In this document: positions 1-64,000 of the stretch, one piece after another
How the letters are laid out: each line of letters starts with the position of its first letter
How positions within the stretch are numbered: position 1 is the stretch's first letter
Source of the DNA: Clostridia bacterium
GTDB lineage: Bacteria; Bacillota; Clostridia; Monoglobales; Firm-18
DNA length: 64,000 nt
Assembly (NCBI GenBank): GCA_017397315.1
Contig: JAFQJA010000019.1
Location: 33,690-97,689 of the forward strand
Reading direction: 5' to 3'
The notes under the pieces: model-generated
Seen by the model: the letters and a program-made list of their open reading frames with translations, nothing else
Database searches by the model: none
Told to the model about the DNA's origin: nothing
Program-made: the position numbers and the translations under genes

Positions 1-878
1 AAGGTAAAGAAACATTATTTTCCATAAGAGCAATTCCTTTCGGGGGATACTGCAAAATGGAGGGCGAAGACGAACAGTCGGACAATGACGGTTCCTTCAG
101 TAAAAAAAGCAGACCTAAAAAATTACTGATACTTGCATCAGGTGCAATTATGAACATAATTACAGGCTTTTTACTGTTTGTTATAATTATGTTTCAGACA
201 AAGACGGTAGTTGTTCCCGTTGTTAACGAGGTCCTGGACAATTATCCTGCATATAATATACTTGTACCGGGCGACGAAATTACTAAAGTAAACGGAAAAA
301 GAGTTTACACAAGTGCAAATCTTAATACGGAAATTTCAAGAAACGGCGGTTCGCCTGTAGAATTGACATTAAAAAGAAACGGCGAAACAAAAATTGTTAC
401 AATTACACCAAAAAACGAAGACGGAAGGCTTTTATTAGGTTTTATGTCGGGTGTAAAAAAACTTAATTTCGGCAACAGGTTTTTTTACGCGTACAGAAAT
501 ACCGTTGATTTTTCTAAAATGGTAATTACCTCGTTGGGAGATTTAATTACAGGAAAGGTTGGTATTAATAATATTTCGGGGCCTGCAGGAATTGTAAGCG
601 AAATAGGAAATGCGGCAGACACATCAAAGGAGGAGGGCTCGTATATCCCTCTTTTAGTTCTTGTTGCATTTATTACAATAAATCTTGGAGTATTTAATCT
701 TTTACCCATACCCGCTCTTGACGGCGGAAGAATTTTCTTTGTACTGGCAAGTGCTATTATAAGAAAGGATATACCGCCCGAAAAAGAAGGTATAGTTCAT
801 TTTATTGGTCTTTTCCTTTTGTTTGGACTTATGATTTATGCCACGGGCAACGATTTAATAAGGATATTTAGGAGTTAG
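1..878 (+). CDS. rseP: RIP metalloprotease RseP (M50 family, PDZ domain); 5' end lies outside the window
   Basis: The frame is open from base 3 (GKETLFSIRAIPFGGYCKM...). Contains the NLLPIPALDGG motif and lies upstream of ispG. Confidence 0.93.
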   Translation, partial: GKETLFSIRAIPFGGYCKMEGEDEQSDNDGSFSKKSRPKKLLILASGAIMNIITGFLLFVIIMFQTKTVVVPVVNEVLDNYPAYNILVPGDEITKVNGKRVYTSANLNTEISRNGGSPVELTLKRNGETKIVTITPKNEDGRLLLGFMSGVKKLNFGNRFFYAYRNTVDFSKMVITSLGDLITGKVGINNISGPAGIVSEIGNAADTSKEEGSYIPLLVLVAFITINLGVFNLLPIPALDGGRIFFVLASAIIRKDIPPEKEGIVHFIGLFLLFGLMIYATGNDLIRIFRS

Positions 879-880
879 TT

Positions 881-1927
881 ATGGATAGGAAAATAACAAA
901 GGTTATAGATGTGGGCGGAGTTAAAATCGGCGGTGGAAACCGAATTACTGTGCAGAGCATGTGCAATAAAGACACTAAAAATACCGCAGAAGTTTTAAAG
1001 CAGATAAACGAACTTTATAATGCAGGGTGTGATATAGTACGCCTTGCAGTCCCTGATGAAAAAGCGGCACAAGCGTTTTCTGTAATTTGCTCTTCCTCAC
1101 CTGTACCTGTTGTTGCAGATATACATTTTGACTACAAATTAGCACTTATGTGTGCTGAAAACGGGGCCTCAAAAATACGAATTAACCCGGGAAATATTGG
1201 CGACGGACAAAAAGTTAAAGAGGTTGCGGACAAGTGCAGGAAGTATAAAATCCCGATAAGAATAGGTGTAAATCTTGGCTCTATTGAGAAAGAAATCGAA
1301 AAGAGATATGGACGCACTGCAAAGGCAATGGTTGAAAGTGCCATGGGGCATATAAGACTTCTTAACAAATACGATTTTGACGATATTGCACTATCATTAA
1401 AGGCGTCAGATGTAGAGAAAACCGTACAAGCTTATAGAATAATAAGCGGAACTACAAATTATCCATTGCATGTGGGAGTAACGGAAGCTGGAACATTGTA
1501 TGGCGGTTTAATCAAGTCATCAGCCGGTATAGGCTCTCTTTTGCTTGATGGAATTGGAGATACAATAAGGGTGTCTTTAACAGCAGACCCTGTAGAAGAG
1601 CCAAAAGCGGGAATAACATTGCTTAAGGCATTGGGTATCAGAAAAGATGGGATAAATTTTGTTTCGTGCCCATCCTGCGGAAGATGTAAAATAAATCTTG
1701 TGGAGATAGCAAACAAAGTGCATGACGCACTTTGCAATGTAGATAAAGATATAACCGTTGCAGTAATGGGCTGTGTGGTAAACGGTCCCGGAGAGGCAAA
1801 GGATGCTGACATTGGTATTGCAGGTGGCGACGGTTGTGCAGTTTTGTTTAAAAAAGGCGAAACAATGCGAAAAATAGCGGAAGAAAATATTGTTGACGAA
1901 TTACTTAAAGAAATAGGAGAGATATAA
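881..1927 (+). CDS. ispG: (E)-4-hydroxy-3-methylbut-2-enyl-diphosphate synthase
   Basis: VQSM, ADIHFD, RINPGN, PLHVGVTEAG, SCPSCGR and MGCVVNGPGEA motifs. Confidence 0.97.
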   Translation: MDRKITKVIDVGGVKIGGGNRITVQSMCNKDTKNTAEVLKQINELYNAGCDIVRLAVPDEKAAQAFSVICSSSPVPVVADIHFDYKLALMCAENGASKIRINPGNIGDGQKVKEVADKCRKYKIPIRIGVNLGSIEKEIEKRYGRTAKAMVESAMGHIRLLNKYDFDDIALSLKASDVEKTVQAYRIISGTTNYPLHVGVTEAGTLYGGLIKSSAGIGSLLLDGIGDTIRVSLTADPVEEPKAGITLLKALGIRKDGINFVSCPSCGRCKINLVEIANKVHDALCNVDKDITVAVMGCVVNGPGEAKDADIGIAGGDGCAVLFKKGETMRKIAEENIVDELLKEIGEI

Positions 1928-4900
1928 TTGCAACATTTATCAGAACTTTTTCCTGAAATCTGGGGAAATGTGAAATTTGACGGTAAGGTAACCGAGACAA
2001 AACTATATAAAGATTCGCGTGAAATTTATGTTAATGCTGAATTAGACCGATTTGTCAATAATGATACACTAACAGAAATCTGCGATAAAATTAAAGAGAA
2101 ATATAATCTTAATGCAGCAGAAATCGCACCTGTTTTTAACAAAGAATGTTACAGCAAAGACTTAATGCCGGAAATAATAAAATACATAAAAGATGCTGAT
2201 GTGGCGATGTTTTTACAAAACGGACAGTTCAGTTTTGACGGAGACAACATCAACATAAAATTTAACTGCTCATTAATAGAAAAGGACTTTAAAGGGGCAC
2301 TTACAAATAAAATAAAAGACCTTTTCGGCGTCGATGTTACCGTTATATCATCAGGAATTTCAGAAGACAGTGCAAGAGAGGAACTTGAAAATTTCCAGCG
2401 TGAGGTGGAACAGAGTAAAGCTAAAATTGTAAAACAAAGAATTAAGGAAAACAGTACAATTATTTACGGCAGAAAAATTAAGGACACAGATATTATGCCT
2501 ATCGCGGACATAAACGAACTTTCAGGCAATGTGGTAATTGAAGGTGAGATTTTTACCAAAGAGATTGATGTTCGTGTTACGAGGGATAAAAAATACATTA
2601 TAATTTTTTCCGTAACAGACTACACAAATTCCATTAGTTGTAAAATATTTGTTGACCAGCAACAAGTGTATGAAAGCGTAAGCGAAAGACTTAAAAAAGG
2701 CGCATATATCCGTATTAAAGGTAATGTGGGTTACGATAAATATTCAAGAGAAATCGTGCTTTCTGTATATGACATTAACGAAGCGGTAAAAACTGAAAGA
2801 ACAGATGACGCAGAAGAAAAGAGAGTTGAACTTCATTTGCATACGCAGATGAGCAGTATGGATTCAACAGTAAATATAGACCAACTTATTAAAAAGTGCC
2901 AGAAGTTCGGACACAAAGCAATTGCTGTTACAGACCACGGCGTTGTTCAGGCATTCCCCTTTATGATGAATGCTGCACAAAAGACGGATATTAAAGTTTT
3001 ATACGGTTGCGAAATTTATCTTGTAAATATAGGTAGACCCATCGTTTTTTGTGCAGACGGACAAAGCCTTACAAAAAGCGTTGTAGTGTTTGACACAGAA
3101 ACCACAGGTCTTAACAGAGAAAATGAAGAGATAATAGAAATAGGTGCAGTAAAAATACAGGACGGGGAGATTGTTGACAGATTTACGACATTCATTAACC
3201 CTAAAAAGCCAATACCTCAAAAAATTGTGGAACTTACAAATATAACAGACGAGATGGTAAAAGATGCTCCTTTTATCGAAACTGTTATGCCGCAGTTTCT
3301 TGATTTTTGCGGGGACAGTGTTCTGGTTGCCCACAATGCTTCTTTTGATATTGGCTTTGTTAAAGAAACTGCAAAAAGGCTTGGCATAGAAGATTTTGCA
3401 CCTACATATATAGATACTGTAGAGTTGGCACGCGGATTTTTACCCGATTTGCCCAAACACAAACTTGACTTTGTTGCAAAGGCTCTTAATATTTCTTTGG
3501 AGGGACATCACAGAGCAGTTAACGATGCAGAAACTACAGCACAGATTTATCTGGAATTTGCAAGCCGTTTGCAGAATATGGAAATTACTACTACAGATGG
3601 GGTAAATATAGCATTTGACCAAGAAACAGACCCCAAAAAGAAAGGCTATCACCACGCAGTAATTTTTGCGAAAAATTATACAGGACTTAAAAATCTTTAT
3701 AAGATAATTTCTGTATCGCACCTCGAGAATTTTTACAAAAGACCAAGAGTTACAAAGGCTCTTTACTTAAAATACTGTGATGGTCTTATGATTGGCTCTG
3801 CATGTGAACAAGGTGAATTATACAGAAGTATTCAGCAGGGCAAGTCAAACAAAGAAGTTGCATCAATTGCCAGATTTTATGATTATCTGGAAATTCAGCC
3901 CCTTGGCAACAATGAATTTATGTTGAGGAAAAACATTGTTGAGAGCAAAGAACAATTAATTGAAATAAACAAAAGAATTATTAACCTTGGTGAGTTTTTC
4001 GGCAAACCTGTAGTCGCAACCTGTGATGTTCACTTCTTAGAACCGAGAGATTCTATATACAGGGCTATCTTGCAAAAAGGTCAGGGGTATGAAGATGCTG
4101 ACAATCAGGCACCTTTATATTACAGAACAACAGAAGAAATGTTATGTGAGTTTTCATATCTGCCACCCGAAAAGGCTTACGAAATTGTTGTTACAAATAC
4201 CAACAAAATTGCAGATATGTGCGAAAAAATACAACCCGTTCCTGATGGTACATTTCCACCCGTATGGCCTAATGCACCTGACGAAATAAAGGAAATGAGC
4301 GAAGCAAAGGCGAAAAGAATATACGGTGAGAATTTGCCTGATATAGTTCGTGCAAGAATGGATAAAGAACTTCACTCAATTATTACCTACGGTTTTTCAG
4401 TTATGTATTTAATAGCCCAGAGACTTGTTAAAAAGAGTAACGAAGATGGATATTTGGTAGGCTCAAGAGGTTCTGTAGGTTCTTCATTTGTTGCATTTTT
4501 AAGTGATATTACAGAGGTTAATGCACTGCCACCCCACTATGTGTGCAAAAAGTGTCAGTACAGTGAATTTGTAACTGACGGCTCTTACGGTTGCGGTGTT
4601 GATATGCCTGATAAGGTGTGTCCGAAATGTGGAGAAATGCTTTTTAAAGACGGTCATGACATTCCTTTTGAAACATTCCTCGGATTTGCAGGGGACAAAG
4701 AACCTGATATTGACCTTAATTTTTCAGGGGACTATCAGCCAAAAGCTCACAAATATACCGAGGTGTTGTTTGGAGAGGGCTATGTTTTCAGAGCAGGTAC
4801 GATAGCTACTTTGGCAGATAAAACTGCATTCGGGTTTGTTAAAAAGTACCTTGATGAAAAAGGAATAGTTGCGTCTAATGCAGAAATTGAAAGATTAATT

Positions 4901-6121
4901 GGCGGTGTGGGAGGAGTAAAGCGTACCACAGGTCAGCATCCGGGCGGTGTAATGATTTTGCCTAAAGGACACGATATCCACGAGTTTTGTCCTGTTCAGC
5001 ACCCTGCTGATGATAATGATACAGACATTATAACTACTCACTTTGATTATCATTCAATAAGCGGAAGACTTCTAAAACTCGATATACTGGGACACGACGA
5101 CCCCACAGTTATTAAAATGCTTGAAGACTTAACGGATATAGATGCAAAAACAATACCGCTTGATGACAAAGATACCATGAGCCTTTTCCTAAATACCGAG
5201 GCTCTTGGAGTAAGCGAAAAGGATATAGATAGTTCAGTAGGAACATTCGGCGTGCCGGAATTCGGTACAAAATTTGTAAGACAGATGCTTGTTGATACGA
5301 AGCCTACGACATTTTCTGAACTTTGCCGTATATCAGGTCTTTCGCACGGAACTGATGTTTGGCTTAACAATGCACAGGAACTGATTAACAATGGTATATG
5401 TTCTCTTAAAGATGCGATATGCACAAGAGATGATATTATGACTTATCTTATGTATGCGGGAGTTCCTGCAAAAAGTGCTTTTGATATTATGGAGCGTGTA
5501 AGAAAAGGCAAAGGCTTAAAACAAGACGAGATAGATATTTTAAACGAAAACAATATTCCTCAGTGGTATATTGACAGTTGCCAGAAAATCAAATATATGT
5601 TCCCGAAAGCACATGCTGTTGCTTATGTTACTATGGCATTCAGAATTGCGTGGTTTAAGGTACACTATCCCAAGGCATATTATATTGCTCATTTAACTGT
5701 AAGGGCAGATGAGTTCGACAGTTCAATTATGTGCAACAAGGAAACTGCGTGGGCGGAAAGACGCCGTCTTGATGCTTTGGGACGAGATGCAAGTGCAAAA
5801 GATAAAAATGTTCTTACGATACTTGAAACAGTTTGCGAAATGTTTGCCAGAGGAATAGAGTTTGAAAAAATAGATTTATATAAATCAGATGCAGTTAAGT
5901 TTACAGGTACGGAAAAAGGTATTATGCCACCGCTTAACGCTTTGCCCGGGCTTGGCGTAAACGCTGCCATGTCAATTGTAGAAGCAAGAAAAGAAGGTGA
6001 ATTTTCTTCAATAGAAGATTTAAGAAACCGTTCTAAAGTAAATAAAACCGTTATAGAATTAATGAAGGAGCAAGGCGTGCTTGACGGTATGCCCGAAAGC
6101 AACCAGTTAACATTTTTCTGA
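1928..6121 (+). CDS. polC: DNA polymerase III PolC-type alpha subunit
   Basis: 1397 aa. PHP domain (ELHLHT, TDHG), exonuclease DTETTG, PDIDLNF and KLDILGHDDPT. TTG start with AGGAG upstream. Confidence 0.97.
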   Translation: MQHLSELFPEIWGNVKFDGKVTETKLYKDSREIYVNAELDRFVNNDTLTEICDKIKEKYNLNAAEIAPVFNKECYSKDLMPEIIKYIKDADVAMFLQNGQFSFDGDNINIKFNCSLIEKDFKGALTNKIKDLFGVDVTVISSGISEDSAREELENFQREVEQSKAKIVKQRIKENSTIIYGRKIKDTDIMPIADINELSGNVVIEGEIFTKEIDVRVTRDKKYIIIFSVTDYTNSISCKIFVDQQQVYESVSERLKKGAYIRIKGNVGYDKYSREIVLSVYDINEAVKTERTDDAEEKRVELHLHTQMSSMDSTVNIDQLIKKCQKFGHKAIAVTDHGVVQAFPFMMNAAQKTDIKVLYGCEIYLVNIGRPIVFCADGQSLTKSVVVFDTETTGLNRENEEIIEIGAVKIQDGEIVDRFTTFINPKKPIPQKIVELTNITDEMVKDAPFIETVMPQFLDFCGDSVLVAHNASFDIGFVKETAKRLGIEDFAPTYIDTVELARGFLPDLPKHKLDFVAKALNISLEGHHRAVNDAETTAQIYLEFASRLQNMEITTTDGVNIAFDQETDPKKKGYHHAVIFAKNYTGLKNLYKIISVSHLENFYKRPRVTKALYLKYCDGLMIGSACEQGELYRSIQQGKSNKEVASIARFYDYLEIQPLGNNEFMLRKNIVESKEQLIEINKRIINLGEFFGKPVVATCDVHFLEPRDSIYRAILQKGQGYEDADNQAPLYYRTTEEMLCEFSYLPPEKAYEIVVTNTNKIADMCEKIQPVPDGTFPPVWPNAPDEIKEMSEAKAKRIYGENLPDIVRARMDKELHSIITYGFSVMYLIAQRLVKKSNEDGYLVGSRGSVGSSFVAFLSDITEVNALPPHYVCKKCQYSEFVTDGSYGCGVDMPDKVCPKCGEMLFKDGHDIPFETFLGFAGDKEPDIDLNFSGDYQPKAHKYTEVLFGEGYVFRAGTIATLADKTAFGFVKKYLDEKGIVASNAEIERLIGGVGGVKRTTGQHPGGVMILPKGHDIHEFCPVQHPADDNDTDIITTHFDYHSISGRLLKLDILGHDDPTVIKMLEDLTDIDAKTIPLDDKDTMSLFLNTEALGVSEKDIDSSVGTFGVPEFGTKFVRQMLVDTKPTTFSELCRISGLSHGTDVWLNNAQELINNGICSLKDAICTRDDIMTYLMYAGVPAKSAFDIMERVRKGKGLKQDEIDILNENNIPQWYIDSCQKIKYMFPKAHAVAYVTMAFRIAWFKVHYPKAYYIAHLTVRADEFDSSIMCNKETAWAERRRLDALGRDASAKDKNVLTILETVCEMFARGIEFEKIDLYKSDAVKFTGTEKGIMPPLNALPGLGVNAAMSIVEARKEGEFSSIEDLRNRSKVNKTVIELMKEQGVLDGMPESNQLTFF

Positions 6122-6122
6122 T

Positions 6123-6701
6123 ATGATAAAGATTAACGAAGTAATTATAGTCGAGGGGAAATACGATAAAATAAAATTGCAAAGTCTGTTTGATACTTTA
6201 GTGGTAACAACAGACGGCTTTCGGATATACAAAAACAAAGAGAAAGCCAAGATGTTAAGACTGTTGGCGGAAAAAAGGGGAATAATACTGCTTACCGACT
6301 CCGACAAAGCAGGACTTCGTATTAGAAACAAAGTCCGTGAAATAGTGGGTGATGCAAATATTAAAAATGTATTCGTTCCGCAGATAAAAGGTAAAGAAAA
6401 AAGAAAAGACAAAGGCGGAGCAGAAGGCATTTTGGGTGTAGAGGGGATAAACGACCAGATAATTATTGATGCGGTTATGTCTCAGGCAGTGCAAACTGCA
6501 CCGGGAGATAAGATTACCAAAGCTGAGTTTTATGCCCTTGGTTTTAGCGGGAAAAATGACAGCGGACTGAAACGGCAGAAACTGGCGCTGGCTTTAGGCT
6601 TGCCCGTTAATTTGTCCGCTACTATGTTACTTGACACAATTAACGCTGTGTTTTCAAAACAACAGTTTTATGACTTTATAAATAATCAGGAGGACTTATA
6701 A
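6123..6701 (+). CDS. rnmV: Toprim/DUF4093 protein, ribonuclease M5-like
   Basis: IIVEGKYD and LTDSDKAG toprim motifs; LGVEG. Confidence 0.75.
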   Translation: MIKINEVIIVEGKYDKIKLQSLFDTLVVTTDGFRIYKNKEKAKMLRLLAEKRGIILLTDSDKAGLRIRNKVREIVGDANIKNVFVPQIKGKEKRKDKGGAEGILGVEGINDQIIIDAVMSQAVQTAPGDKITKAEFYALGFSGKNDSGLKRQKLALALGLPVNLSATMLLDTINAVFSKQQFYDFINNQEDL

Positions 6702-8363
6702 ATGTCAGAAATGAAGAAGCAGTCATTTTTGCAGGGAGCATTTGTACTTGTGTGTGCAAATCTTCTGGTAAAAATAATAGGTGCGGGTTTTAAACTGCCT
6801 CTTACTTACCTAATCGGAGAGGAGGGTATGGGGCTTTTTGGCTCTGCCTACACAGTTTATACAATTTTGTTTGTAATTGCTACAGCGGGGTTTCCTATTG
6901 CCATTTCAAAAATGGTTTCGGAAAGTGTGGCATTGGGACATCTCCGCCAGGCAGACCGTATTTTTAAAGTGGCATTTTTGATGCTTTTGTGTGTAGGAAC
7001 TGCAGGTACTGCCGTTTTATATTTCGGTGCAGAAAGTTTCGCAGGATTTTTAAAAACTCCTGATGCCACAGGACCTATTAAGGCTATTGCTCCAGCGGTG
7101 TTTTTCGTTTCTGTAATGTCTTCTTTGAGAGGATATTTTCAGGGACACCAGAATATGTATCCTACTGCAGTTTCGGAAGTGGTAGAGGCTGTGGGAAAAC
7201 TGGTTTTCGGTTATTTCCTTGCATATTATTTTATGAATATAAATGTGGCTAAAGCTGCTTCAGGTGCTATCTTTGGTGTTACAATGGGTACGGTTTTAGG
7301 TGCAGGAATTCTAATTGCCATTTTTCTTTTCAAAAGGTTTAAAAATACCCGTTACAGTAGTTCTGAACCTTCGGTGCGAAGCGTAAAAAGTATTGCAAAA
7401 GAATTAGTGAAAATTTCCGTGCCAATTACTATAGGTGCATCTGTTGCAAGCATAACAACATTAATCGATATGGCAACTATAACAAGACGCCTGCAAACCA
7501 TTACACAAGTTACTGAGGAGTTTATTGTAAAATACGGAAGTCTTGCTGATATATCTTCTTTTACAGGTGCTATTGATTCGCAACTTGCAACTAAACTCTA
7601 CGGTCTTTACAACGGTTATGCAGTACCGCTTTTCAATTTGCCTTTGACCATTGTTGCGGCAATAGCTATGAGTGTTGTGCCTGCCATTGCGGCGGCTATA
7701 GCAAAAAAGAATTATGTAACAAGCAACGGAGTAACAAAAGGTGCCTTAAAAATTACCATACTTTTGGCGTTGCCCTGCGGTGCAGGTTTGTTTGCTTTGG
7801 CAAAGCCAATACTTGTGGCGTTATATAACAACGGACTTGCAGAAACACTGTTGCAGTCATTGTCTGTTGCAATAGTTTTTGTGTCTTTGCTATCTGTTAC
7901 AACTGCTGTTTTACAAGCCTACGGACACCCGTCGATTCCTATGGTTAATATGCTTATAGGCGGAATAGTAAAAATTGCTACAAACTATTATCTTGTGGGC
8001 ACACCCAAATACAACATTGACGGGGCACCTATCGGTACAGTTGTTTGCTATTTTGTTATAGTAATTCTAAATATAATTTGTTTGATAAGAATTACGAAAA
8101 TAAAGTTTAGTATTATTGATTTTGTTATAAAACCTTTGTTTTGTGCGCTTGTTATGGCGATACCGGTACTTGCGGGTTATAAAACGGCGTTCAACTTGGG
8201 ACTTGGCGTAAGGCCGTCTGTGTTAGTAGCAGTTGGTCTTGGTGTTTTGGTATACGGTTTGCTTATACTTTTTATCGGGGCAATTAAAAAAGAAGATGTT
8301 TTGATGCTTCCTAAAGGGGAAACTATTTATAAATTACTAACAAAGACAAAACTTATGAAGTAG
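6702..8363 (+). CDS. MOP-superfamily flippase (SpoVB/MurJ-like polysaccharide biosynthesis protein)
   Basis: [10 protein letters not shown]-terminus, [17 protein letters not shown] and many TM helices. Confidence 0.85.
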
Positions 8364-8371
8364 GTGAAAAT

Positions 8372-9376
8372 ATGTCAGAGGAAAGAATTATTTCTGCAAA
8401 AAATATTTCAGAGGACGGAAACTTTGAGTTAACTTTAAGACCGCGTACATTAGAGGAATATGTAGGTCAGGAAAATGCCAAAGAAAGTCTTGAAATATTC
8501 ATAAAAGCCGCGAAATTAAGAAATGAGCCTGTGGACCATGTTCTTTTATACGGTCCTCCGGGGCTTGGAAAAACTACCCTTGCGGGTGTTATAGCAAACG
8601 AAATGGGAGTAAACATAAGAGTTACAAGCGGTCCTGCCATTGAAAAGCAGGGCGACCTTGCAGCACTTCTTACCAATCTTTCTGAAAACGACATTTTATT
8701 TATAGACGAAATACACAGACTGAACAGGTCTATAGAAGAAGTGCTTTATCCTGCAATGGAGGACGGTGCTATAGACATTATAGTAGGACAAGGTCCGTCG
8801 GCACGCTCAATAAGACTTGATTTGCCAAAATTCACCCTTATAGGTGCTACTACACGGGCAGGGCAGTTGTCTGCACCCCTTCGCGACAGATTTGGCGTTA
8901 TGTTCAGACTTGAAATGTATTCAGATGAAGAACTTTGCAACATAGTAAAAAGGTCTGCGAGAATTCTTGATATAAGTGTAAAAGAAGAGGGTGTATATGA
9001 AATTGCCTCGCGTTCAAGAGGAACACCCAGAATTGCCAACAGACTTTTGCGACGAGTTCGTGATTACGCTCAAATCAAAGCAGACGGCGTTATTACAAAA
9101 GAAGTTGCAGATATGGCACTTAATCTGCTGGAAGTTGACAAAACAGGACTTGATAAAATTGATAAGAGTATATTAAACACGATTATAACTACTTTTGGCG
9201 GAGGCCCTGTAGGACTTGAAACTTTAGCGGCTACAACAGGGGAAGACCCTCTTACCATAGAAGATGTGTACGAGCCGTTTTTGATGCAAAGGGGATTTAT
9301 AAACAGAACACCACGAGGAAGAATGGCAACGGATTTGGCGTACAAATATTTAGATATAAAAAAGGGTTGTGAATAA
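8372..9376 (+). CDS. ruvB: Holliday junction branch migration ATPase RuvB
   Basis: [28 protein letters not shown] and [17 protein letters not shown]. Confidence 0.97.
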
Positions 9377-9394
9377 TAATTCACAACCCTTTTT
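9359..9394. terminator. Bidirectional intrinsic terminator between ruvB and aroA; overlaps the last ruvB codons
   Basis: AAAAAGGGTTGTGAAT-AATA-ATTCACAACCCTTTTT between convergent genes. Confidence 0.85.
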
Positions 9395-9395
9395 A

Positions 9396-10679
9396 TCAGT
9401 TATCCCAAAAATCAATTTTCCCCCCAAGGGAAATATAGTCATTCCAGAACTGAGGATATGATTTATCGGTGCATTTATAATCATCAACAGTTACCAATTC
9501 TTCGCAAACTGAAGATGCGATTGCAACGGCCATTGCTATTCTGTGGTCATTACAACTGTTTGTTGCTCCGCCCGATAATTTTTCAGTACCCTCTATTATA
9601 AGAGAATCGCCTTTTTCAATTATTGTTCCGCCAAGGGAATTGAGTTGCTGGGCAATGGTGGACAGTCTGTCGCTTTCTTTTAGTCTTAACCTTGAAGCAC
9701 CCTTTATTACAGTCTCACCTGTTGCATTAATGGCTAGTACTGCTATTGCAGGTACCAGATCTGGTATCTGGGAAACATCTATAGTGCAACCGTGAAGATT
9801 TGACGGAAGTGCAGAAATGCCTTTTTCATTGTCAATTATAACTTTCCCGCCCATCTTTTTAATAATTTCTATTATTTTTTTGTCGCCCTGTTTCGTATTG
9901 GTGTTTAAGCCTTTGCATACCACAAAGTTGCCGATAGCACCGGCAGCCAGAAAAAATGCCGCTTGTGAATAGTCTGCCTCAATTGTGTAATTGCAAGGTT
10001 TATACTGTTGTCCGCCTTTTATTTTGAATTTCTTATATCTGTAATTAGTAATTGTTATGCCGTACTGTTGCATAACATCAATTGTTAAATCAACATACGC
10101 CTTTGACTCAAGAGGCGTAGTTACAATAATTTCGCTGTCCTGTGGGTATAAAGGCAGGGTGAACAAAAGTCCGCTTATAAACTGACTGCTTACATTGCCC
10201 TCCACTCTTATTTTGCCTTGAATGTCTCCGCTTTTAACTGTAAGAGGCAAGTAGTCAAGACTGCATTTATTGTACTCTATATCAAATTTGTCAAACAGAT
10301 TAAGATATATGTCAAGAGGTCTTTTGGGAAGACGCCCTTGCCCGTCAAAAGTAACCTTTTTAGTTGCAAGCAGAGCCAAAGGTATTAAAAATCTTAAAGT
10401 GGAGCCACTCTCTCTGCAGTTTAGTTTAACAGGTGCAGAAACATTTAGAGTGTTAGTTCCGTCTATTAAAAGCTTGTCGTCATAGCGTGTTATCTTTGCA
10501 CCCAATGCTGACATACATTCAATCGTTGCGTTTATATCTTCCGAGTCGCCAACATTTTTCAGTTCTGAAATACCCCGTGCGAGGGAAGCACAGACGATAG
10601 CTCTGTGGCTTATAGATTTGGACGGCGGTATAACAACACTGCCGTTTAATTCTTTTGGAGTTATTGTAATGCTGTTCAT
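9396..10679 (-). CDS. aroA: 3-phosphoshikimate 1-carboxyvinyltransferase (EPSP synthase)
   Basis: PPSKSISHR, CRESGSTLR, SSQFISGLL, RLKESDR and DHRIAM. Start moved to the ATG at 10679 (SD AGGGGTG). Confidence 0.95.
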   Translation of the reverse strand: MNSITITPKELNGSVVIPPSKSISHRAIVCASLARGISELKNVGDSEDINATIECMSALGAKITRYDDKLLIDGTNTLNVSAPVKLNCRESGSTLRFLIPLALLATKKVTFDGQGRLPKRPLDIYLNLFDKFDIEYNKCSLDYLPLTVKSGDIQGKIRVEGNVSSQFISGLLFTLPLYPQDSEIIVTTPLESKAYVDLTIDVMQQYGITITNYRYKKFKIKGGQQYKPCNYTIEADYSQAAFFLAAGAIGNFVVCKGLNTNTKQGDKKIIEIIKKMGGKVIIDNEKGISALPSNLHGCTIDVSQIPDLVPAIAVLAINATGETVIKGASRLRLKESDRLSTIAQQLNSLGGTIIEKGDSLIIEGTEKLSGGATNSCNDHRIAMAVAIASSVCEELVTVDDYKCTDKSYPQFWNDYISLGGKIDFWDN

Positions 10680-10798
10680 TGTTTTCTCACCCCTTTGGTA
10701 AATTATATAAAAAAATAGTAAAATAGTCAAGAAAATATTTGAAATGTACCACTGTTATGTGTTATACTGTATGTAGTATTTTTTAATGGAGGACAAAA

Positions 10799-12595
10799 AT
10801 GTCAGATAACATTAGGAATTTTTGTATTATTGCCCATATCGACCACGGCAAGAGTACCCTTGCAGACAGACTTTTAGAGCACACGGGTGTTCTTACCGCA
10901 CGAGAGATGGAAGAACAGATTTTGGATAATATGGATTTGGAACGCGAAAGAGGAATTACCATTAAGGCAAGAGCCGTAAGGGTAGTTTATAACGCGCGCG
11001 ACGGCAAACAATACATTTTGAATTTAATAGATACCCCCGGACATGTGGATTTCAACTACGAGGTTTCAAGAAGCCTTGCGGCGTGCGAAGGGGCAGTTTT
11101 AGTTGTAGATGCTTCCCAGGGCATAGAGGCACAGACGCTTGCAAACACTTATCTTGCTATAGATAACAATCTTGAACTTGTACCTGTTATAAATAAAATC
11201 GATTTGCCTTCTGCACAGCCTCAGGTGGTAAAAGATGAAATTGAAAATGTTATAGGAATTCCTGCTCAGGACGCACCGCTTATTTCTGCGAAACAGGGAA
11301 TAGGAATAGAAGATGTTTTGGAAAAAATAGTTAATGATGTACCTCCGCCGTTGGGCGATATAAACAAGCCTTTGTCTGCACTTATTTTTGATTCGTATTA
11401 TGATGCTTATAAAGGTGTAATTATATACTGCCGTGTATTTGACGGACAGGTTAAAGTAGGAGATACTATAAGACTTATGGCAACGGGTAAAGAGTTTGAT
11501 GTTGTTGAAGTAGGGTATTTAAACCCTCTTGGTATGGTGCCGTCAAACATGCTGTCGGTTGGCGAAGTAGGATACATTGCAGCAAGTATTAAAAATGTTT
11601 CAGATACAAGAGTGGGCGACACTATTACGATTGCTCAAAACCCTGCCAAAGAGCCACTCGCGGGATACAGAAAAGTAAATCCTATGGTATTTTGCGGTAT
11701 TTACCCTGCAGATGGTGCTCACTACGAAGATTTGCGTGATGCATTAGGGAAATTGCAGTTAAATGATGCTTCGCTAAGTTTTGAGCCTGAAACTTCAATA
11801 GCATTGGGCTTTGGTTTCAGATGCGGTTTCTTGGGTCTTTTGCATATGGAAATTATACAGGAGCGTCTTGAAAGGGAATACAATCTTGATTTGGTTACTA
11901 CGGCGCCAAGCGTAATTTACCACTGCTTTAAAACTAATGGGGAGGAGATTGACATTGACAATCCCACAAACCTGCCTCCTGCGGTGGAAATTGCATATAT
12001 GGAAGAACCTATGGTTGATGCAAATATAATGCTTCCTACAGACTATGTAGGTAACATAATGGAACTTTGTCAACAAAGACGAGGCATATATAAGGATATG
12101 AAGTATCTTGACAGCACAAGAGTAACGCTTCATTATGAATTGCCTCTTAACGAAATAATATATGACTTTTTTGATGCGTTAAAATCACGCACAAAAGGTT
12201 ATGCATCTTTTGACTATGAACTTTGCGGTTATCAGCGTTCTACCCTTGTTAAACTTGATATGCTTTTAAACGGCGAGATGGTAGACGCGTTAAGTCTTAT
12301 TGTTCATACAGATAAAGCATACGAAAGAGGACGCAGAATTGCGGAAAAACTAAAAGAAGCAATACCGAGACAGTTGTTTGAAATACCTATTCAGGCAGCG
12401 GTAGGAAGTAAGATTATTGCAAGGGAAACTGTTAAAGCAATGAGAAAAGATGTACTTGCAAAATGCTACGGCGGTGATATTACCCGTAAGAAAAAACTTC
12501 TTGAAAAACAAAAGGAGGGTAAAAAGCGTATGCGACAGGTGGGCTCTGTGGAAGTACCGCAGGAAGCCTTTATGTCGGTGCTTAAACTTGACTGA
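10799..12595 (+). CDS. lepA: Translation elongation factor 4
   Basis: [28 protein letters not shown] and [18 protein letters not shown]. Confidence 0.98.
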
Positions 12596-12596
12596 T

Positions 12597-13679
12597 ATGA
12601 TTGGTGTATATGTTCACATACCCTTTTGTGTGAAAAAATGCAACTACTGTGATTTTAATTCTTTTGATAACAAAAATTCTTTGAAACAAAGATATGCCGA
12701 GAAAATTATCGAAGAAATTAACAACTTTGAGGGCGATTTAAACGCCGACACGGTGTTTTTTGGCGGTGGTACTCCTACAGCCCTTGAGCAGGATTTGTTG
12801 CAAAGAATAATACTTGCAGTAAACAATAAATTTAATACAACCGATTGTGAATTTTCTATGGAAGCAAACCCCGCTACGATAAATAGTGAGGGTTTGCTTT
12901 TGTTACATAAAAACGGAGTAAACAGGTTAAGTATCGGTCTGCAGTCTGCAAACAATGACGAATTAAAAGCCCTTGGAAGAATACATTGTTTTGAAGATTT
13001 TGTTTCTACTTATTGTATGGCAAGAGAAGCGGGTTTTGATAACATAAACACAGATATTATGTTTGGTATACCAAACCAGACGCTTGATTCTTTTAAAAGA
13101 ACACTGGAGGAAGTAGTTAAACTTAAACCTGAGCATGTTTCGTGTTATTCGCTGATAATAGAACAGGGAACCCCATTTTATAATATGAACCTTAATTTGC
13201 CTGACGAAGAAACGGAACGGAAAATGTATTATTATGCAGTATCATATCTGCAACAAAACGGATATATTCAGTACGAGATTTCAAACTTTGCAAAAAAAAG
13301 TATGCAGTGCAGGCACAACATAAAATATTGGGAAAGAAAGAATTATGTGGGTTTTGGTGCAGGTGCAAGTTCGTTAATTGAAAATGTGCGGTATAAAAAT
13401 TCCGAAAAACTGATACAATATATTGAGAATAATATGCCTGAAAAAGAAATTCTTACTATGTCTGACGCTTTGGCTGAACATATTTTTTTAGGACTTCGAA
13501 AAACGGATGGTTTTAATATAAAAGAAACAGAACGCCTTTACAACATAGAGTTTTATCAAAAATACAAGACGGTAATTGACAAATACTTAAAGTTGAATTT
13601 AATTACTTACGGAGAAAATATGGCACTTACCAAAGAGGGAGTAAGTGTTTCGAATATTATTATGTCAGACTTTATGTAA
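12597..13679 (+). CDS. hemW: Radical SAM heme chaperone HemW (HemN-like)
   Basis: YVHIPFCVKKCNYCDF, GGGTPT and YEISNF; canonical lepA-hemW-hrcA order. Start taken as the ATG at 12597. Confidence 0.9.
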   Translation: MIGVYVHIPFCVKKCNYCDFNSFDNKNSLKQRYAEKIIEEINNFEGDLNADTVFFGGGTPTALEQDLLQRIILAVNNKFNTTDCEFSMEANPATINSEGLLLLHKNGVNRLSIGLQSANNDELKALGRIHCFEDFVSTYCMAREAGFDNINTDIMFGIPNQTLDSFKRTLEEVVKLKPEHVSCYSLIIEQGTPFYNMNLNLPDEETERKMYYYAVSYLQQNGYIQYEISNFAKKSMQCRHNIKYWERKNYVGFGAGASSLIENVRYKNSEKLIQYIENNMPEKEILTMSDALAEHIFLGLRKTDGFNIKETERLYNIEFYQKYKTVIDKYLKLNLITYGENMALTKEGVSVSNIIMSDFM

Positions 13680-13697
13680 AATTTTTCAAAAAAAGTA

Positions 13698-13726
13698 TTG
13701 ACAAATAAAAAAAATAGTGGTATCTT
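13698..13726 (+). promoter_or_regulatory. sigma-A promoter of the hrcA-dnaK operon
   Basis: TTGACA (13698-13703), 17-bp spacer, TGn-TATCTT (13721-13726). Confidence 0.8.
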
Positions 13727-13737
13727 ATAACTAGTGA

Positions 13738-13764
13738 TTAGCACTCGCTTCAAAAGAGTGCTAA
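13738..13764 (+). promoter_or_regulatory. CIRCE element (HrcA operator)
   Basis: Perfect TTAGCACTC-N9-GAGTGCTAA. Confidence 0.98.
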
Positions 13765-13791
13765 CAAATTAACGGTTAAGGAGGTGCAGGT

Positions 13792-14835
13792 ATGGATTTA
13801 GGCGAAAGAAAAAAGAAAATACTTGGTGCAGTAATTGAACACTATATCCGTACTGCAGAGCCGGTTGGTTCCCGCACCATTTCGAAACTTGATGAGTTGG
13901 GCGTAAGTTCTGCCACAATAAGAAATGAAATGGCAGATTTGGAAGAAATGGGACTTTTAACACAACCTCACACTTCGGCAGGGCGTATTCCTTCAACTAT
14001 GGGCTACAGAACTTATGTTGACAGACTTATGAAAAGATACGAGTTTTCTGTTTCCGAAATAAACAGACTTCGATCTTTGATGGAATTGGAGTTGACAGAA
14101 GTTGACACAATGATAAAAGAGCTTACAAATATTTATTCTTACCTTACAAACTATACTATTGTTGGGTCATCTGCAGGCAACAGCAACGGATACATTAAAA
14201 ATTTTCATATGGTACAGATTGATAGAAATTCGGCGTTGCTTATAGTTGTAACAGACAAGAATATCGTTAAAAACAAAAAGATTGATTTTGACTGCGATAT
14301 TGACAGCACCGTTACGGAACAGATATCCAATATGTTGAATGAGAATCTGGCTGGAGTTATAAAAAGTAAAATTAATCTTGACAAGATATATGAAATTCAG
14401 GCAGAGATGGATAAATACAAAACGGTACTCTTACCTGTACTTAATTTTGTGAATGAATGTATCGAGTCTTTAGACAATTCAGAAGTGTTTATAAGCGGAG
14501 CATCAAAATTACTTGATTTCCCCGAATACAGCAATGTTCAAAAGGCAAAAGAACTTCTTGAGTTTTTAGATAACAAAGAGAATTTGCACAGAATGGCGGC
14601 AAGTGTTGACAATGCTGATGTAAAAATTATTATCGGCAGTGAAAATGATGCCCTTGAATTAAAAGACTGTTCCATTGTGCTTTCGTCGTACAGCATCAAA
14701 GGAAAAGGTACCGGCACAATCGGATTTATTGGCCCTACCAGAATGAATTATTCCAAAGCGGTATCCACTTTGAAACTGCTTACGGGGCAAATAGATAAAC
14801 TAACATCTAACAAAGAACCGGAGGGTGAGAAATGA
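13792..14835 (+). CDS. hrcA: Heat-inducible transcription repressor HrcA
   Basis: EPVGSR, SSATIRNEMADLE, HTSAGRIP and IGPTRMNY; preceded by CIRCE. Confidence 0.97.
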   Translation: MDLGERKKKILGAVIEHYIRTAEPVGSRTISKLDELGVSSATIRNEMADLEEMGLLTQPHTSAGRIPSTMGYRTYVDRLMKRYEFSVSEINRLRSLMELELTEVDTMIKELTNIYSYLTNYTIVGSSAGNSNGYIKNFHMVQIDRNSALLIVVTDKNIVKNKKIDFDCDIDSTVTEQISNMLNENLAGVIKSKINLDKIYEIQAEMDKYKTVLLPVLNFVNECIESLDNSEVFISGASKLLDFPEYSNVQKAKELLEFLDNKENLHRMAASVDNADVKIIIGSENDALELKDCSIVLSSYSIKGKGTGTIGFIGPTRMNYSKAVSTLKLLTGQIDKLTSNKEPEGEK

Positions 14836-15323
14836 CAGAAGAAATAAAAAAAGAAACAGCGGAAGAAGTTGTTCAAGAAACAACAGAAGAAACAACTGAA
14901 GAAACCGCTACCGTGGAAAAAGAGTTAAACGACAAATATTTAAGACTTATGGCAGAGTTTGACAACTTTAAAAAAAGAACTGCCAAGGAGAAAACACAGA
15001 TTTACACAATCGCAGCTGCAGAGGTGGTAGAAGCAATACTTCCGGTACTTGATAACTTTGAAAGAGCGGTAGCAGACAAAGACAATGTAAGTTACGACGG
15101 AATAGTATTAATAAAAAGACAGTTTGACGAAATACTTGAAAAACTTGGTGTTAAAGTTATTGAATCAGTTGGCAAACCCTTAAATCCTGAAGTTCATAAC
15201 GCAGTAATGCATATTGACGATGAAAACATCGAGGGGGAAAGCATTATAGTTGAGGAATTCGGAAAAGGGTATATGTATAAAGAAAAAGTAATAAGACATT
15301 CCACAGTAAAAGTGGCTAATTAA
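14832..15323 (+). CDS. grpE: Nucleotide exchange factor GrpE
   Basis: YLRLMAEFDNFKKR and LPVLDNFERA; operon position. Confidence 0.96.
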   Translation: MTEEIKKETAEEVVQETTEETTEETATVEKELNDKYLRLMAEFDNFKKRTAKEKTQIYTIAAAEVVEAILPVLDNFERAVADKDNVSYDGIVLIKRQFDEILEKLGVKVIESVGKPLNPEVHNAVMHIDDENIEGESIIVEEFGKGYMYKEKVIRHSTVKVAN

Positions 15324-15339
15324 AAGGAGGAAATTGATT

Positions 15340-17154
15340 ATGAGCAAAATTATAGGTATTGATTTGGGTACTACAAATTCATGTGTAGCAGTTATGTAAG
15401 GCGGAGAGCCTGTTGTTATACCAAATGCTGAGGGTGCAAGAACTACCTCATCAGTTGTAGCATTCGCTAAAAACGGCGAAAGACTTGTTGGACAGATTGC
15501 AAAACGCCAGGCAGTAACAAATCCTGACAGAACAATCAGTTCAATCAAAAGAGATATGGGTACAGACAGACGCGTTTCTATTGACGACAAAAAATTCTCG
15601 CCCCCTGAAATTTCAGCAATGATTTTACAAAAACTAAAGGCGGATGCAGAAAGTTACCTGGGCGAAACAGTAACACAGGCGGTTATAACAGTCCCTGCAT
15701 ATTTTAATGACTCACAGCGTCAGGCTACAAAAGACGCAGGTAAAATTGCAGGTCTTGAAGTATTAAGAATTATAAACGAGCCGACTGCCGCAGCACTTGC
15801 TTACGGTCTTGACAAAGATAACGACCAGAAAATTATGGTATATGATTTGGGCGGAGGTACATTTGATGTATCAATTCTTGAAATCGGCGACGGCGTGTTT
15901 GAAGTTCTGGCAACAAGCGGTAACAACAAACTTGGCGGTGATGACTTTGACCAGAAAATCGTTGACTATTTAGCAGATGAATTCAAAAAAGAAAACGGAA
16001 CAGATTTAAGAAACGACAAAATGGCGTTACAAAGATTAACAGAAGCAGCAGAAAAAGCAAAAATCGACTTATCAGGAGTTGCTTCGGTAAATGTTAACTT
16101 GCCTTATATTACTGCAGATGCTACAGGTCCAAAACACTTGGATGTTACAATCACAAGAGCAAAATTCAATGAATTAACTGCAGATTTGGTTGAAAAAACA
16201 ATGGAACCCGTAAGAACTGCACTAAAAGATTCAGGCTTAACACCAAGCCAGATTGATAAAGTGTTATTAGTGGGCGGTTCAACAAGAATTCCTGCAGTAG
16301 TAGATGCAGTTAAAAACATTACGGGTAAAGAACCGTCAAAAGGCATTAACCCTGACGAATGTGTTGCAGTTGGTGCAGCAATTCAGGGTGGTGTTTTAGG
16401 CGGAGATGTTAAAGGTTTGTTGTTGCTTGATGTTACACCTTTATCACTTGGTATTGAAACAGAAGGTGGTATCTGCAATAAGATTATCGAAAGAAACACA
16501 ACGATTCCCACAAAGAAAAGCAGGATTTACTCAACCGCTGCGGACAATCAGACAAGTGTTACAATTAATGTACTTCAGGGCGAGCGTGAAATGGCTGCAT
16601 ACAACAAGTCATTGGGAAGATTTGAACTGTCAAATATCCCTCCTGCACCAAGAGGAGTTCCTCAAATCGAAGTAACATTTGACATTGATGCTAACGGTAT
16701 TGTAAATGTATCTGCAAAAGATTTAGGTACAGGTACAGTTCAGAAAATTACAATTACCGCAAGTTCAAACTTAAGTGAAGAAGAAATTGAAAAAGCGGTA
16801 AAAGATGCTGAAAAATTTGCAGACGAAGATAAGGCTGCAAAAGAGAAAATCGAAGTAAAAAACAATGCAGAACACCTTGTGTTCCAGACAGAAAAAACAT
16901 TAAATGATTTGGGCGACAAAATTTCTGCAGACGAAAAAGCAGGTATTACCGCTGAAATTGAAAAATTAAAAGAAGTAATTAAAACTGACGATACAGAAAA
17001 AATTAAAACGGCAACAGATGAACTTACAAAGAAATTCTACGAGATTTCACAAAAATTGTACCAGCAGGCACAGCCTGAAGGTGGACCACAGGCAGGACCT
17101 CAGGACGACGGTACGGTTGATGCAGAATTTACTGTTGACGAAGACAACAAATAA
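15340..17154 (+). pseudogene. dnaK: Chaperone DnaK with an in-frame TAA at codon 20 (true pseudogene or sequencing error)
   Basis: SD AAGGAGG, then ATG at 15340: [31 protein letters not shown]..., in frame with ORF 15556..17154 ([19 protein letters not shown]). The stop is at 15397-15399. Confidence 0.9.
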
Positions 17155-17162
17155 TAATTAAC

Positions 17163-17197
17163 CAATTATCTCAGGCGGTTTTCCGCCTGAGTAATTG
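17163..17197 (+). terminator. Hairpin between dnaK and dnaJ (partial terminator or mRNA stabiliser)
   Basis: CTCAGGCGG-TTTT-CCGCCTGAG flanked by CAATTA/TAATTG; weak U-tract. Confidence 0.7.
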
Positions 17198-17217
17198 TTG
17201 TTAAAGGGGTGAGTGTT

Positions 17218-18357
17218 TTGGCAGATAAAAGAGATTATTATGAAGTCTTAGGGGTTTCCAAAGGTGCTTCTGACGATGAAATAAAAAAAGCATACAGAAA
17301 AAAAGCAAAGGAATTTCACCCTGACTTACATCCTGGTGATAAAAAAGCCGAAGCAAGTTTTAAAGAGGTAAATGAAGCTTACGCCATATTAAGCGACGAA
17401 GATAAAAGAAGAAAGTATGATCAGTTTGGTCATGCAGGTGTCGATGAAAATGGTATGGGCGGATTTGGCGGATTTGGCGGATTTGGCGATATGGACTTTG
17501 ATTTGGGCGATATTTTCGGTTCTTTCTTTGGAGGCGGTTCCCGTGGTGGCGGAAGACAAAACGGCCCAAGAAAAGGTGCGGATATTCAGCAAAATCTTGT
17601 ACTTACATTTGAACAGGCTGCAAAAGGTTATGAAGCCAAAATTGATGTTATTTGTACTGAGGAATGTCTTGATTGCCGTGGTACCGGTGCAAAAGGCGGT
17701 AAAGCTATCGAGACTTGTCCCAACTGTAACGGCTCAGGTCAGGTAAGACAACAGCAAAGAACACCTTTTGGCGTGTTCCAAAATGTTACTACTTGTTCAA
17801 ATTGCCGTGGTACAGGTAAAATAATAAAAGAACGCTGTGAAAAATGTAACGGAAAAGGCAAAGTTTCAAGAAGAAAGACCATAAATGTTAAAGTTCCCGC
17901 AGGTATTGACCATGGTCAGATAATTACTGTAAGAGGTGAGGGAAATCACGGAGTAAACGGTGGTCCCGCAGGTGATGTGTATTTAACTATTACCATTATG
18001 CCACACAAGTTCTTTAGCCGTGATGGATACAATGTTCATTGTACTGTCCCTGTTACTTTTGTTGAAGCAACTTTGGGTGCTGAGGTTGAAGTTCCTACAC
18101 TTAACGGTAAAGCGAAGATAAAAATTCCTGAAGGTACTCAAAACGGTACTGTCTTCAGATTAAGAGGAGAGGGAATAAGCAAACTTCGAAATCCCGGAAC
18201 AGGCGACCAACTTGTTAAAATTATTGTTGAAACACCCAGACAGTTAAATGCAGAACAGAAGAAATTGTTAAAAGCATTCGGCGACAGTATGGGTATTAAA
18301 AACCATCAGGAAAAGAAGTCATTCTTTGAAAAAATGAAAGATAATAAAAAGAAATAG
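17218..18357 (+). CDS. dnaJ: Chaperone DnaJ
   Basis: KRDYYEVLG, HPD, a G/F-rich region and four CxxCxGxG repeats. Probable TTG start at 17218. Confidence 0.97.
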   Translation: MADKRDYYEVLGVSKGASDDEIKKAYRKKAKEFHPDLHPGDKKAEASFKEVNEAYAILSDEDKRRKYDQFGHAGVDENGMGGFGGFGGFGDMDFDLGDIFGSFFGGGSRGGGRQNGPRKGADIQQNLVLTFEQAAKGYEAKIDVICTEECLDCRGTGAKGGKAIETCPNCNGSGQVRQQQRTPFGVFQNVTTCSNCRGTGKIIKERCEKCNGKGKVSRRKTINVKVPAGIDHGQIITVRGEGNHGVNGGPAGDVYLTITIMPHKFFSRDGYNVHCTVPVTFVEATLGAEVEVPTLNGKAKIKIPEGTQNGTVFRLRGEGISKLRNPGTGDQLVKIIVETPRQLNAEQKKLLKAFGDSMGIKNHQEKKSFFEKMKDNKKK

Positions 18358-18365
18358 GTGAATAA

Positions 18366-19298
18366 ATGGACAGTTACAACCAGATTAAAGTTACCATTCC
18401 TGTTTGCGATTTGCAACTTGCGTCAGATGTTATGACTATGATGAATTTTACCGGCGGAATAATGATTGAAGATTATTCTGATATTGATGCATGCCCCTGG
18501 GATTATGTGGATACGGAAATTTTGGGAAAGGACAGAACAACTGCCTCGGTCAGTGGTTTTGTACCAAGCGGTGAAGAAATTTTACCTGTGATTGAACAGT
18601 TAAAATTGTTGTTGCCTGCAAACGCAAAAATTGATGTTATAACAGTTGAACAAAGCGACTGGGCAAACAACTGGAAAAAGTATTACAAGCCCGTGAGAGT
18701 GGGGAAAAACATTGTAATTAAACCTTCATGGGAGCAATACGACAAAAAGGAAACAGATGTTATTGTGGAACTCGACCCGGGAATGGCATTTGGTACAGGC
18801 ACTCACGAAACAACAAGAATGTGTATGGAACTGTTAGAAAGGGTTGTAAAGCCTGACACTTCCGTATTAGATGTTGGTTGCGGAAGTGGTATTTTGTCTA
18901 TAACTTCACTTCTGATAGGTGCTAAAAATGCCGTGGGGGTTGACATTGACCCCGTGGCAGTTTGCGTCGCTGTAGAAAACGGTGAAAGAAATAATTTTAC
19001 AAAACCCAGATATGTTATTAAAAAAGGAAACCTTGTTGATGAAATAGATGGGAAATTTGATATAGCAGTTGCAAACATTGTTGCAGATGCAATAATTATG
19101 CTTTGCCCTGATGTTTTTCGTTTTATTAAAGACGACGGATACTTTATATGTTCGGGAATTATTGAGGACAGAATAGAAGATGTCAAAGAAAAATTAATCA
19201 GCGAGGGTTACAAAATAGAAGAAGTATTGCGACAGGGAGAATGGTGTGCAATGCTTTGCGAAAGGGATGTAAAAAAAGTCCAGACAGCAAAAAGGTAA
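18366..19298 (+). CDS. prmA: Ribosomal protein L11 methyltransferase; the last 11 residues and the stop come from the adjacent repeat element
   Basis: DPGMAFGTGTHETT, VLDVGCGSGILS and ANI; follows dnaJ. Confidence 0.95.
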   Translation: MDSYNQIKVTIPVCDLQLASDVMTMMNFTGGIMIEDYSDIDACPWDYVDTEILGKDRTTASVSGFVPSGEEILPVIEQLKLLLPANAKIDVITVEQSDWANNWKKYYKPVRVGKNIVIKPSWEQYDKKETDVIVELDPGMAFGTGTHETTRMCMELLERVVKPDTSVLDVGCGSGILSITSLLIGAKNAVGVDIDPVAVCVAVENGERNNFTKPRYVIKKGNLVDEIDGKFDIAVANIVADAIIMLCPDVFRFIKDDGYFICSGIIEDRIEDVKEKLISEGYKIEEVLRQGEWCAMLCERDVKKVQTAKR

Positions 19299-19497
19299 GT
19301 ATAAATATAATCTCTATTATAAAAAGTTGGAAATTTTATAATTTTTGTTGTATATGTTGAAAAAGGTCGTACGACCTTTTTCTTTTGTTTTATACCTTTT
19401 TGCTATAAGCAAACTTCACCTCTCGACGAACCTTTGTACGCCTTCGTGTAACCCCTGCGGGTTCAGTTTGCTCATTCTGCCTTTTTTTCTGTCCCTT
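19262..19497. mobile_element. Structured MITE-like repeat, copy 1
   Basis: Ends AAGGGATGTAAAAAAAG...CTTTTTTTCTGTCCCTT. Bases 19389-19449 match 34151-34211 at 50/61 ungapped positions. Nested inverted repeats. Confidence 0.7.
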
Positions 19498-19503
19498 AAA
19501 TAA

Positions 19504-19539
19504 AAAAAGACTCATATCCTTTTGGATATGAGCCTTTTT
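19504..19539. terminator. Bidirectional intrinsic terminator
   Basis: AAAAAGACTCATATCC-TTTT-GGATATGAGCCTTTTT between convergent transcription units. Confidence 0.85.
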
Positions 19540-19542
19540 AAA

Positions 19543-19770
19543 TTAGTTAATATAGGGTTTCAATTCTTCGTAAAGCGGGTCAGCATTGTCGCTGTGAATT
19601 TCGACTTTAATTGGCTTTGCAAGGTCCAAAGAAAAAATACCCATAATTGATTTTGCATCAACGATGTATCTTCCTGATATTAAGTCAACATCGTATGAGT
19701 ATTTGCTTACAATGTTAACAAATGATTTTACATCATTAATTGAAGATAAAAGAATGTTAAATGTTTTCAT
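19543..19770 (-). CDS. HPr-family protein lacking His15 and retaining the Ser46 motif
   Basis: VDAKSIMGIFSL motif; no GLHARPA motif; SD GGAGG. Confidence 0.85.
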   Translation of the reverse strand: MKTFNILLSSINDVKSFVNIVSKYSYDVDLISGRYIVDAKSIMGIFSLDLAKPIKVEIHSDNADPLYEELKPYIN

Positions 19771-19782
19771 ATTGAATTCCTC

Positions 19783-22053
19783 CTAAATAATAATTGTTGT
19801 ATTATCATCATTATAAGGAACAAATTTATATTCGTTCTTTGTAATGGTAATATCGTAAACTTTGCCTCTGAATTCTCTTTTTATCTTGGCAGGTAACATT
19901 TCGGGGGCGAGACACGGATTGATTTCAAGTCCGTCCATTTTCGGCTTAATTCCCAGCATATATTGTGTTACCGCTATATACATCCAACAAGCAGTTCCTG
20001 AAAGCCAGCTTACATTTGCAAGACCAAACTTCATACTTTCAGGACCAAATATATTAGAAGAATAAACATAAGGCTCCGCATTGTATCTTGTTTCACCAAC
20101 CTTGCTTTGTGCAATCATAGGCAACAACTGATGATAATATTTATATGCTCTCTCGGGGTGATTTAACATACATTCTGCAATAATTGCCCAAGTATTTGCG
20201 TGGCAGAAAATAGAGCCATTTTCACTGCAACCTTTTTTGTCGTAAGTGAGCGGATCTTCTTTTGATGGATAATCTTTCATTGATGGGTGAATTTTCTTAA
20301 TGCCCATTTCAGTATCAAGATATTTGTTTACACTATCCATAGCCATTTCCTGTTTGTCTTTGTCCCCAAGTCCGCTTAATACTGCCCAGCTTTGAGAATT
20401 TAACCAGATTTTTGCCTGAGGCTCTTTATCTGAGCCTATATAAATACCTTCGTCTGTAATGCACCGTCTGAACCATTTTCCGTCCCAGGCAGAATTGTTA
20501 ACCAAAGCCTTCTGGTCGTTATAAAGTTTGACAAACTTGCTGTCGTCTTCGCCTTTTAGTCTTGCAAGTTCTGCAATTTGTCGTAATACTGTACCGAATT
20601 GCATACCTGTCCAAACACTTTCGCCTTTACCTTTTCTGCAAACTTTAAACAGCATATCGTTCCAGTCAGACGCAAGCATTAGCGGGAAACCATGTTCACC
20701 CAAATGATTTTCTGTGTATTCAACTGCTTTTTTAAGGTGTTCCCAGACAGTGCCTTCTCCGCCGTCGAAATATGTTACAACTTCGTCAAGGTAATCAAGG
20801 CTTCCTTCTTCCATAACAATATGGTAAGCAGTCATTATTAGCCACAAGTGGTTATCTGAACGGGGTTCTTTTACAGGTTCCCAACCTTCATTGGGGAAGA
20901 AGTAGTGGTTTGTGCGTCCGTCCTGATATTGTTGTGTTAATAACAAGTTAAGTTTGTCTTTTGCGCGTCTTAAATCAAAGGGTATCATTGCCAAAGTGTC
21001 TTGTGCAGTATCTCTCATACCCACGCCTCTGAAGGTTCCTGTAGCATAATAACTTATATTACGAGAGAACTGGAAGTTTCTTTCCGCCTGATACGGATTC
21101 CAGATGTTAATCATTGTCTGTGCATCTTTGTCAGGTATTTCAACCGAGAATTTGCTTAAGTGCTTGTCCCATTGTTCTTTTAAAGCAACAAATGATTTTT
21201 CTACAAAGTCATCTTGTCTGCAGTGAGAAACTGATTTTTTAATGTCCTCGTCAGTTATTGCAGTTCCCAGAAAAATATTAACTGTTTTTTCTTCGTTTGC
21301 TTTTAAATCAATGTTAAGTTCTAAAGCAAAACAAGGGTCTCCGCCCGAAAGCAATGAATTTGTGCATGTGCCGTTTTCAATGCCTATTGGGTTTTCTTCG
21401 CTTCTGTATCCTCCCACAAATTCGTCTCTGTCGCAGTCAAAAGATGTAACAGGAACATTTGTTGCAAAATATACAAGCGGTGTTTCGTTAGGCTTTGGCT
21501 GATTTTCAACGCCGTATTCGTAAACCAGAATATCATCTAAATTGTAGCAAGATAATTGATGTTTATTGTAGCATTGCCATTGCAATTCTCTCATAAATTC
21601 CATCATACCAAGTTCTACGAATGGAAAAATTTTGATTTTCTTATCTGTGGCTGATTTTAGTTTCAGATTCCAGATAAGGCAGTTTTCGTATTTGCCTACA
21701 AAGTATGTGGTTTTAACCTGTATACCATTTTTCTCCGCTTCGAAAATTGTGTAGCCCATACCATGTGTTGACTGCCATTTTTCAGGCTTGTCTTTGCACG
21801 GCTCGCTTGTGGGGCACCAGGTAGTGTTGCCGTCTTTTATGTATGTGTAAAAACCGCTTCTGTCAGTAGGCAAGTGGAAAAATCTGTAGTGGTTTATTCT
21901 CCAGATTTGCGGGCTTTTATAAAATGCTACACCACCGCCCGCCTGGCTGATCATTGTATGAAATGTTCCGTTCGATAAATAGTTCATCCAGGGCGACGGA
22001 GTGTTGTACTTATCAAAAGTGATTTCTTTTTTATCGTTGTTAAATTTATACAT
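19783..22053 (-). CDS. GH94 glycoside phosphorylase (cellobiose/chitobiose phosphorylase family)
   Basis: TPSPWMNYL, RGVGMRDTAQD, DWND catalytic motif, KGESVW, ENGSIFCH and SWLSGTA. Confidence 0.9.
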   Translation of the reverse strand: MYKFNNDKKEITFDKYNTPSPWMNYLSNGTFHTMISQAGGGVAFYKSPQIWRINHYRFFHLPTDRSGFYTYIKDGNTTWCPTSEPCKDKPEKWQSTHGMGYTIFEAEKNGIQVKTTYFVGKYENCLIWNLKLKSATDKKIKIFPFVELGMMEFMRELQWQCYNKHQLSCYNLDDILVYEYGVENQPKPNETPLVYFATNVPVTSFDCDRDEFVGGYRSEENPIGIENGTCTNSLLSGGDPCFALELNIDLKANEEKTVNIFLGTAITDEDIKKSVSHCRQDDFVEKSFVALKEQWDKHLSKFSVEIPDKDAQTMINIWNPYQAERNFQFSRNISYYATGTFRGVGMRDTAQDTLAMIPFDLRRAKDKLNLLLTQQYQDGRTNHYFFPNEGWEPVKEPRSDNHLWLIMTAYHIVMEEGSLDYLDEVVTYFDGGEGTVWEHLKKAVEYTENHLGEHGFPLMLASDWNDMLFKVCRKGKGESVWTGMQFGTVLRQIAELARLKGEDDSKFVKLYNDQKALVNNSAWDGKWFRRCITDEGIYIGSDKEPQAKIWLNSQSWAVLSGLGDKDKQEMAMDSVNKYLDTEMGIKKIHPSMKDYPSKEDPLTYDKKGCSENGSIFCHANTWAIIAECMLNHPERAYKYYHQLLPMIAQSKVGETRYNAEPYVYSSNIFGPESMKFGLANVSWLSGTACWMYIAVTQYMLGIKPKMDGLEINPCLAPEMLPAKIKREFRGKVYDITITKNEYKFVPYNDDNTTIII

Positions 22054-23606
22054 TAGTTACATTCCTTTGCAAAAATACTTTTACCTGTAAACTGAGTATC
22101 TCCAAACAGACCGTCAACAAGCATCTTGACTGTTTCTGCTGATGGAGATGTGTTCATTTCGATATATGTGTGTTCTTTTGGGAAATATTCAGTTGCAAAG
22201 TATGGCGAACCATAATTTACAATTATTTTCTTTTTCTTGTCATATTGGTGTGAAGCCCAAATCAACATATGTGCATCACTCCATTGAGCGACAAACATAG
22301 CATTAACATTAAAAATTACAATGTCATAGTTTTTCTGAATTTCTTCTGCATCTGTCGGCCAACAAACCTGAGAAATAGGGTCGAATATGTCTCGTCTTAC
22401 ATCTGCTTCAACTCCGCGTTTTGCAAGTTCTTCTTTTAACAGATTGGAAGATACAGTATCGTTATCCGTAACATCAACTATTAATACTTTGTTTATTTTA
22501 TCTTCAGATAACGGAAGAAGACCAATATCGTTTCTTAACATACACATACCATTTTTGGCAATTTCAAGTTTTTTACTGTCTACAAAGTTAGCATCAGGTG
22601 TGTCAAAAGATTTATTGTCAAGAGCGTTATTTCTGAAGTTTTCCATTTTTTCGATACGATTTAACGCATCTTCTAAACGGGACATTGGAATTTCTCCGCT
22701 TAAAATTTGCTGTTCAATTACATCTGCTGCTTCAACAGGAGGCCACAGAAGAAGGTCTGCACCTGCTTTGAATGCCTGAACAGCTTCAGCTATCTTATCT
22801 CCAACGCTGTTACCGCCCATAACCAAAGCATCTGTAACAACTGCACCTTCGAAACCAAGTTCACCCTTTAACAGGTCGGTTGTAAGTTTTTTAGAGAATG
22901 TTGCAATCGGGATAAAACCATTTTCGCCATCTTTATCATATGCTTTTAGTGTTGTGTGAGTAGTCATAACAGACATTGGATTTTCTTTGAACATTTCTTT
23001 GTATGTATAGCCGTAAGTTTCCATCCACTGTTCCATATCCATATTATTGCAACCGGGAGCTATATGCATATTTATAAAGTTTGTACCAATGCCCGGAAAA
23101 TGTTTTACAGTTGCACAAACACCCTGGTCCTGTATACCTTTTATAACTTCGCGGTAAACCTTGCCGATTACCTTTGGGTCATCGCTTATCGCCATTAAAT
23201 ACATAAGAGGGTCAAAGCACATATCAATACTTGGTCCTAAAATCCAGTCTATACCCTTGTCATTCATCTGCATACCAATGATTTTACCCCAGTTATATGC
23301 ATCTTCTAAATTTCTGGAAGCACCAAGTGAACGCTGATTTTCAATGCACACTGTCTGGTTATGAACTCTTGCTCCATCAGCACATACAAGCAACTTGTTT
23401 TTAGAATATTTTTTACATTCGTTTAAAGTGTCAAAGTCAAACTGACTTCCCATATATTTTCCGCTTTCATCACGGAATGCGGCCTCTTCACCGTAGAACA
23501 AACCGCCTACCGGATACTTTTCAAAAAACACTTTTGGTCCGCCGTTACTGTTGATTTCACGAATGGTAACTAGAAATGTTTTTAATATTTTTTCTCTTAA
23601 TGTCAT
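22053..23606 (-). CDS. GH3 beta-glycosidase or beta-N-acetylglucosaminidase-like enzyme (possibly a phosphorylase)
   Basis: KHFPGIG...NMH and LGFEGAVVTDALVM. The stop overlaps the GH94 start (TAATG). Start taken as the ATG at 23606. Confidence 0.88.
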   Translation of the reverse strand: MTLREKILKTFLVTIREINSNGGPKVFFEKYPVGGLFYGEEAAFRDESGKYMGSQFDFDTLNECKKYSKNKLLVCADGARVHNQTVCIENQRSLGASRNLEDAYNWGKIIGMQMNDKGIDWILGPSIDMCFDPLMYLMAISDDPKVIGKVYREVIKGIQDQGVCATVKHFPGIGTNFINMHIAPGCNNMDMEQWMETYGYTYKEMFKENPMSVMTTHTTLKAYDKDGENGFIPIATFSKKLTTDLLKGELGFEGAVVTDALVMGGNSVGDKIAEAVQAFKAGADLLLWPPVEAADVIEQQILSGEIPMSRLEDALNRIEKMENFRNNALDNKSFDTPDANFVDSKKLEIAKNGMCMLRNDIGLLPLSEDKINKVLIVDVTDNDTVSSNLLKEELAKRGVEADVRRDIFDPISQVCWPTDAEEIQKNYDIVIFNVNAMFVAQWSDAHMLIWASHQYDKKKKIIVNYGSPYFATEYFPKEHTYIEMNTSPSAETVKMLVDGLFGDTQFTGKSIFAKECN

Positions 23607-23639
23607 TACGCCTGCCCCTTTACTAATTATTATGGTTAG

Positions 23640-23668
23640 ATAATACATTATTTTAAGGTGAAAGTCAA
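23640..23668 (-). promoter_or_regulatory. sigma-A promoter of the GH3-GH94-HPr unit
   Basis: TTGACT, 17-bp spacer, TATTAT on the minus strand. Confidence 0.6.
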
Positions 23669-23719
23669 GCGATAAGCAAAAAAACCATATAAAAAAGCAA
23701 ATAAAATATTAATTACATA

Positions 23720-23748
23720 TTGTTAAATTAATTGTGTGATGATATAAT
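23720..23748 (+). promoter_or_regulatory. sigma-A promoter of the Cys-rich gene
   Basis: TTGTTA, 17-bp spacer, TGn-TATAAT. Confidence 0.65.
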
Positions 23749-23829
23749 GGTTTTAGCGTGATTTCAGCATTGTAAGTAATCACCCGACATTCAAATATAC
23801 AATTAATAAAAACGAAAGAGGGAAGTGCA

Positions 23830-24351
23830 TTGAAACAGACGCTTGACAAAAAAGCATTTTATACAAGACTGTATAAAATGCTTGAGAATGTAACGCCTCT
23901 GACTGCAGATTGCGGTGGCCTTTGCGACTGTGCTTGTTGTGCCGTTACAGATGAAATTACAGGAATGTACCTCTTCCCCGGGGAAAAGGTGATGTATGAA
24001 CTACTTCCAAAATGGGCGAAACTTTATGACATTGATTTTACATACGACAACGGCAAAGAGGTTGAACTTATTACATGTATAGGTACTTGCGACAGAAAAC
24101 TCCGCCCGCTTTCTTGCAGGATTTTTCCTTTAGTTCCCTATGCAAAACGGGGAGAGAAGTTGCAAGTTTTAATGGACATACGCGGAAGGGGGCTCTGCCC
24201 TCTTGCTACTGCAATGCGTACACAAGACCTTGACCCATTATTTGTAAAAAGAGTAACTTTGGCGATGAGTATGTGTATGAAAGTCCGCGAAACAAGAGAA
24301 TTCATCTATTCTCTTTCTGAATTACTCGATGATATAAATATGGTTTTTTGA
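23830..24351 (+). CDS. Cysteine-cluster protein (YkgJ/CxxCxxCC-like, putative Fe-S or Zn binding)
   Basis: DCGGLCDCACC, C..C..RPLSCRIFP and CPL; SD GAGGG; TTG start. Confidence 0.7.
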   Translation: MKQTLDKKAFYTRLYKMLENVTPLTADCGGLCDCACCAVTDEITGMYLFPGEKVMYELLPKWAKLYDIDFTYDNGKEVELITCIGTCDRKLRPLSCRIFPLVPYAKRGEKLQVLMDIRGRGLCPLATAMRTQDLDPLFVKRVTLAMSMCMKVRETREFIYSLSELLDDINMVF

Positions 24352-24366
24352 AACTAATACGAATAT

Positions 24367-24705
24367 TTACTTTTTGAACATAAAGAATACGGCACCCATA
24401 ATACATAAAAACGCAAACAAATAATTAACAGTAAACTTTTCTTTCAGGTACAATATCGAGAAAATTGAAAACACACTAAGCGATATAACTTCCTGAATAA
24501 TCTTTAACTGTGCTGCGGTAAAATAATTACTTCCCAATCTGTTAGCAGGTACCTGGAATATGTATTCGAAAAAGGCAAGGCCCCAACTGAACAAAATTAC
24601 CGCCCACAATGCAGTGCTTTTGAACTTAAGATGTCCGTACCATGCAAATGTCATAAAAACATTTGAAATAACCAAAAGACCAATAGGGTAAAGCGACTGT
24701 AACAT
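24367..24705 (-). CDS. Small DMT-family membrane protein (DUF486-like)
   Basis: SNVFMTFAWYGHLK, FFEYIFQVPANRLG and QLKIIQEVI. Confidence 0.85.
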   Translation of the reverse strand: MLQSLYPIGLLVISNVFMTFAWYGHLKFKSTALWAVILFSWGLAFFEYIFQVPANRLGSNYFTAAQLKIIQEVISLSVFSIFSILYLKEKFTVNYLFAFLCIMGAVFFMFKK

Positions 24706-24808
24706 ATAAAATCCACCTTTATTTCAAAATCTTTGACAATTATACATCATTTACACATTAAAATCAATAAGGTTATGATACAAAAGGTTGTATACAGGAG
24801 AGAAAGCG

Positions 24809-26074
24809 ATGAAAACAGTAAAATTTTATACACTAGGTTGCAAAGTTAATATTTATGAAACAGAAGCTATGAAAAAACTTTTTGTTAACGACGGATATAT
24901 CGTTACCGAAAAGGACGATGCTGATGTTTTTGTAATAAACACCTGTACCGTTACTGCGATAAGCGACAGAAAATCCCGTCAGATGATAAGACGGGCAAAA
25001 CACAAAAACCCCAATGCTACAGTAGTGGTTGCGGGATGCTTTTCGCAGGTATCAAAAAAACAGGCGGAGGAAATGCCTGAAGCAGATATAATAGTAGGGA
25101 CTTACGGCAGGAAAGACATTGTGAAATATGTCCAAAACTTCAGAGGGAAAAAAATGAACTGTGTATATGATGAAATTCCCGCTGTATTTGAGGAAATGCC
25201 TTGCGAAAATCAGTCCAGAACAAGGGCAGTTATCAAAATACAGGACGGTTGCAGAAATTTTTGTTCTTACTGTATTATTCCTTATGCACGGGGCCCTTTG
25301 CGTTCAAGGGCAATTGAAGAAATTGTGAAAGAAGTGGATTTGTTAACTGAAAAAGGGTACAAAGAATTTGTTTTTGTGGGAATTAATCTGGCTTGTTACA
25401 ATTACAACGGTCTCAAATTGGCTGATGTTATTGAGAAAGTGTGCGAAATTGACGGAGTAAAACGAGTTCGTCTTGGCTCTTTGGAGCCTAACATATTTAC
25501 TGCAAAGTTTTTGGATACTGTAAAAAACCAACCTAAACTTTGTAAGCATTTTCATATTTCTTTGCAAAGCGGTTGCACAGAAACATTAAAGAGAATGAAC
25601 AGACATTATACAAAAGAACATTTTCTTTCATATCTCGAGAAAATAAGAGAGGTATGTCCTGAAGTTAATTTTACCACAGATGTTATGGTGGGGTTTGTCG
25701 GAGAAACTGACGAGGAGTTTTTTGAAAGTGCAGATACTGTAAAAAAAGCCGGATTCGGCAGTATTCATGTTTTTCCATATTCTGTTCGAAAAGGTACAGC
25801 TGCTGAAAAAATGGACGGTCATACAGACAATGACACCAAAACACGACGCGCTGAAATTATGGCTGAAATAGGGAAACAGTTAACACTTGACAAACTTAAA
25901 AGTTACATAGGCAAAACGGTGGAAGTACTGTTTGAGACAGAGAAAAATGGTGTATTTGAGGGCTTTACCGACTCGTACATAAAAGTAAAGGCAAAAGGTC
26001 AGGATTTGTTTGGGGAAATTGTTCCTGTTAAAATTGTTGGTGCAGGAAAAGATTTTTTAAAAGGTGAAATTTGA
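24809..26074 (+). CDS. mtaB: tRNA t6A37 methylthiotransferase MtaB
   Basis: TLGCKVN.YE, NTCTVT, KIQDGCRNFCSYCIIP and a TRAM domain. Confidence 0.93.
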   Translation: MKTVKFYTLGCKVNIYETEAMKKLFVNDGYIVTEKDDADVFVINTCTVTAISDRKSRQMIRRAKHKNPNATVVVAGCFSQVSKKQAEEMPEADIIVGTYGRKDIVKYVQNFRGKKMNCVYDEIPAVFEEMPCENQSRTRAVIKIQDGCRNFCSYCIIPYARGPLRSRAIEEIVKEVDLLTEKGYKEFVFVGINLACYNYNGLKLADVIEKVCEIDGVKRVRLGSLEPNIFTAKFLDTVKNQPKLCKHFHISLQSGCTETLKRMNRHYTKEHFLSYLEKIREVCPEVNFTTDVMVGFVGETDEEFFESADTVKKAGFGSIHVFPYSVRKGTAAEKMDGHTDNDTKTRRAEIMAEIGKQLTLDKLKSYIGKTVEVLFETEKNGVFEGFTDSYIKVKAKGQDLFGEIVPVKIVGAGKDFLKGEI

Positions 26075-26127
26075 CTTTTGTCCACAATATATGGTACAAT
26101 AATATGATAGCATTTTTTTAAGAAGGT

Positions 26128-26898
26128 GTGGTCGTGGTTAATATTGTTTTAATTATAGTATCTTTGACAGGATTATTCTTCTCAGCGTTTTATACTTTTA
26201 AAAATAAAATATCATTTTTCAAAGGTGTTTGCATTGGCACATTATCGCTTTTAGTAGCATTTGTTTTGTCTGTTGTATATCACAAAGCGATGCTTGGCAT
26301 AAGCCCCATTGATGTAATTATCAAGGCTACTTTTGACAGTATGAAACAACTGATTGAAGAAGCACCTGCAGATGTGATAAATTCAATTGCAACAACTATG
26401 GGAGAGACAAACAGCGAGGTTGTTCGTGCAACTCTTAAATTATCGGTTGAAAGCATGAGACAGATATATTCCACATTGCTTCCGGCTTTTCTAATCACAT
26501 TATTTGCAGGATTTACTTTTATTCTGTTTATGATTATTAAAAGTGTTTTGAGACTATGCGGTAAGGATGTTTCATTCATTATTAATTTTAGCAATATAAG
26601 ACTTAACAAAAGTTTTGTGTTGGCGTATTTTGTTGCTTTTCTTGGTGGAATGATTATGCCACATGGGATTATAAGCAGTGTGGTTTTAAACATTTGTTTT
26701 GTAATGTCGGTATATGTGTATTTTTGCACATTGTCATTGGTTGATTACTTTTTACAAAAGAGGATACAGAGTTTTGTAATAAGGTTTATAATACTTATAA
26801 TTTTTGTTATGACTATGAGTATGGCATTTGGAATTGCGGCATTGTTTGCCATAATCGACGCATTTCGTGATTTCAGAGCAAGAGGTGATCAGTTATGA
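26128..26898 (+). CDS. DUF2232 (YybS-like) membrane protein
   Basis: Hydrophobic; C-terminal IIDAFRDFR; conserved position upstream of gdpP-rplI. Confidence 0.75.
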   Translation: MVVVNIVLIIVSLTGLFFSAFYTFKNKISFFKGVCIGTLSLLVAFVLSVVYHKAMLGISPIDVIIKATFDSMKQLIEEAPADVINSIATTMGETNSEVVRATLKLSVESMRQIYSTLLPAFLITLFAGFTFILFMIIKSVLRLCGKDVSFIINFSNIRLNKSFVLAYFVAFLGGMIMPHGIISSVVLNICFVMSVYVYFCTLSLVDYFLQKRIQSFVIRFIILIIFVMTMSMAFGIAALFAIIDAFRDFRARGDQL

Positions 26899-28877
26899 AG
26901 GTTGATAAAAAACCATCGTTCAAAAACATATTTGACATTAGGATATATATTTTTGTAACTTTTGTTTTTGCTGTAATTACTTTGTTTACAAGCAAATTAT
27001 GGCTTGCTGTTACAGAGTTTGCATTTGTATTTATTTTTGGTATTCTTGGGATTTTCAACAAAAGAATAAGGGAACAGCAGTTGACAAATTATTTTGCGGA
27101 CCTAATAAAATATGTCGATAATTCTGAAAAGGGATATATGTATAGTTTTCCGCTTCCTGTTACGGTACTTGATTTAACAGGCAATATCGTGTGGTTTAAT
27201 GACAAATTTTCTGATATTTTTGGTAGTGATTTATTTGAAAAAACAATAGACCAGGCAATAAGCGAAATTCATATACTGCAGGTGCTTGAAAACAAAGATA
27301 ATATTGACTTTCAGGTGGAAAAAGGCGGGAAAACCTACAAAGTGGTAGGAAATGTAATTGGAACCGGAGAACAAAAAGAAAAATTGTATTCTGTGGTTTT
27401 ATATTTTATTGACAAAACTGCTGAAATTGAAAACTATAACTACGCTGTAAATTCACAGGTGATTTGTTGCAGTATTTTGTTGGACAACTATGATGATTTA
27501 ATTAAAAACACCCCAGATACACACAGGACTTTTCTTTTATCAGAAATTGACGGTGTTATAGAAAACTGGGTTGACGAATTAAACGGCGTATGCAAAAAAA
27601 TTGAAAAAGACAGATATACAGTGTATTTTGAAAACGAGAAACTTCAATCTGTTATAGATGCTAAATTTGATGTGCTGGACCAGGTAAAAGATATAAGCGT
27701 AGGAAACTCTATCCCTGCCACATTAAGTATAGGGGTAGGTAAAGGCGAGGGAATAAAAGAAAGCGAAGATTTTGTAAATGTTGCAATGGATATGGCTCTT
27801 GGTCGCGGAGGAGACCAGGCGGTAATTAAAGACGGAAAGCAATTCAAATTTTTCGGCGGACATTCTGAAAACTACGGTAAAAACACAAGAGTGAGAGCAA
27901 GAGTTGTTTCAAACGCTTTAAAAGAACTTGTGGACCAGTCAGATAATATATTCGTTTTTGGACATAAAAACGCAGATGCAGACTGTTTTGGTGCATCGGT
28001 TGCAGTTGCCAACATTGCAAGAGTAAGAAATAAACAGGCATATATTGTTGTTGATAATTTGCAATCCGGAATCGAGAGGGTAATGGACAATCTTAAAAAT
28101 GACGAGTATTATCAAAATTTATTTGTAAGCGAAGCACAGGCACTAAACTATATTACTTCAAATTCTCTTTGTGTAGTAGTTGATACCCACAGTTCAAAAT
28201 TAATTGAAGCACCGAGGGTTTTTGAAGAAGTTAAAAACAGAGTGCTGGTTGACCATCACAGACGGGGAACTGATTATCTCGAGGGATGCGTGCTGACATA
28301 TCACGAACCATACGCATCATCTGCATGTGAACTTATGACAGAAATTGTTCAGTATATAAGCGACGACTTTACAATGTCAGTTGCTGAGGCACAGGCAATA
28401 TATGCAGGTATTGTTCTTGATACAAAGAATTTTAATGTAAAAACCGGTGTAAGAACATTTGAAGCGGCAACTTTCTTAAGACGAAAAGGAGTTGACACCG
28501 TTGAAGTCAAAAAATTGTTCCAGACAGATTTTGATATGCATATAGCAAAGTCAAAAGTACTTGCCAATGCAGAAATTTATAACAACGAATTTGCTATTTC
28601 TACATGGAGCACAGAAGACGAGTTTCCTACAGTAATTTCAGCACAGTCTGCAGATGAACTGCTGAACATTACAGGCGTAAATGCGTCATTTGTATTATGT
28701 GAATGTAACGGAGAAATATATATAAGTGCCCGCTCTGTAGGTGCTTATAATGTTCAACTTGTTATGGAACAGTTGGGCGGTGGCGGTCATATGACAGTTG
28801 CAGGAGCACAGATTAAAGGTAAAATGTTAAGCGAAGTTTTAGATATGCTTAAAGAGGCAATAAATACAGTTCGGTAA
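26895..28877 (+). CDS. gdpP: Cyclic-di-AMP phosphodiesterase GdpP
   Basis: TM-PAS-degenerate GGDEF (RGGDQ)-DHH-DHHA1 (GGGGH) architecture. Confidence 0.92.
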   Translation: MKVDKKPSFKNIFDIRIYIFVTFVFAVITLFTSKLWLAVTEFAFVFIFGILGIFNKRIREQQLTNYFADLIKYVDNSEKGYMYSFPLPVTVLDLTGNIVWFNDKFSDIFGSDLFEKTIDQAISEIHILQVLENKDNIDFQVEKGGKTYKVVGNVIGTGEQKEKLYSVVLYFIDKTAEIENYNYAVNSQVICCSILLDNYDDLIKNTPDTHRTFLLSEIDGVIENWVDELNGVCKKIEKDRYTVYFENEKLQSVIDAKFDVLDQVKDISVGNSIPATLSIGVGKGEGIKESEDFVNVAMDMALGRGGDQAVIKDGKQFKFFGGHSENYGKNTRVRARVVSNALKELVDQSDNIFVFGHKNADADCFGASVAVANIARVRNKQAYIVVDNLQSGIERVMDNLKNDEYYQNLFVSEAQALNYITSNSLCVVVDTHSSKLIEAPRVFEEVKNRVLVDHHRRGTDYLEGCVLTYHEPYASSACELMTEIVQYISDDFTMSVAEAQAIYAGIVLDTKNFNVKTGVRTFEAATFLRRKGVDTVEVKKLFQTDFDMHIAKSKVLANAEIYNNEFAISTWSTEDEFPTVISAQSADELLNITGVNASFVLCECNGEIYISARSVGAYNVQLVMEQLGGGGHMTVAGAQIKGKMLSEVLDMLKEAINTVR

Positions 28878-28892
28878 GAAAGGTGATTATTT

Positions 28893-29339
28893 ATGAAAGT
28901 AATTTTATTGCAGGATGTTAAAGGAACAGGCAAAAAAGGAGATATTATAAATGTTGCAGACGGTTTTGCAAGAAACGCTCTGTTTCCGAAAAAATTAGCT
29001 GTTGAAGCAAATGCAACAAATCTTAATATAGCAAAAGGGAAAAACGAAGCAATCGCTCATAAAAAAGAGGTAGAACTAAATACTGCTAAAGATTTAGCAA
29101 AAAGGCTGGAGAATATTACTGTTTCGCTTGTTGCAAAAGCAGGGGAAAACGGCAAATTGTTTGGTTCAATTACTTCAAAAGATATTTCAGAACAACTGGA
29201 AAAACAGCATAAAATTCAACTTGATAAGAGATGGATTAATTTGGACGAGGGTATAAAAAACATAGGAGCAAGAGAAGTTGATATATGGCTTCACCCATCA
29301 GTTAAAACAAAGATTAAAATTGTGATTACAGCACAATGA
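28893..29339 (+). CDS. rplI: 50S ribosomal protein L9
   Basis: [16 protein letters not shown] and GKLFGSIT. Confidence 0.98.
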
Positions 29340-29349
29340 GGAGAGTAGT

Positions 29350-30687
29350 ATGGAAGGTGTAGTAAATGTAACGCCGTATAACGAAACGGCTGAACAGTCT
29401 ATTATAGGCTCAATGCTTTTAGACAGGGATTGTATCGGCACTGTTACACAAATAGTGAGAAGCGGTGATTTTTATGACCCGCGTAACCGAGAATACTTTG
29501 AATGTATTTCCGATTTATACAATCTGGATTTGCCTGTTGACATTATAACTGTGTCAGAAAGGCTTAAGAAAAGAGGTACTTTTGAAAAAACAGGTGCAGA
29601 GGAATATCTTGTAGATGTTGCAAACTGTGTTTCAACAAGTGCTAATGTAAAACATTACTGTAAAATTGTTGCAGAGTATTCGGTAAGAAGAAAACTTATT
29701 TCTGTGTCTGCTGAAATAAATGAGATGGCATACGGCGGGAATGAAGACATTGACAAAATTCTTGACCTGTCCTCGCAGAAGGTTTTTGACATTGCTTTAA
29801 AAAGAACCAACGCCGAATTTATGCCTATTCGTGATGTGTTATCCGCAAATTTTGAAAAACTTGCGGAATTATCTAAAAATCCGGGCAAATTAGTGGGCGT
29901 TCCTACCGGGTTTAATAAACTTGACAGCATATTATCAGGTCTTAACAAGGCTAATTTTGTCCTTGTTGCAGCACGACCTGCTATGGGTAAAACTAGTTTT
30001 GCACTTAATATTGCAACTAATGCGGCTCTTATTGCAAACAAAAAAGTTGCTATTTTCAGTCTTGAAATGAGTAAAGAAGAAATTGTTAACAGAATTTGGT
30101 TCTCATCTGCAATGGTGGAATCAAACAAGATAAAAACAGGAGAAGTTCAACCTGCTGACTGGACAAGGCTTATTAATTCTATGAAATTGTTGTCTCCTGC
30201 AAATATTTATATTGATGATACATCATCAATCTCTGTTATGGACATTCGTTCAAAATGCCGACGCCTTATGATGGAGCAGGGTCTTGATTTAATAATCATT
30301 GATCACATTCAACTTATGCAAGGTATTAAAAGAAGTGAAAACAGGCAACAGGAAATTTCCGAGATTTCTCGTTCGTTAAAAATGCTTGCAAAGGATTTTG
30401 ATGTTCCGGTTCTTGCATTGTCCCAGTTAAGCCGTGCCAGCAAAGACCGCTCTGACAAGCGACCGTTGCTTACTGACCTTCGAGAATCAGGTGCAATCGA
30501 GCAAGATGCCGATGTTGTACTTATGTTGTACCGTGATGAATACTATAATGAAAACACTGAAAATCCGGGACAGGCGGAAGTTATTATTGCAAAGCACAGA
30601 AGCGGTGAAACAGGCAAAGTATTTTTGAACTGGCAAAGCGAATATACGAAGTTTGCCGATTTTGATTACACACATACGGAAAGTTAA
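29350..30687 (+). CDS. dnaB: Replicative DNA helicase
   Basis: AARPAMGKT, FSLEMS, LSQLSR and DLRESGAIEQDAD. Confidence 0.97.
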   Translation: MEGVVNVTPYNETAEQSIIGSMLLDRDCIGTVTQIVRSGDFYDPRNREYFECISDLYNLDLPVDIITVSERLKKRGTFEKTGAEEYLVDVANCVSTSANVKHYCKIVAEYSVRRKLISVSAEINEMAYGGNEDIDKILDLSSQKVFDIALKRTNAEFMPIRDVLSANFEKLAELSKNPGKLVGVPTGFNKLDSILSGLNKANFVLVAARPAMGKTSFALNIATNAALIANKKVAIFSLEMSKEEIVNRIWFSSAMVESNKIKTGEVQPADWTRLINSMKLLSPANIYIDDTSSISVMDIRSKCRRLMMEQGLDLIIIDHIQLMQGIKRSENRQQEISEISRSLKMLAKDFDVPVLALSQLSRASKDRSDKRPLLTDLRESGAIEQDADVVLMLYRDEYYNENTENPGQAEVIIAKHRSGETGKVFLNWQSEYTKFADFDYTHTES

Positions 30688-30689
30688 TT

Positions 30690-31649
30690 ATGGATAAACT
30701 AATTATTAAGATTTTGTCAGTGATAGATAAATATCAGTTAATTGAAAAAAATCAAACTGTTCTTGCTGCAGTTTCGGGTGGACACGACAGTCTTTGTATG
30801 CTGTATCTTTTAAACGAAATAAGAAAAATTCGGGAATTCGATTTGAAAGTTATGCATTTAAACCACAGTTTCCGTGAGGAAGCTGACAGTGATATGGAAT
30901 TCGTAAAAAGTGTATCGCAAAAATTGGGGCTTGAGTTTTTTTGTGAAAAGGTAAATGTAGAGCAATACGCTAAACAAAATGGTATTTCGTTTGAAACAGC
31001 AGGCAGGCTGGTGCGTTACGACTTTTTTGACAGAGTTGCATCACAGTTTTTACATTCTGTTATTGCGACTGCACATAATGCGAATGATAATATTGAAAGT
31101 TTCTTTATGCATTTGATGAGAGGAAGCGGTCTTAACGGACTTTCGGGCATAAGTATAAAACGAGATAATATAATTAGACCGTTACTTTTTATAACACGCG
31201 AAGAAATAGAACGTTACTGCAACGAAAAAGGAATAGTACCTGTTTTGGATATAACAAACGACAGCGACGATTACACAAGAAATGACATACGACACAATGT
31301 TATTCCTGCGATTTTAAACAGATGCAGTATTGACAGCCTCACAAGAACAATGGACATTATCAATGAAGAAAATATTTTTTTTGAACAATATGTTAAATCT
31401 ATTGCCAAGAATTGTATAATAAAGTATAATGATGTTGCAAAAATTGATATAAAGCAGTTTAATCTTTTGGACAAGGCGGTTAAACGAAGGATTTTGTATG
31501 AGTTTTTAAAAGATGGTCCGGATGTGGGACTTATTCATATAGACAGTATTATAGAAATAGCAAGTAAAAACAGAGGCGGAAGTGTATCAGAACTTCCCGG
31601 GGGTAAAAAGATAAAACTGAATAAAGGGATGTTGGAGATTTATGAATGA
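30690..31649 (+). CDS. tilS: tRNA(Ile)-lysidine synthetase (short form, 319 aa)
   Basis: AVSGGHDS PP-loop, TAHNAND, IIRPLL and RNDIRH; upstream of hpt-ftsH. Confidence 0.93.
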   Translation: MDKLIIKILSVIDKYQLIEKNQTVLAAVSGGHDSLCMLYLLNEIRKIREFDLKVMHLNHSFREEADSDMEFVKSVSQKLGLEFFCEKVNVEQYAKQNGISFETAGRLVRYDFFDRVASQFLHSVIATAHNANDNIESFFMHLMRGSGLNGLSGISIKRDNIIRPLLFITREEIERYCNEKGIVPVLDITNDSDDYTRNDIRHNVIPAILNRCSIDSLTRTMDIINEENIFFEQYVKSIAKNCIIKYNDVAKIDIKQFNLLDKAVKRRILYEFLKDGPDVGLIHIDSIIEIASKNRGGSVSELPGGKKIKLNKGMLEIYE

Positions 31650-32181
31650 AAATGTAGAGAGAATACTGTTTACTGAAGAACAACTTAAATACCGTGTCAG
31701 AGAAATGGCAGAAGAAATCAACAATTACTATAACGGAGAAGCCGTTACAGTTATATCGGTTTTAAAAGGAAGTGTTGTTTTTGCGGTTGATTTGATTAAA
31801 CAACTGAATATGCCGGTATCACTTGATTTTATTTGTGCTTCAAGTTACGGTTCAGGCACAATTTCTTCAGGAAAACTTATTATAAAAAAAGATGTTGAAT
31901 TAGAAATAGAAGGGCAAAATATACTATTGTTAGAGGATATTATTGACACAGGGGAAACTTTGCACGAAATAATAAAAATGCTTAAAGGAAGAGGAACGAA
32001 AAGCATTGCAACTGCAATGATGTTTAATAAACCTGCACGACGCAAAAAAGCAGTTCAGGCTGATTTTATAGGGTTTGATATTCCTGACGAATTTGTGGTA
32101 GGTTATGGTCTTGACTATGATGAGCAGTATCGCAATCTTCCTTATCTTGGAGTATTAAAAAGAAGCGTATATGAGGAATAA
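31642..32181 (+). CDS. hpt: Hypoxanthine phosphoribosyltransferase
   Basis: [23 protein letters not shown] and YRNLPY. Confidence 0.96.
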
Positions 32182-32203
32182 GAGAGGACGAGGACAGGTA
32201 AAA

Positions 32204-34024
32204 ATGAACAAACATATTAAAAACATAGGCTTTTATGTATTGTTGTTTGCGGTAATTCTGGTTATATTCAGTTTGTATGCAAGTACACCGCCCGCTGAAC
32301 CAAAAACCTACACAGATTTATATACCGCAATTAACAATGAAAGTGTTAAAAAATTAACTGTTATTGAGCAGACTGCAGTTGCACTGATGGAAGACGGCAC
32401 AAAGATGGAAGTTACCATACCGCCTCTTGAACAGTTTTACGCAGATTTGGGTACAACTATAAGGTCGCAAATGGATTCGGGTAAGCTGGTGTTTAATCCT
32501 GAACCTCCTGAAACTACGCCCTGGTGGCTTTCTATGCTTCCCACATTAGTAATGATAATAATATTTATTCTTTTTTGGGTTTTCTTTATCAATCAGGCTC
32601 AAGGCGGTGGGGGCAAAGCCATGCAGTTTGGTAAATCAAAAGCCAAAATGCTTAACGATGCAAATAAAAAATATAAGTTTGAAGATGTAGCAGGGGCAGA
32701 CGAAGAAAAGGCCGAACTTGAAGAGGTTGTTGAATTCTTAAAAGCACCCGGCAAGTTTATGGGTTTAGGAGCAAGAATACCAAGAGGTGTACTTTTGGTG
32801 GGCCCTCCCGGAACAGGTAAGACATTACTTGCCAAAGCTGTAGCAGGCGAAGCGGGTGTTCCGTTTTTCAGTATAAGCGGTTCTGATTTTGTTGAAATGT
32901 TTGTAGGTGTGGGTGCTTCGCGTGTGAGAGATTTGTTTGAACAGGCAAAGAAAAACTCACCTGCAATTGTATTTATTGATGAAATTGACGCTGTAGGCCG
33001 TCATAGAGGTGCAGGTTTAGGTGGCGGTCATGACGAAAGAGAACAGACGCTAAATCAGTTGCTTGTTGAAATGGACGGTTTTGGTGATAACCAGGGCGTG
33101 ATTGTTATTGCCGCAACAAACAGACCTGATATATTGGATCCTGCTTTATTAAGACCTGGCAGATTTGACAGGCAGGTTGTTGTCGGAACTCCTGACTTAA
33201 AGGGCAGAGAAGCGATTTTGGGTGTTCACACAAGAAATAAACCATTAGAAGACGATGTTAATTTATCAACACTTGCAAAAACGACTGCAGGTTTTTCAGG
33301 TGCCGACCTTGAAAACTTAACTAACGAAGCAGCACTTTTGGCGGCAAGAAGAGATAAAATAAAAATTGGTATGCCTGAATTTGAAGATGCAATAATAAAA
33401 ATTATTGCAGGACCTGAGAAAAAAGCAAGAGTAATTACCAAAAAGGAAAAGGAATTAACCGCATATCACGAAGCAGGTCATGCTATTGTTACAAGACTTA
33501 TTCCTACTCAGGACCCTGTTCATCAAGTATCTATTATACCAAGAGGCAGAGCAGGAGGCTACACTTTGTCATTGCCGTCTCAGGATAAGTTTTATGCTTC
33601 AAAAACTGAAATGCAAGACGAAATTGTTGTACTGCTTGGCGGAAGAGTTGCTGAAAAACTTGTTCTTAATGATATTTCTACAGGTGCGTCTAACGATTTG
33701 GAAAGAGCAACCGCTATTGCAAGAAATATGGTTGTTAAGTACGGTATGAGTGATACTTTAGGTTCTATGACTTTCGGCTCTGACAATTCAGAGGTGTTCA
33801 TTGGAAGAGATTATGGAAGAACCAGAGATTACAGCGAAAATGTTGCATCTCAAATTGATGCGGAGATTAAAGGAATTATCGATACCGCATATCAAAGATG
33901 TGAGAAGTTGATAAAAGACAATATGGACGCATTAAACAGAGTTGCAAAAGAACTATTAGAAAAAGAAACTATTAATGCTGAAGAATTTGAAGAAATATTT
34001 ACAAGAGAAGAAGTAGATGAATAA
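32204..34024 (+). CDS. ftsH: ATP-dependent zinc metalloprotease FtsH
   Basis: Two TM helices, [11 protein letters not shown] and HEAGH. Start taken as the ATG at 32204. Confidence 0.97.
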
Positions 34025-34279
34025 AAGGGATGTAAAAATCGGCCAGACCGTAAAAAAGCATGGATTTATTAAATCCAAATACAAGGTAAGTATAAACATA
34101 AAATAATATAAAAGGAAGGAAAATATCTAATAGGATATTTTCCTTCTTTTTTTATGCTTTTTTACTATGAAAAAACTTCGCCACTCGACGTACTTTTGTA
34201 CGCCTTCGGGTTTCCAAAAGCAAGGTAATCCTTGCTTTTGCTCAGTTTTTTCATTCTGACACAATTTTTCCTATCCCTT
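34025..34279. mobile_element. Structured MITE-like repeat, copy 2
   Basis: Starts directly after the ftsH TAA. Ends AAGGGAT...ATCCCTT. Homologous to 19262-19497. Confidence 0.7.
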
Positions 34280-34282
34280 GAC

Positions 34283-34318
34283 AAAAAAGACTGAAAAAAC
34301 ATAGGTTTTTTCAGTCTT
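34283..34318. terminator. Intrinsic terminator of the ABC operon (probably bidirectional)
   Basis: AAGACTGAAAAAAC-ATAG-GTTTTTTCAGTCTT with an A-tract. Confidence 0.8.
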
Positions 34319-34324
34319 GAATCA

Positions 34325-35098
34325 CTAGTTACCGCATTCGATACTTATTTCATTAAAGATTTTTAAATAATCGTCAGTAGTTGTTTTTGCCTTTTGTTCG
34401 CCTGAAACATCTAATATTATGTCGCCGTCATGCATCATGACAGTTCGTGTGCCGTACTGAACTGCGTGCCGTAAATTGTGAGTAACCATAAGAGTTGTAA
34501 TTTTTTGTTCACTTACGATTTTTTGCGTGAGTTCCATTACGGTGTCGGAAGATTTTGGGTCAAGTGCCGCTGTGTGCTCGTCTAAAAGCAAAAGTTTAGG
34601 CTTTATAAGGGTGGACATTATAATTGATATTGCCTGACGCTGTCCTCCTGACAATGTTCCCACAATATCGTAAAGTCTGTTTTCAAGTCCCATTCCCAGT
34701 TGCTCCAAAAGTGTTCTGTATTTGTCTTTTTCTTTGATGTTAAGACCTTTTGTAAGGTTGTAACTCTTCAGTTTATTATCCGCCAGAGACAGATTTTCAA
34801 ATATTGTCATTGAAGAACAAGTACCCATTGATGGGTTCTGAAACACTCTTGCGATTTCTTTTGCTCTTTTGTAATTAGGTAATTTTGTTATGTTTTTATC
34901 GTCTAACAGCACCTCGCCCCTGTCTATTGCCACATCACCTGAAATAATGTTTAATGTGGTGGTTTTTCCTGAACCGTTACTGCCTACAACACCCACAAAT
35001 TCTCCCTCTTTAATTTGCAGATTAAAGTCGGAAAACAAGATTTTTTCGTTAGGAGTTCCTGCACAGAAAGTTTTATCAATATTTTTTAGTCTGAGCAT
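34325..35098 (-). CDS. ABC transporter ATP-binding protein (TrpZ/PhnK-like)
   Basis: GSNGSGKT, LSGGQRQ, LLLDEHTAALDP and MVTH. Start taken as the ATG at 35098. Confidence 0.93.
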   Translation of the reverse strand: MLRLKNIDKTFCAGTPNEKILFSDFNLQIKEGEFVGVVGSNGSGKTTTLNIISGDVAIDRGEVLLDDKNITKLPNYKRAKEIARVFQNPSMGTCSSMTIFENLSLADNKLKSYNLTKGLNIKEKDKYRTLLEQLGMGLENRLYDIVGTLSGGQRQAISIIMSTLIKPKLLLLDEHTAALDPKSSDTVMELTQKIVSEQKITTLMVTHNLRHAVQYGTRTVMMHDGDIILDVSGEQKAKTTTDDYLKIFNEISIECGN

Positions 35099-35963
35099 TT
35101 GGTTTCCTCCTTTTTGAGTATTCGGTAGCAACTAAAGTTATAACAAACAGAGTAGTTATAACAAGGTTCATATCAGAAGGACGAAGCCCTGAACTTATTG
35201 CAAGTGAAATACATGTTTTATAAAGTATCATACCTATTACAACAGAGGTGGTAACCTTTACCCATTTTGCTCTGTTAAAAAGACTTGTGCCTATAATTAC
35301 TGCTGCAAGTCCCATTACAAGAGTACCAACACCTGAAGACACGTCAAACTGCATTACTTTCTGGCAGTTAACTGCACCTGCAAGTGCTACAAGTCCGTTA
35401 CCTATTGCAAGGCCTATGATTTTGATTTTACCGGGGTTTTCACCTAAGGTAACAACAAGCCCTGCATTATCCCCTGCACTCTTTAATAAAAAGCCCGATT
35501 TGGTTTTTAAGTACATATCGAGAAGTATTTTCGCCACAAGTGAAATAACAATAATTATTATCAACGGGAAGTATGGTGCTATACTGTCAGGAACGGTAAT
35601 CAATTTAAATATTGATTTTTCGTTCATCATAAACTTGTTTGGACTTCCTACAATTCTGTAGTTAATGGAATAAAGAGCAGTCATTGTAAGAATACCCGAA
35701 AGCAAATCTTTGATTTTAAGTTTTACATGGAAAAACCCTGTAAGGCATCCTGCCATTGCACCTGCTAACGCCGCAGCAACAAGACAAAGCCATGGGTTTA
35801 TGCCCTTAAGAATAAGTGCAGTTGAAACTGCGGCACCTAATGGGAAGGTTCCGTCAACCGACAAATCAGGAAAGTCAAGTATTTTATAACTTATGTAAAT
35901 ACCAAGAGCCATTATGGCAAATATAAATCCCTGCTCCAATATACCGATTATAATATTTAGCAT
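35076..35963 (-). CDS. ABC transporter permease (TrpY-like)
   Basis: ILDFPDLSVDGTFPLG and LLSGILTMTALYSIN. Confidence 0.9.
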   Translation of the reverse strand: MLNIIIGILEQGFIFAIMALGIYISYKILDFPDLSVDGTFPLGAAVSTALILKGINPWLCLVAAALAGAMAGCLTGFFHVKLKIKDLLSGILTMTALYSINYRIVGSPNKFMMNEKSIFKLITVPDSIAPYFPLIIIIVISLVAKILLDMYLKTKSGFLLKSAGDNAGLVVTLGENPGKIKIIGLAIGNGLVALAGAVNCQKVMQFDVSSGVGTLVMGLAAVIIGTSLFNRAKWVKVTTSVVIGMILYKTCISLAISSGLRPSDMNLVITTLFVITLVATEYSKRRKPNAQTKKY

Positions 35964-35978
35964 TTTAATACTCCTAGA

Positions 35979-36926
35979 TTAAAGTTCTTCAGGCAAAGCA
36001 ATACCAAGTGATTTTGCAACTTCTTCGTTTACTGTAATTTTTGCTTCTTTTATTGTTTCGTAAGGAATAGTGTTAATGTCTTCGCCGTTTAACACACGAG
36101 CCGCCATAATGCCCGCAGATTTTCCGAGTTCTAAATAGTCAAGACCTGCAGACGCAATACAACCGTTTTTAACCTGTTCCTCTTCAGAACCGAAAACAGG
36201 AATTTTAAGTGCATTTGCTTTTTCCAGTATTACAGCCAAAGCGGAAACAACAGTGTTGTCAGTCATATTTGAAATACAGTCAACCTGTGTTAAAAGTACA
36301 TCTGCCGCCTGAGGAATTTCTGCGGCTTTACCTATGCCTTTCTCAATTATTTCAAAGCCGTAATTAGACGCTAATTTTTTGTATTCTTCAATAGTGCTTA
36401 CTGAGTTTGCTTCGCTTGTGGTGTATAAAATACCGATTTTCTTTGCCTCTGGAAGCACTTTTCTTATAAGTTTTAACTGGTCCTCGACAGGTAATTTATC
36501 ACTTATACCTGAAATGTTTTTTGCAGGTTCTGTGTCTGATACAGCAAGTTTTGCCGCAACGGGGTCTGATACTGCATTGAACACAACGGGAATATTTTTT
36601 TCAGAACAAGCCGCATAAGCCGCCTGAGCCGCAGGTGTTGCAATACCGCATACTAACTTTGTGTTAGATGTTGCAAAACTTTGTGCAATCTGTGTTGACA
36701 CATTTATATCTGCCTGAGCAGATTTGGTTACAATTTCAATGTTTTCTCCGTCTATATATCCCATACTAGCCAAACCCTCAATAAAACCATCACGGCAATT
36801 ATCCAATGATGGATGGTCGGCAAATTGAATTACACCTACTTTAGGTGTATTGCTGCAGCCGATTAATGCTGACATAAGCACTGCAACTGTTAATACTACT
36901 GACATTACTTTTACTAATTTTCTCAT
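35979..36926 (-). CDS. ABC substrate-binding lipoprotein (ABC_sub_bind family; aromatic amino acid, probably Trp)
   Basis: Lipobox LIGC, QFADHPSLD, IATPAAQ, AVSDPV and TDNTV. Confidence 0.88.
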   Translation of the reverse strand: MRKLVKVMSVVLTVAVLMSALIGCSNTPKVGVIQFADHPSLDNCRDGFIEGLASMGYIDGENIEIVTKSAQADINVSTQIAQSFATSNTKLVCGIATPAAQAAYAACSEKNIPVVFNAVSDPVAAKLAVSDTEPAKNISGISDKLPVEDQLKLIRKVLPEAKKIGILYTTSEANSVSTIEEYKKLASNYGFEIIEKGIGKAAEIPQAADVLLTQVDCISNMTDNTVVSALAVILEKANALKIPVFGSEEEQVKNGCIASAGLDYLELGKSAGIMAARVLNGEDINTIPYETIKEAKITVNEEVAKSLGIALPEEL

Positions 36927-36950
36927 CTCATCTCAACCTTTCTTTTTTAT

Positions 36951-37037
36951 AAAAATAAAAACCCTTTGAGACAAAACGGCTCAAAGGGTATAAATATACC
37001 ATGCAAACTAATCTCCTCTAAACTCATCTCATCTCTT
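36951..37037 (-). promoter_or_regulatory. TRAP-type attenuator leader: six (G/U)AG triplets plus an intrinsic terminator
   Basis: GAG-AU-GAG-AU-GAG-UU-UAG-AG-GAG-AU-UAG (37035 to 37008), then ACCCUUUGAG-N9-CUCAAAGGGU-UUUUAUUUUU (36989 to 36951). Confidence 0.72.
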
Positions 37038-37042
37038 GTTAC

Positions 37043-37071
37043 ATTATATTAAATTTCCTCTTTATTGTCAA
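37043..37071 (-). promoter_or_regulatory. Consensus sigma-A promoter of the ABC operon
   Basis: TTGACA (37071-37066), 17-bp spacer, TATAAT (37048-37043). Confidence 0.88.
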
Positions 37072-38149
37072 TAGTTTTTTGTAAATTATCAAGTTTTGCT
37101 GAAATTTTTGCAAGTTCTTCAAGTATAATTTTTGTGTCTGATTTGTACTGGCTTGGAAGTAATAAATCTTTTGCATCCTTTGAAATTTCTGTTCCTATGG
37201 GTTTCGGAGGGATTCTGCTTATGTTGAAAAAATCGGGTGTTAAATAGAAATTAACACTTCCGTCTGTTAAATATCCGTAGCATCTGTTAGTTCTGCATGA
37301 GGTTTCATAGGAGGTGTATGATATTGCATATATTTTTGCGGATGTAAACCGACCTGCCATAAATTCGGTAACATTGGAAAAATTCTTACCGTTGTCTGCC
37401 GAACATGCGGCGTGTATTTTGCCTTCCTTCGGTGTTTCCCAAAGCAGGTACAGATTATCTTTTTCCATAAGCACAGGGTTGGAACCTTCGCCAAAATTCT
37501 GCACAATATCAGAATAGTAAATTATTTTTCCGTTCAATACTCCAGTAATATGAAGAATATTTGATTTATCGACAAAAATATGTGGGTTTGTAACCGCTCC
37601 TTCTACTGGAACTGCCACAAAGTCAGACCATTCCTTTTTACTCCATATATAAGCCATATATCCGAAATTTCCGTATGTGTGGCTTTGGTACAGTACAAAG
37701 ATGTTATTTGATTTATCTTTTGTAACTGAAAAATCTCCGTCAATATAGTCTAATACTTCGGGAGTTGCTCCGTCATTACCTATTATCTGATGTGCTATAA
37801 TTCTGGAATTTTTATATTGAAGTGTATATAAAATATTTATCCAATTACCTACTAATATCATGGCAAAGTTTTTTGGATAGTTTTCTTTAGTTTTGCTTTG
37901 CATAAGCGTTTGCTGTTCCCACTTATCTTTTGCCCTTTTCATATAGATAATATCTCCATTTTCGTTCTGGCACACAAGATGTAACCAGTCATTATTGTCA
38001 ATTATTACATCAAAATCAGATTGACCATCAGGCAACAGCACTTCGTAACTTGATGAAAGTTTACCTGATATACTGCTGTAGCATATACCTTGTGAGTTGT
38101 GGCAGAAGTGCCACATCTTGCCGTAACTTGGTTTAACAAAATGTTCCAT
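37049..38149 (-). CDS. Hypothetical protein (beta-rich, Asp-box-like motif, C-terminal coiled coil)
   Basis: 366-aa ORF with SD AAAGG; SADNGKNFS motif; no family recognised. Confidence 0.75.
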   Translation of the reverse strand: MEHFVKPSYGKMWHFCHNSQGICYSSISGKLSSSYEVLLPDGQSDFDVIIDNNDWLHLVCQNENGDIIYMKRAKDKWEQQTLMQSKTKENYPKNFAMILVGNWINILYTLQYKNSRIIAHQIIGNDGATPEVLDYIDGDFSVTKDKSNNIFVLYQSHTYGNFGYMAYIWSKKEWSDFVAVPVEGAVTNPHIFVDKSNILHITGVLNGKIIYYSDIVQNFGEGSNPVLMEKDNLYLLWETPKEGKIHAACSADNGKNFSNVTEFMAGRFTSAKIYAISYTSYETSCRTNRCYGYLTDGSVNFYLTPDFFNISRIPPKPIGTEISKDAKDLLLPSQYKSDTKIILEELAKISAKLDNLQKTIDNKEEI

Positions 38150-38232
38150 CTATAATCACGCCTTTCTTTTATAATTTTATGTATCCCGTTGTTATTTATG
38201 AGATATTGTGATAAAATACATATAAGGAGTTG

Positions 38233-38763
38233 ATGGAGATGACGGAAAAAACAATTAAAAGTGAAAAAATTTTCAACGGTAAGGTTATTGATTTAAATAT
38301 AGAAACTGTTGAACTGCCAAATGGAAATCAGTCAACCAGAGAAATTGTAAGCCACAGCGGAGGAGTGGGGATTTTAGCGGTTGACAGCGAAAAAAACGCC
38401 TATATGGTAACGCAGTTCCGAAGCCCTTATAAAAAACTTGTGCTGGAGGTTCCTGCAGGGAAATTAAATAAAGGTGAAAGCCATTTTGAATGCGGGGTAA
38501 GAGAATTAAAAGAGGAAACAGGACTTGAAGCGGAAAATATGAAGTATATGGGTTATGTTTTGCCAAGCCCTGGATACACGAACGAGATTATTTATTTGTA
38601 TCTTGCAACAGGGTTAAAACAAAAAGAGCAGTGTCTTGACGAAGATGAATTTCTTACTGTTTCAAAAATTCCTTTGGATAAATTAAAGGAAATGTGTTTG
38701 AACAATGAAATTACTGATGCCAAAACTGTTGCTCTTATTCTTAAATCTTATTTGATTTTATAA
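38233..38763 (+). CDS. nudF: NUDIX hydrolase (ADP-ribose pyrophosphatase)
   Basis: EVPAGKLN...RELKEETG Nudix box, SPGY and DAKT. Confidence 0.88.
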   Translation: MEMTEKTIKSEKIFNGKVIDLNIETVELPNGNQSTREIVSHSGGVGILAVDSEKNAYMVTQFRSPYKKLVLEVPAGKLNKGESHFECGVRELKEETGLEAENMKYMGYVLPSPGYTNEIIYLYLATGLKQKEQCLDEDEFLTVSKIPLDKLKEMCLNNEITDAKTVALILKSYLIL

Positions 38764-39117
38764 TTATTTTTCTTTTGGTTTAAAAATTAAAGCGTAAATA
38801 TATCCGAACAATACGGCGGCGGTTATTCCTGCCGCCGTTGCTGTTATTCCGCCTGTAAATATACCTAAAAAACCTTGTTTCATCACGGCTTCTTTTACGC
38901 CGTTACACAGCAAATATCCAAAGCCCATAATGGGGACAGTAGCACCCGCACCTGCATATTCAACAATAGGTGTATATATTCCAAAAGCGGTCAAAAATAC
39001 TCCGAGGCATACATATAAAACAAGTATTCTTGCAGGCGTAAGAGTTGTTTTGTCAATTAAAATCTGTGCTATGGCACACAACAGTCCGCCTACCCAAAAA
39101 GCATTTAAATATATCAT
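38764..39117 (-). CDS. spoVAE: Stage V sporulation protein AE
   Basis: AFWVGGLLCAIAQILIDKT, TPARILV and GAGATVP. Confidence 0.93.
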   Translation of the reverse strand: MIYLNAFWVGGLLCAIAQILIDKTTLTPARILVLYVCLGVFLTAFGIYTPIVEYAGAGATVPIMGFGYLLCNGVKEAVMKQGFLGIFTGGITATAAGITAAVLFGYIYALIFKPKEK

Positions 39118-40136
39118 CTTGTTTCCTCCTTGTTACTTATTACAACCGCGTGGGCAATTGACGGAATTGATTCACCCTGCTGGGTTGACAATGGGCTCAT
39201 CAAAGCACCTGTACCTATAAACAGTATTTTATTAAGTTCGCCGGTTTTCAGTTTCTTTAAAAGAGAAGCGCAAAGAACTAATGCACTGCAACCGCATCCG
39301 CTTCCCCCTGCGTGAGTGTCCTGACTTTGCTCGAAAATCATACGCCCGCAGTCGTTGTAGTTTGAAATATCGTAGCCTGATTTTTTCATATAATCGCAAA
39401 CTATTTCATACCCCAGTTCACCAAGGTCGCCCGTTACTATAAGGTCGTAGTCCTGCGGTTTTTTGTTCGTGTCTTTAAAATGTGTTTCTATTGTGTCGAA
39501 GGCGGCGGGAGCCATAGCGGCACCCATATTTGTGGCATCTTTTATACCCTTGTCTATTATTTTGCCTGTTGTTATCTGTGTGATTGACGGCCCTTCTCCT
39601 TCGTTTGATAAGACTACCATACCGCTTCCTGTAACTGTTCTTTGTGCGGTTGGAGGGCGTTGTCCTCCGTATGCGAGAGGCATACGAAACTGTTTTTCGG
39701 AACTGCAAAAATGACTGCTTGTACCGCAAAGTGTGTATTTTGCAAAACCGCCGTCTATTATCATTGCACCCAAAGACATTGAAAGTGCCATTGTAGAGCA
39801 AGCACCAAAAAGACCGTAAAAAGGAATTGCCAATTCCCTCATTCCATACCCTGTGCCTGTGCACTGGTTTAAAAGGTCTCCTGAAAATGCCATATCTATA
39901 TCGGTTAATAAAAGGCCAGCTTTGTGTACTGCACATTTTCCCGCTTCTCTTTGCATTTTGCTTTCTGCTTTTTCCCAGGTTTTTTCGCCGAAATATCCGT
40001 CTTCCATTAAAATATCAAAATTGCCTTTTAATTTGCCTTGTTGCTCTTTTGTTCCCGCAACAGTCGCACTACTAATTATTTTCACGCTGTTTGAAATGTT
40101 TACAGTCTGTGTGCCTGATTTGTTTTTGCATTTCAA
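39114..40136 (-). CDS. spoVAD: Stage V sporulation protein AD
   Basis: TWEKAES, GDLLNQC, GACSTM, NMGAAMAPAA and HAGGSGCGCS. TTG start at 40136 with SD GAGGTG. Confidence 0.95.
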   Translation of the reverse strand: MKCKNKSGTQTVNISNSVKIISSATVAGTKEQQGKLKGNFDILMEDGYFGEKTWEKAESKMQREAGKCAVHKAGLLLTDIDMAFSGDLLNQCTGTGYGMRELAIPFYGLFGACSTMALSMSLGAMIIDGGFAKYTLCGTSSHFCSSEKQFRMPLAYGGQRPPTAQRTVTGSGMVVLSNEGEGPSITQITTGKIIDKGIKDATNMGAAMAPAAFDTIETHFKDTNKKPQDYDLIVTGDLGELGYEIVCDYMKKSGYDISNYNDCGRMIFEQSQDTHAGGSGCGCSALVLCASLLKKLKTGELNKILFIGTGALMSPLSTQQGESIPSIAHAVVISNKEETR

Positions 40137-40200
40137 AAAAATCACCTCGAATGTATTATTTTTCAAAAAAGCATAAATAATACATTTTGAGGTGATTATA

Positions 40201-40347
40201 ATGAATGTATTTGAAAACCCTGAAATGCAAAAATATTTTGAAACTTTGCCTGCCTTTGTTCAGGAGAACATTGTTCATTCAGGAGTAAAACCCAATAATT
40301 TGGAACAACTGAAAAGTTGTGCTGAAAATTTTAAAAAAACTGAGTAA
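40201..40347 (+). CDS. Small hypothetical protein (48 aa), absent from the ORF track
   Basis: SD GAGGTG, then MNVFENPEMQKYFETLPAFVQENIVHSGVKPNNLEQLKSCAENFKKTE*, followed by a terminator. Confidence 0.75.
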   Translation: MNVFENPEMQKYFETLPAFVQENIVHSGVKPNNLEQLKSCAENFKKTE

Positions 40348-40366
40348 TTACTCAGTTTTTTTAAAA
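40329..40366 (+). terminator. Terminator: 38-bp perfect palindrome overlapping the small-ORF stop
   Basis: TTTTAAAAAAACTGAGTAA|TTACTCAGTTTTTTTAAAA. Confidence 0.75.
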
Positions 40367-40452
40367 ATTATTTTACATTTGCCTACTTGAATAATACTAT
40401 AATTGGTGATACAATTAGATTGCAGTCATAGTTTATAAAGGAGGCTGATATT

Positions 40453-42708
40453 ATGATGTGCAATAATTGCGGTAAAAACCCGGCAGTAGTTTTTTTAACC
40501 AAAGTTGAAAACGGAGTTACAAAAAACGAAGGTCTTTGTATGACTTGTGCTAAAAAATTGGGAATTAGTTCTATAAATAATATAATGGATAAAATGGGAA
40601 TGACAGAAGAAGAATTTGACGAAATGAACAGAGGCATGATGGAAACTATGGGTAATATTGATTCTATTGATGATATTACGCCTGAAATGCTTCAAAATGT
40701 AATCCCTATGATGCAAAATGCCTTTGGTGGTACAGATGAAGAATTCGAAGAACCGCAAAAGACAACAAAAACTAAAGTTAACGAAAAACCCAAGAAAAAG
40801 AGTATAATTGAACAGTATGCCGTAAATCTTACTGAAAAGGCTGTTAACAACCAGATAGACAGAGTTATCGGCAGAAGCGTTGAAATCGAACGAGTAACAC
40901 AGATTTTAAACAGAAGAACTAAAAACAATCCTGTACTAATTGGTGAACCGGGTGTTGGTAAAACTGCCATTGCAGAAGGTCTTGCTGTCAGAATTGCAAA
41001 CAAAGATGTTCCGAACAAACTTCTAAAAAAAGAGATATATTTGCTTGATTTGGCGGGAGTCGTTGCGGGCACACAGTTCAGGGGGCAGTTTGAGTCCCGT
41101 ATTAAAGGGATAATTGACGAGGCGAAAAAAAGAGGTAATATAATTTTCGTTATTGATGAACTTCACAATATTGTGGCTGCAGGTGATGCAGAGGGCGCTA
41201 TGGGTGCGGCAAATATTCTAAAACCTGCCCTTGCAAAAGGTGAAATTCAGGTTATTGGCGCAACTACTTTAGAGGAGTACAGAAAACACATAGAAAAGGA
41301 TTCTGCTTTGGAACGCCGTTTCCAGCCGGTTATAGTTGAAGAACCGTCAATGGAAGATACAATTGAAATAATTAAGGGCATAAAAGATTATTACGAAAAG
41401 TATCATAAAGTTAAAATCACAGATGATATTATAAGAACTGCAACAGTCCTTGCAAGCAGATATATTAACGACAGATTTTTGCCGGATAAAGCAATAGATG
41501 TAATTGATGAGGCTGGTTCAAGAGTTAACCTGAACAACAAAAAATTAGTTGCTTTAGAAAATAAAAAAATTGAGCTTGAAAAAATCCAGGCAGAAAAAGA
41601 AACTGCTGCACAGGCAGATTCTATTGAAGAATACCAAAAAGCAGCTGATCTTAAAATCCGTGAATGCAGACTGATGGAAGAAATTTCTGCTTTGAAAAAA
41701 GAATGCGACAACATTTATATTACTGCGGACGATGTGGCACAGGTAATAGAAATGTGGACTAAAATCCCTGTTCATAAGATTAGTCAGTTTGAATCCAACA
41801 GACTTATGAATCTTGAAAACAATCTTGCACAAAGAATTATAGGACAGAAAAATGCAGTAAGCGCAGTTTCCCGTGCTATAAGAGTAAACAGGGCAGGTAT
41901 TGCAAATAAGAAGCGTCCCGTTTCGTTCATGTTTGTAGGTCCTACAGGTGTTGGTAAAACCGAACTTGTAAAACAACTTGCGAAAGAGTTGTTTGATGAT
42001 GAAAAAGCACTTATCAGGCTTGATATGAGCGAGTATATGGAAAAGCACACCGTTGCAAAAATTATAGGCTCACCTCCCGGATATGTTGGGTATGATGACG
42101 CAGGTCAGTTGACTGAAAAAGTAAGACGCCATCCGTACAGCATTATTTTGCTTGACGAAATAGAAAAAGCTCATCCTGATATATTTAATGTGCTTTTGCA
42201 GATTTTTGATGACGGAAGAATTACCGACAGCCATGGCAAAACGGTAAGTTTTGAAAACTGCGTAATTATTATGACTTCCAATGCCGGAAGCGATATGAAT
42301 ATCAAATCTTTAGGCTTTAATGCCACTAACAAACAGGCAATAAAGAATAATGTTGATACTGCATTAAAGCAGATTTTCAGACCTGAATTTTTAAACAGAA
42401 TTGATGAAGTGGTAATCTTTGACCAGTTGACAAGGGAAGAACTATTCGATATATGTTCGCTTATGCTTTCGGATTTAACAGAAATATTAAAAGAAAAAGG
42501 CATAACACTAACATTTACAGACGATATTAAAAATCACATTATTGACGCTGGTTACGATGAAAAATTCGGTGCAAGACCAATGAGAAGAGTTATTCACAAA
42601 GAACTTGAAACAAGACTTGCAGAAATGATAATTACTGACGAAATTAAAGAAGGCGATACAGTAAATATTGATTTTTGTAACGATAATATAGTGTTTGTTA
42701 AAAACTAA
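40453..42708 (+). CDS. Clp protease ATP-binding subunit (ClpE/ClpC type, N-terminal Zn finger)
   Basis: CNNC...CMTC; two AAA modules (GEPGVGKT, GPTGVGKT); RLDMSEYME and GARPMRR. Confidence 0.92.
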   Translation: MMCNNCGKNPAVVFLTKVENGVTKNEGLCMTCAKKLGISSINNIMDKMGMTEEEFDEMNRGMMETMGNIDSIDDITPEMLQNVIPMMQNAFGGTDEEFEEPQKTTKTKVNEKPKKKSIIEQYAVNLTEKAVNNQIDRVIGRSVEIERVTQILNRRTKNNPVLIGEPGVGKTAIAEGLAVRIANKDVPNKLLKKEIYLLDLAGVVAGTQFRGQFESRIKGIIDEAKKRGNIIFVIDELHNIVAAGDAEGAMGAANILKPALAKGEIQVIGATTLEEYRKHIEKDSALERRFQPVIVEEPSMEDTIEIIKGIKDYYEKYHKVKITDDIIRTATVLASRYINDRFLPDKAIDVIDEAGSRVNLNNKKLVALENKKIELEKIQAEKETAAQADSIEEYQKAADLKIRECRLMEEISALKKECDNIYITADDVAQVIEMWTKIPVHKISQFESNRLMNLENNLAQRIIGQKNAVSAVSRAIRVNRAGIANKKRPVSFMFVGPTGVGKTELVKQLAKELFDDEKALIRLDMSEYMEKHTVAKIIGSPPGYVGYDDAGQLTEKVRRHPYSIILLDEIEKAHPDIFNVLLQIFDDGRITDSHGKTVSFENCVIIMTSNAGSDMNIKSLGFNATNKQAIKNNVDTALKQIFRPEFLNRIDEVVIFDQLTREELFDICSLMLSDLTEILKEKGITLTFTDDIKNHIIDAGYDEKFGARPMRRVIHKELETRLAEMIITDEIKEGDTVNIDFCNDNIVFVKN

Positions 42709-42733
42709 AAAACGGCTCATATGAGCCGTTTTT
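42708..42733 (+). terminator. Intrinsic terminator (perfect palindrome)
   Basis: AAAAACGGCTCAT|ATGAGCCGTTTTT. Confidence 0.8.
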
Positions 42734-42826
42734 ATTTTATATTATTTAAATTTTAAAAAAAGAATGACAACAAAAAAAATATGTGGTAAAATATAAATAA
42801 GCATTATTTTTTAAGGAAGGGTTAGA

Positions 42827-43678
42827 ATGAGTGAGTTTTCAATTCCATTGGACTTTTTAGACAATTACATATTTAAAGCGAAACCCGAATATTCTATGGT
42901 TTATTTGTATGTTTACAGATATTTGTCAAACAATCTCGCAGTACCGGATAATGAACGAATAGCATTAGATTTAAAAATTTCCGAAGAGGCTGTTTCGTCT
43001 GCATTTAACTATTGGGCGGGAAAAGGATATCCGATTAACGGTAATATTGCACCCATATTTAATAAGAGTAGTTACAAGCCTGCGGAATTCTCAACCGACA
43101 GAGAATTTTCTTTTATTTGCGAGAGTGTAGAGAAAAGTCTCGGAAAAGTACTATCCACTGCTGACCATCAGACTTTGTTCTGGATTTACGATTATCTTGG
43201 GTTTTCGTCAACTATTATCTTAATGATAGTTAACTATGCTATGGCAGAGAACAAGGCAAAAATGAGGTATATAGAAAAACTCGCCATATCGTGGGCAGAA
43301 AAAGGTCTTTATACGGTAGAATCCGCTGAAAAACATTTGAATGATGTGTCATTGTATCGAAGTTATGAACGCAAAATCAAAAACAAGTTAGGTGTTACGG
43401 GGAGAGAGTTTACTCCCTCTGAAAAACAGATAATCAGACAGTGGGAAACGGATATAAAACCTACCGAAAAACAACTTGTGGATGCTCTTGAAATTTGTGT
43501 TTCCCGTACAGGTAAAGTTTCTTTAAAATATATTAATGGTATTTTACAAAAGTGGAATGACGAACCGCACTGCAAAAAAGCTGAAAAGAGTAAATACGCT
43601 AACTTTGTCAACAGAACTGATATTGACTATGACAAAATTGAAATAGAAGCAATGAAAAAAAGAATAAATAGGAGTTAA
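42827..43678 (+). CDS. DnaD-domain primosomal protein
   Basis: Two DnaB_2-like repeats (RYIEKLAISW, KYINGILQKW); upstream of a DnaC-like ATPase. Confidence 0.82.
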   Translation: MSEFSIPLDFLDNYIFKAKPEYSMVYLYVYRYLSNNLAVPDNERIALDLKISEEAVSSAFNYWAGKGYPINGNIAPIFNKSSYKPAEFSTDREFSFICESVEKSLGKVLSTADHQTLFWIYDYLGFSSTIILMIVNYAMAENKAKMRYIEKLAISWAEKGLYTVESAEKHLNDVSLYRSYERKIKNKLGVTGREFTPSEKQIIRQWETDIKPTEKQLVDALEICVSRTGKVSLKYINGILQKWNDEPHCKKAEKSKYANFVNRTDIDYDKIEIEAMKKRINRS

Positions 43679-43682
43679 GATT

Positions 43683-44645
43683 ATGGATATTTCTTTGGAA
43701 TATGAAAAAATAAGAGAACACAACAGACAAAAGCACAAGGAACTGACAGATAAAGTATATTTACAAATTCCCAGAATAAAGGAGATTGATATTATTTGTG
43801 CTGATGTATGCAAGGAGTATTTAAGCCTTGTTGCGGGTGGTAAGATGCCTGCTGATGTTGCAGTTTCAAAAATGCAAAAAGAAATTGATGTTCTTACTAA
43901 AGAAAAACAGACACTTCTTAAAAAAATGGGACTTACAATCAAGGATTTTGATACAATTTACACTTGCGAAAAATGCAAAGACAAAGGCTATGTAAACGGA
44001 AAATGGTGCGACTGCTATTACCGTTTGCAAAGCAAACAACTTTTAAACAATTCCAATATTAATATTAAGGCATCGAACACTTTTGACAAGTTTGATTTGT
44101 CTTTGTACAGCGACAAAGAGGATAAGAAATTTGGCTTTTCACCACGCGACAATGCTAATTCCGTAAAAGAAATTGCAATGTATTTTGCACAGGAAAAAGA
44201 AGATGCCCCCGATAATTTGTATCTTTACGGTGCAACAGGTCTTGGAAAGACCTTTACCGCAGATTGTATAGCACATTGTTACATAGAAAAACAAAAATCT
44301 GTGTTCTATATGTCTGCACCAAAACTGTTTTCTGCTCTTGAAGACTATAAATTTGCAAAAGGAGATATTGAGCAGGCAGGAAAAACAGTGTCCTCGGTTG
44401 AAAATTGCGAATTATTAATTATTGATGATTTGGGCACGGAGTTTCACACTCCTTTTGTTGACAGTTGCCTTTTTGAAATAATAAACAGCAGAATGATTGC
44501 ACAGAAAAAAACAATTATTAGTTCGAATTTATCCCCTAAAGAACTATCAAAGGTGTATTCTGACAGAATTGCATCAAGAATTTTAGGCGGTTTTGAGCAA
44601 CTATTGTTTATTGGCGAGGATATAAGAGTAAAAAAATATCGGTAA
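43683..44645 (+). CDS. DnaC/DnaI-like helicase-loader ATPase
   Basis: CEKCKDKG...CDC Zn site, GATGLGKT, LIIDDLGTE and TIISSNL. Confidence 0.88.
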   Translation: MDISLEYEKIREHNRQKHKELTDKVYLQIPRIKEIDIICADVCKEYLSLVAGGKMPADVAVSKMQKEIDVLTKEKQTLLKKMGLTIKDFDTIYTCEKCKDKGYVNGKWCDCYYRLQSKQLLNNSNINIKASNTFDKFDLSLYSDKEDKKFGFSPRDNANSVKEIAMYFAQEKEDAPDNLYLYGATGLGKTFTADCIAHCYIEKQKSVFYMSAPKLFSALEDYKFAKGDIEQAGKTVSSVENCELLIIDDLGTEFHTPFVDSCLFEIINSRMIAQKKTIISSNLSPKELSKVYSDRIASRILGGFEQLLFIGEDIRVKKYR

Positions 44646-44758
44646 TTGCACCTTTACTTTAAAATAAATTGTTCGAGGAAATCTGAATGATTTTTCAGAA
44701 GTGAAAGCGACTTTGGATTAGAGGAAAGAAAAATATAGCACAATAGTTTCTGTGATTT

Positions 44759-44895
44759 TACTTGTGTCAAGTTTATATAATTTTAAAGAATAGTTTGCCG
44801 ATTTTGATATCTACATATACAAAATATATCCAACAATTCTTGTGTTGACGGGTTGGGTTCTTATTATTCACTGTTTGCCTGACTTAACACGAGTA
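44759..44895. repeat. Inverted-repeat-bounded 137-bp segment (possible MITE or IS remnant)
   Basis: TACTTGTGTCAAGT ... ACTTAACACGAGTA (12/14 inverted match). A third copy, CTTGACACGAGT, lies at 46882-46893. Confidence 0.45.
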
Positions 44896-44933
44896 AGAAT
44901 TATATCATAATATGGCGAAAGGAGAGAAAATTT

Positions 44934-45794
44934 GTGTGCAATATTAAATTTAAGAATATTATTATGCTGACGATAGCGGGATTCGTAAATGCTTTTGGGG
45001 TAATTGTGTTTCTTTCTCCTGTGAAATTGTACGATAGTGGAATTTCCGGTACAGCAATGCTGTTATCTCAGATTACTCCTGATTGGTGTTCATTATCGTT
45101 ATTCTTATTATTCCTTAATATTCCGCTTTTTGTTTTTGGATATAAAAAACAGGGGAGTTCATTTACTATATATTCTTTATATACAGTTATGGTATACTCG
45201 TTTGGTGCCTGGCTTATAACAGATGTGTTGCCGATTGATGTCTCTTTAGCATCTCCTTTGGCAGGTACAGATTTATTGCTTTGTGCTCTGTTCGGGGGAT
45301 TGATTTCAGGTGTTGGAAGTGGTATTACAATAAGATATGGAGGAGCAATTGACGGTATAGAGGTTATGTCTGTTATATTTGCAAAAAAAATCGGTATCAC
45401 GGTCGGTACATTTGTAATGATTTATAATGTATGTCTTTATATTCTGTGCGGAATTGTTATAAACAGCTGGATATTGCCGTTGTATTCTATAGTTACATAT
45501 ACTGCAGGACTTAAAACAATTGACTTTATTGTAGAAGGTATAGACCGTTCAAAAGCGGCAATGATTATAACCGTCAAACCTAACGAGATATGCGATATTT
45601 TGATGACTGAATTTGAATGTGGAACAACAAAAATATCTGTAAAGGGCGGATATTCAAATTCGGATATGACTATGGTATATTTTATACTGGATCGATTCCA
45701 GATTTCGAAAATGCGTGAAATTGTACATTCTGTTGATGAAAAGGCGTTTATTACAATAACAGAAGTTGCAGATGTTTTTAAAATAAATATGTAA
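44934..45794 (+). CDS. YitT family membrane protein
   Basis: SGISG, NIPLFVFGY, GGAIDG and a C-terminal DUF2179-like DEKAFITI. Confidence 0.88.
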   Translation: MCNIKFKNIIMLTIAGFVNAFGVIVFLSPVKLYDSGISGTAMLLSQITPDWCSLSLFLLFLNIPLFVFGYKKQGSSFTIYSLYTVMVYSFGAWLITDVLPIDVSLASPLAGTDLLLCALFGGLISGVGSGITIRYGGAIDGIEVMSVIFAKKIGITVGTFVMIYNVCLYILCGIVINSWILPLYSIVTYTAGLKTIDFIVEGIDRSKAAMIITVKPNEICDILMTEFECGTTKISVKGGYSNSDMTMVYFILDRFQISKMREIVHSVDEKAFITITEVADVFKINM

Positions 45795-45953
45795 TTCAAG
45801 AATTTAAATTATCTTTAGTTCATTAAAACACATATATATGCTTCTCTTGTTATCCGATACGCTAAAAATAAAGTCTTGAAATTGTTTTTACTGTTATTTG
45901 TATTTTTGGCAAAAGTATAAGGAAAATAAGAGAATAGTATAAAAGGAGAAACA

Positions 45954-46823
45954 ATGGTTTCTTATATTCAGATAGTAATTGCTGACTTTTTACTCACAAT
46001 AGCATTTTTGTTTCAGAAAAAATATCAGGAAAAGGCAGGAACAAGTGTTAATGCGGGCCTTATATATACAATTCTTTCCGGTGTATTTTCTGCCGTAATG
46101 TTTTTTGTGATTAACGGATTTACAGTGAGGATAACTTTATTTTCAATAATTATGTCTGTCCTTTTTTCAGTGGCTGTTACAATGTATGTTTTTATAGGTT
46201 TTCGTATAATGGAAAAGGGGAATGTGTCCTTTTACACACTGTTTTTAATGTCAGGCGGAATGGTAATTCCTTACATATATGGTGTACTGTTTTTAAAAGA
46301 ACAACTAACTCTAGCAAGAGTGGTGGGACTTGTATTGATTTTAGTGGCAATTATTTCTTCTAATTTTACCAGAGGAAAGTTTGATAAAAAACAGCTTTTT
46401 TTATGTACTATGGTATTTTTGCTCAATGGAGCTGTATGTGTAATTTCAAAAGCTCATCAGATAAGCGCTGCAAGTCAAATAGTTTCATCTTCAGATTTTG
46501 TTATTCTTGTTGCTATTTCCAAAATAGTTATCAGCCTTTTAGTGTTGCCATTTAATAAGGATAAAAGTGTTGATAAGCCGATGGTACCGTTCAAATCAGT
46601 AATTTTGATTGTTATGATGGCTGCAGCAGCAGACGGAATAGCCTATATGTTGCAACTTATGGGAGCGGTTAACCTTCCTGCAACTGTGCTTTTTCCTTTG
46701 ATTACCGGTGGAACGATAGTGCTTTCTACTATGATGGATTTTATATTTTGCAAAGTAAAACTTTCACACAAACAATGGATTAGTGTTGCGACTGCTTTTT
46801 TAGGAACATTAATGTTTTTGTAA
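45954..46823 (+). CDS. EamA/DMT family transporter
   Basis: About 10 TM helices in two repeats (LFLKEQLT..., PATVLFP). Confidence 0.75.
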   Translation: MVSYIQIVIADFLLTIAFLFQKKYQEKAGTSVNAGLIYTILSGVFSAVMFFVINGFTVRITLFSIIMSVLFSVAVTMYVFIGFRIMEKGNVSFYTLFLMSGGMVIPYIYGVLFLKEQLTLARVVGLVLILVAIISSNFTRGKFDKKQLFLCTMVFLLNGAVCVISKAHQISAASQIVSSSDFVILVAISKIVISLLVLPFNKDKSVDKPMVPFKSVILIVMMAAAADGIAYMLQLMGAVNLPATVLFPLITGGTIVLSTMMDFIFCKVKLSHKQWISVATAFLGTLMFL

Positions 46824-46911
46824 AATTGTTTAAAACAGGTAGTTTTTATCGTTATATTAAGCCGGATGATTTTTTGACAGTCTTGACACGAGTGCGGGAG
46901 ATAATGATTTT

Positions 46912-47406
46912 ATGATTACAGGAAATATACTAGGTGCTATTGCTATATTGCTTTTTGTAAGCAGTTTTCAATTGAAAACCAGAAAAGAAATTATCATTTT
47001 AAGTACAGTATCAAGACTATTTTATGTGCTTCAGTATATATGCCTTGGTGCATATTCGGGAGCAGTAATAGATTTTGTAGCAGGAGTAATATCGTTATTT
47101 GTAGTAAAGCCTGACAAGAATTTCAAAAAAATAATTGTGCTTTTACTTTATGCGGTTATCGTTGCATCAAGTATACTGCTTTATAAAAATTTCTTGAGTT
47201 GTTTTTCATTTTTTGCAGTAACTTTGGAAATAATAGCAATAATGTTTAAAAAAGAAAAAACGGTCCGTATAATTTCGTTGATTGCACAGCCTTGCTGGTT
47301 GATTTACAACTGTTATTATATAGCGTGGTTTTCTGCTTTGGGTAACTTAATTTCGATATTTTCCATTACCTTTGCTTTAATTAGATATGATTTTAAAAAA
47401 ATATAA
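46912..47406 (+). CDS. YgjV-like inner membrane protein
   Basis: SFQLKTRK, LGAYSGA, PCWLIYN and LIRYD. Confidence 0.75.
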   Translation: MITGNILGAIAILLFVSSFQLKTRKEIIILSTVSRLFYVLQYICLGAYSGAVIDFVAGVISLFVVKPDKNFKKIIVLLLYAVIVASSILLYKNFLSCFSFFAVTLEIIAIMFKKEKTVRIISLIAQPCWLIYNCYYIAWFSALGNLISIFSITFALIRYDFKKI

Positions 47407-47414
47407 AAAAACAC

Positions 47415-47443
47415 TTGCATTTACTTTGAAACTATGTTATAAT
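47415..47443 (+). promoter_or_regulatory. sigma-A promoter of rplS
   Basis: TTGCAT, 17-bp spacer, TGn-TATAAT. Confidence 0.8.
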
Positions 47444-47449
47444 TTATTG

Positions 47450-47520
47450 CGTTAATGTGGAATAGTCCTCTGTACCGTTTAAAAGCGGACACGAATGTTC
47501 TTATGAAAGGGAGATATAAT
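47450..47520 (+). promoter_or_regulatory. Probable L19 ribosomal protein leader
   Basis: About 70-nt 5' UTR with GTCCTCTG...CGAATGTTC, resembling Firmicute L19 leaders. Confidence 0.55.
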
Positions 47521-47862
47521 ATGAATTTACTTGACACAATCGGTCAGGAACAAATCAGAACAGATTTGCCCGCTCTTGCTATTGGTGATACAGTTCGTGT
47601 GTATATCAAAGTTAAAGAGGGGACAAGAGAAAGAATCCAAATGTTTGAAGGTACTGTTATCCGTAAAAAGGGTGGCGGAATTGCTGAAACTTTCACGGTT
47701 CGTAGAATTTCATACGGTGTAGGCGTTGAAAAGATATTCTTAGTAAACTCACCTTACATTGATCGTATTGAAGTTGTTAGACACGGTAAAGTTCGTCGTG
47801 CAAAGTTATACTATCTACGCGACAGAGTTGGAAAGGCAGCAAAAGTTAAAGAAAGACTATAA
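47521..47862 (+). CDS. rplS: 50S ribosomal protein L19
   Basis: [15 protein letters not shown] and [12 protein letters not shown]. Start taken as the ATG at 47521. Confidence 0.98.
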
Positions 47863-47955
47863 TTTGGAATTACGGAAGGCGTGGCTTCCCGACAAATGCC
47901 GTGAGGCTTGTTTGTGGGGGGTGCGTCTTTTTGCGTTTTATATGGAGGTATAAAT

Positions 47956-48603
47956 ATGGAAGAAAATTTTAATAATTCTGAATTTGATGCTTATACAGAG
48001 GTACCGTCGCAACAACCTCAAAAACCTTCTTTTAACTGGAAGAAAGAGGCTGTTGAGTGGATACAGGCGATTGTTTTTGCTGTAATTATTGCGGTGATTT
48101 TAAAAACTTTTGTGTTCACACTTGTGTTAGTAGAGGGTGCTTCGATGGAAAACACTTTGCGTACAGGGGACAGACTTTTTGTTACAAGACTTATGTACGA
48201 GCCAAAACAAGGGGATATTGTGGTGTTTACCCCTGAGCGAGATACAAGCAAACCCTACATTAAAAGGGTAATTGCTGTTGGCGGTCAGACTGTAGACATT
48301 ACCGATGACGGGCAAGTTGTTGTTGACGGTGAAATTTTAGATGAGGTTTATTTATCGGAATACACAGGAAATAACAATAAAAATATTACTACCACTTTGG
48401 TTAGTAATCCGGTGAAATTTCCCATAAAAGTTCCTGATGGGCACTTTTTCGCAATGGGAGACAACAGAATAAGAAGTCATGACTGCCGTTCAATTGAGGT
48501 CGGAGATTTTGACAATGACTATGGTTGCGTAGGAAAAGAAAGGGCTATAGGTAAAGCACAGTTTAGAATATGGCCTTTAAGTAAGTTCGGTTCGCTGTAT
48601 TAA
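47956..48603 (+). CDS. lepB: Signal peptidase I
   Basis: GASMENTL, YIKRVIA and MGDNR..S.D.R. Start taken as the ATG at 47956. Confidence 0.95.
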   Translation: MEENFNNSEFDAYTEVPSQQPQKPSFNWKKEAVEWIQAIVFAVIIAVILKTFVFTLVLVEGASMENTLRTGDRLFVTRLMYEPKQGDIVVFTPERDTSKPYIKRVIAVGGQTVDITDDGQVVVDGEILDEVYLSEYTGNNNKNITTTLVSNPVKFPIKVPDGHFFAMGDNRIRSHDCRSIEVGDFDNDYGCVGKERAIGKAQFRIWPLSKFGSLY

Positions 48604-48618
48604 GAAACGGAGAAATTT

Positions 48619-49473
48619 ATGAATATACCATGGTTTCCAGGGCATATGGCTAAAACCCGGCGTCTTATTACCGAAAATTTAAAACTTGTTGATGTTGTGG
48701 TGGAATTACTTGACGCAAGAATTCCGCTGTCTTCTGCCAATCCTATTTTGCCTGAACTTTTAGGAAACAAGCCAAAAGTTATTGCTCTTAACAAAAGCGA
48801 TATGGCTGACAGCGTTGTTACGGCAAACTGGATACAGTATTTTAAAAACAATAGTATAGAGGCGGTTGCTGTGAGCAGCATCTCAGGTAAGGGTTTTGAT
48901 GCTCTTAAAAATGCAATCAATACAGTTCTAAAAGAAAAAATCAGGCAACGCGAAGAAAAAGGAATGAAAAATGTACCTGCGAGAATAATGGTTGTAGGTA
49001 TTCCTAATGTAGGCAAGTCCTCATTTATTAACAAACTGTCAGGCAGGGCAGGAGCAAAAACAGGCGACAGACCTGGGGTTACTACTGCGAAGCAATGGAT
49101 AAGAATAGCAGGTGGGTACGAACTTTTAGATACGCCCGGAATATTGTGGCCTAAATTTGATGATGAGATAACAGGTCAGCACCTAGCTTTTACCGGTGCA
49201 GTAAAAGATGATATTTACGATACAGAAGAAGCAGCAAGTCTGCTTTGTGGATACCTTTACGAAAAGCACCCGGGTAAGTTAAAGGAAATATATAAACTGC
49301 AAGACATTGACGGTCTTTCAGGATACGAAATATTGGAATGTATCGGAAGAAAAAGAGGATGCATTATATCAGGTGGGAATGTGGACACAGAAAGAGCATC
49401 GAAAATTCTTCTTAACGAATTCCGTGGTTGCAAACTTGGAAACATTAGTCTGGAGGAGCCTTATGAACAGTGA
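48619..49473 (+). CDS. rbgA: Ribosome biogenesis GTPase RbgA/YlqF
   Basis: WFPGHM, DARIP, NKSD, GIPNVGKS and DTPG. Confidence 0.96.
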   Translation: MNIPWFPGHMAKTRRLITENLKLVDVVVELLDARIPLSSANPILPELLGNKPKVIALNKSDMADSVVTANWIQYFKNNSIEAVAVSSISGKGFDALKNAINTVLKEKIRQREEKGMKNVPARIMVVGIPNVGKSSFINKLSGRAGAKTGDRPGVTTAKQWIRIAGGYELLDTPGILWPKFDDEITGQHLAFTGAVKDDIYDTEEAASLLCGYLYEKHPGKLKEIYKLQDIDGLSGYEILECIGRKRGCIISGGNVDTERASKILLNEFRGCKLGNISLEEPYEQ

Positions 49474-50089
49474 AGATTTTAACAGAGTAATGTCTATGTG
49501 GGAGATTGAAAAATCACTTTTTGAGCAGGGCTACAGTTATGTGGCAGGCGTTGATGAGGCAGGAAGAGGTCCTTTGGCTGGACCTGTCTGCGTTGCATCT
49601 GTCATATTGCCAAAAAACAGCTATTTTGAAAAACTTAATGATTCTAAAAAGTTGACGGAAAAACAAAAGGACAGACTATATGATGAAATAAAAGAAAAGG
49701 CTGTTGCTTACAATATTGTTCTTGTATCCAATGAGGAAATAGACAAATTGAATATTTTGTGTGCAACACATTACGGAATGTGCAAAGCGGTAGAAGGGCT
49801 TGATGTTAAGGCTGACTATGTATTGATAGACGGCAACAGCATCAAAGGTATGGAAAAGCCACATAGTTGTATAGTAAAAGGGGACAGCAAAAGCATTTCT
49901 ATTGCTGCTGCATCGGTACTTGCTAAAGTAACCCGGGACAGATATATGGATATTCTTGATGAAAAATATCCTATGTATATGTTTAAAAAACACAAAGGCT
50001 ATCCTACTGCACTTCATTATCAGTTACTTAAAGAACATGGTGCATCACCTGTGCACAGAAAATCCTTTAATTTGAAGATAGATGATTGA
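49463..50089 (+). CDS. rnhB: Ribonuclease HII
   Basis: GVDEAGRGPLAGPV, NDSKKL, SIAAASVLAKV and HKGY. Confidence 0.97.
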   Translation: MNSEDFNRVMSMWEIEKSLFEQGYSYVAGVDEAGRGPLAGPVCVASVILPKNSYFEKLNDSKKLTEKQKDRLYDEIKEKAVAYNIVLVSNEEIDKLNILCATHYGMCKAVEGLDVKADYVLIDGNSIKGMEKPHSCIVKGDSKSISIAAASVLAKVTRDRYMDILDEKYPMYMFKKHKGYPTALHYQLLKEHGASPVHRKSFNLKIDD

Positions 50090-50091
50090 TT

Positions 50092-50457
50092 ATGGAAAAA
50101 TACAATAAGAAAGTGGGCGGTGAGGGAGAAAAAGCCGCAGTAAAACACTTAAAAAAACAAGGTTACAAAATAAAAGAGACTAATTTCTTGGTGCGTGGCG
50201 GAGAAATTGATATAATTGCCGAAAAAGATACCTATACGGTTTTTGTTGAGGTGAAAACACGCACAGGTTCCGGATACGGAAGTCCGATAGAAGCGGTAGG
50301 AGAGATAAAAAGAAAACGACTTTTGCATGCCGCACAAGTGTATATGATGAATAATGAAGTAACTGATGTACGCTTTGATGTTATCGGTGTTAATTGTGAA
50401 GTTAAAGGTAATAAAATTATTATTTGTGAAATACAACATATTATAAATGCTTTTTAA
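50092..50457 (+). CDS. YraN family (UPF0102) nuclease-like protein
   Basis: GEIDII, VFVEVKTR and RFDVI. Confidence 0.92.
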   Translation: MEKYNKKVGGEGEKAAVKHLKKQGYKIKETNFLVRGGEIDIIAEKDTYTVFVEVKTRTGSGYGSPIEAVGEIKRKRLLHAAQVYMMNNEVTDVRFDVIGVNCEVKGNKIIICEIQHIINAF

Positions 50458-50468
50458 GGAGAGATTGT

Positions 50469-51347
50469 ATGTTCGCAGATGCTCATTGTGATACGATAAC
50501 AAGGATTTTAGACAATAACCAAAGTCTTTTTGAAAATGACGGTCATATTGATATTAAAAGAATGAAAGACTGTTGCTTGCAGTACTTTGCGATTTTCATA
50601 CATCCGAAATATAATCCCTTTGACAGATTTGTTAAGGGGATTAATAAATTTTACGAAGAATATGATGAAAAATATTTGCAACTTGTATTAAATGCAGATG
50701 ATTTGGGACAAAAAACAGGTGCGTTGCTGACCATAGAAGGCGGAAGTGCTATTGAGGGGTCTATCCAAAAACTGCACTACGCATACGAAAAAGGTATAAG
50801 GTGTATGACAATTAAATGGAACGGAGACAATGAACTTGCAAACGAATATGGTTTGACACCTTTCGGAAAAACCGTCATAAAAGAAATGAACAGAATGAAA
50901 ATGATTGTTGATGTATCTCATTTGAGCGACAAGGGTTTTTATGATGTTATGGGAATTACTGACGCCCCTTTAATGGCATCTCATTCGAATTGCAGAAAAC
51001 TTTGCAGTCATAAAAGAAACTTGACTGACGACCAGATAAAAAAAATTATTGATTGTAAAGGTTTTATAGGGCTAAATTTTTATCCCGATTTTTTATGCGA
51101 AGGAAAGGCTACAGTTGTTGATATAATACGCCACGCATATCACATTTTAGAACTTGGAGGAGAAGATGTTTTGGGTTTCGGGAGTGATTTCGATGGTGTT
51201 GACCATCTTCCGAACGGCATCTTGGGAGTTCAAAATATGAATAATGTAATGGATGAATTTTGCAAAATGCAACTAGGTCAGGAATTGTTAAACAAGGTGT
51301 TTTACAGAAATCTTTGTAATTTCACCAAACAAATTATGAAAAATTAG
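50469..51347 (+). CDS. Membrane dipeptidase (peptidase M19)
   Basis: DAHCD, IEGG, DVSHLS, SHSN and GSDFDG. Confidence 0.92.
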   Translation: MFADAHCDTITRILDNNQSLFENDGHIDIKRMKDCCLQYFAIFIHPKYNPFDRFVKGINKFYEEYDEKYLQLVLNADDLGQKTGALLTIEGGSAIEGSIQKLHYAYEKGIRCMTIKWNGDNELANEYGLTPFGKTVIKEMNRMKMIVDVSHLSDKGFYDVMGITDAPLMASHSNCRKLCSHKRNLTDDQIKKIIDCKGFIGLNFYPDFLCEGKATVVDIIRHAYHILELGGEDVLGFGSDFDGVDHLPNGILGVQNMNNVMDEFCKMQLGQELLNKVFYRNLCNFTKQIMKN

Positions 51348-51419
51348 AAAATAAATCTTGCAATTTTTGTAAAAATGAAGTATGATAGATAATATACATA
51401 ATCGGAAAGGAAGAACTAT

Positions 51420-52604
51420 ATGAATTTATCTGATAGAATGAGCAAAATCAGCGCATCACCCACTCTTGCGATAGATGCAAAATTTAAGAAAATGAAAGCT
51501 GATGGGATTGATGTTGTTGGTTTCGGTACTGGAGAACCTGACTTCGATACACCTAAGCACATTAAAGATGCGGCAGTTAAGGCGATTAATGACGGTATGA
51601 CAAAATACACACCCGCCGCCGGCACTATGGATTTAAGAAAAGCAATAGCTGAAAAACTATTATTGGAAAACAATGTAAAATATGCACCAACAGACATTGT
51701 TGTATCTAACGGTGCAAAACACGCTTTAGTTAATGCTTTTTATGCAATATTAAATGATGGGGACGAAGTGTTGATTCCAACACCTTTTTGGGTAAGCTAT
51801 CCAGAAATGGTACGAATTGCAGGAGGAAACCCCGTATTTATAGAAACGACAGAGCAAAATGGTTTTAAGTTCTCTGCAAAAGATTTCGAAAATGCTATCA
51901 CATCTAAGACTAAGGCACTTGTGTTAAACAGTCCAAGCAACCCTACCGGTATGGTTTATACCGAACAGGAATTAAGAGAAATTGCTGATGTTGCTGTTAA
52001 GCACAACATTTTTGTGATTTCGGACGAAATTTACGAAAAACTAATGTACGGCGATGCAAAACATATAAGTATTGCATCTTTTAATGATGCAATTAAAAAG
52101 TTAACTATAATTATTAACGGAGTGTCCAAAAGTTATGCTATGACGGGGTGGCGTATAGGCTACACCGCATGCGAGCCTGAAATTGCAAAAATAATTTCCA
52201 ACATTCAGTCTCACGCTTCATCAAACCCATGTTCAATTTCGCAGGCAGCGGCATTGGCGGCTATTACAGGACCTACCGACACTATAGAAGCAATGCGTGT
52301 TGAATTTGAAAGCAGAAGAAATTATATGGTGGAAAGAATTAATAGCATTGATAAAGTTTCAGCCCTTGTGCCTGACGGTGCTTTTTATGTGTTTATGAAC
52401 ATTAAAGAACTTATTGGCACAGAACTTAAAGGCAAATTGATTAACAACGGCGACGAATTTTGCGAATGGTTGCTTGAATGCAACAAACTTGCATTAGTTC
52501 CCGGCGGAGGTTTTGGTGCTGAGGGTTATGTAAGATGGTCATACGCTACAAGTATGGAAAACATTAAAGAAGGTCTTGACAGATTAGAAAATTTTTTAGC
52601 ATAG
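51420..52604 (+). CDS. aspB: Aspartate aminotransferase (class I PLP enzyme)
   Basis: GEPDF, NSPSNPTG, SDEIY and SKSYAMTGWRIG. Confidence 0.85.
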   Translation: MNLSDRMSKISASPTLAIDAKFKKMKADGIDVVGFGTGEPDFDTPKHIKDAAVKAINDGMTKYTPAAGTMDLRKAIAEKLLLENNVKYAPTDIVVSNGAKHALVNAFYAILNDGDEVLIPTPFWVSYPEMVRIAGGNPVFIETTEQNGFKFSAKDFENAITSKTKALVLNSPSNPTGMVYTEQELREIADVAVKHNIFVISDEIYEKLMYGDAKHISIASFNDAIKKLTIIINGVSKSYAMTGWRIGYTACEPEIAKIISNIQSHASSNPCSISQAAALAAITGPTDTIEAMRVEFESRRNYMVERINSIDKVSALVPDGAFYVFMNIKELIGTELKGKLINNGDEFCEWLLECNKLALVPGGGFGAEGYVRWSYATSMENIKEGLDRLENFLA

Positions 52605-52614
52605 AGGTATAAAT

Positions 52615-53403
52615 ATGAAAATAGGTTTTATTGGCGCGGGGAATATGGGTGGTGCAATTATTGGCGGTCTTATTGCATCAAAAAAGACAAATGCCAAAGA
52701 TTTATATGCTTACGACCCGGACAAAGAAAAACTTAATGTTTTAGGGGATAAAGGAGTAAATGTAAATCTTTCAATGGAAGATATATGTGAACTTTGCGAT
52801 GTGATAATTCTTGCAGTTAAACCGCAGATTTTTCATAAAGTGTTACCCGAAATCGTATCCAGTAAGCCTGTATATGTCTCTATTGCCGCCGGTATCTCAA
52901 TTAAATTTATGAAAGACAATCTGCCCGAAGGTGCAAGAATTATTCGAGCAATGCCTAACACGCCCGCACTTATCGGCAAAGGTGTAACTGTTTTAAGTGC
53001 TGACAAAGGGGTAACAGAGGAAGAAGTTGAAAATGTTAAATTTATATTTGACTGTGTTGGCATAACAGAAATTGCGGATGAAAAATTAATGGATGCTGTA
53101 GTTGCGGCGAGTGGGAGCAGTCCCGCCTATGTGTATATGCTAATTGAGGCTATGGTTGATGCGGCAGTTAGTCAGGGTTTGCCGAGACAGATGGCTTATA
53201 ATATCTGTGCATCTGCAGTAGAAGGAAGTGCCCTTATGGTGCTAAAGACCGGTAAACACCCGGGGGAATTAAAGGATATGGTATGTTCTCCGGGCGGAAC
53301 AACTATTGAGGCGGTGTCATCATTAGAGGCTGACGGCTTTTATGCAACTATTATTAAGGCTATGGAAAAATGCTCTGAAAAATCAAAGAAACTTACAAAG
53401 TAA
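52615..53403 (+). CDS. proC: Pyrroline-5-carboxylate reductase
   Basis: GAGNMG, LAVKPQ, RAMPNTP and VCSPGGTT. Confidence 0.96.
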   Translation: MKIGFIGAGNMGGAIIGGLIASKKTNAKDLYAYDPDKEKLNVLGDKGVNVNLSMEDICELCDVIILAVKPQIFHKVLPEIVSSKPVYVSIAAGISIKFMKDNLPEGARIIRAMPNTPALIGKGVTVLSADKGVTEEEVENVKFIFDCVGITEIADEKLMDAVVAASGSSPAYVYMLIEAMVDAAVSQGLPRQMAYNICASAVEGSALMVLKTGKHPGELKDMVCSPGGTTIEAVSSLEADGFYATIIKAMEKCSEKSKKLTK

Positions 53404-53416
53404 ACGGAGAAATATT

Positions 53417-53707
53417 ATGATTACTACAAAACAGAGGGCTTATTTAAGAGGTCTTGCAAACAAAATTCCCGCTCTTTATCAGGTGGGCAAAGGCGGAGTA
53501 AATAATAATTTTATCGCAATGATAGATGATGCACTTGAGAAAAACGAACTGTTAAAAGTTACTGTTCTTGAAAATTCAGGTGAAACGCCTCGGAGTATCT
53601 GTCATCAGGTTATGGATGCTACAAATGCGGAGCCTGTGCAGGTTATCGGAAACAAATTTATTATATACAGACGCTCTGCGGAAAATCCTACAATAATTTT
53701 ACCGTAA
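53417..53707 (+). CDS. yhbY: YhbY/CRM RNA-binding protein
   Basis: KQRAYLRGLA, QVGKGG, ELLKV and VQVIG. Start taken as the ATG at 53417. Confidence 0.92.
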   Translation: MITTKQRAYLRGLANKIPALYQVGKGGVNNNFIAMIDDALEKNELLKVTVLENSGETPRSICHQVMDATNAEPVQVIGNKFIIYRRSAENPTIILP

Positions 53708-53756
53708 TATTTTATGTCCCCTTCGAATATACTTGCTATATACGGAGGGGATAATT

Positions 53757-54350
53757 TTGTTTAAAAATATTAACCGACATTTTTGTGCAAATAAATCAAA
53801 ATATTTTTTTCTGCTTCTTGCGTTGGTTGTAGGAATTGTAAGCGGAATATTGTTTGTGTCTGCGGTTAAACCTGAAGACACAGAAAAACTTACGCAAACC
53901 GTAAATATAGCACTTACAGGAATAGAGGATAAAGACAAAGTAAGTATGTTTTTTGATTATTTATGGAAAAACGCAAAAACAGTTTTATTAATTTTTATCG
54001 GTACATATTCTGTATACACTTTACCTGTTGTTTTTTTAAATTTGATTATAACAGGTTTTTCAATGGGGTTTACTGCTGTTTTTGTAACTTCTTATTTTGG
54101 GTTTAAAGGATTTTTGGCATCTCTTTTGATATACAGCACGGACATTTTATTTTGTATTCCCTTGGTGTTTTTTGTGTCAACTGTGGCTATAGATTATACT
54201 TTACATAATTCTAAAGTAAAAAGTACTTTGAAAATCAGAAACAGAAAAAAGTTTTTTACTGCTTGTTGTTTCTTTCTTGTGCTGATGACCATTCTCTCGT
54301 TACCAAATGTACTGATTTTCCCAAAAATTGTAAAAGGTTTAGTGCCCTGA
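53757..54350 (+). CDS. spoIIM: Stage II sporulation protein M
   Basis: Multi-TM protein with GFSMGFT; upstream of xerD; sigma-E-like promoter (TAATAT...AATATACT, about 53705-53733). Confidence 0.75.
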   Translation: MFKNINRHFCANKSKYFFLLLALVVGIVSGILFVSAVKPEDTEKLTQTVNIALTGIEDKDKVSMFFDYLWKNAKTVLLIFIGTYSVYTLPVVFLNLIITGFSMGFTAVFVTSYFGFKGFLASLLIYSTDILFCIPLVFFVSTVAIDYTLHNSKVKSTLKIRNRKKFFTACCFFLVLMTILSLPNVLIFPKIVKGLVP

Positions 54351-54514
54351 AATACAGCAAAAACACTATATATTGTGTCAATAAAAAATGTTGTAAAAAA
54401 TTAACGAAAATACAAGATTTTTTTATATATTTTTTTGTAAAATACTATGTACATTTGTATTGTTTTGTATTAAAATATAAATACATTCGTTTACATAATA
54501 TGTGGAGGCAATAA

Positions 54515-55408
54515 ATGGATTCAGTAGTATTACAGTTTGAAAAATATTTAAAAAATGAGAAAAAAGCATCTGTTAATACTCTTCAGTCTTATATGAGGGA
54601 TATTAACCAGTACATAGATTATCTTGAGGATGGTAAATTGGGGGACTATATAAGTGCAACGCCTACTGTTTTCCTTAACTATATGTTAATGTTAAAACAG
54701 TGCGGAAAAGCAACTTCTACTATTTCCCGAAATCTTGCTTCTGTCAGGGCTTTTTATAATTTTTTGCTTAAAAATAAACTTTGCGAAAACAACCCTACAG
54801 ATAAAGTACATACAATGAAGCCTGAACGAAAAATGCCACAGATACTTACTGCGACTGAAGTGGATTTACTATTAAGTTTACCTAAGTGTGATAATTTAAA
54901 GAGCATAAGAGACAAGGCAATGCTTGAACTTTTGTATGCTACCGGTATAAGGGTATCTGAACTTGTTTCTCTGGATATAACAGATGTCAATTTAGATGTT
55001 GGCTTTATTGTTTGTAAAAGTGCTGTTAAAGAAAGGGTTGTACCAATCTACCCTGCGGCAGTTTCTTGTTTAAACAACTATGTTACTAATGCAAGAAACT
55101 TTTTAATTGACGGAATGGATAATGATGCTCTTTTTGTTAATACAAACGGAAAGCGGTTGACAAGACAGGGCTTTTGGAAAATAATCAAGCAATATCAGGC
55201 TGAAGCACACATTGACAAGGAAATAACACCACATACTTTAAGACATTCTTTTGCAACACATCTCCTTGAAAACGGTGCAGATTTAAAATCCCTTCAACTT
55301 ATGATGGGGCACTCTGATATTTCGTCAACTCACATTTATACAAATCTTATAAATAATAAAATTAACGATGTTTACAGACACGCACACCCCAGAGCAAGAA
55401 AAATGTAA
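54515..55408 (+). CDS. xerD: Site-specific tyrosine recombinase XerD (RipX)
   Basis: LYATGIRVSEL, TRQGFWK, TPHTLRHSFATHLLENGADL and GHSDISST. Confidence 0.93.
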   Translation: MDSVVLQFEKYLKNEKKASVNTLQSYMRDINQYIDYLEDGKLGDYISATPTVFLNYMLMLKQCGKATSTISRNLASVRAFYNFLLKNKLCENNPTDKVHTMKPERKMPQILTATEVDLLLSLPKCDNLKSIRDKAMLELLYATGIRVSELVSLDITDVNLDVGFIVCKSAVKERVVPIYPAAVSCLNNYVTNARNFLIDGMDNDALFVNTNGKRLTRQGFWKIIKQYQAEAHIDKEITPHTLRHSFATHLLENGADLKSLQLMMGHSDISSTHIYTNLINNKINDVYRHAHPRARKM

Positions 55409-55455
55409 TAATATGAACAGTATCGCATAAACATTTTATAACAGGAGGTTATGTT

Positions 55456-56601
55456 ATGAAATTGTTTGTGCGATTTTTTTGTATTATTTTAGTGCTTTTA
55501 TTATTATGCACTTTAGTATCTGCTGAGGGCGGAGGAATAGAAACTACTGCAAAATCAGTAATTTTAATTGACAGTGCAACAGGGGAAGTTTTATATGAAA
55601 AAAATCCTGATGAAAGATTGCCTATTGCGAGTGTTACCAAAGTTATGACGATGCTTCTTTGTATGGAAGCAATAAACAGCGGGAAAATCACTATGGAAGA
55701 TACTGTTACGGCGAGTGAGTATGCCTGCAGTATGGGAGGGTCTCAGGTATATCTTGAACCGGGAGAACAAATGCCGGTGTCTGATATGCTAAAAGCCATT
55801 GCAGTCGCATCGGGAAATGACGCCTCAGTTGCTATGGCCGAGCACATAATGGGAAGTGAACAAGGATTTGTTGCCATCATGAATACAAGAGCGAAAGAAC
55901 TAGGAATGGAAAATACAAATTTCATTAACTGTAACGGCCTTGACGAAGACGGACATTATTCATCTGCGCGTGATGTTGCAATAATGTCAAGGGAACTGAT
56001 AAAATATGACAATATACTACCATATTTGAAAATATGGATGGATACTTTAAGAAACGGCGAATTTGAACTTGCAAATACCAATAAATTAATACGGTTTTAC
56101 CCTGATGCAATAGGTATCAAGACTGGCTCAACAAGTAAGGCAAAATACTGCATATCAGGGGCGGCATCAAGAGACGGTCTCACTTTAATTGCAGTTGTTC
56201 TTGGTGCCGATACCACTACCGACAGATTTGAAACAGCCAAGGCACTTCTAAACTACGGCTTTGCAAATTATTCCATAAGCGAACCTGTTAAAAAGGGAGA
56301 AGAAATCGCAAATATCAAAGTATTAAAAGGAGAAACACAAAGCATTAAAGTTATAACAGGAAATGGATATGTGAAACTTGTGCAAAAAGGTGCTGACGGG
56401 GGTTATGAGCGAAAAGTAAACTTGCCAGAAAATGTAAATGCTCCCGTTAATAAAGGCGACAAGGCGGGAGAAATTATACTTTTAAAAGACGGTAGTGAAG
56501 TTGCAACCGTACCGCTGTTTTATGCAGAAACAGTACCAAGATTGTCTTTTGGTAAAATATTTGCCAATATGTTAAGGTGTTGGGGATACAATAATTATTA
56601 A
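55456..56601 (+). CDS. dacF: D-alanyl-D-alanine carboxypeptidase (DacF-like)
   Basis: SVTK, SGN, KTG and MGGSQVYLE; located after xerD. Confidence 0.85.
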   Translation: MKLFVRFFCIILVLLLLCTLVSAEGGGIETTAKSVILIDSATGEVLYEKNPDERLPIASVTKVMTMLLCMEAINSGKITMEDTVTASEYACSMGGSQVYLEPGEQMPVSDMLKAIAVASGNDASVAMAEHIMGSEQGFVAIMNTRAKELGMENTNFINCNGLDEDGHYSSARDVAIMSRELIKYDNILPYLKIWMDTLRNGEFELANTNKLIRFYPDAIGIKTGSTSKAKYCISGAASRDGLTLIAVVLGADTTTDRFETAKALLNYGFANYSISEPVKKGEEIANIKVLKGETQSIKVITGNGYVKLVQKGADGGYERKVNLPENVNAPVNKGDKAGEIILLKDGSEVATVPLFYAETVPRLSFGKIFANMLRCWGYNNY

Positions 56602-56656
56602 TAATTGCTTTGAAATGTAATGGTGATATTTGGTTTGGCAAAATTCAACAATAACA

Positions 56657-56734
56657 TAAAAAGATGTCAATAAAGAACAGGCAATAGACAGACGAGATAT
56701 TTTTTATCTACCCATTCTTTATTTAACATCTTCT
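56657..56734 (-). ncRNA. Candidate hairpin small RNA (about 78 nt)
   Basis: Preceded by TTGACA-17-TGnTATTAT (56769 to 56741). Folds into one long stem with four G-U pairs and ends in a U-tract. Confidence 0.5.
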
Positions 56735-56792
56735 GTTAATATAATAGCATATATTTACATAACTGTCAATAAATGGAAATAATCAAATTATT

Positions 56793-56820
56793 AAAAACGG
56801 CAGATTTGTTATCTGCCGTT
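56793..56820 (-). terminator. Intrinsic terminator of the DUF368-YgjV unit
   Basis: AACGGCAGAT-N5-ATCTGCCGTT with a minus-strand U-tract. Confidence 0.8.
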
Positions 56821-56869
56821 ATCTTTTTTATGCTGATTTCCTTTACGGGTTTGTTGACTATAACATATT

Positions 56870-57427
56870 TTACTGTTTGTTATTATTTCTCATTTTTAAT
56901 AAGTCGTATCTTAAAAAACCTACAATTACTGAAATCAAAATACAAATATGAGTAATAAGGTTTGCTGTTGCAACCGGAGTTGCGATGCAGTCAAATGTTA
57001 TCCATATAAGCATATTAAAGAAAAACATAATTCTTGTGGCTGTTGAATTTTGTATGCTTACCGCAAATACGAATATCATTGAACCTATAAGTGGCAATAA
57101 ATCGTTTGGTAATACTACTTGTTGTGCAAGGTACGCTGTAACAACAAATGAAGCAACATAGCCAAAGAAAAAGATTGCTGTTATATATTTTTTGGGATTT
57201 TTTTTCTTCCTTAAATAAAAGTAGTTAATAAGAGTTTGAAGTGCACCTACAACACAGGCAAAACCGCCTGCCATTTTTGTAGTTCCAAGCATAAAATAAC
57301 TAAGAGCTATAAAACTGTTTGAAACCATTTGTGAAATAATTATCTGCGACTGCTTTTTTAGTTGAAATCCTACCATTGCAGCCGCTGTCGCGATATAACC
57401 GAAAATCAGCGATAAGGTAGTTAACAT
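56870..57427 (-). CDS. YgjV-like inner membrane protein (second copy)
   Basis: GFQLKKQ, multiple TM helices, FLRYD C-terminus. Confidence 0.7.
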   Translation of the reverse strand: MLTTLSLIFGYIATAAAMVGFQLKKQSQIIISQMVSNSFIALSYFMLGTTKMAGGFACVVGALQTLINYFYLRKKKNPKKYITAIFFFGYVASFVVTAYLAQQVVLPNDLLPLIGSMIFVFAVSIQNSTATRIMFFFNMLIWITFDCIATPVATANLITHICILISVIVGFLRYDLLKMRNNNKQ

Positions 57428-57429
57428 AA

Positions 57430-58275
57430 TTATACCGTCCTTTTCGTAAACATTTTTTTAATTTTTTCGTTGTTGGCCTTTACATCCTCAAAGTAGAACG
57501 ATACAAAAAAGCCTGATATAATGAGGATTACGGCAACCAAAAACAAATGCACAGAAGTTATATAACAACTTGCATTTAAGACATTGGGGATTATTGATAA
57601 AAACAATCCAAAAATAATTGAAAAAGTGATGGTATAAAAGTTTTTAATTAAGAAATGCATAACTGTTGAAATCAGTATTGCACCTATTATTAATCCGGAT
57701 AGAGCAGGAATTATGATATTTAAATCGAACTGCGCTAGCGAACTTACATAAAGTTCATAAAGACCTAAAGCAGACAAAATTACTGCACTGTCAACACCGG
57801 GTACTATTGAAGACCCGGCAACTGCAACGCCCAGCAAAATTGATTGCAACAGGTTGGGATTAGTTACAACGGGAAACCAGTTTTTGTTGACCGAAAACAA
57901 AAATAATCCGACTACAGCACCCAAAGCAATTAAAAAATAGTATTTATTATTAAAGCCGTTCTTCTTTACCTGTTTGTAGAAAAGAGGAACAGTTCCGATA
58001 ACTAGTCCTAAAAACAGGTATCTTGTATGAAATTCAAAGTTTGAAAGCATGAAATTCACTATTTTACTAAATAACAAAACACCTGTAGCAAAGCCAAGTA
58101 CAAGTGGTATTAGAAATATTATATTCTTTTTAAAGTTTTTAAAAAGAGTACTCATTAACTTTACAACTTTTTCATAAAGGCCTAAAATAATAAGCATTAC
58201 ACTACCGCTTAAACCTGGGGCAATGCCGCCTATTCCTACTATTATGCCTTTTAAAAAATACATAAAATATTTCAA
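57430..58275 (-). CDS. DUF368 membrane protein (undecaprenyl-phosphate translocase family)
   Basis: Duplicated PGLSGS/PGVDSA motifs, LGLYE and FLGLVIGTVP. Confidence 0.88.
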   Translation of the reverse strand: MKYFMYFLKGIIVGIGGIAPGLSGSVMLIILGLYEKVVKLMSTLFKNFKKNIIFLIPLVLGFATGVLLFSKIVNFMLSNFEFHTRYLFLGLVIGTVPLFYKQVKKNGFNNKYYFLIALGAVVGLFLFSVNKNWFPVVTNPNLLQSILLGVAVAGSSIVPGVDSAVILSALGLYELYVSSLAQFDLNIIIPALSGLIIGAILISTVMHFLIKNFYTITFSIIFGLFLSIIPNVLNASCYITSVHLFLVAVILIISGFFVSFYFEDVKANNEKIKKMFTKRTV

Positions 58276-58416
58276 AAAAACTCACTCCTAACAACTATTT
58301 TAATGATACTATATACAATACTAAAAGTCAAGAAAAGAGGTTGCTTTTTCGATCTGTTTTTTGATAACAAAGTGATATTTTTTAAACTAATAAAAGATAG
58401 TTTTAAAAATCTATAC

Positions 58417-58446
58417 AAAAAAACGAGTTCGTTTGAACTCGTTTTT
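58417..58446 (-). terminator. Intrinsic terminator of adh
   Basis: AAAAACGAGTTC-GTTT-GAACTCGTTTTT. Confidence 0.8.
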
Positions 58447-58449
58447 AGG

Positions 58450-59619
58450 TTAAAAACTAACTTCGTTGCCGTAAAATGCACAAGTAAGAATTCGTTTTAT
58501 ATCTTCTGCTTCTGCCTTTCTCGGATTACTGAATGTGCATGGGTCAAGTGCGGCGTTTTTACTGATCTCGTCAACCTTTTCTAAAAAGTGTTTCTCTGTT
58601 ACGCCTGACTCGTTAAAGGACTGTTTAATGTTCAGCCGTTTATTAAGTGCTTTAATTTCTTTTACCAAAGAGTTAGTCAGTTGCTTGTCAGTCCTGCCTT
58701 GCAGTCCCATTATTTTAGCAATATGGGCAAATCTGTCGCACACATTTTTCTCATTATACTGAATTACATAAGGAAGTAAAAGGGCGTTACAGCAGCCGTG
58801 AGGAATATCAAATTCGGCACCTGTCTTATGAGCCATACTGTGAACAATACCCAAAAGCGCATTTGAAAACGCCATACCTGCCATACATTGTGCAAGGTGT
58901 ACTTTTGCACCTGCATCTTTACTACCGTTATAAAATGCTTCTAAATTTTCATATATCATTGAAATTGCATAAATTGCAAGTGAGTCAGTTACGGGGTTTG
59001 ACGCAGTAGAAGTATATGCTTCGATTGCGTGAGTTAAGGCATCCATTCCTGTATGTGCAATCAGTTGTTTATGCATTGTAAGAGGAATTTTATAGTCAAG
59101 TATTGCAATATCAGGAGTAATTTCATAGTCTGCAAGAGGGTATTTTATATTTGTTGAATAGTCTGTTATTACAGAAAAAGCAGTTACTTCAGTCGCCGTA
59201 CCGCTTGTTGATGGGATTGCCACAAATATTGCTTTTTTTCTTAACGGTGGTATGGAGAATGGTTCTTTAATATCGTCAAAAGTCAGTTCGGGATGCTCGT
59301 AAAAAATCCACATTGCTTTTGCAGCGTCAATAGGTGAACCACCCCCTATTGAAACAATAACATCAGGTTGAAATTCCTGCATAACCTTTGCACCTTTGTA
59401 AACTGTTTCTATTGACGGGTCAGGCTCAACACCTTCAATAAGTTTTGTTTCAAGACCTGCTTCTTTTAAAAGTTTATCCGTTTCTTCCAAGAACCCGTGT
59501 TTTTGCATAGCACTTCCGCCTGTTACAATTACGGCTCTTTTATATCCTTTTAGTGTTTTCAAATTTTCAAGAGCATTTTCACCGAAGTAAATATCTCTTG
59601 GCAATGTAAATCTTGGCAT
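58450..59619 (-). CDS. Iron-containing alcohol dehydrogenase (NADPH-dependent butanol dehydrogenase-like)
   Basis: MPRFTLPRDIYFG, GGGSPIDAAK, PSTSGTATEVT, DALTHAIE and HSMAH. Confidence 0.93.
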   Translation of the reverse strand: MPRFTLPRDIYFGENALENLKTLKGYKRAVIVTGGSAMQKHGFLEETDKLLKEAGLETKLIEGVEPDPSIETVYKGAKVMQEFQPDVIVSIGGGSPIDAAKAMWIFYEHPELTFDDIKEPFSIPPLRKKAIFVAIPSTSGTATEVTAFSVITDYSTNIKYPLADYEITPDIAILDYKIPLTMHKQLIAHTGMDALTHAIEAYTSTASNPVTDSLAIYAISMIYENLEAFYNGSKDAGAKVHLAQCMAGMAFSNALLGIVHSMAHKTGAEFDIPHGCCNALLLPYVIQYNEKNVCDRFAHIAKIMGLQGRTDKQLTNSLVKEIKALNKRLNIKQSFNESGVTEKHFLEKVDEISKNAALDPCTFSNPRKAEAEDIKRILTCAFYGNEVSF

Positions 59620-59764
59620 ATACTGTTCTCCTTTATATAGTTTGTTATTATTATTTATAAGGAACAGTAGATTTATTCATAAGCGAATCTGCAAAATTGC
59701 CTGAAATTTATTATAAGATTATGAAACGCTATTTTTTTAAATGTGGTTTTATATAGCGCTAATT

Positions 59765-59795
59765 AAAATGCTCGGGTCTCTGACCCGAGCATTTT
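59765..59795 (-). terminator. Intrinsic terminator after ruvA
   Basis: AAAATGCTCGGGTC-TCT-GACCCGAGCATTTT. Confidence 0.85.
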
Positions 59796-59796
59796 T

Positions 59797-60369
59797 TTAT
59801 ATAAACTGTTTTAATGCAAATTTGATTGTGTCTTCTACGGACAAATCTTTTGGTGCTTTGGAAACTGCCGCCACAGCGTCGTTGAACGAATAGCCGAGAG
59901 CGGTCAGTGCCGTTACCGCCTCATTTTCTGCAGAAGCGGAAGAAGATGGATTTTCGTCAACTGCAAAGGTTGTTTTACTGCTTACCTTATCTTTCAATTC
60001 CAAAATAATTCTTTGTGCAAGTTTTGGGCCTACACCCTGAGCTGCAGATATTGCTTTGGGATTGTTTGTTACAACTGCAACAGAAAGATTATTTGGAGAC
60101 AAAACAGACAAAATACTGATTGCGGCTTTTGGCCCTACACCGCTTACCGAAATAAGAAGTTCGAACGCGCCTCTCTGTTCCATTGTGGGGAAACCGTACA
60201 GTTCAAAAATATCTTCTTTTACATAAAGGTAGGTGTAAAAAATTACCCTTTCTCCCTTACCTTTTAGGTTATCGGAAGAAGTAGTGATTTTATAACCTAT
60301 GCCGTTTGATTCGATTACAACATAATTATCGCCGATATAAGCAAGTTCGCCTTTTATATATTCATACAT
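59797..60369 (-). CDS. ruvA: Holliday junction DNA-binding protein RuvA
   Basis: MYEYIKG, LYGF, VSGVGPK, GVGPKLAQRIILELKDK and ALTALGY. Confidence 0.96.
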   Translation of the reverse strand: MYEYIKGELAYIGDNYVVIESNGIGYKITTSSDNLKGKGERVIFYTYLYVKEDIFELYGFPTMEQRGAFELLISVSGVGPKAAISILSVLSPNNLSVAVVTNNPKAISAAQGVGPKLAQRIILELKDKVSSKTTFAVDENPSSSASAENEAVTALTALGYSFNDAVAAVSKAPKDLSVEDTIKFALKQFI

Positions 60370-60371
60370 AT

Positions 60372-60863
60372 TTAATTGCCTCCTTTTAAAATAGAGTAAT
60401 TAGTGTGAGCGTGGCATACTGCGATTGCAAGAGCGTCTGCAGTATCGTCAGGTTTTGGTACTTCATGTAATTTTAGTATTGATTTAACCATTTGCTGTAC
60501 CTGATTCTTTTCTGCTCTGCCGTAACCAACGACGCCTTGTTTTACCTGGAGGGGTGTATACTCATAAACAGGTATATTTTTATTCTGTGCCGCAAGTATT
60601 AAAACGCCCCTTGCCTGTCCTACCGCAATGGCAGTTTTGGCGTTATTGTTGAAAAATAATTCTTCAATTGCTACCTGGTCAGGTTTATATTTATCTATTA
60701 TGTAGCACATATCGTCATAAACCATTTTGAGACGAAAAGGAAGAGGAGTGTGTGCGGGGCTTGTTACCGTACCGTAATCCACAACTTTGAAGTTTACGCC
60801 GTCATATTCTATTATCCCAAAACCCACAATAGCAATACCGGGGTCAATTCCTAAAATTTTCAT
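60372..60863 (-). CDS. ruvC: Crossover junction endodeoxyribonuclease RuvC
   Basis: ILGIDPG, AIEELFF, GQARGV, YTPLQVK and DDTADALA. Confidence 0.97.
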   Translation of the reverse strand: MKILGIDPGIAIVGFGIIEYDGVNFKVVDYGTVTSPAHTPLPFRLKMVYDDMCYIIDKYKPDQVAIEELFFNNNAKTAIAVGQARGVLILAAQNKNIPVYEYTPLQVKQGVVGYGRAEKNQVQQMVKSILKLHEVPKPDDTADALAIAVCHAHTNYSILKGGN

Positions 60864-60946
60864 TGATAACTCCTTGATTTTTATATGTTTATTTGATATA
60901 ATATTTAATTATAATAATTATATCACTAATTGGAGGTTTTTTCAAT

Positions 60947-62155
60947 ATGTCAAAAGAAAAAGTTGTTCTTGCTTATTCCGGCGGTCTTGACACATCAATC
61001 ATCATTCCGTGGCTTAAGGAAAATTACGACTACGAAGTAATTGCTGTATGCGGTGATGTTGGTCAGGGAAAAGAAACAGATGGTCTTGAAGAAAAAGCAC
61101 TGAAAACCGGTGCTTCAAAGTTATACATAGAAAATTTGCAGGAGGAATATGTAACAGATTATATCTGGCCTACACTAAAAGCTCAAGCAGTTTACGAGGG
61201 TAAATACCTTTTAGGCACTTCTCACGCAAGACCGTGTATTGCTAAAAGAATTGTAGAAATTGCTCTTGCAGAAGGTGCTACCGCAATTTGTCATGGTTGC
61301 ACAGGTAAAGGTAACGACCAGGTTAGATTTGAGTTGACTATAAAAGCATTGGCTCCGCATATGAAGATTATTGCTCCGTGGAGAATCTGGGACATTAAAT
61401 CAAGAGAAGAAGAGATAGAATATGCTATGGCGAGAAACATTCCTGTTCCTGTTACTAAAGAAGATAATTACAGTATGGACAGAAATATCTGGCACCTATC
61501 ACACGAGGGAATGGATCTGGAAGACCCTGCAAACGAACCTAAATTAGATAAAATATTAAAACTAATCACTCCTCCCGAAAAAGCGCCTGACAAACCAACA
61601 TATATTGAAATTGGTTTTGAAAAAGGTATTCCTGTGTCAATTGACGGTGTTAAATACGGAGCAGTTGAATTGCTTACAAAACTTAACAAAGTTGCCGGCG
61701 AAAACGGTATCGGTATCGACGATATAGTTGAAAACCGTCTTGTTGGTATGAAGAGTAGAGGTGTATACGAAACTCCGGGTGGTACAGTTTTATATGCAGC
61801 TCACAAAGAACTTGAATACTTGTGTCTTGACAAAATGACACTTCACTACAAAGAACAAATATCATCAAAATTTGCAGAACTTGTATATGACGGGTTATGG
61901 TTTACTCCTCTTCGAGAGGCCTTGTCTGCATTTGTTGATAAGACACAGGAAACTGTTACAGGTACAGTCAGATTAAAACTGTATAAAGGTGTTTGCTCAC
62001 CAGCGGGTGCTAAATCACCATATTCACTATACAGCGAAGAAATGGCTACATTTAACGAAGACGAGGTATATAACCAAAAAGATTCAGAAGGATTTATCAA
62101 CTTGTTTGGTTTGCCATTAAAGGTAAGAGCGATGCTGTTTAACAAAGACAAGTAA
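60947..62155 (+). CDS. argG: Argininosuccinate synthase
   Basis: [23 protein letters not shown] and [10 protein letters not shown]. Confidence 0.98.
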
Positions 62156-62176
62156 TTTTGGAAGGAATGAAATAAT

Positions 62177-63523
62177 ATGAAATTATGGGGTGGGCGGTTT
62201 TCGAAAGAAACCGATTCATTGGTAGATGATTTTAACTCTTCCATAAGATTTGATGCAAGAATGTACAGGCAGGACATAGAGGGTAGCATTGCCCACGCAA
62301 CTATGCTTGGGAAACAGGAAATTATCCCCTATGAAAACAGCGTACTTATTGTTAAAACACTAAACGAAATTCTTGCCGATATAGAAGACGGAAAGGTAGA
62401 ATTTTCTGTTAATGCAGAAGACATTCATATGAATGTTGAAAAAATACTGATTGAGCGTATTGGCGATGTAGGTAAGCAACTCCACACGGGAAGAAGCAGA
62501 AATGACCAGGTTGCTCTTGATTTAAGACTTTATTTAAGAGAACAATGCGACCATATCTGTGATATGTTAATGGAACTTACAAAGTCATTAAAAGCACTTG
62601 CAGGTAAAAATATTTCGGTTATTATGCCGGGATATACACATTTGCAAAAAGCACAGCCGATTTTGTTTTCCCATCATTTACTTGCATATCTTGAAATGTA
62701 TAAAAGGGATATATCAAGACTTCGTGAATGCCGTGAAAGATTAAATATTTCACCTTTGGGAAGCGGTGCTCTTGCAGGTACAACATATCCTTTAGACCGC
62801 GAATATGTAGCCGAAATGCTTAATATGGATGGTGTTACGGTTAACAGTTTAGATGGTGTTTCAGACAGAGACTTTGCAATAGAAGTATGTTTTGTTATGA
62901 GTATGATAATGATGCACACTTCTCGTTTTGCAGAAGAAATAATACTTTGGTCCAGTAACGAATTCGGTTTCGTTGAACTGGACGACGCGTTTTCAACGGG
63001 AAGCAGTATTATGCCACAAAAGAAAAACCCTGATGTGGCAGAACTTGCAAGAGGAAAGACAGGCAGAGTTTACGGTGATTTGATTGCACTATTAACTGTT
63101 ATGAAAGGTTTACCGCTTGCATATAACAAAGATATGCAGGAGGACAAAGAACAGGTGTTTGATGCAGTTGATACTGTTAAAATGACATTGCCTGTATTTA
63201 CTAAAATGATTGAAACAATGACAGTAAATGCAGATGCAATGAGAAATGCCGCTTTGAAAGGCTTTACAAATGCTACCGACGCGGCAGATTATCTTGTTAA
63301 AAAAGGTATGCCGTTTCGTGATGCACATAAAGTAATAGGAGAAATTGTTGCATACTGTATAAAAAGTAACAAAGCCATTGAAGAAATGTCTATTGGTGAA
63401 TTTAAAAGTTTCTCCGAGATGTTTGAAAACGATATTTACGAGGCGGTATCTTTAGAAAATTGTGTTAATCTTCGCGATGTAACAGGCGGAACTGCAACAA
63501 ATCAAGTAAAACAACAGTTATAA
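62177..63523 (+). CDS. argH: Argininosuccinate lyase
   Basis: [16 protein letters not shown] and [12 protein letters not shown]. Confidence 0.98.
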
Positions 63524-63535
63524 AGGAGAAAAAAT

Positions 63536-64000
63536 ATGAGCAAGCCTATAGTTACAATAAAAATGGAGCAAGGAGGAGTTATTAAAGCAGAACTTTATCC
63601 TGAAATTGCTCCAAATACAGTTAATAATTTTATTTCATTAGTTAACAAAGGATTTTATAACGGACTTATTTTCCACCGTGTAATAGACGGTTTTATGATT
63701 CAGGGCGGAGACCCCAATGGAATAGGAATAGGCGGTCCCGGTTATACAATTAAAGGAGAGTTTACTTCTAACGGATTTAAAAATACCCTTGCTCACAAAA
63801 GAGGCGTACTTTCTATGGCGCGTTCTATGAACAAGGATAGTGCGGGAAGTCAGTTCTTTATTATGGTGGAGGACGCCCCTCATCTTGATGGTGAATATGC
63901 TTCTTTTGGTTGTGTTATTGAGGGGATGGAAACTGTTGATACTATTGTTTCTGCTAAACGCGATATGCGTGATAAACCAATCATTGACCAGGTAATGGCT
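63536..64000 (+). CDS. Cyclophilin-type peptidyl-prolyl cis-trans isomerase; 3' end lies outside the window
   Basis: SD AAGGAG; MSKPIVTIKME...APNTVNNF...FHRVIDGFMIQGGDP...SAGSQFFI; open to the window end. Confidence 0.93.
   Translation, partial: MSKPIVTIKMEQGGVIKAELYPEIAPNTVNNFISLVNKGFYNGLIFHRVIDGFMIQGGDPNGIGIGGPGYTIKGEFTSNGFKNTLAHKRGVLSMARSMNKDSAGSQFFIMVEDAPHLDGEYASFGCVIEGMETVDTIVSAKRDMRDKPIIDQVMA

Follow-up and report, generated by a model that had tools for sequence, protein, structure and literature searches.

Two stretches of non-coding DNA, 15 kb apart in the window (the 64,000-nt stretch of DNA analyzed here), resemble one another in sequence and share stems that differ by changes on both sides of the helix. 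Are these the decaying ends of a lost insertion sequence (IS), or copies of something whose structure is kept, and if so by what? An earlier note on this DNA favored the second answer: a multi-branch fold selected on one strand, as RNA or single-stranded DNA, carried by a non-autonomous mobile element or belonging to an unannotated RNA family. Here we show that both stretches belong to a widespread family, not listed until now, of structured, non-autonomous interspersed repeats in gut Clostridia, and we weigh what the folded strand may do.

Two copies of one element in the window

The layout described in the earlier note was recovered at every point. Both copies lie where it had placed them (Table 1), both begin with AAGGGATGTAAAAA..CCAGAC and end with CATTCTG..TTTTT..TCCCTT, and an ungapped core is identical at 50 of 61 positions (19389-19449 versus 34151-34211). 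Stem A joins GCAAAAAGGTA (at 19287) to TACCTTTTTGC (19393) in copy 1 and GTAAAAAAGCA (34050) to TGCTTTTTTAC (34155) in copy 2. Stem B joins GCAAACT (19409) to AGTTTGC (19465) and AAAAACT (34171) to AGTTTTT (34244), respectively, and the two copies do carry different side hairpins, at 19451 and 34215.

The left arm of copy 1 overlaps the last 12 codons of the PrmA gene and its stop codon (19296-19298). As read from the sequence, the protein ends in ...CKIK* in the sister genome G002 versus ...CERDVKKVQTAKR* in the window's genome; copy 1 substitutes for PrmA's final codons. Copy 2 begins one base past the FtsH stop codon (34022-34024). The hairpin adjoining copy 1 lies outside the element, since G002 has this hairpin at its empty site as well. 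The hairpin attached to copy 2 and copy 2 itself are both missing in G002.

Table 1. Positions of the two copies and their parts in the window
Feature	Position	Strand	Remarks
Copy 1, whole element	19262..19497	-	236 nt; better-folding strand, drawn left to right on +
Copy 1, P1 (terminal helix), left arm	19262..19286	-	
Copy 1, stem A, left strand	19287..19297	-	partner 19393-19403
Copy 1, variable-region hairpin, then T-run	19359..19382	+	terminator-like on + for prmA
Copy 1, stem A, right strand	19393..19403	-	
Copy 1, conserved core	19407..19473	-	two tandem GA motifs on minus strand
Copy 1, stem B	19409-19415 / 19465-19471	-	
Copy 1, H1	19425-19431 / 19436-19442	-	7-bp stem
Copy 1, H2	19451-19462	-	
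Copy 1, P1, right arm	19473..19497	-	
Two-way terminator hairpin adjoining copy 1	19504..19539	.	outside element
Copy 2, whole element	34025..34279	-	255 nt
Copy 2, variable-region hairpin with T-run	34110..34151	+	terminator-like, both strands
Copy 2, conserved core	34169..34252	-	
Copy 2, stem B	34171-34177 / 34244-34250	-	
Copy 2, H1	34187-34193 / 34198-34204	-	
Copy 2, H2	34215-34240	-	long
Copy 2, attached terminator hairpin	34287..34318	.	AAGACTGAAAAAAC-loop-GTTTTTTCAGTCTT; weak T-hairpin form

A widespread and unlisted repeat family

The likeness of the two copies is not a matter of chance, because the element occupies 13 places in the window's own genome and covariance models find hundreds of copies in other genomes. 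The 13 copies were located with nhmmer in the 917-kb (∼0.92-Mb) genome, using a profile built from four of them. The covariance models cover the core only (107-122 positions). Of 61 related genomes, 26 contain matches to core model R1, as many as 44 in a single genome, and model R2 matches 31 of 151 sampled genomes of the class Clostridia in a scan that scored only 25 candidates per genome. A 26-nt core pattern gave more than 120 exact matches, among those listed, in named MAGs, which are labelled Acutalibacteraceae, Oscillospiraceae, Ruminococcus and 'Clostridia bacterium'. The number of copies per genome ranges from 0 to at least 37-44. The element measures ∼225-265 nt, and many copies add a hairpin of ∼40 nt. 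In four DNA contig runs, summed depth over the core was 10-20 times higher, as expected for a repeat, and a clean joint across the element was found in none of them. The element also breaks MAG assemblies.

We consider the element new. When the whole 64-kb window was compared with Rfam 15 (cmscan), there were no matches at the gathering threshold. At E ≤ 10, both copies gave sub-threshold matches only, the best inside the element scoring 25 bits against a gathering value of 45, and six loci of five other genomes gave no match at E ≤ 0.01. On this basis, at the gathering threshold and at loose E-values alike, we rejected a known RNA family. Full-text literature searching, which returned mainly listings and abstracts, turned up nothing on the element. 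A small protein or a type I toxin was also considered. Short ORFs do cross the core, on either strand, but their frame relative to it differs between copy 1 and copy 2, and we rejected this idea. The element has no conserved ORF.

The element forms a covarying fold on the minus strand

The ends of the element, both of which contain the motif AGGGATRKRAAAA, pair as P1, an imperfect helix of ∼25 bp with a conserved asymmetric inner loop; the two ends differ consistently here, with GT facing AGG. P1 encloses a three-way junction with two branches. One of these, stem A, encloses a variable region with a hairpin. The other is stem B; beyond it come a tandem G.A/A.G motif, a single covarying R-Y pair and then a second three-way junction, from which a variable hairpin (H2) and a conserved arm (H1) extend. 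H1 consists of a C-G pair, then another tandem G.A/A.G, then a bulged A and finally a 7-bp stem.

This fold is real, and all helices covary. For the core drawn on the plus strand (20 pairs), 94.5% of cells are paired versus 84.9% in shuffles, and covariation is 0.288 versus 0.130, a value reached by none of 500 shuffles, with slid controls at or below 0.061. Drawn on the minus strand (21 pairs), the core gives 94.9% versus 86.1% and 0.304 versus 0.139, with changes on both sides in 13 pairs. The outer helices were assessed by comparing each copy's own arms with arms from other copies. Own arms pair more stably in P1 (-22.6 versus -16.5 kcal/mol) and in stem A (-11.8 versus -6.0 kcal/mol), and of the 67 copies, 34 (P1) and 41 (stem A) have an own arm that ranks in the top 10%.

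The fold belongs to the minus strand and so is antisense to the gene that ends, with its stop codon, at the left end of the element. The earlier note had pointed out that A-C mismatches become G-U pairs on this strand and that tandem GA motifs appear there, and counts across the family bear this out. Among 39 distinct copies from >20 genomes, there are 60 G.U versus 14 A.C cells on the minus strand (these come from related copies, and the 60 are not 60 independent events), and each tandem GA/GA motif is kept in 34 of the 39. Pair 39-78 is canonical in 40/40 cases on minus and A.C in 20/40 on plus. The minus strand also has the lower energy, for the core in 109 of 113 copies and for the whole element in 66 of 67. 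The outer H1 arm can also be drawn as a plus-strand Watson-Crick helix (CUCGA/UCGGG). However, the covarying H1 pair reads A.C 20, G-C 12 and C-G 8 times on plus, which supports the 7-bp stem as drawn on minus.

One possibility was that the GA motifs form k-turns. A k-turn has a tandem G.A/A.G beside a 3-nt bulge, between a canonical and a non-canonical helix. Here, one motif sits inside a continuous helix, flanked by the covarying R-Y pair (22/22 by eye), and the other is accompanied by just one bulged A, which is on the wrong strand. This interpretation was dropped.

The element moves, and its structure is conserved after insertion

Sites that are filled in one genome and empty in a close relative were found in sister species. 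Copy 1 is cleanly absent from the same site in G002; copy 2 is absent in G002 and present in G001; sites in G000 that match G001 and G003 copies are empty; and a G017 copy is absent in both G009 and G019. In G136, near-identical copies account for 37 left arms, 22 exact cores and 34 T-hairpins (the terminator-like hairpins described below). In G199, the element forms head-to-tail arrays of three units with a period of 242. Because of these empty sites, this burst and these arrays, we conclude that the element duplicates and moves, and the G136 copies show recent activity in at least one genome. Together with the range of copy number, these data agree with the earlier note's proposal of a non-autonomous mobile element. 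Comparison of filled and empty sites places the insertions in A-runs, where 0-4 bp of A is indistinguishable as a target-site duplication.

Some copies are altered. One in G136 (C50) is otherwise ordinary but has ∼230 nt of foreign DNA inserted in its H1 loop; another copy, C9, has a left-arm deletion and a mutated H1 and is clearly decaying. Core-less derivatives, in which the hairpin and the ends are retained, arose from full copies by deletion.

In three of five orthologous pairs, the element is far more conserved than the genes that flank it. Copy 2 and its G001 counterpart are identical at 330 of 334 positions, flanks and hairpin included, compared to 83-93% for the flanking genes. Another copy (C7) compared with G001 shows 97-99% identity in the structured parts, ∼82% in the variable region and 76-88% in the flanks, and a G001-G002 ortholog shows 96-99% versus 84-92% in the flanks. 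The other two pairs show no such advantage over the flanks. Conservation of this kind after insertion would not be expected of a purely selfish repeat.

These data bear on an alternative explanation, in which the stretches are decaying ends of a lost IS under no structural selection, and what looks like compensation was inherited as variation between subfamilies. In its favor, the ends form inverted repeats, and the core-less forms and C9 are indeed in decay. However, every helix covaries far above shuffled and slid controls, structured parts outlast the variable region within the same copy, and the core is conserved across many families of the class. This explanation is close to refuted, and we regard it as extremely improbable. 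Thus, the earlier note was right that there is more here than a decaying IS end would show, and its claim of a multi-branch fold selected on one strand is supported by covariation in all helices, by the strand asymmetry and by ortholog identity above that of the flanks.

Insertion sites and associated terminators

Units sit in an A-rich tract between a stop codon (or tRNA 3' end) and a terminator. A co-oriented ORF ends within -60 to +25 nt of the left end in 60 of 71 copies, and at the left end in 11 of the 12 assessable copies in the window's own genome. When gene context was tabulated for 63 copies, 47 lay between convergent genes, 10 adjoined only a left gene end, 3 only a right one, and 3 neither. 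Neighbors include PrmA, FtsH, an M50 peptidase, a carbamoyltransferase, a PFOR-like gene, an antiporter and tRNA-Arg, among others, and have no common function. The left flank is only moderately A-rich (≥4 A in just 18 of 57 copies), so P1 followed by a U-run does not serve as a general terminator.

Most relatives have, beyond the right end, 3-12 A-rich bases and then a perfect hairpin and T-run, which we term the T-hairpin. It looks like a two-way terminator, and its arms are further copies of the end motif, bringing the total per unit to two to four (left arm, right arm and both T-hairpin arms). By eye, its 5' arm is a copy of the left arm of the same element, and the two vary together from one subfamily to another. 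We count the T-hairpin as part of the unit because solo hairpins are rare (in G000, G005, G013, G017, G028 and G051) and because nearly all 34 T-hairpins of G136 share one loop and adjoin elements. On the same grounds, we rejected the T-hairpin as a general terminator or pre-existing target. At one locus the base of its stem resembles the native terminator of sister genomes, and at another it does not.

Given this setting, the unit could be a portable terminator or insulator cassette with a role in cis only. It would end both convergent transcripts at the T-hairpin or an inner hairpin, the folded minus strand acting as a fail-safe block or 3' end stabilizer against read-through into the left gene. 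The predominance of convergent contexts, the terminator-like hairpins inside or beside the unit, and several loci at which the unit plus T-hairpin replaces the ordinary terminator of a sister genome all fit, and the SPRITE repeat of S. pneumoniae provides a known terminator-like precedent (PMC3184786). However, a terminator needs one hairpin, not a core with 21 covarying pairs and two GA/GA motifs maintained across many families, and the core-less derivatives, which do keep the hairpin and the ends, come from full copies by deletion. We consider this reading unlikely.

A related idea is that the plus-strand RNA, as part of a 3'UTR, is a conditional, riboswitch-like terminator: P1 and the T-hairpin together would give a stop, and in the other state the right arm would pair with the 5' arm of the T-hairpin, letting antisense transcription run into the convergent gene. 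Three features point this way. The T-hairpin 5' arm mimics the left arm, a likeness that neither P1 nor the T-hairpin needs; the order P1 left, P1 right, hairpin, T-run is that of the usual off-switch on plus; and the plus strand is certainly transcribed. Against it, the 60 G.U cells on minus are A.C on plus, the G.A pairs become U.C or C.U, and the plus fold is weaker in all but one of the 67 copies. In addition, copies in the window's own genome lack the T-hairpin (copy 1) or terminate earlier, at the inner hairpin. Unlike a riboswitch or attenuator, the element lies after stop codons rather than in a 5' leader, and the genes beside it have unrelated functions. We regard a conditional terminator as quite improbable.

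Search for a mobilizing enzyme

The earlier note stated that no transposase is present in the window, and none of the 53 ORFs scanned was named as one at E ≤ 1e-20; 14 had no family at that threshold, one was XerD, and four further ORFs were scanned separately. It also suggested that a recognizing enzyme is encoded elsewhere. This part found no support: no such enzyme was found in the genomes searched, which is weak evidence of absence given that MAGs often lose IS copies.

In the window's own genome, no pair of end motifs encloses a gene, as it would in an autonomous parent. Two candidate pairs in other genomes were dismissed. The first (G018:C15, 2.8 kb apart) consists of a chance match inside a 1050-aa ORF and an ordinary copy. 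The second (G136:C51, 1.35 kb apart) is a diverged ordinary copy followed by ORFs of 241 aa and 102 aa, which, judged from their sequences, we took to be membrane or transport genes. No recombinase gene adjoins any copy examined, and phage and plasmid collections contain no match to the element.

Two enzyme families were considered as partners and rejected, as their distributions do not match the element's. The Y1 (HUH) transposase domain PF01797, that of Y1/RAYT proteins, was not found in G000-G003, G005, G013 or G019, which carry 4-20 copies each, and it was found in 30 of the 61 genomes without following the element. The IS110 DEDD recombinase domain (PF01548) was not found in G000-G003, G005, G013, G017, G019, G020 or G028. 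As a side observation, Y1-like frames of ∼250 aa occur in nine genomes, eight of which carry the element.

The fold could matter as single-stranded DNA, with the minus strand, exposed in the course of replication, transfer or excision, a substrate for a structure-specific recombinase or nuclease, like the bottom strands of integron attC sites or IS200/IS605 ends, and no RNA involved. Selection is strand-specific, the position right after stop codons resembles that of attC, the end motif is repeated within each unit, and neither window copy has a promoter-like site ahead of the minus-strand start. Moreover, G.T wobbles and tandem G.A pairs are stable in DNA too. On the other hand, selection for movement leaves unexplained why orthologs in two species stay 96-99% identical while their variable region and flanks drift. 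The Y1 family is not distributed as the element is, and integron-like arrays were not seen, neighbors being unrelated housekeeping genes. To our knowledge, the sites used in single-strand recombination are simple hairpins, whereas the element has two nested three-way junctions. Such a role is possible but doubtful.

A proposed role for the folded strand

The explanation we prefer, at about an even chance, is a family of mobile non-coding units whose functional form is RNA from the minus strand. The unit would spread as DNA, helped by an enzyme made elsewhere that recognizes the repeated end motif, and after insertion the folded minus strand would be the functional molecule, kept intact by selection. 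More specifically, and only tentatively, the element may be a mobile gene for a complex-folded ncRNA, maintained by purifying selection, that acts in trans or as a sensor. A trans-acting RNA could be, for example, the scaffold or guide of a ribonucleoprotein, or of a recombinase that also moves the element; a sensor could instead set the level of antisense read-through between convergent genes. Four points weigh against minus-strand RNA: the lack of a promoter-like site noted above, the T-hairpin, which should stop transcripts coming from the convergent gene, the fact that the strand certainly transcribed is the plus strand, as the 3'UTR of the left gene, and the only moderately A-rich left flank described above. 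There is a slight chance that the answer is none of the readings considered here.

If this more specific reading holds, the element would be a 'mobile ncRNA gene'. Whatever its role, it reshapes gene ends, and at dozens of loci in a genome it supplies or replaces a terminator. A few model Firmicutes are known to have structured interspersed repeats, and how such repeats move and what they do are mostly unsolved. This family is unusually favorable for study: it is found among uncultured and cultured-adjacent gut Clostridia, in about one-fifth of the genomes sampled from the class, and has a defined covarying fold with a clear strand preference. A covariance model for the family would improve annotation of thousands of gut genomes and provide a handle for finding the missing enzyme or an RNA-binding partner.

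Comparison with known systems

Among known systems, integron attC sites share a particular set of features with the element. In attC, structure rather than sequence is conserved, on the strand antisense to the upstream ORF; the site starts right after the ORF stop and has imperfect inverted ends with unpaired bases. The element likewise has a one-strand structure antisense to the upstream ORF, starts after a stop codon and has imperfect inverted ends. However, its ends read AAGGGATG.../...TATCCCTT, with no R''/R' consensus (RYYYAAC/GTTRRRY), it shows no cassette arrays and no adjoining integron integrase, occurring singly or in arrays of itself between housekeeping genes or tRNA, and its fold is far more complex than the attC hairpin. 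A bridge RNA of the IS110 type is not indicated either, since PF01548 was not found in the ten genomes named above and no recombinase gene adjoins any copy examined.

REP sequences are 20-40 bp long and carry a GTAG or CGTC tag. Like REPs and REPINs (see PMC3733652), the element is palindromic and extragenic, lies downstream of genes, often between convergent ones, and has inverted pairs that form hairpins, namely those of the T-hairpin. REP/REPINs are paired with Y1 transposases, in contrast to the element, for which Y1 was not found in the seven carriers of 4-20 copies.

The element has the short length, lack of coding capacity, many copies and terminal inverted repeats of a MITE. No parent IS, with matching ends around a transposase gene, was found in the window's own genome, in G018, in G136 or in the phage and plasmid collections. 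In Correia copies, by comparison, TA duplications are clear, and a transposase family has been put forward as related to them. The element resembles these Correia/NEMIS MITEs (compare PMC3184786) in several ways: both are short and non-coding, with terminal inverted repeats, many intergenic copies and terminator or promoter side-effects. Unlike Correia elements, ours has no readable duplication or identified parent IS, its two ends differ consistently, and its interior is conserved as well.

Further parallels come from Firmicutes. In S. pneumoniae, SPRITE resembles a Rho-independent terminator and BOX is modular, with tandem arrays of units, and RNA-level roles have been proposed for both (PMC3184786); the terminator-like hairpin and the arrays are points of likeness. 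Sequences and folds differ, and our element unites a terminator hairpin with a complex core and forms arrays in which the whole 242-nt unit is repeated. Finally, the same review describes bcr1 and the related bcr repeats of the Bacillus cereus group: interspersed and non-coding, ∼155-310 bp long, with a distribution that varies between close strains, compensatory changes that keep a single-strand fold, and a mover that is unknown (PMC3184786); transcription has been shown for bcr1. Our element is likewise an interspersed Firmicutes repeat, variable between close genomes, whose fold is kept by compensatory changes. There is no sequence likeness between the two, as judged from the lack of an Rfam match. 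bcr1 has 5-bp direct repeats, a cruciform of two stem-loops and a range within one species group. In the element, P1 closes a double three-way junction that includes tandem GA motifs; a palindromic terminator is attached, and the range is class-wide.

Structure of the repeat

The earlier note described two diverged copies of a structured element, and both were borne out on the window sequence (copies 1 and 2 in the table). The ungapped block of 61 nt was recomputed as identical at 50 positions, each quoted stem was found in its place in both copies, and one side hairpin (H2) is indeed wholly different between them. Mean column identity of the two copies with their flanks is 78% (MAFFT alignment). 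Units of the family to which they belong are typically 225–265 nt long. On the plus strand, that of the gene ending at the left end, the order is left arm (consensus near AAAGGGGATGTAAAAAAAG-CGCAGAC), left side of stem A, a variable region with a hairpin, right side of stem A, stem B around the core, and right arm (GTTCTGCAT-CTTTTTTT-CCT-ATCCCC). The two arms pair to form the terminal helix, P1, with a conserved asymmetric inner loop (GT left, CCT right). The core is a three-way junction, in which H1 has a 7-bp stem and a loop of 4–6 nt, and H2 ranges from 4 to 13 bp. In one otherwise ordinary copy, from genome G136, foreign DNA of ~230 nt lies precisely within the H1 loop.

In the subfamily of the window genome, a T-run follows the variable-region hairpin, with a terminator-like score on the plus strand. 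In most other genomes this hairpin is without a T-run, and the right arm is followed by 3–12 A-rich bases and then a perfect hairpin plus T-run (the T-hairpin; for example, GGGGCTGTAAAAAAAC-loop-GTTTTTTTACAGCCCC). Solo T-hairpins are rare, and nearly all of the 34 in G136 share one loop and adjoin elements; hence, we count the T-hairpin as part of the unit. Copy 2 has a weak one, and copy 1 has none, relying instead on a resident terminator. The 5' arm of the T-hairpin is nearly the same as the element's own left arm, and by eye the two change together between subfamilies. This likeness would suit a conditional terminator acting on the plus strand, a role we consider very unlikely. The end motif recurs two to four times per unit: in the left arm, the right arm, and both T-hairpin arms where present.

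Table. Coordinates of the features discussed
Feature	Location	Strand	Remark
Copy 1	window 19262–19497		starts within the final codons of the PrmA gene
Copy 2	window 34025–34279		starts at the first base past the FtsH stop
PrmA ORF	window 18366–19298
Element-derived end of PrmA	window 19262–19298		last 12 codons and stop
FtsH ORF	window 32171–34024
Resident two-way terminator used by copy 1	window 19504–19539		also at the empty site in G002
Weak T-hairpin of copy 2	window 34287–34318
XerD-type tyrosine recombinase gene	window 54515–55408	+	NCBIfam TIGR02225, E 1e-100
Other prmA-end insert, L065/L069	G001:C83 ~9881–10066
Other prmA-end insert, L066/L068	G003:C34 ~3704–3810
tRNA-Arg(CCG) gene between two units	L039 1761–1837 (G017:C11)
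Copy with foreign insert in H1 loop	L250 (G136:C50), ~340–565 of locus
Genomes with the Y1_Tnp class	G007, G009, G010, G014, G017, G021, G028, G051, G059

Family size and spread

BLAST and an nhmmer profile located 13 element places in the window genome (917 kb, 27 contigs). Seven keep the conserved core, including one truncated by a contig end and one, the C9 copy, with a shortened left arm. The other six are shorter, core-less forms that retain the left end and the hairpin with T-run, four of them with a recognizable right end. Two of these are orthologous to full copies in the sister genome G001, and are therefore internal deletions rather than precursors.

A covariance model of the core (R1) matched in 26 of 61 genomes of the same order, the window genome counted, with up to 44, 31, 28 and 20 matches per genome and zero in many close relatives. 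R2, another model built on the opposite strand, matched in 31 of 151 genomes sampled evenly across the class, in many families; as only 25 candidates were scored per genome, an R2 count of 25 is a lower bound. At least 120 stretches of named records contain an exact 26-nt core pattern among the matches listed, and every one of these records is a gut MAG labelled Clostridia, Eubacteriales, Acutalibacteraceae, Oscillospiraceae, Ruminococcus or Candidatus Fimenecus. Many G136 contigs start or stop inside the element, a main cause of that MAG's assembly breaks, and MAG copy counts are therefore floors as well. The element was without a match in phage and plasmid collections. No Rfam 15 family matched anywhere in the window at the gathering threshold; copies 1 and 2 gave nothing above noise at E ≤ 10, nor did six loci of five other genomes match at E ≤ 0.01.

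Insertion sites and multiplication

A co-oriented ORF (≥90 aa) ends at the left end in 11 of 12 assessable copies of the window genome, at positions between 43 nt within the element and 6 nt ahead of it; one copy has no such ORF, and another is cut by a contig end. In other genomes, a co-oriented open frame ends within −60 to +25 nt of the left end in 60 of 71 cases, mostly at −9 to +3. Both flanks were long enough to judge in 63 distinct copies: convergent genes surround 47 of them, whereas a gene ends at the left end only in 10, at the right only in 3, and at neither in 3. Given 10 versus 3, orientation in tandem gene pairs follows a tendency rather than a rule. The neighboring genes have no function in common. 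At copy 1, twelve element-supplied codons (…CERDVKKVQTAKR) replace the last three of PrmA, which in G002 ends …CKIK, and at two further copies in the window genome the upstream ORF extends 19–43 nt into the left arm.

The earlier note raised a mobile element as one possibility, and orthologous sites lacking the unit were found in G002, G009 and G019 as well as in the window genome. At the copy-1 site, G002 reads …ATGCTTTGCAAAATAAAATAAAAAAAGG-terminator, compared to …ATGCTTTGCG-[element]-AAATAAAAAAAG-terminator in the window genome, so that the unit, with both arms, has been inserted in the A-tract that precedes the terminator. Copy 2 is present in G001 and absent from G002, which has a 34-nt spacer with another terminator. 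Conversely, five G001 or G003 copies at four sites have no counterpart in the window genome: one (L218) sits cleanly inserted in an A-tract, 5' of a terminator hairpin, two (L200, L208) face a short spacer and a different terminator, and at the single site of the orthologous copies L210 and L219 the window genome has lost the unit and half a terminator. One G017 copy is absent from G009 and G019. Because the insertions lie in A-runs, target duplications are not readable.

In G136, 37 left arms and 22 exact cores were counted, in near-identical copies at unrelated loci, many at contig ends, which looks like a recent burst. G199 contains three-unit arrays in head-to-tail order (period 242, 93% matches) with one closing T-hairpin, and at several other loci a full unit is followed by a partial second left arm. 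Collectively, these comparisons indicate that the element moves, or at least multiplies.

Two sites deserve mention. The tRNA-Arg(CCG) gene of G017 has a unit on each side, both left arms facing the tRNA gene; its counterparts in G009 and G019 are bordered by plain terminators and short spacers. One of the two G017 units adjoins a T-hairpin whose stem base (AAGGCG/CGCCTT) is also that of the native terminator of the sister genomes. At the site orthologous to copy 1, a different insert, 105–184 nt long and with several GTGAAGTT(N) repeats, is present in G001 and G003; it begins a few bases earlier in the PrmA frame, so the prmA end is a hot spot shared by two or more unrelated small elements.

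Selection on the fold

Covariation in the core was assessed on 40 distinct sequences from >20 genomes, not selected by pattern. Drawn on the plus strand, 94.5% of cells are paired, compared to 84.9% in shuffles; covariation is 0.288 versus 0.130 (none of 500 shuffles as high), and no more than 0.061 once partners are shifted by 1–3 columns. Both sides have changed in 11 of 20 pairs. Drawn on the minus strand (21 pairs), the values are 94.9% versus 86.1% and 0.304 versus 0.139, and 13 pairs show changes in both partners. By eye, an extra pair beside the stem-B GA motif switches between G-C and A-U in 22 of 22 rows of one alignment (A7). The strands of P1 and stem A are too far apart for the models, so each copy's arms were compared with those of all other copies. 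Own arms pair better than cross arms in P1 (−22.6 versus −16.5 kcal/mol) and stem A (−11.8 versus −6.0 kcal/mol), and rank within the top tenth in 34 of 67 copies for P1 and 41 of 67 for stem A, a conservative test because many of the "other" copies share a subfamily. The multi-branch fold is under selection, as had been claimed; a complete lack of selection is hardly credible.

Five orthologous pairs were comparable. Copy 2 and its G001 counterpart are identical at 330 of 334 positions, T-hairpin included, with neighboring 100-column coding windows at 83–93%. For the C7 copy, windows over arms, hairpin and core match G001 at 99/100 and 97/99, compared to ∼82% in the variable region and 76–88% in the flanks, a pattern that purifying selection on the structured parts can explain and uniform recent transfer cannot. 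A G001–G002 pair has 99, 99 and 96 matches per 100 (flanks 84–92), and a G001–G003 pair with a duplicated left arm is lower than its flanks, at 74–89%. In the C9 copy, a stretch of the left arm between direct repeats is gone and H1 has five or six changes, as if constraint had been released.

Strand preference and possible role

The same helices contain 60 G·U and 14 A·C cells on the minus strand, and hence 60 A·C and 14 G·U on the plus. The second pair of H1 on the plus strand is A·C in 20 sequences, G-C in 12 and C-G in 8, and is therefore canonical on the minus strand in 40 of 40. Two pairs at the foot of stem B are G·U in 9/39 and 21/39. Two 2×2 inner loops read GA/GA on the minus strand in 34 of 39 sequences each, and UC/CU on the plus; k-turns were rejected for these motifs, as the 3-nt bulge is absent. 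Core folding energy is lower on the minus strand in 109 of 113 distinct copies (mean −39.1 versus −30.5); the gain over shuffles is −17.0 versus −12.3, so about half of the difference reflects base composition. For the whole element, the minus strand is lower in 66 of 67 copies (−84.5 versus −73.9); P1 by itself shows the same in 51 of 67. One caveat here is that these counts were taken over kindred copies, which are not independent events. The earlier minus-strand reading is confirmed by the pair counts, loops and energies.

That the mobile unit carries a functional minus-strand RNA is, in our judgment, about an even call. It is favored by how complex the fold is, by the GA motifs and by the way copies stay conserved once inserted. 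However, both window copies lack a promoter-like site upstream, the two-way terminator shields this strand, the plus strand is the only one certain to be transcribed, and the A-rich left flank could give a U-run in only a third to two thirds of copies. A minor possibility is that the fold is a substrate as single-stranded DNA, and it is unlikely that it serves purely in cis as a terminator or insulator. DNA contig runs at the locus showed nothing beyond repeat depth.

Search for a mover

No gene was found between end motifs in the window genome; the wider-spaced motif pairs examined as candidate parents were chance hits or ordinary copies. Consistent with the earlier statement that the window lacks a transposase, no ORF in it was named a transposase; it contains housekeeping and sporulation genes together with XerD, which is its one named recombinase and which we take to be a housekeeping Xer gene. 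The repeated end motifs may be where a protein encoded in trans binds. Several high-copy carriers yielded no Y1 transposase or IS110 recombinase, a weak result since MAGs are often without IS copies. A Y1_Tnp class in open frames of ~250–274 aa (56–73 bits) occurs in nine genomes, eight of which carry the element; it could be a RAYT-like gene, and was not found in many other carriers.

Comparison with known repeats

The element is real, widespread and outside Rfam, and its fold is unusually complex and well supported. It was not found in the literature covered, which did not include subscription journals and supplements. Its features were also compared with those of Correia, REP/RAYT, attC and k-turns. 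The nearest known kind is the structured interspersed repeats of Firmicutes. Among these, as described in the review PMC3184786, bcr1 is mobile-like and transcribed and has compensatory changes, SPRITE is terminator-like, and BOX forms modular arrays.
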